In this document: positions 1 to 64,000 of the stretch, piece by piece
How the letters are laid out: every line of letters begins with the position of its first letter
Numbering within the stretch: the first letter of the stretch is position 1
Assembly: GCA_964016885.1 (NCBI GenBank)
Contig: OZ024766.1
Coordinates: 7,936,001 to 8,000,000 of the forward strand
DNA: 64,000 nucleotides
Direction of reading: 5' to 3'
DNA from: Eledone cirrhosa
Lineage: Eukaryota
Made by a program: the position numbers and the translations under genes
The notes under the pieces: model-generated
Told to the model about the DNA's origin: nothing
Seen by the model: only the letters and a program-made list of their open reading frames with translations
Databases searched by the model: none

Positions 1-190
1 TTCCACGCTAGCATGGGTTAGGCGGGAGTTGTCCCACTTGAGGCAAGATTGGTTGTCCTGCTCGTATGGGACTGTTTGGCAGGCTTTCTACGGCTGGATG
101 CCCTTCCTAACACCAACCACATTTACAGTGTGGAACTAGGAACTGTTTACCGTGTTACCTACACGGCCACATTACAGCGTGGACTGTGAG
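1..190 (-). mobile_element. 3' part of an RTE-tailed SINE-like element (truncated by window edge)
   Basis: Reverse complement of the + strand copy at ~25525-25728, which ends AACCCATGCTAGCGTGGAA...(GAT)n; shares the GGATGCCCTTCCTAACACCAACC core. Confidence 0.75.
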
Positions 191-216
191 TTTTTTTGTT
201 TATATATATATCTATA

Positions 217-600
217 TCATCATCATCATCATCATCATCGTCCATATTCCACGCTTGCATGGGTTTGGACGGGAGTTTTCCCACTTGAGGCAAGAGTGGT
301 TGTCTTGCTCGCATAGGACTGTCTGGCGGGTTTTCTACAGCTGGATGCCCTTCCTAACACCAACCACATTTACAGTGTGGGACTGGGAGGTTTTTACCGT
401 GTTACCTACACGGCCACATTACAGCGTGGAATGTGTGTGTTTTTTTTTTGTCGTGACACCTCCACGACCTCATTTGTTTCGGCCTGGATGTTGTGGCACC
501 AACATAACTTTACATTGAAAGGGGCGGTGTGGATGGGGTGCGGGTGGTGGGAAGGGGGTGTATTTTGTTAGAGGTGCCTACTGACTGTAGTAGGTTTTAC
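217..600 (-). mobile_element. RTE-tailed SINE-like element (family A) with one 112-bp internal segment
   Basis: Starts at a (CAT)n tail; colinear with copies at 4373-6645 and 25766-26257; GGACT at 316 and GGAAT at 428 delimit one 112-bp segment. Confidence 0.8.
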
Positions 601-699
601 TTTGTATTTAGGTAAGGCGGGTCTTCTCTATTACTGAGTACCGCCAAAGATCTCGGTCCAGTGACATTGTCTTGGAGAGGTGTAAGTGTGTATATATAT

Positions 700-795
700 A
701 GTAATAATAATAAATGTGAAGACTAAAATCCAAAGAGGGCTCGATAAGGATAAATATGTATCAAATATATAAGAACCGTAGAGCAAATATTTATT
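700..795 (-). mobile_element. AT-rich interspersed repeat end (Penelope-like candidate)
   Basis: Reverse complement of TTTGCTCTAC..TTCTTATATATTTGAT..CCTTATCGAGCCCTCTTTGGATTTTAGTCTTCA, also seen at ~6890-6990, ~8281-8330 and ~54580-54680. Confidence 0.6.
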
Positions 796-939
796 GGATG
801 GGATTTGCTTTTCATCCCGCAGGGTGTCCAAATTCACCCTCCTCACCAAGCAAGCTTGGTGAGGTTGCCAGTTTAGTCGCCAATGACCTGCCCATGTACA
901 GTTTAAATACATAGTTTACATACCTTAAACACCCAGACA

Positions 940-947
940 TATGTACT

Positions 948-1006
<59 letters not shown>

Positions 1007-1247
1007 ATATATACATATATACAGACACATGTATATCATATAATTTACATATATAAAACACCCACCCACCCACATGTGTCTGTATATACGTATATACATA
1101 CACACACACACATGTATATATACAACATATGTTATTTTATGTATATACAATGCTGGAATGTGTAGAAAAAATTGCATATATACTGATTTTAATTGGGTAT
1201 GTGTTTCATTGTAAATATCTCGATATGTATATATATATGTATATATG

Positions 1248-1285
<38 letters not shown>

Positions 1286-1689
1286 TATATATATATGTAT
1301 ATATGTATGTATATATATATATATATATGTATATGTATGTATATATATGTATGTATGTATATATATATGTATGTATATATGTATGTATGTATATATATAT
1401 ATGTATGTATGTATATATATATGTATGTATGTATATATATATATGTATGTATATATATATATATGTATATGTATGTATGTATATATATATATGTATATAT
1501 ATGTATGTATATATATATATGTATATATATGTATATATATATATGTATATATATACGTATGTATATATATATGTATATATGTATATATATGTATATATAT
1601 GTATATATATATATATGTATATATATATGTATGTATATATATATATATATATATGTATGTATATATATATATATATATGTATATATATG

Positions 1690-1734
<45 letters not shown>

Positions 1735-1858
1735 GTATTTATATATATATATATATATATTTATATATGTGTGTGTATATATACATACATACATATATAT
1801 ATATACATACATATATATATATATACATACATATATATATATACACATACATACATAT

Positions 1859-1899
<41 letters not shown>

Positions 1900-1908
1900 C
1901 ATACATAT

Positions 1909-1951
<43 letters not shown>

Positions 1952-1952
1952 T

Positions 1953-1993
<41 letters not shown>

Positions 1994-2150
1994 TATACAT
2001 ACATACATACATATATAAATTTAATTTATACAATATAAAATTAATATACATCCACCCATATATATACACACCACCCATATATATACACACCACACATATA
2101 TATACACACCACCCATATATATACACACCACACATATATATACACATGAT
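940..2150. repeat. Compound (TA)n/(TATG)n/(TACA)n microsatellite
   Basis: Directly visible; G-interrupted to ~1775, C-interrupted afterwards. Confidence 0.95.
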
Positions 2151-2266
2151 GGTGTATAAAAGTGTTTTGTTCACATTCCTACAATGTATCCTTTAAAATT
2201 GATATTTTATCTGCCTCGCCCTGACCCCAGGAGGGGTGGGGGAGCCTGTGAGTGGTGTTTGGTCAC

Positions 2267-3250
2267 TGGTGGTGGTGGAGGTGGTAGTAGTGGTGGTGGT
2301 GGTGGTGGTGGTGGTACTGGTGGTGGTGGTGGTGGTAGTAGTGGTGGTGGTGGTGGTAGTGGTGGTACTGGTGGTGGTGGTGGTGGTGGTAGTAGTAGTA
2401 ATAGTGGTAGTAGTGGTACTGGTGGTGGTGGAGGTGGTGGTATGGTAGTAGCAGTATTGGTGGTGGTGGTGGTAGTAGTAATAGTGGTAGTAGTGGTACT
2501 GGTGGTGGTGGTGGTGGTGGTAGTAGTAGTAATAGTGGTAGTAGTGGTACTGGTGGTGGTGGTTGTGGTGGTAGTAGTAGTAATAGTGGTAGTAGTGGTC
2601 CTGGTGGTGGTGGTGGTGGTGGTAGTAGTAGTAATAGTGGTAGTAGTGGTACTGGTGGTGGTGGTGGTGGTGGTAGTAGTAGTAATAGTGGTAGTAGTGG
2701 TCCTGGTGGTGGTGGTGGTGGTGGTAGTAGTGGTACTGGTGGTGGTGGTGGTAGTGGTAGTAGTAGTAATAGTGGTAGTAGTGGTACTGGTGGTGGTGGT
2801 GGTGGAGGTGGTGGAGGTGGTGGTGGTGGTTGTAGTAATAGTGGTAGTAGTGGTCCTGGTGGTGGTGGTGGTGGTGGTAGTAGTAGTCGTGGTGGTGGTG
2901 GTAGTAGCAGTATTGGTGGTGGTGGTGGTAGTAGTGGTACTGGTGGTGGTGGTTGTGGTGGTGGTGGAGGTGGTGGTGGTGGTTGTAGTAATAGTGGTAG
3001 TAGTGGTCCTGGTGGTGGTGGTGGTGGTGGTGGTAGTAGTAGTCGTGGTGGTGCTGGTAGTAGTGGTCCTGGTGGTGGTAGTAGCAGTATTGGTGGTGGT
3101 GGTTGTGTAGGTAGTAGTAGTCGTGGTGATGGTGTTGGGGGGAGGGGTACTAGTAGTAGTGTGGTAGTAGTAGTAGTACTGGTAGTGGTACTGGTGGTGT
3201 TGATGGTGGTAGTATTGGGTTTAGTGGTGGTGGTGGTGGTGGTGTGTTGG
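2267..3250. repeat. (GTG)n/(GTA)n trinucleotide compound repeat
   Basis: Directly visible; recurring GTAATAGTGGTAGTAGTGGT(A/C)CTG sub-unit. Confidence 0.95.
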
Positions 3251-3358
3251 GAGGAGTTGTGTGGTGGGGTGTGGATACTATTGGTGTTGTCTGTATGTAA
3301 ATGTGTGTGTGTGTGTGTGTGTGTTGTGACACACGCCTTGAAATTATACCCCAGAGAA

Positions 3359-3401
<43 letters not shown>

Positions 3402-4352
3402 AGACAGTTGGGTGTGGTTTGAGGGAGATTTGGCTGTTATTTCTAGCAGGTCTATCTAAGACATTAAGGTGTGATCTCACGGAGATTTGGCTGCTATTTC
3501 TAGCAGATCTAGCTACCCTATAGAGGTCTCCCTGTATATATGACAGTAGGGTGTGATTTGAGGGAGATTTGGCTGCTATTTCTAGCAGATCTAGCTACCA
3601 TATAGAGGTCCCTCTGTATAAGACAGTAGGGGGTTATTTGAGGGAGATTTGGCTGCTATTTCTATCAGATCTAGCTACCCTATAGAGGTCTCCCTGTATA
3701 CATAAGACAGTAAGGTGTTATTTGAGGGAGATTTGGCTGCTATTTCTAGCAGATCTAGCTACCATGTAGAGGTCTCCCTGTACACATAAGACAGTAGGGT
3801 GTGATTTGAGGGAGATTTGGCTGCTATTTCTAGCATATCTATCTACCATGTAGAGGTCTCCCTGTATACATAAGACAGTAGGGTGTTATTTGAGGGAGAT
3901 TTGGCTGCTATTTCTACCAGATCTAGTTACCATGTAGAAGTCCCCCTGTATACATAAGACAGTAGGGTGTTATTTGAGGGAGATTTGGCTGCTATTTCCA
4001 CCAGATCTAGCTACCATGTAGAAGTCCTCCTGTATACATAAGACAGTAGGGTGTTATTTGAGGGAGATTTGGCTGTTATTTTTACCAGGTCTAGCTACCA
4101 TGTAGAGGTCACCCTGTATACATATGTGACAGTGAGGTGTGATTTGAGGGAGACTTGGCTGTTATTTCTAGCAGATCTAGCTACCATATAGAGGTCCCTC
4201 TGTATAAGGCAGTAGGGGGTTATTTGAGTGAGATTTGGTTGCTATTTCTACCAGGTCTTGCTACCATCTAGAGGTCTCCCTTATACATATGTGACAGTAG
4301 GGTGTTATTTGAGGGAGATTTGGCTGCTATTTCTAGCAGATCTAGTTATCAT
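3402..4352 (+). repeat. ~84-bp tandem array (~11 copies) derived from an interspersed repeat segment
   Basis: GACAGTAGGG recurs at 3706, 3790, 3874; core GAGATTTGGCTGCTATTTCTAGCA is also dispersed at ~60310, ~61560, ~61710, ~61830 and (minus) ~62750. Confidence 0.9.
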
Positions 4353-4372
4353 GTCGATGTTAAATCATTATA

Positions 4373-6645
4373 TATCATCATCATCATCATCGTTTAACGT
4401 CCGTGTTCCATGCTTGCATGGGTTTGGATGGGAGTTTTCCCACTTGAGGCAAGAGTGGTTGTCTTGCTCGCATAGGACTGTCTGGTGTGTTTTCTACAGC
4501 TGGATGCCCTTCCTAACACCAACCACATTTACGGTGTGGGACTGGGAGGTTTTTACCGTGTTGCCTACACGGCCACATTACAGCGTGGACTGTCTGGCAG
4601 GTTTTCTACAGCTGGATGCCCTTCCTAACACCAACCACATTTACAGTGTGGGACTGGGAGGTTTTTACCGTGTTGCCTACACGGCCACATTACAGCGTGG
4701 ACTGTCTGGCGGGTTTTCTACAGTTGGATGCCCTTCCTAACACCAACCACATTTACAGTGTGGGACTGGGAGGTTTTTACCGTGTTGCCTACACGGCCAC
4801 ATTACAGCGTGGACTGTCTGGCAGGTTTTCTACAGCTGGATGCCCTTCCTAACACCAACCACATTTACAGTGTGGGACTGGGAGGTTTTTACCGTGTTGC
4901 CTACACGGCCACATTACAGCGTGGACTGTCTGGCGGGTTTTCTACAGTTGGATGCCCTTCCTAACACCAACCACATTTACAGTGTGGGACTGGGACGTTT
5001 TTACCGTGTTGCCTACACGGTCACATTACAGCGTGGACTGTCTGGCGGGTTTTCTACAGTTGGATGCCCTTCCTAACACCAACCACATTTACAGTGTGGG
5101 ACTGGGACGTTTTTACCGTGTTGCCTACACGGTCACATTACAGCGTGGACTGTCTGGCGGGTTTTCTACAGTTGGATGCCCTTCCTAACACCAACCACAT
5201 TTACAGTGTGGGGCTGGGAGGTTTTTACCGTGTTGCCTACACGGCCACATTACAGCGTGGACTGTCTGGCGGGTTTTCTACAGTTGGATGCCCTTCCTAA
5301 CACCAACCACATTTACAGTGTGGGGCTGGGAGGTTTTTACCGTGTTGCCTACACGGCCACATTACAGCGTGGACTGTCTGGCAGGTTTTCTACAGCTGGA
5401 TGCCCTTCCTAACACCAACCACATTTACAGTGTGGGGCTGGGAGGTTTTTACCGTGTTGCCTACACGGCCACATTACAGCGTGGACTGTCTGGCGGATTT
5501 TCTACAGTTGGATGCCCTTCCTAACACCAACCACATTTACAGTGTGGGACTGGGAGGTTTTTACCGTGTTGCCTACACGGCCACATTACAGCGTGGACTG
5601 TCTGGCGGGTTTTCTACAGTTGGATGCCCTTCCTAACACCAACCACATTTACAGTGTGGGACTGGGAGGTTTTTACCGTGTTGCCTACACGGCCACATTA
5701 CAGCGTGGACTGTCTGGCGGGTTTTCTACAGTTGGATGCCCTTCCTAACACCAACCACATTTACAGTGTGGGACTGGGACGTTTTTACCGTGTTGCCTAC
5801 ACGGCCACATTACAGCGTGGACTGTCTGGCAGGTTTTCTACAGCTGGATGCCCTTCCTAACACCAACCACATTTACAGTGTGGGACTGGGAGGTTTTTAC
5901 CGTGTTGCCTACACGGCCACATTACAGCGTGGACTGTCTGGCAGGTTTTCTACAGCTGGATGCCCTTCCTAACACCAACCACATTTACAGTGTGGGACTG
6001 GGAGGTTTTTACCGTGTTGCCTACACGGCCACATTACAGCGTGGACTGTCTGGCGGGTTTTCTACAGTTGGATGCCCTTCCTAACACCAACCACATTTAC
6101 AGTGTGGGGCTGGGAGGTTTTTACCGTGTTGCCTACACGGCCACATTACAGCGTGGACTGTCTGGCGGGTTTTCTACAGTTGGATGCCCTTCCTAACACC
6201 AACCACATTTACAGTGTGGGACTGGGAGGTTTTTACCGTGTTGCCTACACGGCCACATTACAGCGTGGACTGTCTGGCGGGTTTTCTACAGTTGGATGCC
6301 CTTCCTAACACCAACCACATTTACAGTGTGGGACTGGGAGGTTTTTACCGTGTTGCCTACACGGCCACATTACAGCGTGGACTGTCTGGCGGGTTTTCTA
6401 CAGCTGGATGCCCTTCCTAACACCAACCACATTTACAGTGTGGGACTGGGACGTTTTTACCGTGTTGCCTACACGGTCACATTACAGCGTGGACTGTGTT
6501 TTTTTTGTCGTGACACCTACACGATCTCATTTGTTTCGGCCTGGATTTTGTGGCACCAACATAACTTTACATTGAAAGGGGCGGTGTGGATGGGGTGGGG
6601 GTGGTGGGACGGGGGTGTATTTTGTTAGAGATGCCTACTGACTGT
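4373..6645 (-). mobile_element. Family A SINE-like element with internal 112-bp unit amplified 18 times
   Basis: Flanks match the unexpanded copy at 217-600; unit starts at 4475 and the last boundary is at 6491 (18 x 112). Confidence 0.9.
4475..6497. repeat. 112-bp minisatellite, 18 near-identical copies
   Basis: ORF track repeats with exact 112-nt spacing (4616, 4728, 4840...). Confidence 0.97.
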
Positions 6646-6997
6646 ATGTATATATATATATATAATGATGGCACAGACATTACAATACAACTGGAGGAAA
6701 CATAATAGTTCCACTGATGATGTCTCAGGTGTGTGATGAAAGAACTTTGATAGACTATATATATATATATATATATTTATATCTATATTTGACCAGTCAA
6801 TGATAAACATTAATTGCCAGCTAAAGATCTTCAAAAGATCCTGTTAAGGGTGAAAGCAACGATTCTTTGCTTAAACTTTAATCTGTTGTTTTAATAAATA
6901 TTTGCTCTATGGTTTTATATATTTTTATATATATATTAACCTTGTCAAGCCCTCTTTAGATTTTAGTCTTCACATTTATAATTATTACTATATATAT

Positions 6998-7735
6998 ATC
7001 ATCATCATCATCATCATTTTATGACCACTTTTCCCTGCTTGCAAGGGAGGGACGGGTCTTATTCAGCACAGCATCTCTCCACTTGTCACGGTCCTTTGTC
7101 ATCTCCTCTGTGAGCTTCAGCGATCTGAGGTCAGCTCTCACCACCTCCGCCCATGTTTTCCGTGGTCTTCCTCTACTCCGTCTTCCTTCTACTCGCATTT
7201 CTTGGCACTTCTTTACCCAGTGGTTATCCTCCATGTACATCACATGTCCATACCATCTCAGTCTTCTCTCCTACACACCACAACTTATCCCTCTTATATA
7301 GAGTTTCTCTCTCAACTCATCACATGTCCATACCATCTCAGCCTTCTCTCCTGCACACCACAACTTATCCTTCTTATACACAGTTTCTCTCTCTCACCAC
7401 CTCCACCCATGTTTTCCGTGGTCTTCCCCTACTGTGTCTTCCTTCCACTGGGATTTCTTGGCACTTCTTTACCCAGCGGTCATCCTCCATGCACATCACA
7501 TGTCCATACCATCTCAGTCTTCTCTCTTGCACACTACAGCTTAATCCTCTTATACCCAGTTTCTCTCTCAACTCATCCATGCTTGGTTGTTCACGCACCT
7601 TGACACTGCACATCCAACAGAACATGCTTGCTTCATTTCTCTCCAGCCGTCGCATATCCTCTGCAGTTGCTGCCCATGTCTCACTACCATGCAGCATCGC
7701 GCATCGGCATCATATAACCGGCCTTTCGTACGCAG
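6998..7735 (-). mobile_element. 5'-truncated RTE-clade LINE 3' end with internal duplication and (GAT)n tail
   Basis: Translations KGRLYDA / MLHGSETWA / RRLRWYGHV / GRRSRGRPRKTW / TKDRDKWR are typical of RTE ORF C-termini; ~7140-7315 is duplicated at ~7395-7570. Confidence 0.92.
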
Positions 7736-7802
7736 ATTAAAGTTTAAGCAAAGAATCGCTGCTTTCACCGTTAATGGGATCTTCTACAGGTTTATATATA
7801 TA

Positions 7803-8127
7803 TCATCATCATCATCATTTCATTTTACGTCCACTTTCCCCTGCTTGCAAGGGTGGGACGGGAACTGATTTTTGGCTTGATTTCTACAGCTGGATGCCCT
7901 TCCTAACACCAACCTCATTTACAGTGAGTGCTGGGTGCTTTTTTGCCGTGGCACCTCCACGACCCTTTACAGTGGAATGATAGGGACCCCAGTCCCTATC
8001 ATCTCATTTCTACAGCTGAGTAAACTGGAGCAATGTGGAATAAAGTTTCTTGCTCAAGGAAACAACACATCACCCGGTCTGAGAATTTAACTCAACCTTT
8101 GAACTCTAACCACTGAGCCATGTGCTC
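7803..8127 (-). mobile_element. tRNA-derived SINE (family B) with partial deletion in the head
   Basis: Reverse complement of 25170-25506, with part of the tRNA-like head missing. Confidence 0.85.
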
Positions 8128-8189
8128 TACATCATTTGATATTTTGTTGTTGTTCCTATTTGTTGTTGTGCTGATAAGCGTTTTGGCAT

Positions 8190-8227
<38 letters not shown>

Positions 8228-8330
8228 CTATATATATACACATATACATATATATATACACATACATATATATATATATAATCCTTATCGAGCGAGCCTT
8301 CTTGGGATTTTAGTCTTCACTTTTATTAAT

Positions 8331-8515
8331 TGGCAGTATCGGTAGAGGGTCGGACGCCATGCTTTGACGCATAGAGTTACGGCCCTTGCCATTCTGAGTT
8401 CAAATCCCACCGAGGTTAACTTTGCCTTTCATCCTTACGGGGTCGATAAAATAAAGTACCAGTAATGCACTGGGTCATTGCTGGCCTTGTGCCTAAAATA
8501 GAAACAATTATTATT
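8331..8515 (+). mobile_element. SINE family C with Nin/Deu-like central domain
   Basis: B-box GAGTTCAAATCC followed by ACTTTGCCTTTCATCCTTACGGGGTCGATAAAATAAAGTACC; copies at 21575-21950 (-, twice) and 44701-44881 (+). Domain name assigned from recall of the motif. Confidence 0.8.
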
Positions 8516-8526
8516 ACTATACATAT

Positions 8527-8571
<45 letters not shown>

Positions 8572-8582
8572 CACACACACAC

Positions 8583-8615
<33 letters not shown>

Positions 8616-8689
8616 CACACACACACATATATATATATATACAAATCAACTTTTTCAAATCAACTTTTTCAAATACAAGTCGATGTTGT

Positions 8690-8925
8690 ACGGTATGTCA
8701 AATCTATTTATCTATAAAACTGTCTATATTGTATTTTGTCTGAGGAAGGCATAGCATATTGTTAATATGATATCCCTGAAATATATATAATGAAATAAAT
8801 ATGGTTTTATAAATATAGTTTCCATTTATTTAATATTGTAAATATACTCCAAATACTTGTTGAGTGCTTTTATATCAGTTATAAATATTTACTAGTTGTA
8901 ACCCAACAATTTAAATATAACTTTC
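8690..8925. mobile_element. AT-rich short element with degenerate HHR-like motif, rearranged copy
   Basis: CTGAGGA...GAAATATATATAA...ATATGGTTTTATAAATATAGTTTCCATT matches 38302-38398; followed by an inverted AAGCACTCAACAAGTATTTGGAG segment. Confidence 0.55.
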
Positions 8926-8926
8926 C

Positions 8927-8990
<64 letters not shown>

Positions 8991-9118
8991 ACACACACAT
9001 ATATATATATATATACATACATACACAGACACATATATATATACATATATATATATATATGTATACATACACACACATATATATACATACACACACACAC
9101 ACATATATATATATACAT

Positions 9119-9213
<95 letters not shown>

Positions 9214-9338
9214 TACATATATATACATACACACACACACACACACATATATATACATATATACATATATACACCGACAGACACTCCCACACAATCATAC
9301 TAAGCTGAACTGAAGACTCTGGGACACCATGACACACG

Positions 9339-9369
<31 letters not shown>

Positions 9370-9457
9370 TTCTCCCCCTGCTCCCCTCCCTCGCCTTTTG
9401 TCTTCTTCAGTCTTCTCAAGAAGGAAATAATAAAGACGATTTAATTAGATTAATGAA

Positions 9458-10020
9458 GAGAGAGAGAGTTTGTGGGAGGGAAGGGGGCGAGTTAGTGGGG
9501 TGGGTGGGGTGGAGAGAGGATTAGTGGGAGGCGAGTGGGGGAGAGAGGGAGAGTTAGTGCGAGTGGGGGGTGGTGGTGGAGCGAGAGGGTTGGTGGAAGG
9601 GAAGTGGAGAGAGGGAGATGGTGGGGGTGAGAGAGAGAGAGAGAGTTTGTGGGAGGGAAGGGGGCGAGTTAGTGGGGTGGGTGGGGTGGAGAGAGGATTA
9701 GTGGGAGGCGAGTGGGGGAGAGAGGGAGAGTTAGTGCGAGTGGGGGGTGGTGGTGGAGCGAGAGGGTTGGTGGAAGGGAAGTGGAGAGAGGGAGATGGTG
9801 GGGGTGAGAGAGAGAGAGAGAGTTTGTGGGAGGGGATGGGGCGAGTTAGTGGGGGGGGGGGGGTGGAGAGAGAGAAGATTAGTGGGGTGGGGGTGGCGAC
9901 AGAGGGTTGGTGGAAGGGCGGTGGGGGTGGGGAGAGGGAGTTAGTGAGGGTGAGTTAGTTGGGGTGGGGTGGAGAGAGAGAGAGGGTTGGTGGGAGGGGA
10001 GTGGAGAGAGAGAGAGAGAG
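9458..10020. repeat. G-rich purine tract with a ~177-bp tandem duplication
   Basis: 59-aa period in ORF 9470..9958; many GGG runs. Confidence 0.85.
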
Positions 10021-10124
10021 ACTAAGGAATTAAGAGGAACTTGCAATTGTAAGGTTAGACGTGTGCGGGGTGGGGTGTATATCCCCCACCCCCCTTCTCC
10101 CTCCCCTCTCTCTCTCTCTTATAT

Positions 10125-11570
10125 ATCATCATCAACATCATCATCATCACCACCATCATCGTTTAACGTCCATTTTCCACGCTAGCATGGGTTAGACGGG
10201 AGTTGTCTCGCTCGTATAGGACTGTCTGGCGGGTTTTCTACGGCTGGATGCCCTTCCTAACACCAATCACGTTTACAGTGTTACCTACAAGGCCACAATA
10301 CAGTGTGGACTGGGAGGTTTTTACCGTGTTACCTACACGGCCACATTACAGTGTGGACTGGGAGGTTTTTACCGTGTTACCTACACGGCCACGTTTACAG
10401 TGTGGACTGGGAGGTTTTTACCGTGTTACCTACAAGGCCACAATACAGTGTGGACTGGGAGGTTTTTACCGTGTTACCTACAAGGCCACATTACAGTGTG
10501 GACTGGGAGGTTTTTACCGTGTTACCTACAAGGCCACAATACAGTGTGGACTGGGAGGTTTTTACCGTGTTACCTACAAGGCCACATTACAGTGTGGACT
10601 GGGAGGTTTTTACCGTGTTACCTACAAGGCCACAATACAGTGTGGACTGGGAGGTTTTTACCGTGTTACCTACACAACCACGTTTACAGTGTGGACTGGG
10701 AGGTTTTTACCGTGTTACCTACAAGGCCACATTACAGTGTGGACTGGGAGGTTTTTACCGTGTTACCTACAAGGCCACATTACAGTGTGGACTGGGAGGT
10801 TTTTACCGTGTTACCTACAAGGCCACAATACAGTGTGGACTGGGAGCTTTTTACCGTGTTACATACACTACCACAATACAGTGTGGACTGGGAGGTTTTT
10901 ACCGTGTTACCTACAAGGCCACATTACAGTGTGGACTGGGAGGTTTTACTGTGTTACTTACACTACCACATTACAGTGTGGACTGGGAGGTTTTACTGTG
11001 TTACCTACAAGGCCACATTACAGTGTGGACTGGGAGGTTTTTACCGTGTTACCTACACGGCCACATTACAGTGTGGACTGGGAGGTTTTTACCGTGTTAC
11101 CTACACGGCCACTTTACAGTGTGGACTGGGAGGTTTTTACCGTGTTACCTACACGGCCACATTACAGTGTGGACTGGGAGGTTTTTACCGTGTTACCTAC
11201 ACGGCCACATTACAGTGTGGACTGGGAGGTTTTTACCGTGTTACCTACACGGCCACTTTACAGTGTGGACTGGGAGGTTTTTACCGTGTTACCTACACAA
11301 CCACGTTTACAGTGTGGACTGGGAGCCTTTTACTGTGTTACCTACAAGGCCACATTACAGTGTGGACTGGGAGGTTTTTACCGTGTTACCTACACGGCCA
11401 CATTACAGTGTGGACTGGGAGCTTTTTACCGTGTTACCTACAAGGCCACTTTACAGTGTGGACTGGGAGCTTCTTACCGTGTTACCTACAAGGCCACAGT
11501 GTGGTCTGCGAGCATTTTACCGTGTTACCTACATGGCCACATTACAGCATGGACTGGGGGGTTTTTTTGT
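10125..11570 (-). mobile_element. RTE-tailed SINE with internal 48/49-bp unit amplified ~26 times
   Basis: (CAT)n tail and TTCCACGCTAGCATGGGTT end, then TACAGTGTGGACTGGGAGGTTTTTACCGTGTTACCTACAAGGCCACAT at 10299, 10347, 10396... Confidence 0.9.
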
Positions 11571-11579
11571 ACTAGCTAT

Positions 11580-13320
11580 CTATCTGTCTGTCTGTCTTTC
11601 CTCTTTTTCTCCTCCCTACCTCCTCTCTGCCTCTCTTTTGCCCCCCCCCCCCTTCTTTTCTGCCTCTCTTCCCCCCTGCCTCTTCCTCTCTGCCTCTCCC
11701 TCCCTTTTCCTCTCTGTCTCTCCCCCCATCACCTCACTTTTCCCCTCTTTCTCTCCCCCATCACCTCACTTCCCATCTGCCTCTCTTTTTCCTCCCCTCC
11801 CCCCTCTCTGCCTCTCTTTTTCCTCCCCTCCCCCCTCTCTGCCTCTCTTTTTCCTCCCCTTCCCCCTCTCTCCTATTTGCCTCTTTTTTCTCTCTTTCCT
11901 CCTCTCTATGTTAACACTGTCTCTCCTTTATCTACTCCCCCACCCTCTGTTATAACTTCCTCCCCTTCTATTCCCCTCTCTATGTAGTCACTTCCTCCCC
12001 TTCATCTATTCCCTCTCTCTAAGTAGTCTCTTTCTCTCCTCTCCCCTTCATCTACTCCCCCTTCTCTCTATGTAGTCACTTCCTCCCCTTCATTTACGTC
12101 CTCTCTCTTCTCCCCATCATCTATTCCTTCTCTCTATGTAGTCACTTCCTGTCTCCTCTTCCCTTCATCTACTCCCCCTCTCTCTATGTAGTCACTTCCT
12201 CCCCTTCATTTATTTCCCCTCTCTCTATGTAGTTACGTCCTCTCTCCTCTCCCCTTCATCTATTCCCCCCCCTCTCTCTCTATGTAGTCACGTCCTCTCT
12301 CCTCATCCCTTCATCTACTCCCCCTCTCTCTATGTTATCACTAAAACCAGTTGCTGAGCTGAAGATATTAACATAAATCTTCCAGGTTTCCATGGAAATG
12401 CGCCCTCAGCGCTTCCCACAAGTGCTTCCCCTCCCCCAACACACATACTCACTTTCTTAGTCACTCTCTCTCTTTCTCTCTCTCTCATACGTTGTTTATC
12501 TCTTTCCTCTTCTCTCTCTTTCTTAGTCTCTCTCTCTCTCTCTCTTATACGTCTTTTCTCTCTCCTTTTCTCTCTCCTTTTCTCTCCTTTTCTCTCCTTT
12601 TCTCTCTCTTTCTTAGTCTCTCTCTCTCTTATACGTCTTTTATCTCTCCTTTTCTCTCTCTCTCTTTCTTTCTCTTATACGTCTTTTACCTCTCTTTTTC
12701 TCTCTCTCTCTTTCTCTCTCTTTTACGTCTCTTATCTCTCCTTTTCTCTCTATCTCTTATACGTTTCTCTCTCTCTCCTTTTCTCTCTGTTACTCCCCCT
12801 CTCATATCTCTCGATATCTCTCTTTATCACTCCCCCTCTCTCATATCTCTTCCTCGCTCCCTTTCATATTTCTATATCTCTCTTCCCTCTCTCTCTTCAC
12901 TCTCTCTCTCTCTCCTCTCTCTCTTCCCTCTCTCTCTTCACTCTCTCTCTTCACTCTCTCTCTCCTCTCTCTCTTCCCTCTCTCTCCTCTCTCATATCTC
13001 TCTTCCCTCTCTCATATCTCTCTTCCTCTTTCTTCTCATATCTTTCTTCCCCCTCTCTCCTCTCTCTCTTCCCCCTCTCTCCTCTCTCTCTTCCCCCTCT
13101 CTCCTCTCTCTCTTCCCCCTCTCTCCTCTCTCTCTCTTCCCCCTCTCATATTTCTCTCTTTCTTCTCCCCTCTCTCTCCCCTCTCTCATATCTCTCTCTC
13201 TCTCCCCTCTCTCATATCTCTCTCTCCCCTCTCTCATACCTCTCTCTCTCCCCTCTCTCTCTCTCCCCTCTCTCATATCTTTCTATCGCCCTCTTCGCCG
13301 CTCTCCTCCCTCTTACTCTC
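11580..13320. repeat. Polypyrimidine (CT-rich) low-complexity tract with degenerate short units
   Basis: Directly visible; CTCTCTATGTAGTCACTTCC recurs in 11975-12340. Confidence 0.9.
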
Positions 13321-13478
13321 TCAAAATACAACTTGTTGTAGTAAAAGCAGCAGTAGTAGTAGTAGCAGTAGTAATAGTAGCAGTCGCTACTATTACTATA
13401 GGCACGCATTCATACGCACAGACACACACATACACACACACACATATATATATACACACACACACGTACATACAGACG

Positions 13479-13516
<38 letters not shown>

Positions 13517-13807
13517 TACGCACAAGCGCGCACTTAGTCTGTTTTTTAAACCATGGAGGATGACGTTTTGGTAAGGTAAGAATCGAAACCGCTTCGGCCC
13601 TTTTTATTCAATATTTATCGCCCATCTGATATGGTCAATGTGTCCACACGTCTCTTGGCTGCCCTCAGCCGCAGCCCCGGGGGTCGGGGTCTGGCGAGAA
13701 GGCGTCAACTCTGTCCCTTTTCACAGCTTCATACATCTAGTTCCGTCGTCCATCTTCAGCATAAGTCTTCTATTTTTTAAAAATGTTATGTCTATACAAT
13801 ATATATA

Positions 13808-13849
<42 letters not shown>

Positions 13850-14199
13850 TTATCCTCTATCTGATGTGGTGTACGTGCCCCCTGGTCTCTTGGCTGTCCT
13901 CAGCCGCATCCCTGGGTGTCGGGATCAACCCTAACCCCTTAACCCTCTCACGCCTCTTCGTCCGTTCCGATATGCCTCAATCGCCGAAACCTTTTTTGTT
14001 TATTACAGTATATATATATATATTGCCTCTTGTCAACCTGTCCCAGCCCTAGGGTCAAGGGATCGGGCTCGGGTTGAATGTGGGGGTCATCTTTGTCCCC
14101 TCACACAGCTTCACAACGCCTCTTTCTCCCATCGTCGTAGCCCCCTTTTTTAAATTTTTATTTTATTTATTACAACATATATATATATATTGCTCTCTC

Positions 14200-14248
<49 letters not shown>

Positions 14249-14447
14249 ATAAATATATATATATATATATATGTGTGTGTGTATCCCGAGTTCGATCGGG
14301 AGTGATTTCCTTCGAATGAAACAGTTCTAGTCCTGTAGAAGCCATTTCTCTCTCTCTCTCTCTATATATATACACAATATATTAACAAATGGAAACTATA
14401 TTTATAAAACCATATTTATTTTATTATACATAATTAAATATAACCTC

Positions 14448-14494
<47 letters not shown>

Positions 14495-14779
14495 ATATAT
14501 ATATATATGTGTGTGTGTATATATATATATGTGTGTGTGTGTATATATATGTGTGTGTATATATATATATATGTATGTGTGTATATATATATATATGTGT
14601 ATATATATATATATGTGTGTGTGTGTATATATATATGTATGTGTGTGTGTATATATATATATATATATGTACTCTCTATATGCTCTGGTCAACGTGTTCA
14701 CCCCCTACACGCCACCACCACCCACGCTCATACTTCATGACTATATGTTTTCGTCACCCTCTGCTCTCTAGCCCTGTCT

Positions 14780-15055
14780 TCAACCCGACGATCACGGGTG
14801 GGGGTGAGGGTGAGGGGTTCATCCTTGCCCAACAATCCCCTCCCCTCCAACCCGACGATCACGTGGTGGGGTGGGGTGGGGGGTTCATCCTTGCCCAACA
14901 ATCCCCTCCCCTCCAACCCGACGATCACGGGTGGGGGTGAGGGTGAGGGGCCCATCCTTGCCCAACAATCCCCTCCCCTCCAACCCGACGATCACGGGTG
15001 GTGGGGGTGGAGGGGGGTTTCATCCTTGCCCAACAATCCCCCCCCCCTCCAAGAT
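14780..15055. repeat. ~65-72-bp GC-rich tandem repeat, 4 copies
   Basis: CAACCCGACGATCACG...CATCCTTGCCCAACAATCCCC occurs four times. Confidence 0.9.
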
Positions 15056-15139
15056 GACCACCAGCGTTCCAGACCTGAGCCCCCTCGGGGTTGCTGAAAT
15101 AAAGGAGTCGATCGCCTGTTTTTCGCCCCACCCTTCTGT

Positions 15140-15444
15140 ATCGTGTGTGTGTGTATGTGTGTGTGTGTGTGTATGTGTGTGTGTGTGTGTGTATGTGTGT
15201 ATGTGCGTGTGTATGTGTGTATGTATGTGTGTGTGTGTGTGTGTGTATGTGTGTGTGTGTGTGTGTGTGTGTTTCGTTTTAAGAAGCTGTCTTCTTAGAC
15301 GTGACATTCCACTATTCAACTGGTCCTTTCTATAAACGTGTGTATATGTGTGTATGTATGTATGTATGTATGTATGTACGTATGTATATGTATGTATGTA
15401 TGTATATATGTATGTGTGTATGTATGTATATATGTATGTGTGTA

Positions 15445-15479
<35 letters not shown>

Positions 15480-15923
15480 GTACGTATATATATATGTATG
15501 TGTGTGTATGTATATATATATGTACGTATATATATATATAATGTGTATGTATATATATGTGTATGTATATATATATATGTATGTGTATGTATATATATAT
15601 ATGTATGTATATATATATATGTGTATGTATATATATATATATATGTATGTGTGTGTATATATATGTATGTGTGTGTATATATATGTATGTGTGTGTATAT
15701 ATATGTATGTGTATGTATATATATATATGTATGTGTGTGTATATATATGTATGTGTGTGTATATATATGTATGTGTGTGTATATATATGTATGTGTATGT
15801 ATATATATATATATGTATGTGTATGTATATATATATGTATGTGTGTGTATATATATGTATGTATATATATATATATATGTGTATGTATATATATGTATGT
15901 GTATATATATATGTATATATGTA

Positions 15924-15970
<47 letters not shown>
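15140..15970. repeat. (GT)n/(TATG)n/(TA)n microsatellite
   Basis: Directly visible. Confidence 0.95.
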
Positions 15971-15972
<2 letters not shown>

Positions 15973-16068
15973 AAGAGTTAAACAAGATTCAATGAGTATA
16001 TCAAAGAATGAGTTTTACAGTAGATTGGAAGCACTCTACAGCAAAAAAATAATTTTCCGGAGTTATTA

Positions 16069-16365
16069 ATATTAGAATACAAATATTAATAAAATAGATG
16101 TTCTTTTGATCAATTAAATTTTATTATACATATTTCGGAGGTACAACAGTACGTTCTCATCAGACAAAATATAATGATACATGACATACTCTGAGATGTT
16201 AAATGGTCTACCTTGATTAAATCTTAACCATTTAACATCTCAGAGTATGTCATGTATCATTATATTTTGTCTGATGAGGACGTACTGTTGTACCTCTGAA
16301 ATATGTATAATAAAATGTAATTGATCAAAAGAACATCTATTTTATTAATATTTATATTTTAATAT
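16069..16365. repeat. Long inverted repeat (~139-bp arms, 19-bp spacer) with an HHR-like motif in each arm
   Basis: 16069-16207 is the near-perfect reverse complement of 16227-16365; CTGATGA at 16271 and GAAA at 16298. Confidence 0.92.
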
Positions 16366-17085
16366 ATTTATATATAGTAATAATAATAAATTTGAAGACT
16401 CAAACTGTTTCTACCTTTGGCACAATGCCAGCAAATACTCAGTGTATTACTGGTACTTTATTATATATCATATACATACATTATATATATATATATATAA
16501 TGTATGTATGTATATATGTATGTATGTGAGTATATATATATGTGTGTATGTGAATATATATGTATGTATGAGTATATATATGTATGTATGTATGTATGTG
16601 AATATATATGTATGTATGAGTATATATATATATGTGTGTATGTATGTATGTGTGTATATATGTATGTTTGTGTGTATATATGTATATATGTGAGTATATG
16701 TATGTATGTGAGTGTGTATATATGTATATGTATGTATGTAGGTGTATATATATATATGTATGTATGTAGGTGTATATATATATATGTATGTATGTGTGTG
16801 TCTATGTATATACTCACATTCGTGTATAGGAACGGGTGTATATAAGCTAATTAACACACACACACACACACTCACACACATATATATATATATATATATA
16901 ATTCGTGTCAAAATGTTTGATGATATATATTATTACTATATATATATTTATATATATATATATATATGTATACATATTAAGTATATACATAGCTGTCTAT
17001 ACAACAAGTACCTGTTTCTCTGTGTATATATACATGTATGTATAACCGAACGGACGTAAGCTATATAATCTATTTTAACACACAG

Positions 17086-17151
<66 letters not shown>

Positions 17152-17625
17152 TGTGTGTGTGTGTATGTCGAAATGAGGTTGTAGATGCCTGTGTGTATAA
17201 ATTATGAGAATGCAACTATATATATATATATATATATATATACACGTATACACACCCACAACTGTAGGTCTGTGTATGAATGAAAAAAAATATATATTCT
17301 TGAGAATCTGAAGATACAGCAGGGTGTAGACTGTGTCTATATATATATATATTATGTTTAAATGTATGTTTGTGAATATAATTATATATATATATATATG
17401 TGTGTGTGAATATATACATGTAGATTTATGCAGTAATATATATACACTTTTGATAATTATATTCGTATATATACGTGTATGTGTGTGTATATATATATAT
17501 ATAGATAGATAGATGTCTATGTGTGTGTGTATATATATATATATATAGATGTGTGTGTGTATATATATATATATATAGAGAGAGAGATGTCTATGTGTGT
17601 ACATGTATATATATATAGATGTCTA

Positions 17626-17656
<31 letters not shown>

Positions 17657-17691
17657 GTGTGTGTATATATATATATTTAGATGTCTAACGA

Positions 17692-17739
<48 letters not shown>

Positions 17740-17765
17740 ATATATATTATGTCTATACAACAAGT

Positions 17766-17801
<36 letters not shown>

Positions 17802-17860
17802 ATATATATATATACACACACACACATACAACAAGTAGCTGTCTGTCTCTCTCTCTCTAT

Positions 17861-17908
<48 letters not shown>

Positions 17909-17999
17909 ATATATATATATATATATACACACCCTACTTTACACAACCATCCGTTAACAAATGCCGCCTCATCACCGCAAAACATGGCCGAACATATTC

Positions 18000-18970
18000 C
18001 CCCTCCCCTCTCTCTGTAGTCTTTACTCTTTCTCTCTCTCTCTCTGTAGTCTTTACTCTTTCTCTCTCTCTCTGTAGTCTTTACTCTTTCTCTCTCTCTC
18101 TCTGTAGTCTTTACTCTTTCTCTCTCTGTAGTCTTTACTCTCCTCCTCTGTCCCTTGTTTACTCTCCTCCTCTCTTTCTCTGTGTCTTGTTTATTCCGCT
18201 CACTCTTCTTTTCTCATCCCCCTCTGTCTCTGTTTCTCTTGTTTACTCATCCCCCCCTCTCTCTCTCTGTTTCTCTTGTTTACTCTCTCCCTTATTCTCT
18301 TGTTTACTCTCCCTCCCTCTCTCTCTTGTTTACTCTCCCTCTCTCTCTCTCTTGTTTACTCTCCCTCCCTCTCTTGTTTACTCATCCCTCTCTCACTTGT
18401 TTGCCCTCTCTCTTGTTTACTCATCCATCTCTCTTTCTCTAGCGTATAACTCTCTCCATCTCTTCATTGTTTACTCCTCTCTCTCTCCCTTGTTTACTCC
18501 TCTCACCCTCTCCCTCTCACTCCCACTCTCCCTTTCATTCATTTTATCTTTCTTTATCTCGTTTTCTTTTCTCTCTCTCTATCTTTCGATTTTCAGCCTC
18601 TTTTCTCCTGTTGATCTCTCTCTCTCACTTTGTCACACCCTCTCTCTCACTTTGTCACACCCTCTCTCTCTCTCACTTTGTCACACTCTCTCTCTCTCTC
18701 TCTGACCCACCACCACTCTTTTCTACATTACATGTTCACCCTTTCTCTCCCTTATTTAATATCAATCTATCTATTCTAACCGCCCCCCTTCTCTCTCTCT
18801 CGGTCTCTATATATCTGTTTCTCTCCCTCCCGCTCGTCTATCTCTCCCCCTCTCTCTATGTTTATATATATATCAGTTTCTCTCCCTCCCTCTCTCGTCT
18901 ATCTATCTATCTAGTATCACCCCCTCTCTCTATGTCTGTTTCTCACTCCTATCACTCCCTTATCTCATAG
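18000..18970. repeat. Polypyrimidine tract with CTGTAGTCTTTACTC / CTTGTTTACTC units
   Basis: Directly visible. Confidence 0.9.
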
Positions 18971-19042
18971 TCCCCTCCCCCTCCCCCACCGACACAACCC
19001 AGTTACGATGTTTTGGTACAAAGGTGGGTGTTAATTGCTCCC

Positions 19043-20620
19043 TATAGTGGCGGTGTGGTGGTGGTGTAGTGGTGTGGATTGGTGACGGTGTGGTGTGGTG
19101 TTGTAGTGTCGTAGGTTGGTGGTGTAGTGGTGGTGATAGCTCTATATAGTGGCGGTGTGGTGGTGGATTGGTGACGGTGTGGTGTTGTCTTGGTGGTGTA
19201 GTGGCGGTGTGGTGGTGTAGTGGTGTGGATTGGTGACGGTGTGGTGTGGTGTTGTAGTGTCGTAGGTTGGTGGTGTAGTGGTGGTGATAGCTCTATATAG
19301 TGGCGGTGTGGTGGTGGATTGGTGACGGTGTGGTGTGGTGTAGTGGCGGTGTGGTGGTGTAGTGGTGTGGATTGGTGACGGTGTGGTGTGGTGTTGTAGT
19401 GTCGTAGGTTGGTGGTGTAGTGGTGGTGATAGCTGTATATAGTGGCGGATTTGGTGGTGGATTGGTGACGGTGTGGTGTGGTGTTGTCTTGGTGGTGTAG
19501 TGGCGGTGTAGTGGTGTGGATTGGTGACGGTGTGGTGTGGTGTTGTAGTGTCGTAGGTTGGTGGTGTAGTGGTGGTGATAGCTCTATATAGTGGCGGTGT
19601 GGTGGTGGATTGGTGACGGTGTGGTGTGGTGTTGTCTTGGTGGTGTAGTGGCGGTGTGGTGGTGTAGTGGTGTGGATTGGTGACGGTGTGGTGTGGTGTT
19701 GTAGTGTCGTAGGTTGGTGGTGTAGTGGTGGTGATAGCTCTATATAGTGGCGGTGTGGTGGTGGATTGGTGACGGTGTGGTGTGGTGTTGTCTTGGTGGT
19801 GTAGTGGCGGTGTGGTGGTGTAGTGGTGTGGATTGGTGACGGTGTGGTGTGGTGTGGTGTTGTCGTAGTGTCGTAGGTTGGTGGTGTAGTGGCGGTGTGG
19901 TGTCGTAAGTGTGGTGGTGTGGTGGTGTAGTGGTGGTGATAGCTCTATATAGTGGCGGTGTGGTGTCGTAGGTGTGGTGGTGTAGTGGTGTCGTAGGTTG
20001 GTGGTGTGGTGTCGTAGGTTGGTGGTGTAGTGGTGGTGATAGCTCTATATAGTGGCGGTGTGGTGGTGTAGTGGTGGTGACAGCTCTATATAGTAGTGGT
20101 GTCGTCGTAGGTTGGTGGTGTAGTGGTGGTGATAGCTCTATATAGTGGCGGTGTGGTGTCGTAGGTTGGTGGTGTAGTGTCTTGGTATAATGGTGTGGTG
20201 ATGTGTGATGTCTTGGTGTAATGGTGTGGTGTAGTGTGGCCTGGTGTGGTGTGGGATCATAGTGTGGTGTGGTGTGGTGTGGGATCATAGTTTGGTGGCT
20301 GTGTAGAGGTGAGGTGTGGTGTGGGATCGTAGTTTGGTGGCTGTGTAGAGGTGTGATGTGGTGTGGTGTGGTATCGTAGTTTGGTGGCTGTGTAGAGGTG
20401 TGGTGTGGTGTGGTGTGGTGTGGTATCGTAGTTTGGTGGCTGTGTAGAGGTGTGATGTGGTGTGGTGTGGTGTGGTGTGGTGTGGTATCGTAGTTTGGTG
20501 GCTGTGTAGAGGTGTGATGTGATGTGGTGTGGTGTGGTGTGGTGTGGTGTGGTATCGTAGTTTGGTGGCTGTGTAGAGGTGTGGTGTGGTGTAGTATTAT
20601 AGATTGGTGGTGGTGTAGGT
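19043..20620. repeat. GT-rich compound minisatellite with ~150-bp higher-order unit
   Basis: GATAGCTCTATATAGTGGCGG recurs about every 140-156 bp; changes to ATCGTAGTTTGGTGGCTGTGTAGAGG units after ~20280. Confidence 0.88.
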
Positions 20621-20749
20621 GGTGGCCAAGATTGGCCACAACGTACCTTGCTCTGACAGGACTAAATGTGGCTGGGGCTTTTACAGCTGGATGCCCTTCC
20701 TAACCCCTACCACATCTACAGTGTGGACTGGATGGTACACACACACACA

Positions 20750-20799
<50 letters not shown>

Positions 20800-20896
20800 G
20801 CTGCAAACTCTGCTAAGAGTATTGCAATTGCTGTACTGTCTGTCTGTCTCTCTATACACACACACACACACATACACACACATACACACACACACA

Positions 20897-20940
<44 letters not shown>

Positions 20941-20993
20941 GCTGCAAACTCTGCTAAGAGTATTGCAATTGCTGTACTGTCTGTCTGTCTCTC

Positions 20994-21085
<92 letters not shown>

Positions 21086-21247
21086 CACACCCTACTTTAC
21101 ACAACCATCCGTTAACAAATGCCGCCGCATCACCGCAAAACATGGCCGAACGTACCCCCCATCCCCTCTCTCTTCTTTACTCTTTCTCTCTGGGTAATTG
21201 CTGGCCTTGTGCCAAAAGTAGAAACAATTATATATATGTATATATAA

Positions 21248-21325
<78 letters not shown>

Positions 21326-21564
21326 CAATAATCAAAGTTCAGTTTAAATCATTTATTTGCTTACAATTGTTTCCTCCAAACCGAGGTTTGGATTCTTCGG
21401 AGCAACTATTTAGTGATCTATAACATACTTGACCTCCTTTACAACACAAGAGACATATAAAAACATATGCACATATTGACCCACAGTGGGTTGACATCCA
21501 TCAAAATGATATAGCATGGTAATTTACATATAAAGGTTAAAGGATTAAAATAAAAATAAAACAT

Positions 21565-21966
21565 TCTGAAACATAATTGTTTCTACTTCAGGCACAAGGC
21601 CAGCAATTACCCAGTGCATTACTGGTACTTTATTTTATCGACCCCGTAAGGATGAAAGGCAAAGTCAACCTCGGCGGGATTTGAACTCAGACTTGCAAAG
21701 GGACGTAACTATGCTGGAAAGCATGGCGTCAGACCCTCTACCGATACTGCCAATCCACCTCTGAAACATAATTGTTTCTACTTTAGGCACAAGGCCAGCA
21801 AATACCCAGTGCATTACTGGTACTTTATTTTATCGACCCCGTAAGGATGAAAGGCAAAGTCAACCTCGGCGGGACTTGAACTCAGATCGTAAAGGGACGT
21901 AACTATGCTGGAAAGCATGGCGTCCGACCCTCTACCGATACTGCCAATCCACCTCTGAAACATAAT
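21565..21966 (-). mobile_element. Head-to-tail dimer of SINE family C
   Basis: Two ~195-bp copies bounded by TCTGAAACATAAT at 21565, 21760 and 21954. Confidence 0.88.
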
Positions 21967-22060
21967 GAATGACTATTTTTCACTATTTGGCGTTTGTATA
22001 TGAAAAATATATAACCATAAAAGGTTTTATTATATACATAACCATAAATAGTATCCTTAA

Positions 22061-22096
<36 letters not shown>

Positions 22097-22101
<5 letters not shown>

Positions 22102-22390
22102 ATGCAAACTCACGCTAAGAGTATTGCAATCGCTTAGTCAGATTCAGATGTGGGACGCTCGGATATGGCTTTTCAAGCCTGCTAGAGACTTGCACCCCTT
22201 CACACACTGACGACAACTATGGATCTCCCTGGCTTCAGGTCCTGCATCAGGTTGCCTGTGAACCCTCACAATACCATGGAGACCATAGTTGACTGGTTCT
22301 CTCTGAACATGGCTGCAACTGTGGCTCCTGAGACCAGATTTACTCAAGCAAATCTTTCCACACTCAGGGCAGGGCACTCCAATTCAATGG
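22097..22390 (-). mobile_element. LINE (probably RTE) 3' end encoding two C2H2-like fingers
   Basis: CPECGKICLSKSGLRSH and CRQCVKGCKSLAGLKSH, then a stop, a short tail and (TA)n; short tail remnants also at ~20797 and ~20938; lacks TGEKP linkers. Confidence 0.7.
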
Positions 22391-22685
22391 AGACACCGAT
22401 TGTTTTGAGAGATACACCAGGGCATTGCTTACGCACATCCCGTTTGATATTCTCGTGTTCTATGTATATATATACACATATGTTCATTACATCATTCATG
22501 TCAAGGATATGATAGGCTTCTCTAGTGTTCAGTAATCTAGATAATAAAAGCACCTGGTACACTCTGTAAAGTGGTTGGGGATAAGAAGAGTACCCAGCCG
22601 TAGAAAGCTTGCTAATTAAAAGGTTGGGAAGACCCCTTAGTTATGGCAAGGACATGACACCTTCTCTTGTGTTGGTGATCTACAC

Positions 22686-23594
22686 CAGGCATGTCAAACT
22701 GAAGGTCCCCCGAGGGCCACATGGTTCACATATGTGTTGTCCAAGGGCCACATGGTTCACATATGTGTTGTCCAAGGGCCACATGGTTCACATATGTGTT
22801 GTCCAAGGGCCACATGGTTCACATATGTGTTGTCCAAGGGCCACATGGTTCACATATGTGTTGTCCAAGGGCCACATGGTTCACATGTGTTGTCCAAGGG
22901 CCACATGGTTCACATATGTGTTGTCCAAGGGCCACATGGTTCACATATGTGCTGTCCAAGGGCCACATGGTTCACATATGTGCTGTCCAAGGGCCACATG
23001 GTTCACATGTGTTGTCCAAGGGCCACATGGTTCACATATGTGTTGTCCAAGGGCCACATGGTTCACATATGTGTTGTCCAAGGGCCACATGGTTCACATA
23101 TGTGTTGTCCAAGGGCCACATGGTTCACATATGTGCTGTCCAAGGGCCACATGGTTCACATATGTGCTGTCCAAGGGCCACATGGTTCACATATGTGCTG
23201 TCCAAGGGCCACATGGTTCACATATGTGTTGTCCAAGGGCCACATGGTTCACATATGTGCTGTCCAAGGGCCACATGGTTCACATATGTGCTGTCCAAGG
23301 GCCACATGGTTCACATATGTGCTGTCCAAGGGCCACATGGTTCACATATGTGTTGTCCAAGGGCCACATGGTTCACATATGTGTTGTCCAAGGGCCACAT
23401 GGTTCACATATGTGCTGTCCAAGGGCCACATGGTTCACATATGTGTTGTCCAAGGGCCACACACGACAACTAATTTAAAAAATGTTATACTGCGAAGATA
23501 AAAACTTCTTGTGCTGTAAAAACCTATGTGCAAGCCACAAGTGTGCCTGTAAAGGGCCACATGGGGCCCTTGGGCCTCATGTTTGACATGTTTG
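22686..23594 (+). mobile_element. Non-autonomous hAT-type DNA transposon (MITE) with 8-bp TSD
   Basis: TIRs CAGGCATGTCAAAC (22686) and GTTTGACATGTTTG (23581-23594); ATCTACAC duplicated at 22678-22685 and 23595-23602; inserted in SINE-derived sequence. Confidence 0.9.
22712..23460. repeat. 31-bp minisatellite (~24 copies) inside the hAT MITE
   Basis: AAGGGCCACATGGTTCACATATGTG(T/C)TGTCC; a few 29-bp variants. Confidence 0.96.
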
Positions 23595-23877
23595 ATCTAC
23601 ACAAAAAAGCACCCAGTACACTCTGTACAGTGGCTGGTGATAAGAAGGGTATCCAGCTGTGGAAATCTTGCTAAACAAAGGGTTGGGAGGTCCCTTGGTT
23701 GAGTCAAAGACATGACAACCTCACTAGTGTTGGTGTCACAATAAAACACACGCAGCCCTCTCTAAGCTTGCCCTAGAAAGGGTTTGGAAGACCTTTCAGT
23801 TGTGACGTAGACATGACCGCCTCTGTTGTGTGATTGGGAGAGATGTGAGACCACAGACTTCCAGCCTCATCTGTGCC

Positions 23878-24120
23878 TCACACAAAGAAGTCGAGGGGGT
23901 TGTAGTCAGGCGAGCTGGGAGGCCAGATGTCGGGTGAAGTGTGATCGACGAAGTTCTCTGACAGCCAGGCTTGGGTCTTTCTGCTGTTATGGCAGGGCGC
24001 TGAGTCTTGCTGCCACACGTACGGCCTACCTGCAGCTACCTGGTCGATCCAGGGCTTTACTACCTCGCTCAGAACGCGGATGTAGCCATCGGTGTTCAGC
24101 TTGAGGCCCTCGGGGAAGAG
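23878..24120 (-). pseudogene. Tc1/mariner-superfamily transposase fragment (DD37D/maT-like catalytic region)
   Basis: YVWQQDSAPCH...WPPSSPDYNPLDF motifs in ORF 23878..24234. Confidence 0.9.
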
Positions 24121-24321
24121 TGGAAGACCTTTCAGTTGTGACATAGGCATGACAGCCTCTGTTGTGTGATTGGTAGAGATGTGAGACCACACCTTAGTGA
24201 GGTGGCAGACTTCCAGCCTGATCAGTAGCCACACACCTGTATTGCTTTGATTTCTGTTGACCCATCAAACCCAGTTTTAGTGGGGGTGTCGACCTATGTA
24301 CACCGGCATATACGGTGTGTG

Positions 24322-24363
<42 letters not shown>

Positions 24364-24483
24364 AAGAGATGAGATGTCAACATCAAAGGGCCTATTATTT
24401 TTCTCTAAAGACATTTTTTTGCAATTCTGTCCCGCCCCGCCCCGCCCCGCCCGTCCCTTCAATCTTACTAATTTCTCATTCTT

Positions 24484-24519
24484 TCTTCTGATGAAGGACT
24501 AGCGTCCGAAACGTTAAGA
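24484..24519 (+). ncRNA. Minimal type I hammerhead ribozyme motif (Penelope-like), copy 1
   Basis: TCTT-CTGATGA-A-GGAC(TAGC)GTCC-GAA-ACGT-T-AAGA: stem I TCTT/AAGA, 4-bp stem II, palindromic ACGT in place of stem III. Confidence 0.75.
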
Positions 24520-24610
24520 CACTCTTTCTGCTATTTCAAGTGTTAACCTAATATATTCCTTCCATATACTGTACTGATTGTGTTGTTATTTCTGTTTACC
24601 TTTTACATAC

Positions 24611-24646
<36 letters not shown>

Positions 24647-24713
24647 ATATATGTATATATATATATCAATTCCAACCCACCCGTCCCCTCAATCTATCTT
24701 ATTCCTCATTCTT

Positions 24714-24749
24714 TCTTCTGATGAAGGACTAGCGTCCGAAACGTTAAGA
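24714..24749 (+). ncRNA. Minimal type I hammerhead ribozyme motif, copy 2
   Basis: Identical motif 230 nt downstream, within a tandem ~160-bp duplication (~24447-24607 and ~24680-24837). Confidence 0.75.
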
Positions 24750-24900
24750 CCCTCTTCCAGCTATTTCAAGCGTTAACCTAATATATCCCTTCCATATACT
24801 GTACTGATTGTGTTGTTATTTCTGTTTACCTTTTACATATATACACATATATAAAATAACAGGAGGCTGGACTGGTGTAATTCCATAAAGATTTATTATA

Positions 24901-24955
24901 CTATGAACATTTCAATGACCGGGTTCAGTGTGAATCTGGTGACATCATCAGGTAT
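24901..24955 (-). ncRNA. Degenerate hammerhead-like motif
   Basis: Minus strand CTGATGA-TGTCACCAGATTCA(CAC)TGAACCCGGTCATT-GAAATGTTC; long imperfect stem II; stem I not evident. Confidence 0.45.
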
Positions 24956-25169
24956 TCGAAATTTAACAAAGGAATATAATAGACACAATCCATGGGGCTG
25001 AAAAGGCAGAGAGGCGAGAAGGGGCCAAACATTTAGCAGTTGCCAGTCCGGTCGGCTGGGTGAGTTGTATTACGTCGAGTGCTCTCCCTAATATTACATC
25101 AAGGTTGACTATACGGAATGACCAGTTCTATCCAGTGGTGAACCAACAAACCTAAATATATATATATAT

Positions 25170-25506
25170 GGAGGCACATGGCTTAGTAGTTAGAGCATTG
25201 GGTTTGCAATCAAAAGGTTGTGAGTTCAATTCTCAGACCAGGTGATGTGTTGTTTCCTTGGGCAAGACACTTTATTTCACATTGCTCCAGTTTACTCAGC
25301 TGTAGAAATGAGATGATAGGGACTGTGGTCCCTATCATTCCACTGTAAAGTGGTCGTGGAGGTGCCATGGCAAAAAAGCACCCAGCACTCAATGTAAATG
25401 AGGTTGGTGTTAGGAAGGGCATCCAGCTGTAGAAATCAAGCCAGAATCAGTTCCCGTCCCACCCTTGCAAGCAGGGAAAAGCGAACGTAAATGATGATGA
25501 TGATGA
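25170..25506 (+). mobile_element. Full-length tRNA-derived SINE (family B) with CORE/Meta-like box and RTE-derived tail
   Basis: A-box TGGCTTAGTAGTTAGAGC (25179), B-box GAGTTCAATTCTC (25222), CCTTGGGCAAGACACTT (25256), 11-bp hairpin at 25313-25338, tail CCTTGCAAGCAGGGAAAAG...(GAT)n. Confidence 0.92.
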
Positions 25507-25524
25507 TATATATATATATATAGT

Positions 25525-25728
25525 CGTGTAGGAAACACGGTAAAAAGGCTCCCAGTCCATACTGTAAACATGGTTAATGTTAGGAAGGGCATCCAGCCAT
25601 ATAAAACCTGCCAGATAGTCCTATACGAGCGAGACACGGTCACCTGATCAATCTTGCCTCAGGTGGGACAATTCCCATCTAACCCATGCTAGCGTGGAAG
25701 ATAGGTGTTAAACGATGATGATGATGAT
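25525..25728 (+). mobile_element. 3' half of an RTE-tailed SINE
   Basis: TAGGAAGGGCATCCAGC core and AACCCATGCTAGCGTGGAA..(GAT)n tail. Confidence 0.8.
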
Positions 25729-25765
25729 ATATACATATATATATGTATATATATATATGTGTATG

Positions 25766-26257
25766 TCATCATCATCATCATCAACGTTTAACGTCCGTGT
25801 TCCACGCTTGCATGGGTTTGGACGGGGGTTTTCCCACTTGAGGCAAGAGTGGTTGTCTTGCTCGCATAGGACTGTCTGGCAGGTTTTCTATAGCTGGATG
25901 CCCTTCTTAACACCAACCACGTTTACAGTGTGGGTCTGGGAGGTTTTTACCGTGTTACCTACACGGCCACATTACAGCGTGGACTGTCTGGCGTGTTTTC
26001 TACAGCTGGATGCCCTTCCTAACACCAACCACATTTACAGTGTGGGGCTGGCAGGTTTTTACCGTGTTGCCTACACGGCCACATTACAGCGTGGACTGTG
26101 TGTTTTTTTGTCATGACACCTACACGATCTCATTTGTTTCGGCCTGGATGGTGTGGCACCAACATAACTTTACATAGAAGGGGGCGGTGTGGATGGGGTG
26201 GAGGTGGTGGGACGGGGGTGTATTTTGTTAGAGATGCCTACTGACTGTAGTAGGTTT
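25766..26257 (-). mobile_element. Family A SINE-like element with two 112-bp units
   Basis: GGACTGT at 25869, 25981 and 26093; flanks as in 217-600. Confidence 0.88.
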
Positions 26258-26429
26258 TAATGTATATATATTGGTTTCTTATATAGGCACAAGGCCAGCA
26301 ATTTTGGGGGGAGGGGAAGTGAATTAATTCGACCCCATTTCATGACTGGTACTTTATTGCATCTCTCTAAGGTGTGTGTGGTTTGCTGTTCTTGTGTCAA
26401 ATAGACCTCAAAGCGGCGCAATATAAAGG

Positions 26430-26561
26430 AGGTGTGGTAAGGAACCAGATGGACCATAATGCACCAGAGTACTCAATACTTAGGGTAGTAGAGTGGGTAA
26501 TAGGAAAATGTTTGACCCCGACGAAACAGCTTGAGCTCTGCCGTCGGGGGTCAAACATTTT

Positions 26562-26565
<4 letters not shown>
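26430..26565 (-). mobile_element. Penelope-like short element ending in a fold-back hairpin (26501-26565)
   Basis: Body matches 56120-56195; arms TAGGAAAATGTTTGACCCCGACG and CGTCGGGGGTCAAACATTTTCCTA. Confidence 0.7.
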
Positions 26566-26630
<65 letters not shown>

Positions 26631-27253
26631 CCTTTCAAGCAGGGAAAAGCAGACATAAAATGATGATGATGATGATGATATATATGTTTGTGTGTGTGTG
26701 TATATATGTGTGTGCTTTGCTGTTCTTGTGTCAAATAGACCTCAAAGAGGTGCAATATATGTATATATATGCGTGTGTGTATGTGTGTATATATATGTGC
26801 GTGTATGTGTGTATATATATGTGTGTATATATGTGTGCTTTGCTGTCCCTGTGTCAAATAGACCTCCAATGTGTATATATATATGTGTGTGTATGTGTGT
26901 ATATATATGTGTGTATGTGTGTATATATGTGTGTGTGTGTGTGTGTATATATGTGTGTGTGTGTGTATGTGTGTAGTTTCACTGTCCTTGTGTCAGGCAG
27001 ACATGACCATCAGGTATCTGTATTATGATTCATAGACAGATGACTGGTGATGATGGTACTATGGTGGTGGTGATGGTGGTGGTGGTGGTATTGATGGTAG
27101 TGATGGTAGTGGTGATGGTGGTGGTGGTGGTATTGATGGTAGTGATGGTAGTGGTGATGGTGGTGGTGGTGGTATTGATGGCAGTGATGGTAGTGGTGGT
27201 GGTGGTGGTGGTACTAGTGGTGATGGTATTAATGATAGTGGTGATGCTGATGG

Positions 27254-28632
27254 CAATGACATTGCTACAGTATAGGTGGCAGTATAGGTGACATTGCTAC
27301 AGTATAGGTGGCAGTATAGGTGACATTGCTACAGTATAGGTGGCAGTATAGGTGACATTGCTACAGTACAGGTGGTGGTGACATTGCTACAGTATAGGTG
27401 GCAGTATAGGTGACATTGCTACAGTATAGGTGGCAGTATAGGTGACATTGCTACAGTACAGGTGGTGGTGACATTGCTACAGTACAGGTGGCAGTATAGG
27501 TGACATTGCTACAGTACAGGTGGTGGTGACATTGCTACAGTACAGGTGGTGGTGACATTGCTACAGTATAGGTGGTGGTGACATTGCTACAGTATAGGTG
27601 GCAGTATAGGTGACATTGCTACAGTACAGGTGGTGGTGACATTGCTACAGTATAGGTGGCAGTATAGGTGACATTGCTACAGTATAGGTGGTGGTGACAT
27701 TGCTACAGTACAGGTGGTGGTGACATTGCTACAGTACAGGTGGCAGTATAGGTGACATTGCTACAGTACAGGTGGTGGTGACATTGCTACAGTATAGGTG
27801 GTGGTGACATTGCTACAGTATAGGTGGCAGTATAGGTGACATTGCTACAGTATAGGTGGTGGTGACATTGCTACAGTATAGGTGGTGGTGACATTGCTAC
27901 AGTATAGGTGGCAGTATAGGTGACATTGCTACAGTACAGGTGGTGGTGACATTGCTACAGTATAGGTGGCAGTATAGGTGACATTGCTACAGTATAGGTG
28001 GTGGTGACATTGCTACAGTATAGGTGGCAGTATAGGTGACATTGCTACAGTATAGGTGGCAGTATAGGTGACATTGCTACAGTATAGGTGGTGGTGACAT
28101 TGCTACAGTATAGGTGGCAGTATAGGTGACATTGCTACAGTATAGGTGGCAGTATAGGTGACATTGCTACAGTATAGGTGGCAGTATAGGTGACATTGCT
28201 ACAGTATAGGTGGTGGTGACATTGCTACAGTATAGGTGGCAGTATAGGTGACATTGCTACAGTACAGGTGGTGGTGACATTGCTACAGTATAGGTGGCAG
28301 TATAGGTGACATTGCTACAGTATAGGTGGCAGTATAGGTGACATTGCTACAGTATAGGTGACATTGCTACAGTACAGGTGGTGGTGACATTGCTACAGTA
28401 TAGGTGGCAGTATAGGTGACATTGCTACAGTATAGGTGGCAGTATAGGTGACATTGCTACAGTATAGGTGGTGGTGACATTGCTACAGTATAGGTGGCAG
28501 TATAGGTGACATTGCTACAGTATAGGTGGCAGTATAGGTGACATTGCTACAGTATAGGTGACATTGCTACAGTACAGGTGGTGGTGACATTGCTACAGTA
28601 TAGGTGGTGGTGACATTGCTACAGTATAGGTG
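27254..28632. repeat. Minisatellite with interspersed 32-, 26- and 20-bp variants
   Basis: GGTGACATTGCTACAGTA(T/C)A followed by GGTGGCAGTATA, GGTGGT or nothing. Confidence 0.95.
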
Positions 28633-28690
28633 GTGGTTGTGTGGTGTCACACAGAAACATACTTGGTTGAGGAGGAGGGCATTGTTGTCT

Positions 28691-31090
28691 CACTCTCTCT
28701 CATTCTTTCTCGTTCTTTCTCTCATTCTTTCTCTCATTCTTTCTCGTTCTTTCTCTCATTCTTTCTCTCATTCTTTCTCTCGTTCTTTCTCTCATTCTTT
28801 CTCTCGTTCTTTCTCTCGTTCTTTCTCTCATTCTTTCTCTCGTTCTTTCTCTCATTCTTTCTCTCATTCTTTCTCTCATTCTTTCTCTCATTCTTTCTCT
28901 CATTCTTTCTCTCATTCTTTCTCTCATTCTTTCTCTCATTCTTTCTCTCATTCTTTCTCTCATTCTTTCTCTCATTCTTTCTCTCATTCTTTCTCTCATT
29001 CTTTCTCTCATTCTTTCTCTCATTCTTTCTCTCATTCTTTCTCTCATTCTTTCTCTCATTCTTTCTCTCATTCTTTCTCTCATTCTTTCTCTCATTCTTT
29101 CTCTCATTCTTTCTCTCGTTCTTTCTCTCATTCTTTCTCTCGTTCTTTCTCTCATTCTTTCTCTCATTCTTTCTCTCATTCTTTCTCTCATTCTTTCTCT
29201 CATTCTTTCTCTCATTCTTTCTCTCATTCTTTCTCTCATTCTTTCTCTCATTCTTTCTCTCATTCTTTCTCTCATTCTTTCTCTCATTCTTTCTCTCGTT
29301 CTTTCTCTCGTTCTTTCTCTCGTTCTTTCTCTCATTCTTTCTCTCATTCTTTCTCTCATTCTTTCTCTCATTCTTTCTCTCATTCTTTCTCTCGTTCTTT
29401 CTCTCATTCTTTCTCTCATTCTTTCTCTCATTCTTTCTCTCATTCTTTCTCTCATTCTTTCTCTCATTCTTTCTCTCATTCTTTCTCTCATTCTTTCTCT
29501 CATTCTTTCTCTCATTCTTTCTCTCATTCTTTCTCTCATTCTTTCTCTCATTCTTTCTCTCATTCTTTCTCTCGTTCTTTCTCTCATTCTTTCTCTCGTT
29601 CTTTCTCTCATTCTTTCTCTCATTCTTTCTCTCATTCTTTCTCTCATTCTTTCTCTCATTCTTTCTCTCATTCTTTCTCTCATTCTTTCTCTCATTCTTT
29701 CTCTCATTCTTTCTCTCATTCTTTCTCTCATTCTTTCTCTCATTCTTTCTCTCATTCTTTCTCTCATTCTTTCTCTCATTCTTTCTCTCATTCTTTCTCT
29801 CATTCTTTCTCTCATTCTTTCTCTCATTCTTTCTCTCATTCTTTCTCTCATTCTTTCTCTCATTCTTTCTCTCATTCTTTCTCTCATTCTTTCTCTCATT
29901 CTTTCTCTCATTCTTTCTCTCATTCTTTCTCTCATTCTTTCTCTCATTCTTTCTCTCATTCTTTCTCTCATTCTTTCTCTCATTCTTTCTCTCATTCTTT
30001 CTCTCATTCTTTCTCTCATTCTTTCTCTCATTCTCTCTCTCATTCTTTCTCTCATTCTTTCTCTCATTCTTTCTCTCATTCTTTCTCTCATTCTCTCTCT
30101 CATTCTTTCTCTCATTCTTTCTCTCATTCTTTCTCTCATTCTTTCTCTCATTCTTTCTCTCATTCTTTCTCTCATTCTTTCTCTCATTCTTTCTCTCATT
30201 CTCTCTCTCATTCTTTCTCTCATTCTTTCTCTCATTCTTTCTCTCATTCTTTCTCTCATTCTTTCTCTCATTCTTTCTCTCATTCTTTCTCTCATTCTTT
30301 CTCGTTCTTTCTCTCATTCTTTCTCTCATTCTTTCTCTCATTCTCTCTCTCATTCTTTCTCTCATTCTTTCTCTCATTCTTTCTCTCATTCTTTCTCTCA
30401 TTCTTTCTCTCATTCTTTCTCTCATTCTTTCTCTCATTCTTTCTCTCATTCTTTCTCTCATTCTTTCTCTCATTCTTTCTCGTTCTTTCTCTCATTCTTT
30501 CTCTCATTCTTTCTCTCATTCTTTCTCTCATTCTTTCTCTCATTCTTTCTCTCATTCTTTCTCTCATTCTTTCTCTCATTCTTTCTCTCATTCTTTCTCT
30601 CATTCTTTCTCTCATTCTTTCTCTCATTCTTTCTCTCATTCTTTCTCTCATTCTTTCTCTCATTCTTTCTCTCATTCTTTCTCTCATTCTTTCTCTCATT
30701 CTTTCTCTCATTCTTTCTCTCATTCTTTCTCTCATTCTTTCTCTCATTCTTTCTCTCATTCTTTCTCTCATTCTTTCTCTCATTCTTTCTCTCATTCTTT
30801 CTCTCATTCTTTCTCTCATTCTTTCTCTCATTCTTTCTCTCATTCTTTCTCTCATTCTTTCTCTCATTCTTTCTCTCATTCTTTCTCTCATTCTTTCTCT
30901 CATTCTTTCTCTCATTCTTTCTCTCATTCTTTCTCTCATTCTTTCTCTCATTCTTTCTCTCATTCTTTCTCTCATTCTTTCTCTCATTCTTTCTCTCATT
31001 CTTTCTCTCATTCTTTCTCTCATTCTTTCTCTCATTCTTTCTCTCATTCTTTCTCTCATTCTTTCTCTCATTCTTTCTCTCTCTCTCTCT
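28691..31090. repeat. 12-bp satellite (CTCTCATTCTTT)n, ~200 copies
   Basis: Directly visible; rare A>G variants and three 10-bp units. Confidence 0.98.
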
Positions 31091-31119
31091 CACCTTGGTA
31101 GTACACACACACCTTTGTA

Positions 31120-31618
31120 GTCTGTCACACACACACACACACACACACACACTTGTGGTGGGTGGATGCTGTCGTACACACATGCCTAGACACACACATT
31201 GTGGTGGGTGTTGTCACACACACACAACCACACACACATTTGTAGTATGTCACACACACACACATTGTGGTGAGTGTTGTCACACACACACAGCCACACA
31301 CACATTTGTAGTATGTCACACACACACACACATTGTGGTGAGTGTTGTCACACACACACAACCACACACACATTTGTAGTATGTCACACACACACACATT
31401 GTGGTGAGTGTTGTCACACACACACAACCACACACACATTTGTAGTATGTCACACACACACACACATTGTGGTGAGTGTTGTCACACACACACAACCACA
31501 CACACATTTGTAGTATGTCACACACACACACACATTGTGGTGAGTGTTGTCACACACACACAACCACACACACATTTGTAGTATGTCACACACACACACA
31601 CATTGTGGTGAGTGTTGT

Positions 31619-31650
<32 letters not shown>

Positions 31651-31688
31651 TGGGTGTTGTCACACACGCACACTTGTGGTGGGTGTTG

Positions 31689-31745
<57 letters not shown>

Positions 31746-32022
31746 TGGTGGGTGTTGTCACACATACACACATAACACACACACACACATTGTGGTGAGT
31801 GTTGTCACACACACACACACACACACACTTGTGGGTGTTGTCACACACGCACACGCACACTTGTGGTGGGTGTTGTCACACACACACACACACACACACA
31901 CACTTGTGGTGGGTGTTGTCACGTACGCCTACACACACACACACATAACACACCCTTTGTTGTAATGGTGGTGGGTGTTGTCACACACACACACACACAC
32001 ACACATACACACACACACACAC
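31120..32022. repeat. (CA)n-containing compound minisatellite
   Basis: TTGTGGTGAGTGTTGTCA and TTTGTAGTATGTCA alternating with (CA)n. Confidence 0.9.
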
Positions 32023-32449
32023 AGATTTAATGTCACAGTGATACTTGGGGTGTGGCACTGGTGGTGGTGGTGATGATGATGTTGGTGGTGGGGGTGGTGA
32101 TGTTGATGGTGATGGTGGTGATGGTGTTGGTGATGATGATGATGATGGTAGTGATAGTGGTGGTGGTGGTGGTGATGATGATGATGTTGGCGGTGGTGGT
32201 GGTGATGATGATGTTGGCGGTGGGGGTGGTGATGATGAGGATGTTGAAGGTGATGATGATGGTAGTGATAGTGGTGGTGATGATGGTGATAATGTTTGTT
32301 GGGGACACATTATGGATGATGTTGTTTATTATAATGATGATGATGGTGATGATTATCCAGTGCACATCGGAGACCCTCGGCCCGCCCCTGCCCCCACCTC
32401 TTTCCGACAACTTAAGTAGTACCACATCGCAGGGTCTTCTGTGATCAAG

Positions 32450-33860
32450 ACCCATGTTTCACTGCCATGTAGCATTGCAGTTCACACACAGGCATCATAC
32501 AGTCTACCCTTCACTCACAGTGAGAAGCCCTTAGTTGTCAGCAGAGGGGTATCGGCCCTTAGTTGTCAGCAGAGGGGTATCGGCCCTTAGTTGTCAGCAG
32601 AGGGGTATCGGCCCTTAGTTGTCAGCAGAGAGGTATCAGCCCTTAGTTGTCAGCAGAGGAGTATCAGCCCTTAGTTGTCAGCAGAGGGGTATCAGCCCTT
32701 AGTTGTCAGCAGAGGAGTGTCAGCCCTTAGTTGTCAGCAGAGGGGTATCAACCCTTAGGTGTCAGCAGAGAGGTATCAGCCCTTAGTTGTCAGCAGAGGG
32801 GTATCAGCCCTTAGTTGTCAGCAGAAGGGTATCGGCCCTTAGTTGTCAGCAGAGGGGTATCGGCCCTTAGTTGTCAGCAGAGGAGTATCGGCCCTTAGTT
32901 GTCAGCAGAAGGGTATCGGCCCTTAGTTGTCAGCAGAGGGGTATCAGCCCTTAGTTGTCAGCAGAGAGGTATCAGCCCTTAGTTGTCAGCAGAGGAGTAT
33001 CGGCCCTTAGTTGTCAGCAGAGGGGTATCAGCCCTTAGTTGTCAGCAGAGGGGTATCAGCCCTTAGTTGTCAGCAGAGGAGTATCGGCCCTTAGTTGTCA
33101 GCAGAGGAGTATCGGCCCTTAGTTGTCAGCAGAGGGGTATCAGCCCTTAGTTGTCAGCAGAGGAGTATCGGCCCTTAGTTGTCAGCAGAGGAGTATCGGC
33201 CCTTAGTTGTCAGCAGAGGAGTATCGGCCCTTAGTTGTCAGCGGAGGGGTATCAGCCCTTAGTTGTCAGCAGAGGAGTATCGGCCCTTAGTTGTCAGCAG
33301 AGGAGTATCGGCCCTTAGTTGTCAGCAGAGGGGTATCAGCCCTTAGTTGTCAGCAGAAGGGTATCGGCCCTTAGTTGTCAGCAGAGGAGTGTCAGCCCTT
33401 AGTTGTCAGCAGAGGGGTATCAGCCCATAGTTGTCAGCAGAGGGGTATCAGCCCTTAGTTGTCAGCAGAAGGGTATCGGCCCTTAGTTGTCAGCAGAGGA
33501 GTGTCAGCCCTTAGTTGTCAGCAGAGGGGTATCAGCCCTTAGTTGTCAGCAGAAGGGTATCGGCCCTTAGTTGTCAGCAGAGGAGTATCGGCCCTTAGTT
33601 GTCAGCAGAGGAGTATCAGCCCTTAGTTGTCAGCAGAAGGGTATCAGCCCTTAGTTGTCAGCAGAGGGGTATCAGCCCTTAGTTGTCAGCAGAAGGGTAT
33701 CAGCCCTTAGTTGTCTGCAGAGGGGTATCAGCCCTCTAAAATTCTTCCAGCCTGTTCTTATCGTGGCTATTGCACTTTCAGTACCCCCCTCCCCACACAC
33801 ACAGCTAATTTGTTCGCCTAGGTAACAAAAGCTATCAACTACTTCTAAGGGATCTACTTC
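32450..33860 (-). mobile_element. Decayed RTE LINE fragment interrupted by a 28-bp minisatellite
   Basis: Minus strand reads LEVVDSFCYLGEQIS...IRTGWKNFRGLIPL-[array]-LTTKGFSL*VKGRLYDACV*TAMLHGSETW (manual translation). Confidence 0.88.
32527..33735. repeat. 28-bp minisatellite, ~43 copies
   Basis: GCCCTTAGTTGTCAGCAGAGG(G/A)GTATC(A/G) at 32527, 32555... Confidence 0.97.
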
Positions 33861-33999
33861 TCATGAGTTCTTAGTGCTTACTTCACCTGTAGTTAGTTGT
33901 CTCACAAGAAAGCGGGCATCAGTACTGCCCCAACCTGGCATAAATCCACACTGCATCTCATCTAACCAGATTCTGTCCTTAATTAATTGTGCTATAAAC

Positions 34000-34180
34000 C
34001 AGGTATGTCAAACATGTGACCCTTTACAAGCTCACCTGTGGCCCTTTACAAGCTCACCTGTGCCCCTTTACAAGGTCACCTGTGGCCCTTTACAAGGTCA
34101 CCTGTGGCCCTTTACAAGCTCACATGTGGCCCTTTACAAGCTCACCTGTGGCCCTTTACAAGCTCACATGTGCCCCTTTA
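34000..34180 (-). mobile_element. Single end of the hAT MITE family with a ~21-bp array
   Basis: CAGGTATGTCAAACATG...GGCCCTTTACA resembles the reverse complement of 23545-23594. Confidence 0.75.
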
Positions 34181-35735
34181 CAGTGTGGACTGGGTGCTTT
34201 TTGTCGTGACACCTACACGACCACTTTACAGTGTGGGCTGGGTACTTTTTGTCATGACACCTACATGACCACTTTACAGTGTGGACTGGGTGCTTTTTGT
34301 CATGACACCTACATGACCACTTTACAGTGTGGACTGGGTGCTTTTTGTCATGACACCTACATGACCACTTTACAGTGTGGACTGGGTGCTTTTTGTCATG
34401 ACACCTACATGACCACTTTACAGTGTGGACTGGGTGCTTTTTGTCATGACACCTACATGACCACTTTACAGTGTGGACTGGGTGCTTTTTGTCATGACAC
34501 CTACATGACCACTTTACAGTGTGGACTGGGTGCTTTTTGTCATGACACCTACATGACCACTTTACAGTGTGAACTGGGTGCTTTTTGTCATGACACCTAC
34601 ATGACCACTTTACAGTGTGGGCTGGGTGCTTTTTGTCATGACACCTACATGACCACTTTACAGTGTGGACTGGGTGCTTTTTGTCATGACACCTACATGA
34701 CCACTTTACAGTGTGGACTGGGTGCTTTTTGTCATGACACCTACATGACCACTTTACAGTGTGAACTGGGTGCTTTTTGTCATGACACCTACATGACCAC
34801 TTTACAGTGTGGGCTGGGTGCTTTTTGTCATGACACCTACATGACCACTTTACAGAGTGGACTGGGTGCTTTTTGTCGTGACACCTACATGACCACTTTA
34901 TAGTGTGGACTGGGTGCTTTTTGTTGAGACACCTACATGACCACTTTACAGTGTGGACTGGATGCTTTTTGTCATGACACCTACATGACCACTTTACAGT
35001 GTGGACTGGGTGCTTTTTGTCATGACACCTACATGACCACTTTACAGTGTGGACTGGGTGCTTTTTGTCGTGACACCTACACGACCACTTTACAGTGTGG
35101 ACTGGGTGCTTTTTGTCATGACACCTACATGACCACTTTACAGTGTGGACTGGGTGCTTTTTGTCATGACACCTACATGACCACTTTACAGTGTGGACTG
35201 GGTGCTTTTTGTCATGACACCTACATGACCACTTTACAGTGTGGACTGGGTGCTTTTTGTCATGACACCTACATGACCACTGTACAGAGTGGACTGGGTG
35301 TCTTTTTGTCATGACACCTACATGACCACTTTACAGTGTGGACTGGGTACTTCTTGTCATGACACCACCACAACCACTTTACAGTGTGGACTGGGTACTT
35401 TTTGTTGTGACACCTACATGACCACTTTACAGTGTGGACTGGGTACTTTTTGTTGTGACACCTACATGACCACTTTACAGTGTGGACTGGGTGCTTTTTG
35501 TCATGACACCTACATGACCACTTTACAGTGTGGACTGGGTGCTTTTTGTTGTGACACCTACATGACCACTTTACAGTGTGGACTGGATGCATTTTGTCGT
35601 GACACCTACATGACCACTTTACAGTGTGGACTGGGTGCTTTTTATCATGACACCTACATGACCACTTTACAGTGTGGACTGGGTACTTTTTGTTGTGACA
35701 CCTACATGACCACTTTACAGTGTGGACTGGGTGGT
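34177..35735. repeat. 48-bp SINE-derived minisatellite, ~32 copies
   Basis: TTTACAGTGTGGACTGGGTGCTTTTTGTCATGACACCTACATGACCAC (16-aa ORF period); homologous to SINE segment ~35925-35975; three more copies at 43648-43808. Confidence 0.95.
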
Positions 35736-35766
35736 TTTTGTGTCACCAACATATATATATATATAT

Positions 35767-36151
35767 ATCATCATTTAACGTTCGTTCTTCCACGCTAGCA
35801 TGGGTTAGACTGGTTGTCTTTGTCTTGTGGGCAGTGTCCGGTCGGCTGACCTTGTCTTGCTCATACGGGAACTGATTCTGGCTTGATTTCTACATCTGGA
35901 TGCCCTTCCTAACACCAACCTCATTTACAGTGGGTGCTGGGTGCTTTTTTGCCGTGGCACCTCCACGACCACTTTACAGTGGAATGATAGGGACCCCAGT
36001 CCCTATCATCTCATTTCTACAGCTGAGTAAACTGGAGCAATGTGAAATGAAGTGTCTTGCTCAAGGAAACAACACATCACCCGGTCTGAGAATTGAACTC
36101 ACAACCTTTCGATTGCAAGCCCAATGCTCTAACCACTAAGCCATGTGCCTC
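35767..36151 (-). mobile_element. Full-length tRNA-derived SINE (family B head, alternative RTE-like tail)
   Basis: Head and body are the reverse complement of 25170-25450; tail ends AACCCATGCTAGCGTGGAAGAACGAACGTTAAATGATGA. Confidence 0.9.
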
Positions 36152-36264
36152 TCTATATGTATATTTATATATGTATATCATATTCATTAGAAGATATGTG
36201 TATAATATATTAATATTCATTTGACAAAGAAAGATACGTGTGTATGTATAATTTATACAATGCT

Positions 36265-37210
<946 letters not shown>

Positions 37211-37359
37211 CACATCGTATCTCAATTTCAAACCACTGACTTCCCCACGCCCTCCTCACCCCCCGCCCTAATCCCCCCCCCCCTCCCGCCGCCCTGTGCT
37301 GGGGTGGGTCGGTGGGGGCAGTGTTTCTCACAGCTACTCTATCTAGCATCAACAGAGGC

Positions 37360-38000
37360 TGATAGTGGTGGTGGTGGTGGTGTAGTGGTGTAGTGGTGGT
37401 GGTGGTGGTGGTATGGCTGGTTTAGTGATGGGAGTGGGGGGGGGTGGCTACTGGTGTGGTGTAGTGTGGTGTGGTGGCTTGGGGGGTGGTGTGGTGTGGT
37501 GTGGTATGGTGTAGTGCGGTGTGTTGGTGTAGTGAGGTGTGGTGTGGTGTGTTATGGTGTAGTGTGGTGTGGTGGCTTGGGGGTGTAGTGAGGTGTGTTG
37601 GTGTGGTGTGGTATGGTGTGGTGTAGTGTAGTGTGGTGTGGCGCGGTGTGGTGTGGTGTGGTGTAGTGTAGTGTAGTGTAGTGTGGTGTGGTGGCTTGGG
37701 GGGTGTAGTGAGGTGTGTTGGTGTGGTGTGGTGTATGGTGGTGTGGTGTAGTGTGGTGTGGTGGCTTGGGGGGGGGTGTAGTGAGGTGTGGTGGTGTGGT
37801 GTGGTGTGGCGTGGCGTGGCGTGGTGTAGTGCAGTGTGGCGTGGTGTGGTATGGTGTAGTGCGGTGTGGTGTGGTGTGGTATGGTGTAGTGCGGTGTGTT
37901 GGTGTGGTGTGGTGTAGTGTAGTGTAGTGTGGTGGTGTGGCATGGTGTGGTATGGTGTAGTGTGGTGTGATGTGGTGGCTTGGGGGTGTGTTGGTGTTTG
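37360..38000. repeat. (GTGTG/GTGTA)n pentanucleotide repeat
   Basis: Directly visible. Confidence 0.92.
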
Positions 38001-38053
38001 GTTGATAAAACTCCTGTTACTTTTAAACGCGTAAACATTCCATGTAATGTATA

Positions 38054-38127
<74 letters not shown>

Positions 38128-38128
<1 letters not shown>

Positions 38129-38398
38129 GCAAAAGTTCTATTTAAATTGTTGGGATACAACAAGCAAATATTTTTATAACTGATATAAAGCACTCAACAA
38201 GTATTTGGAGTAAATATCCTGATGTCTTCCAAAAGTAACGTTTGCATTTTGAAAGGGTACGTCAATGTTTATTTATAAAACTGGTATATATTGTATTTTG
38301 TCTGATGAAAACATACCATAATTTAACATGGTATCGTTGAAATATGTATAATAAAATAAATATGGTTTTATAAATATAGTTTCCATTTGTTAATATCA
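38128..38398 (+). mobile_element. ~270-bp AT-rich non-coding element with HHR-like motif, embedded in (TA)n
   Basis: CTGATGA (38302), stem AAC-ATACCAT/ATGGTAT-CGTT, GAAA (38339); colinear minus-strand relative at 55435-55672; fragments at ~14375, ~53760 and ~55700. Confidence 0.65.
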
Positions 38399-38526
38399 TA
38401 TATATATATATATATATTGTTATATACTTTGGGAGGGTCATGTTGCCACTAAGAAACACACGCACCAGTTGCTTTCACTCCAATTTATTATAAATTAAAT
38501 TATAAATTTAAAAATTTATGTAAATG

Positions 38527-38685
38527 GTACCCCTATCTTCATTTTGGTACCTCTGTCTTGATGTAAGTACCCCTGTCTTGATGTCAGTACCCTTGTCACG
38601 ATGTAAGTACTCCTGTCATGATGTAAGTACCCCTGTCTTGATGTAGGTACCCCTGTCACGATGTAAGTACCCCTGTCTTGATGTG
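38527..38685. repeat. 20-bp tandem repeat, ~8 copies
   Basis: GTACCCCTGTCTTGATGTAA at 38527, 38547, 38567... Confidence 0.9.
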
Positions 38686-38695
38686 GGTGCATCTT

Positions 38696-40068
38696 AATAT
38701 CTCACATAACATTTACATTACTCTATATATACTATTGTATTTTCACAGTAAAGACTTTACCTCACATAATATCTCACATAACATTTACATTACTCTATAT
38801 ATACTATTGTATTTTCACAGTAAAGGCTTTACCTCACATAATATCTCACATAACATTTACATTACTCTATATATACTATTGTATTTTCACAGTAAAGGCT
38901 TTACCTCACATAATATCTCACATAACATTTACATTACTCTATATATACTATTGTATTTTCACAGTAAAGGCTTTACCTCACATAATATCTCACATAACAT
39001 TTACATTACTCTATATATACTATTGTATTTTCACAGTAAAGGCTTTACCTCACATAATATCTCACATAACATTTACATTACTCTATGTATACTATTGTAT
39101 TTTCACAGTAAAGGCTTTACCTCACATAATATCTCACATAACATTTACATTACTCTATATATACTATTGTATTTTCACAGTAAAGGCTTTACCTCACATA
39201 ATATCTCACATAACATTTACATTACTCTATATATACTATTGTATTGTCACAGTAAAGGCTTTACCTCACATAATATCTCACATAACATTTACATTACTCT
39301 ATATATACTATTGTATTTTCACAGTAAAGGCTTTACTTCACATAATATCTCACATAACATTTACATTACTCTATATATACTATTGTATTGTCACAGTAAA
39401 GGCTTTACCTCACATAATATCTCACATAACATTTACATTACTCTATATATACTATTGTATTTTCACAGTAAATGCTTTACCTCACATAATATCTCACATA
39501 ACATTTACATTACTCTATATATACTATTGTATTTTCACAGTAAAGGCTTTACCTCACATAATACCTCACATAACATTTACATTACTCTATATATACTATT
39601 GTATTTTCATAGTAAAGGCTTTACCTCACATAATATCTCACATAACATTTACATTACTCTATATATACTATTGTATTGTCACAGTAAAGACTTTACCTCA
39701 CATAATATCTCACATAACATTTACATTACTCTATATATACTATTGTATTTTCACAGTAAAGGCTTTACCTCACATAATATCTCACATAACATTTACATTA
39801 CTCTATATATACTATTATATTTTCACAGTAAAGGCTTTACCTCACATAATATCTCACATAACATTTACATTACTCTATATATACTATTGTATTGTCACAG
39901 TAAAGGCTTTACCTCACATAATATCTCACATAACATTTACATTACTCTATATATACTATTGTATTGTCACAGTAAAGACTTTACCTCACATAATATCTCA
40001 CATAACATTTACATTACTCTATATATACTATTGTATTTTCACAGTAAAGGCTTTACTTCACATAATAT
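38696..40068. repeat. 72-bp AT-rich minisatellite, ~19 copies
   Basis: 24-aa period in ORF 38678..40150. Confidence 0.97.
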
Positions 40069-40210
40069 CGAATCTACGAGATTTCGATATTATTTATTTC
40101 GAGAACAATACCTTAACATCAGTATGAGTGGCCAGTTACAGCTGGTTTGACCAGAAAGAGGTGAGAAAATTCTGGCTGTATATGGCTGGTTTAAATGCTA
40201 AAGGGTTAAT
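40069..40210 (-). mobile_element. Possible piggyBac-like transposon terminus
   Basis: Ends GGTTTAAATGCTAAAGGG-TTAA (minus strand TTAA-CCCTTTAGCATTTAAACC); the partner end was not found. Confidence 0.45.
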
Positions 40211-40356
40211 TTATTGATGAAGAATCTTTGAGGGATTTACTAAAATTATTATTTCATTACTAAGATAGTAACTTAACACAGGTTCTTATATAAATTTATG
40301 TTGGAATATTTTAATTTAAATTATAACCTTTTAAAATGGGTGGTTTAGTGTCATAG

Positions 40357-40923
40357 AACCACACTACACTACACCACACTACACTACACTACATTACACT
40401 ACACCACACCTCACTACACCACACCACACAACACCACACTAAACAACACTACACCACACTAAACCACACTACACCACACCAAACCACACTACACTACACC
40501 AAACCACACTACACCACACTACACTACACCACACCACACCACACCAAACCACACCACACTACACCAAACCACACTACACTACACCACACTACACTACACC
40601 ACACTACACTACACCTCACTACACCACACCACACCACACCACACTACACCTCACTACACCACACCACACCACACCACACCACACCACACTACACTACACC
40701 ACACCACACTACACTACACTACACTACACTACACCAAACCACACTACACTACACATCACCACACTACACCACACCATACTATACCACACTACACCACACC
40801 ACACTACACTACACCTCACCACACCACACCACACCACACCACACCACACTACACCACACCACACCACACCACACCACAACACACTACACCACACCACACC
40901 ACACCACACCACACTACACTACC
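40357..40923. repeat. (ACACC/ACACT)n pentanucleotide repeat
   Basis: Directly visible. Confidence 0.95.
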
Positions 40924-41137
40924 CCCTACTGAATGTCAACTCCCATACAGCCCTCCCTCTTACCACATACAACTTACTCCTCTCAGAAGGAGTGGGTGTC
41001 CCTGAATAAGCTGTACACAGGTGTCGACTGATTCAAAGCAGTCATACACCACTGGGGGCCCGGGGCTGGTGCCATGAGACCAGACTGGTGGACATATACT
41101 GAGCCAGTGTCCAGATCTCTGCCCACCTCAGAGTATA

Positions 41138-43046
41138 GACCTCATCTACCCTAAACCCCACTGCCCTGTGAGCTGTTGTAGTACCAGAAGGACCTCATCT
41201 ACCCTAAACCCTACTGCCCTGTGAGCTGTTGTAGTACCAGAAGGACCTCATCTACCCTAACCCTACTGCCCTGTGAGCTGTTGTAGTACCAGAAGGACCT
41301 CATCTACCCTAAACCCTACTGCCCTGTGAGCTGTTGTAGTACCAGAAGGACCTCATCTACCCTAACCCTACTGCCCTGTGAGCTGTTGTAGTACCAGAAG
41401 GACCTCATCTACCCTAACCCTACTGCCCTGTGAGCTGTTGTAGTACCAGAAGGACCTCATCTACCCTAACCCTACTGCCCTGTGAGCTGTTGTAGTACCA
41501 GAAGGACCTCATCTACCCTAACCCTACTGCCCTGTGAGCTGTTGTAGTACCAGAAGGACCACATCTACCCTAAACCACACTGCCCTGTGAGCTGTTGTAG
41601 TACCAGAAGGACCTCATCTACCCTAAACCCCACTGCCCTGTGAGCTGTTGTAGTACCAGAAGGACCTCATCTACCCTAAACCCTACTGCCCTGTGAGCTG
41701 TTGTAGTACCAGAAGGACCTCATCTACCCTAAACCCTACTGCCCTGTGAGCTGTTGTAGTACCAGAAGGACCTCATCTACCCTAAACCCTACTGCCCTGT
41801 GAGCTGTTGTAGTACCAGAAGGACCTCATCTACCCTAAACCCCACTGCCCTGTGAGCTGTTGTAGTACCAGAAGGACCTCATCTACCCTAAACCCCACTG
41901 CCCTGTGAGCTGTTGTAGTACCAGAAGGACCTCATCTACCCTAACCCTACTGCCCTGTGAGCTGTTGTAGTACCAGAAGGACCACATCTACCCTAAACCA
42001 CACTGCCCTGTGAGCTGTTGTAGTACCAGAAGGACCTCATCTACCCTAAACCCCACTGCCCTGTGAGCTGTTGTAGTACCAGAAGGACCTCATCTACCCT
42101 AAACCCTACTGCCCTGTGAGCTGTTGTAGTACCAGAAGGACCTCATCTACCCTAAACCCCACTGCCCTGTGAGCTGTTGTAGTACCAGAAGGACCTCATC
42201 TACCCTAAACCCTACTGCCCTGTGAGCTGTTGTAGTACCAGAAGGACCTCATCTACCCTAAACCCCACTGCCCTGTGAGCTGTTGTAGTACCAGAAGGAC
42301 CTCATCTACCCTAAACCCTACTGTCCTGTGAGCTGTTGTAGTACCAGAAGGACCTCATCTACCCTAAACCCCACTGCCCTGTGAGCTGTTGTAGTACCAG
42401 AAGGACCCCATCTACCCTAAACCCTACTGCCCTGTGAGCTGTTGTAGTACCAGAAGGACCTCATCTACCCTAAACCCTACTGCCCTGTGAGCTGTTGTAG
42501 TACCAGAAGGACCTCATCTACCCTAAACCCCACTGCCCTGTGAGCTGTTGTAGTACCAGAAGGACCCCATCTACCCTAAACCCTACTGCCCTGTGAGCTG
42601 TTGTAGTACCAGAAGGACCTCATCTACCCTAAACCCTACTGCCCTGTGAGCTGTTGTAGTACCAGAAGGACCTCATCTACCCTAAACCCCACTGCCCTGT
42701 GAGCTGTTGTAGTACCAGAAGGACCTCATCTACCCTAAACCCTACTGCCCTGTGAGCTGTTGTAGTACCAGAAGGACCTCATCTACCCTAAACCCCACTA
42801 CCCTGTGAGCTGTTGTAGTACCAGAAGGACCTCATCTACCCTAAACCCTACTGCCCTGTGAGCTGTTGTAGTACCAGAAGGACCTCATCTACCCTAAACC
42901 CTACTGCCCTGTGAGCTGTTGTAGTACCAGAAGGACCTCATCTACCCTAAACCCCACTGCCCTGTGAGCTGTTGTAGTACCAGAAGGACCTCATCTACCC
43001 TAAACCCCACTGCCCTGTGAGCTGTTGTAGTACCAGAAGGACCTCA
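41138..43046. repeat. 53-bp (some 52-bp) minisatellite, ~36 copies
   Basis: GACCTCATCTACCCTAAACCCTACTGCCCTGTGAGCTGTTGTAGTACCAGAAG at 41191, 41244... Confidence 0.97.
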
Positions 43047-43088
43047 TGTGGTCTGTGTCCAGATCTCTACCCACTTAAGAGTATAGAC

Positions 43089-43640
43089 CAGGCATGTCAT
43101 ACTGAGGGTCCCCTGAGGGCCACATGTGTTGTCTGTGGGACACGTGTGTTGTCAGAGGACCACATGGGTCAGACATGTTATCTGCAGGCCTACATGGGTC
43201 ACATATGTTGTCTGAGGCCCACATGGGTCATGCATGTGTTGTCTGCAGGCCTACATGGGTCACACATGTGTTGTCTGAGGCCCACATGGGCCACATATGT
43301 GTTGTCTGAGGCCCACATGAGTCACATATGTTGTCTGAGGCCCACATGGGTCACGCATGTGTTGTCTGAGGCCCACATGGGTCACGCATGTGTTGTCTGA
43401 GGCCCACATGGGTCACACATGTGTTGTCTGAGGCCCACATGGGCCACATATGTGTTGTCTGAGGCCCACATGAGTCACATATGTTGTCTGAGGCCCACAT
43501 GAGTCACATATGTTGTCTGAGGCCCACATGAGTCACATATGTTGTCTGAGACCCACATGGGTCACGCATGTGTTGTCTGAGGCCCACATGGGTCAGATGT
43601 ATGTTGTCTGGAGGCCACATGTGTTGTCTGAGGGCCACAC
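43089..43640 (+). mobile_element. 5' end of hAT MITE family with a ~29-31-bp internal array
   Basis: CAGGCATGTCATACTGAGGGTCCCCTGAGGGCCACATG matches 22686-22723; array of GGCCCACATGGGTCAC...TGTTGTCTGA. Confidence 0.82.
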
Positions 43641-43869
43641 ACTGCAACTTTACAGTGTGGACTGGGTACTTTTTGCTGCGACACCTACATGACCACTTTA
43701 CAGTGTGGACTGGGTACTTTTTGCTGCGACACCTACATGACCACTTTACAGAGTGGACTGGGTGCTTTTTGTCATGACACCTACATGACCACTTTACAGA
43801 GTGGACTGCATGTTTGTGTCCATTCTCCACCCTAGCATAAAACTCACATATATATATATATAAGCTTAT

Positions 43870-44018
43870 CCCGGGGACAATCGGGGGTTAACCACAGTAA
43901 GTAAGGTACTCAATACATTGCAGAGTATAAATATTTAATATAGAAATGGCTTCTACAGGACTAGAACTGTTTCATTCGAAGGAAATCATCAGGGACGGTT
44001 CTAGTCCTGTAGAAGCCA
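43870..44018 (-). mobile_element. Penelope-like short element with HHR core and 21-bp fold-back
   Basis: Minus strand CTGATGA-TTTCCTTCGAAT-GAA-ACAG(TTCTAGTC)CTGT-A; arms at 43947-43967 and 43998-44018; body matches 47920-48000. Confidence 0.7.
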
Positions 44019-44179
44019 ATATATGTGTGTGTGTGTCTGTGTATGTATTTATGTGTGTGCTTGTGTATATATATATATATATATAATTGTCTGTGTATAT
44101 ATAAATATATGTGGGTGTTTGTGTGTATGTGTCTGTGTATGTATGTATCAATGTATATGTATGTATATATGTGTGTGCT

Positions 44180-44211
<32 letters not shown>

Positions 44212-44241
44212 ATTGTCTATATATAAATATATGTGGGTGTT

Positions 44242-44364
<123 letters not shown>

Positions 44365-44700
44365 GTCTATATATAAATATATGTGGGTGTTTATGTGTAT
44401 GTATGTATAAATGTATATGTATGTATTTATGTGTGCTTGTGTATATATATATATATATATACATAATTGTCTGTGTGTATATATAAATATATGTGGGTGT
44501 TTGTGTGTATGTATGTATATATATATATAGATGCATGTGTGCCTATATATTTATGTGTGGGCCTGTCTGTATATGTATGTATGTATGTATATATATATAT
44601 ATATGTGTGTGGTGTGTGTATATCTATGCATGTATATATATATATCATATGTACACACTCATGTCACATGCATGTAAACATTCAATCATTATATTATATA

Positions 44701-44881
44701 TGGCAGAATCGGTAGAGGGTCGGACGCCATGCTTTCTAGCATAGAGTTACGTCCCTTTATGATCTGAGTTCAAATCCCGCCGAGGTTGACTTTGCCTTTC
44801 ATCCTTACGGGGTCGATAAAATAAAGTACCAGTAATGTACTGGGGTAATTACTGGCCTTGTGCCTAAAGTAGAAACAATTA
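44701..44881 (+). mobile_element. SINE family C (Nin/Deu-like domain)
   Basis: Colinear with 8331-8515. Confidence 0.85.
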
Positions 44882-44907
44882 TTTGCTTAAACTTTAATCT
44901 GTTATTT

Positions 44908-44977
<70 letters not shown>

Positions 44978-45004
44978 ATCTATCTCTATTTCCCGTTATA
45001 TATA

Positions 45005-45359
45005 TGGTGTACTTTCCGGTTATTCGCGGAATTTTCCTTAGAACCTAATTAATACGTAATTGTTCGCGGATACCACCGCATATTCGCTGAATCGAAAGTA
45101 TCTTCCGCAATTTTTTTAATGGATTTTTGTTTTTCCTTGGCAATATATATATATATTTTAACACTAAATTATTATTAATATACCGTATTAGCTGGCCCAT
45201 TGGACGTGCCTTCGCATAAGACGATCCATGTTTGTGTTTTTTTTAAAAATTGTAATTTACGTTATATTTTGACGTTTATAGGCATTTTTATGGACCACGT
45301 CCGATATTCGCGGTTTTTCACTCTAGGGACGTAGTCCTGCGAATACCAGGGGCCTACTG
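45005..45359 (-). mobile_element. Possible pogo/Tigger-like DNA transposon remnant
   Basis: Minus strand begins CAGTAGGCCCCTGGTATTCGCAGG, resembling Tigger-type TIRs; TTCGCGG recurs internally; no clean TA TSD. Confidence 0.45.
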
Positions 45360-45525
45360 GGTATATGGGTATATATATATATATATATACATTATATATA
45401 TATATAATATATATATACATATATACATATTGTATACAGTTGTGTGTTTGTTCTTTAAATTCCGTTATATATACTCCAACTATAAATCTACAGGCGTGTA
45501 AACATACATATATACATATATATAT

Positions 45526-45570
45526 ACAACAGTGCATATATACACACACACATTCAGCTTCCCTGTGAAG

Positions 45571-45602
<32 letters not shown>

Positions 45603-45647
45603 CAACAGTGCATATATACACACACACACTCAGCTTCCCTGTGAAGT

Positions 45648-45686
<39 letters not shown>

Positions 45687-45724
45687 CAACAGTGCATATA
45701 TACACACACACTCAGCTTCCCTGT

Positions 45725-45798
<74 letters not shown>

Positions 45799-45836
45799 AC
45801 GGTATACACACACACACTCAGCTTCCCTGTGAAGCA
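45526..45836. repeat. Compound repeat, 4 copies
   Basis: TCAGCTTCCCTGTGAAG separated by (CA)n(TA)n tracts. Confidence 0.88.
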
Positions 45837-46014
45837 CACACACACACATACATGCACGAACGCGTTGACATACATACACTAACACACAACCTCCTGCCCC
45901 AGGCACACACTCACACATTCATTCCAACACACATACACATACACACCAACACACACACACACACACATTCCAACATTCCTGGGCTAAGCAGACGGTTTCC
46001 TCCCCTTTTTTGTG

Positions 46015-46390
46015 TCTCTCCCCTTTATTCCTTAGTCTTTCTCTCTCCTCTTTATTCCTTAGTCTTTCTATCTCCCCTTTATTCCTTAGTCTTTCTATCT
46101 CCCCTTTATTCTTTATTCTTTCTCTCCCCTTTATTCCTTAGTCTTTCTCTCTCCTCTTTATTCCTTAGTCTTCTCTCTCCTCTTTATTCCTTAGTCTTCT
46201 CTCTCCCCTTTATTCCTTAGTCTGTCTCTCTTCCCATTATTCCTTAGTCTTTCTCTCTTCCTTTTATTCCTTAGTCTTTCTCTCTCCTCCTTTATTCCTT
46301 AGTCTTTCTCTCTTCCCTTTATTCCTTAGTCTTTCTCTCTTCCCTTTATTCCTTAGTCTTTCTCTCTCCCCTTTATTCCTTAGTCTCTCT
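46015..46390. repeat. ~27-bp pyrimidine-rich tandem repeat
   Basis: TTTATTCCTTAGTCTTTCTCTCTCC units. Confidence 0.9.
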
Positions 46391-47998
46391 CTTAACAGCC
46401 CCCTCTTTATCTTTCTCCCTTTCTCTCTTTTCACCCCTCTGTCATGCTCTCTCTCTGTCTCTCTTTCGCCCCCCTCCCTACATTCTTCGTTGTTTGTTTT
46501 CCTCGGCGTTCCCTTACCCTACTCCCCTTCCCTTGGCATCTTCGTCATCTGGTCTTCATTACCCCCCTCCCTATCACTATATTTTATCTCGCCCTACCTC
46601 TCTTTCTTCTGCACCTCCCTTGTAATCCCTTTTCCGTCTCCCCTTTAATACCACCCTCTCTATATCTTTTATTATTTTTCTACCTCTCTCTCTCTATATC
46701 GTTTCTCCCCCCTCTCTCTGTCTTTACCTCTTCCCCCTCCTCTAATCTTCCGTTACATTCTTTACCTCCCTGCACCTTCCTTTTTACTCATAACCTCTCG
46801 TTTTCCACTCTCTCTCTGCGCTCCCCCCTTTATACTTTATATATTTCTCTATCTACTCCCCCACTTCTCCCTTTATATTTTATATCTTTCTCTCTGCTCC
46901 TTCCCTTCTATTCTATATCTTTCTCTCTCGTTCTAGTCTCCCTCTCTATATATTCCATACCTCTCACCACTACTCTCTCACTGACTCAACTAACACCCAC
47001 CTCCCTCTCTCTCTCTGTTGTAGCTTTTCATCCCGGGCCTCTGGTGACTGTGTGTGTATATATATAAATACACGTGTGCGTGTGTGTGTGTGTACATATA
47101 TTCGTGTGTGTATATGTATAAATATATATATGTGTGTAGGTGTATATGTATATATGTGTGTGTGTGTGTGGCTGGGTGTGTACACAGCAATTTGATGCTG
47201 TTGGAATGAAGTGTGTGTGTGTGTCGGAATGAAGAGAGCCTCTGTGTGTATGTGATGCTGTATATGTATGTATATGATCAGTGTGTGTGTGTGTATGGTG
47301 TTGTGTATATATATATATATGTGATGCTGTATATATATATATGTGTGTGTATGGTGTTGTATATATATATATGATGCTGTATATATATATATATGTGTGT
47401 ATGGTGTTGTATATATATATATATATATATGATGCTGTATATATATATATGTGTGTATGGTGTTGTATATATATATATATATATGATGCTGTATATATAT
47501 ATATGTGTGTGTGTATGGTGTTGTATATATATATATGATGCTGTATATATATATATATATGTGTGTATGGTGTTGTATATATATATATATATATATATAT
47601 GATGCTGTATATATATATATATGTGTGTGTATGGTGTTGTATATATATATATGATGCTGTATATATATATATATATGTGTGTGTGTATGGTGTTGTATAT
47701 ATATATATAAGACACCATATATATGTGTAGGTATGTATATTCCCTCTGATAGTTTGTATAAATATTGCACATAGATCTATAGAATATGCATACCAACTCT
47801 AACACATATATATCCTAGAAACGATCGTAAAATGATGAATTTTTTTAATATAAGGAACTGTTACTTTGTTTATTCATTATTTTATTAATTTATATATATA
47901 TATATATATATATGTACGTTATTCCGGGTTGAATCGGAGGTAACCACAGTAAGTAAGGTACTCAATACATAGCAGAGTATAAAAGTTTTAATATAGAT

Positions 47999-48051
47999 GA
48001 GATTCTACAGGACTAGAACTGTTTCATTCATTAGAAATCATCAGGAATCTC
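47999..48051 (-). ncRNA. Type I hammerhead ribozyme motif with all three stems
   Basis: GAGATTC-CTGATGA-TTTC(TAAT)GAAT-GAA-ACAG(TTCTAGTC)CTGT-A-GAATCTC: 7-bp stem I, 4-bp stem III, GUA site; stem II closes with a U-U mismatch. Confidence 0.75.
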
Positions 48052-48526
48052 ATATATATATATATATGTGTGTGTGTATGGTGTTGTATATATATATGTG
48101 ATGCTGTATATATATATATATGTGTGTGTATGGTGTTGTATATATATATATATGTGTGATGCTGTATATATATATATATATGTGTGTATGGTGTTGTATA
48201 TATATATATATATGTCTGATGCTGTATATATATATATGCTGTATATATATATATATGCTGTATATATATATATATGTGTGTATGGTGTTGTATATATATA
48301 TATATATGTGTGTGTGTATATGGTGTTGTATATATATATATATATATATGTGTGATGCTGTATATATATATATATATGTGATGCTGTATATATATATGTG
48401 TGATCTGTGTGTATGTGATGCTGTATCTCTCTCTCTCTCTCTCTCTCTATACATACACACATATATATATATGTGTGTGTGATGCTGTATATATATATAT
48501 ATATGTGATACTGCGTGTGTGTGATG

Positions 48527-48579
<53 letters not shown>

Positions 48580-48779
48580 ATACTGCGTGTATGTCGGTGT
48601 ATGATGTATATATATATATATATATATGATACTGTGTGTGTATGATGCTGTATATATATATATATGTGTGATACTGCGTGTATGTCGGTGTATGATGTAT
48701 AAATATGTGATATTGTGTGTGTGTGTGTGTGAGAATTAAAGGGTGTGTGTAGTGTGGTGGAGTATGTGATATGTCAGGG

Positions 48780-49830
48780 CGTGGTGTATAGGTGTTGCTG
48801 TACTGGGGTGTGTGTGTGTAGTGTTTGTTGTGTACTGGGATGTGTGTGTGTGTGTAGTGTACTGGAATGTGTGTGTAGTGTTTGTTGTGTACTGGGATGT
48901 GTGTGTGTGTAGTGTTTGTTGTGTACTGGGATGTGTGTGTGTGTGTAGTGTACTGGAATGTGTGTGTAGTGTTTGTTGTGTACTGGGATGTGTGTGTGTG
49001 TGTAGTGTACTGGAATGTGTGTGTGTGTGTATAGGTGTTGCTGTACTGGGGTGTGTGTGTGTGTAGTGTTGTTTGTGTACTGGGATGTGTGTGTGTGTGT
49101 AGTGTACTGGAATGTGTGTGTGTGTATAGGTGTTGCTGTACTGGGGTGTGTGTGTGTGTGTAGTGTTGTTTGTGTACTGGGATGTGTGTGTGTGTGTGTA
49201 GTGTTGTTTGTGTACTGGGATGTGTGTGTGTGGTGTGTAGTGTTGTTTGTGTACTGGGATGTGTGTGTGTGTGTGTGTAGTGTTGTTTGTGTACTGGGAT
49301 GTGTGTGTGTGGTGTGTAGTGTTGTTTGTGTACTGGGATGTGTGTGTGTGTGTGTGTGTAGTGTTGTTTGTGTACTGGGATGTGTGTGTGTGTGTGTGTG
49401 TAGTGTTGTTTGTGTACTGGGGTGTGTGTGTGTGTGTAGTGTTGTTTGTGTACTGGGATGTGTGTGTGTGTAGTGTTGTTTGTGTACTGGGATGTGTGTG
49501 TATGTAATGTACTGGAATGTGTGTGTGTATGTAGTGTTTGTGTACTGGGATGTGTGTGTATGTAATGTACTGGAATGTGTGTGTGTATGTAGTGTTTGTG
49601 TACTGGGATGTGTGTGTGTGTAGTGTTTGTGTACTGGTGTGTGTGTGTGTGTAGTGTTTGTGTACTGGAATGTGTGTGTGTATGTAGTGTTTGTGTACTG
49701 GGATGTGTGTGTATGTAATGTACTGGAATGTGTGTGTGTGTAGTGTTTGTGTACTGGAATGTGTGTGTGTATGTAATGTACTGGGATGTGTGTGTGTGTG
49801 TAGTGTTTGTGTACTGGTGTGTGTGTGGTG
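48780..49830. repeat. (GT)n compound minisatellite
   Basis: GTAGTGTTTGTGTACTGG(G/A)A units separated by (GT)n. Confidence 0.9.
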
Positions 49831-49899
49831 TTATTGTGGTAGTAGTAGTAGTTGTAGTAGTGTGATGTGGTGGTGCAGGTAGTAGTAATAATGATGTGG

Positions 49900-52200
49900 T
49901 AATGATAGTAGTGGTGGTGGTGGTGTGATGTTTGTTGTGGTAGAGGTAGTAGTAGTGGTGGTGGTGTAATGTTTGTTGTGGTAGAGGTAGTAGTAGTGGT
50001 GGTGGTAGTGTAATGTTTGTTGTGGTAGAGGTAGTAGTAGTGGTGGTGGTGGTGTAATGTTTGTTGTGGTAGAGGTAGTAGTAGTGGTGGTGGTGGTGTA
50101 ATGTTTGTTGTGGTAGAGGTAGTAGTAGTGGTGGTGGTGGTGTAATGTTTGTTGTGGTAGAGGTAGTAGTAGTGGTGGTGGTGGTGTAATGTTTGTTGTG
50201 GTAGAGGTAGTAGTAGTAGTGGTGGTGGTGGTGTAATGTTTGTTGTGGTAGAGGTAGTAGTAGTGGTGTGATGTTTGTTGTGGTAGAGGTAGTGGTGGTG
50301 GTGTAATGTTTGTTGTGGTAGAGGTAGTAGTAGTGGTGGTGGTGTGATGTTTGTTGTGGTAGAGGTAGTAGTAGTGGTGGTGGTGTAATGTTTGTTGTGG
50401 TAGAGGTAGTAGTAGTGGTGGTGGTGTGATGTTTGTTGTGGTAGAGGTAGTGGTGGTGGTGTGATGTTTGTTGTGGTAGAGGTAGTGGTGGTGGTGTAAT
50501 GTTTGTTGTGGTAGAGGTAGTAGTAGTGGTGGTGGTGTAATGTTTGTTGTGGTAGAGGTAGTAGTAGTGGTGGTGGTGTGATGTTTGTGGTAGAGGTAGT
50601 AGTAGTGGTGGTGGTGGTGTGATGTTTGTGGTAGAGGTAGTAGTAGTGGTGGTGGTGTGATGTTTGTGGTAGAGGTAGTGGTGGTGGTGGTGTGATGTTT
50701 GTTGTGGTAGAGGTAGTAGTAGTGGTGGTGGTGGTGTGATGTTTGTTGTTGTGGTAGAGGTAGTAGTAGTGGTGGTGGTGTGATGTTTGTTGTGGTAGAG
50801 GTAGTAGTAGTGGTGGTGGTGTGATGTTTGTTGTGGTAGAGGTAGTAGTAGTGGTGGTGGTGTAATGTTTGTTGTGGTAGAGGTAGTAGTAGTGGTGGTG
50901 GTGTGATGTTTGTTGTGGTAGAGGTAGTAGTAGTGGTGGTGGTGGTGTAATGTTTGTTGTGGTAGAGGTAGTAGTAGTGGTGGTGGTGTGATGTTTGTTG
51001 TGGTAGAGGTAGTAGTAGTGGTGGTGGTGTAATGTTTGTTGTGGTAGAGGTAGTAGTAGTGGTGGTGGTGTAATGTTTGTTGTGGTAGAGGTAGTAGTAG
51101 TGGTGGTGGTGTAATGTTTGTTGTGGTAGAGGTAGTAGTAGTGGTGGTGGTGTAATGTTTGTTGTGGTAGAGGTAGTAGTAGTGGTGGTGGTGTAATGTT
51201 TGTTGTGGTGGAGGTAGTAGTAGTGGTGGTGGTGTAATGTTTGTTGTGGTAGAGGTAGTAGTGGTGGTGGTGGTGTAATGTTTGTTGTGGTAGAGGTAGT
51301 AGTGGTGGTGATGGTGTAATGTTTGTTGTGGTAGAGGTAGTAGTAGTGGTGGTGGTGTAATGTTTGTTGTGGTAGAGGTAGTAGTAGTGGTGGTGGTGTA
51401 ATGTTTGTTGTGGTAGAGGTAGTAGTAGTGGTGGTGGTGTGATGTTTGTGGTAGAGGTAGTAGTAGTGGTGGTGGTGGTGTGATGTTTGTGGTAGAGGTA
51501 GTAGTACTGGTGGTGGTGTGATATTTGTGATAGAGGTAGTGGTGGTGGTGGTGTGATGTTTGTGATAGAGGTAGTGGTGGTGTGATGTTTGTTGAGGTAG
51601 TAGTAGTGGTGGTGGTGGTGGTGTGATGTTTGTTGTGATAGAGGTAGTAGTAGTGGAGGTGGTGGTGGTGTAATGTTTGTTGTGGTGGAGGTAGTAGTAG
51701 TGGTGGTGGTGGTGTAATGTTTGTTGTGGTGGAGGTAGTAGTAGTGGTGGTGGTGGTGGAGGTAGTAGTAGTGGTGGTGGTGTAATGTTTGTTGTGGTGG
51801 AGGTAGTAGTGGTGGTGGTGGTGTGATGTTTGTTGTGGTGGAGGTAGTAGTAGTGGTGGTGGTGGTGGAGGTAGTAGTAGTGGTGGTGGTGTAATGTTTG
51901 TTGTGGTGGAGGTAGTAGTGGTGGTGGTGGTGTGATGTTTGTTGTGGTGGAGGTAGTAGTAGTGGTGGTGGTGGTGGAGGTAGTAGTAGTGGTGGTGGTG
52001 TAATGTTTGTTGTGGTGGAGGTAGTAGTGGTGGTGGTGGTGTAATGTTTGTTGTGGTGGAGGTAGTAGTAGTGGTGGTGGTGGTGGAGGTAGTAGTAGTG
52101 GTGGTGGTGTAATGTTTGTTGTGGTGGAGGTAGTAGTGGTGGTGGTGGTGTGATGTTTGTTGTGGTGGAGGTAGTAGTAGTGGTGGTGGTGTGATCTTTG
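49900..52200. repeat. ~35-44-bp GT-rich minisatellite
   Basis: ATGTTTGTTGTGGT(A/G)GAG(GTA)n(GTG)n units. Confidence 0.95.
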
Positions 52201-53034
52201 TTGGTGTAATGATAGCAGTAGTAGTAGTAGTAGTAGTAGTAGCGGTGGTGGTGGTAGTAGTAGTGGTGTGATCTTTGTTGTAATGATAGTAGTAGTAGTA
52301 GCGGTGGTAGTGGTGGTAATAGTAGTGGTTGGTGGTGGTGGTGGTAGTAGTAGTGGTGGTGGTGGTAGTAGTAGTAGGAGCAACAGTGAAGATTTGGTTT
52401 TGGTTGTGTGGTGTTACTAGTAGAATAGGTATCGCCACAACACTTTCCACTACTACTACTACTACTACTGTTACTACACTCACTACTACTACTGTTACCA
52501 CCACTACTACTACTACAGCTGCTACTATTACTACTACTACTACTACTACTGCTGCTACTACTACTACTACTACTACTACTACTGTTACCAATACTACTAC
52601 CCTCCATTCATATACACATGTCCAAAATTTCAAGTGTTGTGTGTGTATATATACACATATATATGTGTGTGTGTGTATATATATATGTGTGTGTGTGTAT
52701 ATACGTATGTGTGTGTGTGTATACATATATATGTGTATGTATATACATATATATATGTGTGTGTATATACATATATATATATGTGTATATACATATATAT
52801 GTGTGTGTGTATATACATATATATATATGTGTGTGTGTGTGTATATACATATATATATATGTGTGTGTGTGTGTATATACATATATATGTGTGTGTGTGT
52901 GTATATACGTATATATATGTGTGTGTGTATATATATATGTGTGTATATACATATATATATGTGTGTGTGTATATACATATATATATATGTGTGTGTGTAT
53001 ATACGTATATATGTGTGTGTGTGTGTGTATATAC

Positions 53035-53066
<32 letters not shown>

Positions 53067-53345
53067 ATATACGTATATATATATGTGTGTGTATATATAT
53101 AGATGTGTGTGTGTGTGTATACACATATATGTGTGTGTACCGAGTGAAGTGGATATATATTTATATAAAGTCCATCATAGGTCAAGAGTCATTACATACA
53201 TATATATATATATATATACTGTATATGTATATACTATATATATATATATATATATACTGTATATGTATATACTATATATATATATATATATATATACTGT
53301 ATATGTATGTATATATGCAAGCGTGGGAAAACGAACGTAAAAATT

Positions 53346-53381
<36 letters not shown>

Positions 53382-53671
53382 TGTATATATGTGTGTGTAT
53401 AGTGTATTTTTTCCTGCTAGTTACGGTTACAATTAAATAGCAAGCTATATATATATATATATATATATCAAACTATACTTCCTTGTATAGGGGAACATGT
53501 GTGTATATAATATATATACGTGTATATTGACACCATCATAATATATTTCCGTTGTACGATAGGGCATAGAGAGAGAGAGCACTCCACACGCACATAAGTG
53601 TGTGTGTGTATATATATATATATATGTGTGTATATATGTGTGTATATATATATATATATATACACACATAA

Positions 53672-53711
<40 letters not shown>

Positions 53712-53726
53712 GTATGTGTTCCAACT

Positions 53727-53765
<39 letters not shown>

Positions 53766-53924
53766 GAGGTTATATTTAATTTGTTGGGATTCAACAAGCT
53801 TAAACATTTTTTTTATAACTGATATAAAGCACTCAACAGCTTTACTTTAAAACATTATATATATATATATACATGTATTTATATATATATAATGTTTTAA
53901 AGTAAATAAATATATTTTAAATTC

Positions 53925-53971
<47 letters not shown>

Positions 53972-54004
53972 CTGTTTTAAAGTAAATAAATATATTTTAA
54001 ATTC

Positions 54005-54074
<70 letters not shown>

Positions 54075-54105
54075 ATTTATATATATATATATTTATATAT
54101 ATATA

Positions 54106-54173
<68 letters not shown>

Positions 54174-54822
54174 CTGTTTTAAAGTAAATAAATGTATTTT
54201 TAATTCAATTATATATATATATATAATCTGTTTTAAAGTAAATATATATATTTTTAATTCAATTATATATAATATATATATAAGCATATATAGCCGTGCT
54301 TACAATACTACCATTATGTGGGAGGGTTATATAGACACACAGATATATGTACACGTGTGTGTGTAGACAAAACGGCTTTTAAATGATTGTTGCTTGTAGT
54401 ATCATCACCACCATCATCACTTCCATCACCACCATCATCACCACCACCATCATCATCAACATTATTATGTACTTTTGTACGATGAAGCAAGGGGGAGAGC
54501 ACTCCACACACATACACGTCTATGTCTATCTCTCTCTCTATATATATTTTTATATATTTATTAAAATAACAGATTGTTATTTTAATAAATGTTTGCTCTA
54601 CCGTTCTTATATATTTGATATATATTTATCCTTATCGAGCCCTCTTTGGATTTTAGTCTTCAAATTTATTATTATTACTTTATATATATATATATAAGGG
54701 TTAAAATACTGGAGTGTGTTGGAGTTAAACACCCTCTTCGTATTATAGAAATGACAGTAAAAGGTATAGCTCAATGTAGTTAAACAGAGCTTGTATCTGC
54801 CGATATTATTTCTTGTTGTTTT

Positions 54823-54868
54823 AATTGCCCTGATGAGTCCTTAATAGGACGAAACATTGTCGGCTAAT
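54823..54868 (+). ncRNA. Canonical type I hammerhead ribozyme
   Basis: ATTGCC-CTGATGA-GTCCT(TAAT)AGGAC-GAA-AC(ATT)GT-C-GGC(T)AAT: complete core, G10.1-C11.1 pair, GUC site; predicted cleavage after 54861. Confidence 0.88.
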
Positions 54869-54984
54869 AAAGACTTCTGATGTATTGAAGGCTTCTTTGT
54901 TTTACTCTCTTAATATATATATATATATACACATGTTACCAGTAGCACCAACTGGTCACCTGACACATATATATACATACATAT

Positions 54985-55188
54985 AATAATAATAATAATA
55001 ATGAAATTATTGTGTAAAGTGCTCAGGTGCACTACAACTCGTCAATATAGTACATAGAATAATACACAAATGCCAGGGAAGTACATGTTTGTATGTGTTA
55101 GCTGTAGTGTTGGCGGATCTCGGGAAGCATGGAGGCCTTAAAGGATGCAGTGTCTCGACAGCTAACAACTGATGCAGGTAGTTTGTTC
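54985..55188 (-). mobile_element. CR1/L2-like LINE 3' end with (TTA)n tail
   Basis: Minus strand translates NKLPASVVSCRDTASFKASM, matching the WNxLPxxVV..S..FK terminal motif of CR1/L2 ORF2. Confidence 0.7.
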
Positions 55189-55214
55189 ACGGACATATAT
55201 ATATATACATACAT

Positions 55215-55416
55215 GGAGATCTCTCTGCACTTGTCGTCACATGGTACCATGGGCCCAGCACTATGTGTCAATAATTGTCACAAGTGTAGTGTTTGTACCA
55301 GAGTTTTCAAGTCGCTGGCTGGACTAAAAAGTCACACTCGTTCAGCGCATCGGTAGGGGTTCTCCTACATGGTCATAAAGTAGTGGCTGTACTCGAAAAC
55401 GAGTTGGCAGCCACCA
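55215..55416 (+). mobile_element. LINE (probably RTE) 3' end with a C2H2-like finger
   Basis: HKCSVCTRVFKSLAGLKSHTRSAH*, resembling the finger at 22144; small ACTCG-AAAA-CGAGT hairpin before (TA)n. Confidence 0.62.
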
Positions 55417-55434
55417 TATATATATATATAATGA

Positions 55435-55672
55435 TATTAAATAAATGGAAACTATATTTATAAAAGCATATTTATTCTATTATATATATTTCAAGGGTAC
55501 CAACAATTTTATCATCAGATAAAATACGAAGTGTGTTTTATAAATTTTGACATAACCAAGGAGAATATACCTTAATGATTCAAGTACTCCAGACAAACTG
55601 TTGAGTGCTCTGAATCAGTTATAAACATTTATATTTGTTGAATTACCAACAAATTGAATATCCCTTCTGCTT
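55435..55672 (-). mobile_element. AT-rich HHR-like element, relative of 38128-38398
   Basis: Minus strand ...GCACTCAACA...CTGATGA...GAAATATATATAATAGAATAAATATG... Confidence 0.6.
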
Positions 55673-55847
55673 ATATATATATATATATATATATATACAA
55701 TATATTAACAAATGTAAACTATATTTATAAAACCATATTTATTTCATTATACATATTTCAATTTTTACTCTAAAAATTTGTTGAGTGCTTTATATCAGTT
55801 ATAAAAATATTTGCTTGTTGTATCCCAATAAATTAAATATAACTTCT

Positions 55848-55886
<39 letters not shown>

Positions 55887-55970
55887 TTTATATTTGTCTT
55901 GGTGTCGTACACACACACATATATACATACACAAGCACACACATATACACACAAATATATATACACACAA

Positions 55971-56068
<98 letters not shown>

Positions 56069-56119
56069 CTAGTAGCATTCTCCGTATATGTATATATATA
56101 TATATATATAACGAAGGAA

Positions 56120-56304
56120 ATGTGGTAAGGAACCAGGTGGACCATAACGCACCAAAGTACTCAATACTTAGGGTAGTAGAGTGGGTAATAGGAAAAGAGT
56201 CAGGACCCCGACGGCTGTGCTCAAGCCGTTTCGACGGCTAATTCTGTACGGAATTAGCCGTCGAAACGGCTTGAGCTCAGCCGTCGGGGTCTTACTTGTT
56301 CCTA
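56120..56304 (-). mobile_element. Penelope-like short element ending in an 88-bp palindrome (56204-56291)
   Basis: 44-bp arms, no spacer, 2 mismatches; each arm contains GAA-ACGGCT(TGAGCTC)AGCCGT-C or a one-base variant. Confidence 0.8.
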
Positions 56305-56365
56305 TATATATATATATATATATGCGCACATTCATGACTATATGCCTTCGTCAGTTGCCCCCCCC

Positions 56366-56424
<59 letters not shown>

Positions 56425-56577
56425 TACATGACTATATGCCTTCGTCAGTTACACACACACACACACACACACATGCTTGAGTATAGAGACACATATTCAT
56501 ACACACACATGCTTGAGTATAGAGACACATATTCATACACACACATGCTTGAGTATTGAGAGACACATATTCATACA

Positions 56578-56664
<87 letters not shown>

Positions 56665-56754
56665 TCATGTAAACATTCACACCCATATTTTAATGCAAAT
56701 TTGTGTATATATATATATATATATATATAATGTAGGAGGTGAGTTGTATTGTCT

Positions 56755-57596
56755 GTCTTATATACAGACACAGTGTACCTAGGACTATATTATCTAATGT
56801 GTCCTGTCTTATATACAGACACAGTCTACCTAGGACTATATTATCTAATGTGTCCTGTCTTATATACAGACACAGTGTATCTAGGACTACATTATCTAAT
56901 GTGTCCTGTCTTATATACAGACACAGTGTATCTAGGACTACATTATCTAATGTGTCCTGTCTTATATACAGACACAGTCTACCTAGGACTACATTATCTA
57001 ATGTGTCCTGTCTTATATACAGACACAGTCTACCTAGGACTACATTATCTAATGTGTCCTGTCTTATATACAGACACAGTCTACCTAGGACTATATTATC
57101 TAATGTGTCCTGTCTTATATACAGACACAGTGTATCTAGGACTACATTATCTAATGTGTCCTGTCTTATATACAGACACAGTATTCCAGGACTACATTAT
57201 CTAATGTGTCCTGTCTTATATACAGACACAGTCTACCTAGGACTACATTATCTAATGTGTCCTGTCTTATATACAGACACAGTCTATCTAGGACTACATT
57301 ATCTAATGTGTCCTGTCTTATATACAGACACAGTCTACCTAGGACTATATTATCTAATGTGTCCTGTCTTATATACAGACACAGTGTATCTAGGACTACA
57401 TTATCTAATGTTCCTGTCTTATATATAGACACAGTGTACCTAGGACTACATTATCTAATGTGTACTGTCTTATATACAGACACAGTGTACTTAGGACTAC
57501 ATTATCTAATGTGTCCTGTCTTATATACAGACACAGTGTACCTAGGACTACATTATCTAATGTGTCCTGTCTTATATACAGACACAGTGTACCTAG
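56755..57596. repeat. 51-bp minisatellite, ~16 copies
   Basis: 17-aa ORF period; TGTCTTATATACAGACACAGT(G/C)TA(C/T)CTAGGACTACATTATCTAATGTGTCC. Confidence 0.96.
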
Positions 57597-60282
57597 GGCA
57601 GGATCTTAAGGGATATATGACTTACAGCCCCACTCAGGGCAGGATCTTAAGGGATATATGACTTACAGCCCCAGTCAGGGCAGGATATTAAGGGGTATAT
57701 GACCTACAGCCCCAGTCAGGGCAGGATATTAAGGGATATATGACTTACAGCCCCAGTCAGGGCAGGATCTTAAGGGGTATATGACCTACAGCCCCAGTCA
57801 GGGCAGGATATTAAGGGATATATGACTTACAGTCCCAGTCAGGGCAGGATATTAAGGGATATATGACTTACAGCCCCAGTCAGGGCAGGATATTAAGGGA
57901 TATATGACCTACAGCCCCAGTCAGGGCAGGATATTAAGGGATATATGACCTACAGCCCCAGTCAGAGCAGGATATTAAGGGATATATGACCTACAGCCCC
58001 AGTCAGAGCAGGATATTAAGGGATATATGACCTACAGCCCCAGTCAGAGCAGGATATTAAGGGGTATATGACCTACAGCCCCAGTCAGGGCAGGATATTA
58101 AGGGGTATATGACCTACAGCCCCAGTCAGAGCAGGATATTAAGGGATATATGACCTACAGCCCCAGTCAGGGCAGGATATTAAGGGATATATGACTTACA
58201 GCCCCAGTCAGGGCAGGATATTAAGGGATATATGACCTACAGCCCCAGTCAGGGCAGGATATTAAGGGATATATGACCTACAGCCCCAGTCAGGGCAGGA
58301 TATTAAGGGATATATGACTTACAGTCCCAGTCAGGGCAGGATATTAAGGGGTATATGACTTACAGCCCCAGTCAGGGCAGGATATTAAGGGATATATGAC
58401 CTACAGCCCCAGTCAGGGCAGGATATTAAGGGATATATGACTTACAGCCCCAGTCAGCGCAGGATATTAAGGGATATATGACTTACAGCCCCAGTCAGGG
58501 CAGGATATTAAGGGGTATATGACCCACAGCCCCAGTCAGCGCAGGATATTAAGGGATATATGACTTACAGCCCCAGTCAGCGCAGGATATTAAGGGATAT
58601 ATGACTTACAGCCCCAGTCAGCGCAGGATATTAAGGGATATATGACTTACAGCCCCAGTCAGGGCAGGATATTAAGGGATATATGACTTACAGCCCCAGT
58701 CAGGGCAGGATATTAAGGGATATATGACTTACAGCCCCAGTCAGGGCAGGATATTAAGGGATATATGACTTACAGCCCCAGTCAGGGCAGGATATTAAGG
58801 GATATATGACTTACAGTCCCAGTCAGAGCAGGATATTAAGGGCTATATGACTTACAGTCCCAGTCAGGGCAGGATATTAAGGGATATATGACTTACAGTC
58901 CCAGTCAGGGCAGGATATTAAGGGGTATATGACTTACAGCCCCAGTCAGGGCAGGATATTAAGGGGTATATGACCTACAGCCCCAGTCAGGGCAGGATAT
59001 TAAGGGATATATGACCTACAGCCCCAGTCAGAGCAGGATATTAAGGGATATATGACTTACAGTCCCAGTCAGGGCAGGATATTAAGGGATATATGACTTA
59101 CAGCCCCAGTCAGGGCAGGATATTAAGGGGTATATGACCTACAGCCCCAGTCAGAGCAGGATATTAAGGGATATATGACCTACAGCCCCAGTCAGAGCAG
59201 GATATTAAGGGATATATGACTTACAGTCCCAGTCAGGGCAGGATATTAAGGGATATATGACCTACAGCCCCAGTCAGGGCAGGATATTAAGGGGTATATG
59301 ACCTACAGCCCCAGTCAGAGCAGGATATTAAGGGATATATGACTTACAGCCCCAGTCAGGGCAGGATATTAAGGGATGTATGACTTACAGTCCCAGTCAG
59401 GGCAGGATATTAAGGGATATATGACTTACAGCCCCAGTCAGGGCAGGATATTAAGGGATGTATGACTTACAGTCCCAGTCAGGGCAGGATATTAAGGGAT
59501 ATATGACCTACAGCCCCAGTCAGAGCAGGATATTAAGGGCTATATGACTTACAGTCCCAGTCAGGGCAGGATATTAAGGGATATATGACTTACAGTCCCA
59601 GTCAGGGCAGGATATTAAGGGGTATATGACTTACAGCCCCAGTCAGGGCAGGATATTAAGGGGTATATGACCTACAGCCCCAGTCAGGGCAGGATATTAA
59701 GGGATATATGACCTACAGCCCCAGTCAGAGCAGGATATTAAGGGATATATGACTTACAGTCCCAGTCAGGGCAGGATATTAAGGGATATATGACTTACAG
59801 CCCCAGTCAGGGCAGGATATTAAGGGGTATATGACCTACAGCCCCAGTCAGAGCAGGATATTAAGGGATATATGACCTACAGCCCCAGTCAGAGCAGGAT
59901 ATTAAGGGATATATGACTTACAGTCCCAGTCAGGGCAGGATATTAAGGGATATATGACTTACAGCCCCTGTCAGGGCAGGATATTAAGGGATATATGACC
60001 TACAGCCCCAGTCAGGGCAGGATATTAAGGGATATATGACCTACAGCCCCAGTCAGGGCAGGATATTAAGGGGTATATGACCTACAGCCCCAGTCAGGGC
60101 AGGATATTAAGGGATATATGACTTACAGCCCCAGTCAGGGCAGGATATTAAGGGATATATGACCTACAGCCCCAGTCAGGGCAGGATATTAAGGGATATA
60201 TGACCTACAGCCCCAGTCAGGGCAGGATATTAAGGGGTATATGACCTACAGCCCCAGTCAGGGCAGGATATTAAGGGATATA
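57595..60282. repeat. 41-bp minisatellite, ~65 copies
   Basis: CAGGGCAGGATATTAAGGGATATATGAC(T/C)TACAGCCCCAGT at 57635, 57676... Confidence 0.97.
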
Positions 60283-60405
60283 TAACTAATGGTACAGGAG
60301 GGTGCTATATCTGGCTGCTATTTCTAGCATAACCAGGCGACCGCTTCTCTTTACACAAGAAGTGGGCGACGGCGACGACGACGGCTTCGGTTTCGCTTTT
60401 GCTTA

Positions 60406-60480
60406 TGACGTTGCCATTGACTACAAAACGCAATAACCGTTGCTATTGACAACGTTTGTAACGTCTAAGTTGTTGCTAAG
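60406..60480. promoter_or_regulatory. Candidate RFX X-box cluster in a small CpG-rich unique island
   Basis: GTTGCCATTGACTAC (60410), GTTGCTATTGACAAC (60439) and a GTTGCTAAG half-site (~60472); motif resemblance only. Confidence 0.3.
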
Positions 60481-60611
60481 CCCAAGACCACTCCATTAAC
60501 AGTGACAAAGCTGTTTCCAACCGTGAGCATCCACCCTTTACTGGGATTTTGTTTGAAATTACTATTAGTATTATATATATTATTATTTCTGACATAATGT
60601 CGCCTATTTAT

Positions 60612-60637
60612 AAATGTATATATGTATATATGTAGGT

Positions 60638-60669
<32 letters not shown>

Positions 60670-60685
60670 ATGTATATATGTAGGT

Positions 60686-60719
<34 letters not shown>

Positions 60720-60726
60720 GTAGGTG

Positions 60727-60761
<35 letters not shown>

Positions 60762-60987
60762 GTAGGTGTATATATATATATATATATGTATATGTATGTA
60801 TATATGTAGGTGTATATATATATATATATGTATATGTATATATGTAGGTGTATATATATATATATATGTGTATGTGTATATATATGTAGATATACATATA
60901 TATGTAGATATATGTAGGTGTATATATATATATATGTATGTATGTATGTATGTGTGTATATATATGTAGATATACATATATATGTAG

Positions 60988-61031
<44 letters not shown>

Positions 61032-61077
61032 GTATGTGTAGATATACATATATATGTAGATATATATGTATATATGT

Positions 61078-61133
<56 letters not shown>

Positions 61134-61359
61134 CTATGTGTATATATATGTAGATATACATATATATACATATTTGTATTTATTTACACATATATGTGTG
61201 TATATACATGTACATACATATATATGTTTATATAAGCATATATATGTATATATAGGCATATATATATATATACACATTATATATATATATATGGTGTATC
61301 AAAAGCTTTTGAAATCAGATGATTTTTTTTATACACCATACATATATATACACATATAT

Positions 61360-61419
<60 letters not shown>

Positions 61420-61470
61420 GTATATATATATATGCATACATATATATATATATACATATATATATATACT
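60612..61470. repeat. (TA)n compound microsatellite
   Basis: Directly visible. Confidence 0.93.
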
Positions 61471-61775
61471 AAATAGCCTTGGATTCTTCCCCTTTCTTGT
61501 TTAAACAAATCAAAACAAAACCAACTCTCTCCTACATCCTCCTTTCCTAAGAGTTTTAGTTTGGCTGCTATTTCTAGCGATACTGACGTCTTCGTAGCGT
61601 TTCCCTCATTGGCTCACACACACATATATATATATATATGTACACATATATATGTGTGTGGTGTGTGTGGTGTGTATGTCTATATATACATGATAGGGTT
61701 GGTTATGAGGGAGATTTGGCTGTTATTTCTAGCAGGTTTAGCTACCATGTAGAGGTTTTCATTGTTGCCACACAA

Positions 61776-61806
<31 letters not shown>

Positions 61807-61899
61807 ACTATAAGCGGTGATTTGAGGGAGATTTGGCTACTGTTTCTAGTATGTCTAGCTCTTTGGTTCACTGGAACATGCTTTTGACTCTCACAATAA

Positions 61900-62703
61900 G
61901 AGAGTGTTATGGTTATGAGCCTTGAAATGAAGGGCCGTGATTTGGTCACCACTGCTGACCTACGAATGGGAGGGTATTATGGTTATGAGCCTTGAAATGA
62001 AGGGCCGTGATTTGGTCACCCCCTGCTGACCCACCATTGAGAGGGTGTTATGGTTAAGGGCCTTGAAATGAAGGGCCGTGATTTGGTCACCACTGCTGAC
62101 CCACCATTGAGAGGGTGTTATGGTTAAGGGCCGTGATTTGGTCACCACTGCTGACCCACCATCGAGAGGGTGTTATAGTTAAGGGCCTTGAAATGAAGGG
62201 CAGTGATTTGGTCACCCCCTGCTGACCCACCATCGAGAGGGTGTTATGGTTAAGGGCCTTGAAATGAAGGGCAGTGATTTGGTCACCCCCTGCTGACCCA
62301 CCATTGAGAGGGTGTTATAGTTAAGGGCCTTGAAATGAAGGGCAGTGATTTGGTCACCCCCTGCTGACCCACCATCGAGAGGGTGTTATGGTTAAGGGCC
62401 TTGAAATGAAGGGCCGTGATTTGGTCACCCCCTGCTAACCCATCATCGAGAGGGTGTTATGGTTAAGGGTCAGGAGAAGAAGGGCAGTGATTTGGTCACC
62501 CTCTGCTGACCCATCATCGAGAGGGTGTTATGGTTAAGGGTCAGGAGAAGAAGGGCAGTGATTTGGTCACCCTCTGCTGACCCATCATCGAGAGGGTGTT
62601 ATGGTTAAGGGTCAGGAGAAGAAGGGCAGTGATTTGGTCACCCTCTGCTGACCCACCATCGAGAGCGTGTTATGGTTAAGGGCCAGGAGAAGAAGGGCAG
62701 TGA
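61900..62703. repeat. ~70-bp minisatellite, ~11 copies
   Basis: GAGAGGGTGTTATGGTTAAGGG...GTGATTTGGTCACC...GCTGACCCACCAT. Confidence 0.93.
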
Positions 62704-63054
62704 CCAACGAACAAGAAGGGGAGAGAACTCTTCCTAGTGACTAGACCTGGTAGAAATAGCAGCCAAATCTCTCTCGAGTTACACCTGGCTGTCTTTATGC
62801 AAGTACTACACTATAATCAAATATTATGAAGTACTACACTATAATCAAATAACATATATACCAACCCACCGGCTAGAAGTAGAGTAGTTGATTTTATATA
62901 TCATCATTATCCAATCTGGCCATATGGAATTGAAACATGGACGCTTTCATCCAAACAACAAAAGCACCTTGATGGCACCTACACTACTACTACTACTACC
63001 TTGATGGCACCTACACTACTACTACTACTACCACCTTGATGGCACTTACCCTTG

Positions 63055-63981
63055 CCTGCTGAACATAAGTTGGCGACATCTGACTTTAAGAGAGATAGAA
63101 GTTGGCCTCCCACACATATCTGTCGTACGTAAAAGGAGAGTAAGATTTGCTGGCCACTGCCATCGTGCCACCTATGAGGCTGTCCCATTAGTGCTATAGA
63201 AACCACAAGCAGTCACTAATAACAGGGGGCACAAGCTCTCCTATCCCAATTTGCTGGCCACTGCCATCGTGCCGCCTCTGAGGCTGTCCCATTAGTGCTT
63301 TGGAAACCACAAGCAGTCACTAATAACAGGGGCACAAGCTCTCCTATCCCAATTTGCTGGCCACTGCCATCGTGCCGCCTATGAGGCTGTCCCATTAGTG
63401 CTATAGAAACCACAAGCAGTCACTAATAACAGGGGCACAAGCTCTCCTATCCCAATTTGCTGGCCACTGCCATCGTGCCGCCTATGAGGCTGTCCCATTA
63501 GTGCTATAGAAACCACAAGCAGTCACTAATAACAGGGGCACAAGCTCTCCTATCCCAATTTGCTGGCCACTGCCATCGTGCCGCCTATGAGGCTGTCCCA
63601 TTAGTGCTATAGAAACCACAAGTAGTCACTAATAACAGGGGCCACAAGCTCTCCTATCCCAATTTGCTGGCCACTGCCATCGTGCCGCCTATGAGGCTGT
63701 CTCATTAGTGCTATAGAAACCACAAGCAGTCACTAATAACAGGGGCCACAAGCTCTCCTATCCCAATTTGCTGGCCACTGCCATCGTGCCGCCTCTGAGG
63801 CTGTCCCATTAGTGCTTTGGAAACCACAAGCAGTCACTAATAACAGGGGCCACAAGCTCTCCTATCTTGATGTCATCTCCAGAGATTCTGGTATTGAAAT
63901 CCAGCATTAGGCAACGGCAATGAACAACAGACCCCCGTGGAGATCAATTGTTGAGTCCAATTCGGCTGAGGCCACCAGATG
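63055..63981 (+). mobile_element. Decayed RTE-type LINE 3' end with an internal ~103-bp array (~7 copies, 63145-63866)
   Basis: Manual translation LNISWRH...RKRRVRFAGHCHRA...KP...RGHKLSY-[array]-LDVISRDSG...AMNNRPPWRSIV...*, typical of RTE C-termini. Confidence 0.85.
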
Positions 63982-64000
63982 ATATCATCATCATCATCAT

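What the first reader, a model, noticed from the sequence alone, without database searches (positions are those of the whole stretch)
24447..24837. Tandem pair of identical minimal hammerheads 230 nt apart, suited to dimeric cleavage
Seen: two copies of TCTT-CTGATGA-A-GGACTAGCGTCC-GAA-ACGT-T-AAGA. Stem III is replaced by loop-less palindromic ACGT and cannot close as a monomer. The motif is identical in both copies while the flanks differ at several positions. Known: minimal Penelope-type HHRs cleave as dimers. Inference: one transcript could fold a double hammerhead and release a ~230-nt unit RNA, possibly a circularisable retrozyme-like monomer.
Basis: partly seen in the sequence, partly recalled or inferred. 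Interest (0 to 1): 0.75.

Follow-up and report, generated by a model that had tools for sequence, protein, structure and literature searches.

The report
Two stacked Penelope retrotransposon ends
The two self-cutting-RNA (hammerhead) motifs are real, but they sit in the leftover tail ends of two truncated copies of a very common Penelope-type jumping gene, so the locus is likely an ordinary footprint rather than a source of circular RNA.

Summary
Observation confirmed: identical type I minimal hammerheads at 24484-24519 and 24714-24749, 230 nt apart. Each lies in the 3' end of a Penelope-like retrotransposon (RT, CX4CxxC linker, C-terminal GIY-YIG; Neptune/Nematis type). The 32-nt core occurs 2,559 times, almost always solo. 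The two copies have different 5' ends, are joined by a microsatellite, and differ mostly at subfamily-marker sites (5 of 11), so they are not units of one repeat. The double-hammerhead fold can be drawn but is predicted to be rare. One loose end: the same junction recurs in a second intact pair 376 kb away, so it was copied once. Known kind; the scan reached like verdicts on other DNA. Cleavage and expression are untested.

The parts
24322..24363 (.). (TA)n microsatellite 5' of copy 1, likely the insertion target
   Evidence: target role inferred from PMC8557442 passages
24363..24606 (+). Copy 1: 5'-truncated 3' end (pseudo-LTR region) of a Penelope-like element; starts about 101-125 nt before the core in window letters, at the family's commonest 5' end
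   Evidence: aligns to the 3' end of L171 from reference position -101
24484..24519 (+). Minimal type I hammerhead 1: stem I 24484-87/24516-19, core 24488-94, extra A 24495, stem II 24496-99/24504-07, GAAA 24508-11, ACGT 24511-14, predicted cut after 24515
24607..24666 (.). (AT)n(GT)n(AT)n spacer: tail of copy 1 and junction to copy 2; the same junction recurs at L119
24667..24836 (+). Copy 2: shorter 5'-truncated end of the same family, different subfamily alleles
24714..24749 (+). Minimal type I hammerhead 2, identical to the first; predicted cut after 24745
24837..24853 (.). AT-rich tail after the family's fixed 3' end

Best explanation
The locus holds two 5'-truncated 3' ends of a high-copy Penelope-like retrotransposon, each with the element's standard minimal hammerhead, and they likely came to lie head to tail by insertion or DNA copying into the microsatellite tail of one copy rather than by rolling-circle copying of a 230-nt RNA circle. 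Shown: the unit is the end of an element of at least 2.7 kb with RT, CX4CxxC linker and C-terminal GIY-YIG; copies share a fixed 3' end followed mostly by (AT/AC)n and have varied 5' ends; most are solo. Inferred: copies arose by target-primed reverse transcription that stopped early, with a bias for (TA)n; the hammerhead was kept by selection on the active parent elements, and inserted stubs decay neutrally. If transcribed, the pair would cleave weakly at best without the element's protein.
For: Family size: 2,559 exact cores; 10 of 38 unbiased copies keep the exact core (read), which suggests roughly 10,000 copies. Linkage: 16 of 19 loci found by protein alone carry the unit; in 11 of 11 extended loci it lies about 0.7-0.9 kb behind the endonuclease region (partial in L176). 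RVT_1 in 3 and GIY-YIG in 2 of 13 fragments scanned, below curated cut-offs. Solo state: 3 direct and 3 inverted two-hammerhead pairs in 130 unit-bearing loci of 133; the direct partners are 69-82% alike. 3' end followed by microsatellite in 26 of 32 ends matched. Different lineages: 5 of 11 differences fall on 7 polymorphic sites, P = 1e-5. No core excess: 94/1368 vs 223/3296, P = 0.90; non-CpG 3.5% vs 4.1%; a 32-nt flank word of one subfamily has 1,860 exact copies. Other direct pairs have broken cores: both copies in L170 and in L120. Fold: ensemble -71.7 free vs -49.3 kcal/mol with dimer helices held.
Against: The junction (spacer make-up, 5' cut point, rare C at 24704) is shared with L119, 376 kb away, whose flanks are not colinear and whose two cores are intact; only 3 such junctions exist and the third is solo. 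So simple independent stacking does not explain both loci. The two catalytic boxes alone are somewhat better kept than flank (27/570 vs 223/3296, P = 0.08), and none of 7 polymorphic sites lies in the hammerhead (P = 0.16). Pfam hits are below cut-off and PDB searches found no RT. No full-length element with an upstream pseudo-LTR was recovered. Tandem pairs were not counted genome-wide; one search scored 40 of 4,081 candidates. ViennaRNA does not model the catalytic core.
Confidence: 0.82

Rival explanations
1. Nascent retrozyme: the pair, once formed, was transcribed from the pseudo-LTR start in copy 1, and the dimer (or a circle cut from it) was reverse-transcribed by the Penelope enzyme to make the second locus.
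For: Shared junction and rare allele at L119, four intact cores, L119 has a 5' inversion typical of these elements. Copy 1 starts at the family's 5'-end peak (37 of 86 ends within -110 to -91). Pair meets the operational 'two complete hammerheads' rule of bioRxiv 2026.07.22.740005.
Against: Only two loci. Copy 1 here differs from L119 copy 1 by 7 substitutions, more than copy 2 does (4), and L119's two copies differ by 5 plus gaps: not what one template gives. Dimer stems have pairing probability near 0. That preprint saw cleavage in 1 of 9 predicted dimers.
Confidence: 0.1
2. Local tandem duplication of one solo copy by unequal recombination between its flanking microsatellites, followed by mutation.
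For: This route is seen at L170, where both copies share private changes. Copies 1 and 2 are identical over 24558-24606, including a minority T at 24575.
Against: Different 5' ends; differences concentrate on subfamily sites; partners are not nearest neighbours. It could hold only with added conversion from another locus.
Confidence: 0.06
3. Assembly artefact joining two alleles or loci through the microsatellite.
For: Repeat-rich region; no contig laid spans even one whole copy.
Against: The same junction stands at a second locus with other flanks and other letters.
Confidence: 0.02

Closest known systems
Minimal hammerheads (min-HHR) in pseudo-LTRs of metazoan Penelope-like elements (Cervera and De la Pena 2014, PMC4209133; parts 1-2 of 4 read)
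   Same: Type I, 4-bp helix I, unpaired base between 9 and 10.1, G10.1-C11.1, palindromic 15.2-16.2 with no loop 3; mostly solo motifs from truncated elements; some inverted pairs.
   Different: Helix II is 4 bp (7-8 bp in the Schistosoma families described); cut triplet is GUU; this family was not matched to a named entry.
EN+ Penelope-like elements, Neptune or Nematis clade (Craig et al. 2021, PMC8557442; passages)
   Same: RT then CX2-5CxxC linker then C-terminal GIY-YIG with two cysteines inside; 5' truncation, 5' inversions, microsatellite targets, hammerhead near the 3' end.
   Different: Clade not fixed by a tree; only the non-coding end is present in the window.
Metazoan non-LTR retrozymes (Cervera and de la Pena 2020, PMC7229834, passages; Li et al. 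bioRxiv 2026.07.22.740005, parts 1-3 of 5)
   Same: Two type I hammerheads head to tail, unit 230 nt, GC 32%, sequence derived from a pseudo-LTR.
   Different: Minimal, not canonical, hammerhead; no arrays; units unequal; unit poorly self-paired apart from the microsatellite; no RNA evidence.
PAc Poseidon element of Anolis (PMC11167929; passages)
   Same: Pseudo-LTR hammerhead with stems I and II only; AT-rich targets.
   Different: There cleavage was shown to need the element's protein and was not needed for insertion in vitro; untested here.

Membership tests
Minimal type I hammerhead (min-HHR) | CUGANGA and GAAA boxes, U16.1-H17, helices I and II | tested here: met
Minimal type I hammerhead (min-HHR) | Extra base after A9, G10.1-C11.1, palindromic 15.2-16.2 | tested here: met
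   sequence against PMC4209133
Minimal type I hammerhead (min-HHR) | Self-cleavage as a dimer | not testable with these tools
   fold prediction unfavourable; needs an assay
Minimal type I hammerhead (min-HHR) | Covariation in helices across the family | tested here: inconclusive
   one dominant sequence, scattered single changes in 38 copies
EN+ Penelope-like element | RT followed by C-terminal GIY-YIG upstream of the hammerhead-bearing end | tested here: met
   in genomic relatives; Pfam scores below curated cut-offs
EN+ Penelope-like element | CX2-5CxxC linker (Neptune/Nematis) and cysteines within GIY-YIG | tested here: met
   linker motif in 9 of 11 extended loci; translations
EN+ Penelope-like element | 5' truncation, 5' inversions, microsatellite targets | tested here: met
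EN+ Penelope-like element | Full element flanked by two pseudo-LTRs | tested here: inconclusive
   none of 11 extended loci shows a close upstream pseudo-LTR; all may be truncated
EN+ Penelope-like element | RT phylogeny places it in a named clade | not tested
   no reference set held; PDB searches blank
Non-LTR retrozyme | [quoted passage not shown] | tested here: met
Non-LTR retrozyme | A family of head-to-tail repeats of one fixed non-coding monomer | tested here: not met
Non-LTR retrozyme | Canonical hammerhead with 6-bp helix I and loop 1-loop 2 contacts | tested here: not met
   helix I 4 bp, no helix III against PMC7229834 passages
Non-LTR retrozyme | Abundant monomer linear and circular RNA | not testable with these tools
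   needs RNA reads

The most novel reading that the evidence does not exclude
A retrozyme caught at birth: two stacked Penelope ends formed a double hammerhead whose junction has already been moved once as RNA, giving two intact dimers 376 kb apart, so that chance stacking in a microsatellite is the first step from pseudo-LTR to mobile tandem unit.
Probability: 0.1. Interest if true: 0.45.

Novelty: new member of a known kind. Interest (0 to 1): 0.14.

Why it matters
As found it matters little: Penelope ends with minimal hammerheads are common in animal genomes and pairs are expected now and then in a family of this size. It is a useful caution that a 'two hammerheads in tandem' rule will file such stacks as retrozymes. 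If the shared junction with L119 proved to be RNA-borne, the pair would be a small, testable model for how retrozymes arise from Penelope ends.

Tried and rejected
Rfam scans: only microsatellite noise among the 150 of 324 rows shown for the window, no hammerhead on the unit. Sequencing runs: no RNA holder listed; three contig sets of one sample were laid, 9,048-9,718 contigs each, which shows abundance only and nothing on RNA ends or circles. PDB searches with one RT fragment and with a 6-sequence profile gave no RT match. The Atlas did not hold the RT fragment. A genome-wide count of tandem pairs was not obtained; estimates rest on listed places and fetched loci. Segmental duplication between this locus and L119 rejected: no colinear flank matches in 30 kb. 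A tandem subfamily marked by the rare C allele rejected: of 30 of 32 loci fetched, only this locus and L119 are close tandems of this subfamily. Paper search 'hammerhead' + 'octopus' listed 20 of 51 papers, none on such a family; this does not show that the family is unpublished, and Repbase/Dfam were not available. Lunse et al. (PMC5785218) was not held; only its title was seen. Supplements of the cited papers were not opened; those of PMC4209133 and PMC8557442 may list this family. Rows dropped: 11 duplicate loci; rows with more than 12 unaligned columns (96 kept); L048, L133, L157, L158.

Full report
Observation. The two motifs are there, with cores at 24488 and 24718. They read as type I hammerheads with a 4-bp helix I, an extra A after the first box, a 4-bp helix II and a loop-less ACGU in place of helix III; the double-hammerhead pairing uses 20 Watson-Crick pairs. 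This matches the min-HHR description in PMC4209133 (parts 1-2 of 4 read). Rfam does not detect it. The cut triplet is GUU, recalled as a slower triplet than GUC (no call).

What carries them. A search of the window's own genome (3.0 Gb; host not established, the repeat landscape is recalled as octopus-like) returned 2,746 candidates for the unit and 2,559 exact copies of the 32-nt core against 0 for the control. Copies end at one 3' point, followed by microsatellite in 26 of 32 ends matched, and start at varied 5' points, with a peak of 37 of 86 at 91-110 nt before the core. [quoted passage not shown] Pfam gave RVT_1 for 3 and GIY-YIG for 2 of 13 fragments, all below cut-off. Of 19 loci found by protein alone, 16 carry the unit. 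By the criteria in PMC8557442 (passages) this is an EN+ Penelope-like element of Neptune or Nematis type; no tree was built.

Is the 230 nt a unit? Copy 1 starts near 24363-24371 and copy 2 at 24667; 60 nt between them are microsatellite. Five of the 11 differences fall on the 7 sites polymorphic across the family (P = 1e-5), and each copy has many closer relatives elsewhere (ranks 41 and 61 of 95; 29 of those rows were chosen for likeness to copy 1). Among the first 100 listed exact cores none has a same-strand neighbour within 1 kb and two pairs are inverted. In 130 unit-bearing loci there are 3 direct pairs, each with a distant-subfamily partner, and 3 inverted pairs. With about 10,000 copies (2,559 divided by 10/38; my estimate), roughly 8 same-strand pairs within 500 nt are expected by chance alone, more with a bias for (TA)n tails.

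Selection on the core. In 38 copies picked by upstream DNA or protein, the hammerhead differs from the majority at 94/1368 cells and the 3' flank at 223/3296 (P = 0.90); the catalytic boxes alone give 27/570 (P = 0.08); 26 of 38 keep the boxes intact. Without CpG and polymorphic sites the rates are 3.5% and 4.1%. Identity of the two cores here has P = 0.056 by chance.

Could it cleave? The free ensemble of 24440-24840 is -71.7 kcal/mol, against -49.3 with the dimer helices held; helix II has probability 0.003-0.03 and cross-copy helix I about 0. The program ignores core contacts, so this is a weak test. Published min-HHR dimers cleave poorly, the Anolis PAc hammerhead needs the element's protein (PMC11167929 passages), and 1 of 9 predicted Xenopus dimers cleaved (bioRxiv 2026.07.22.740005). 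The 230-nt piece owes its stability mostly to the microsatellite hairpins (z = -2.0).

Loose end. A search with the junction found two other close pairs among 40 scored of 4,081 candidates. L120 has another junction and both cores changed. L119, 376 kb away on the same contig, shares the spacer make-up, the 5' cut point and a rare allele, has both cores intact and a 5' inversion, but no colinear flanks. Only 3 such junctions exist; the third is solo. The four copies form a mosaic that no single template explains, so ectopic DNA copying and read-through retrotransposition both stay open. L170 shows a third route, local duplication, with both cores broken alike.

Verdict. Real motifs, known kind, most likely inert stacked ends. 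Earlier notes of this scan reached like readings in other genomes; they are unchecked AI notes, and one prompted the 5'-end count. Interest 0.14.

Noticed in passing
window 54827-54866 (+), core at 54830: A second hammerhead family, closer to canonical (3-bp helix I, 4-bp helix II, short helix III). 2,461 exact copies of a 26-nt word; among the first 100 listed, 18 back-to-back pairs 0.7-5.4 kb apart and 3 direct pairs 4.6-4.8 kb apart, which suggests an element of about 4.7 kb with two pseudo-LTRs.
   Followed up: partly
window 16163 (-) and 16271 (+); also 8740 (+), 38302 (+), 55518 (-), 24951 (-): Hammerhead-like cores of another repeat family; the pair near 16.1-16.3 kb forms a long inverted repeat, and the one at 24951 lies about 100 nt behind copy 2 on the other strand.
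   Followed up: no
family 5' ends, window 24363-24371; L171 3' end: 37 of 86 stubs begin 91-110 nt before the core, about 70 nt behind a pyrimidine-rich AG that looks like a splice acceptor; may mark the start of the element's RNA.
   Followed up: partly
L170:750-1360 (G000:C1:19524000-19526200): Direct tandem of this family, 390 nt apart, both copies with the same two core changes: local duplication through microsatellites.
   Followed up: yes
L065 (G000:C6:25530000-25539999): A 4.6-kb block holding two hammerhead-bearing ends of different subfamilies is duplicated nearly exactly.
   Followed up: no
window 25178-25400 and 25340-26260: SINE-like and other common repeats, some shared with the L119 neighbourhood in a different order.
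   Followed up: no
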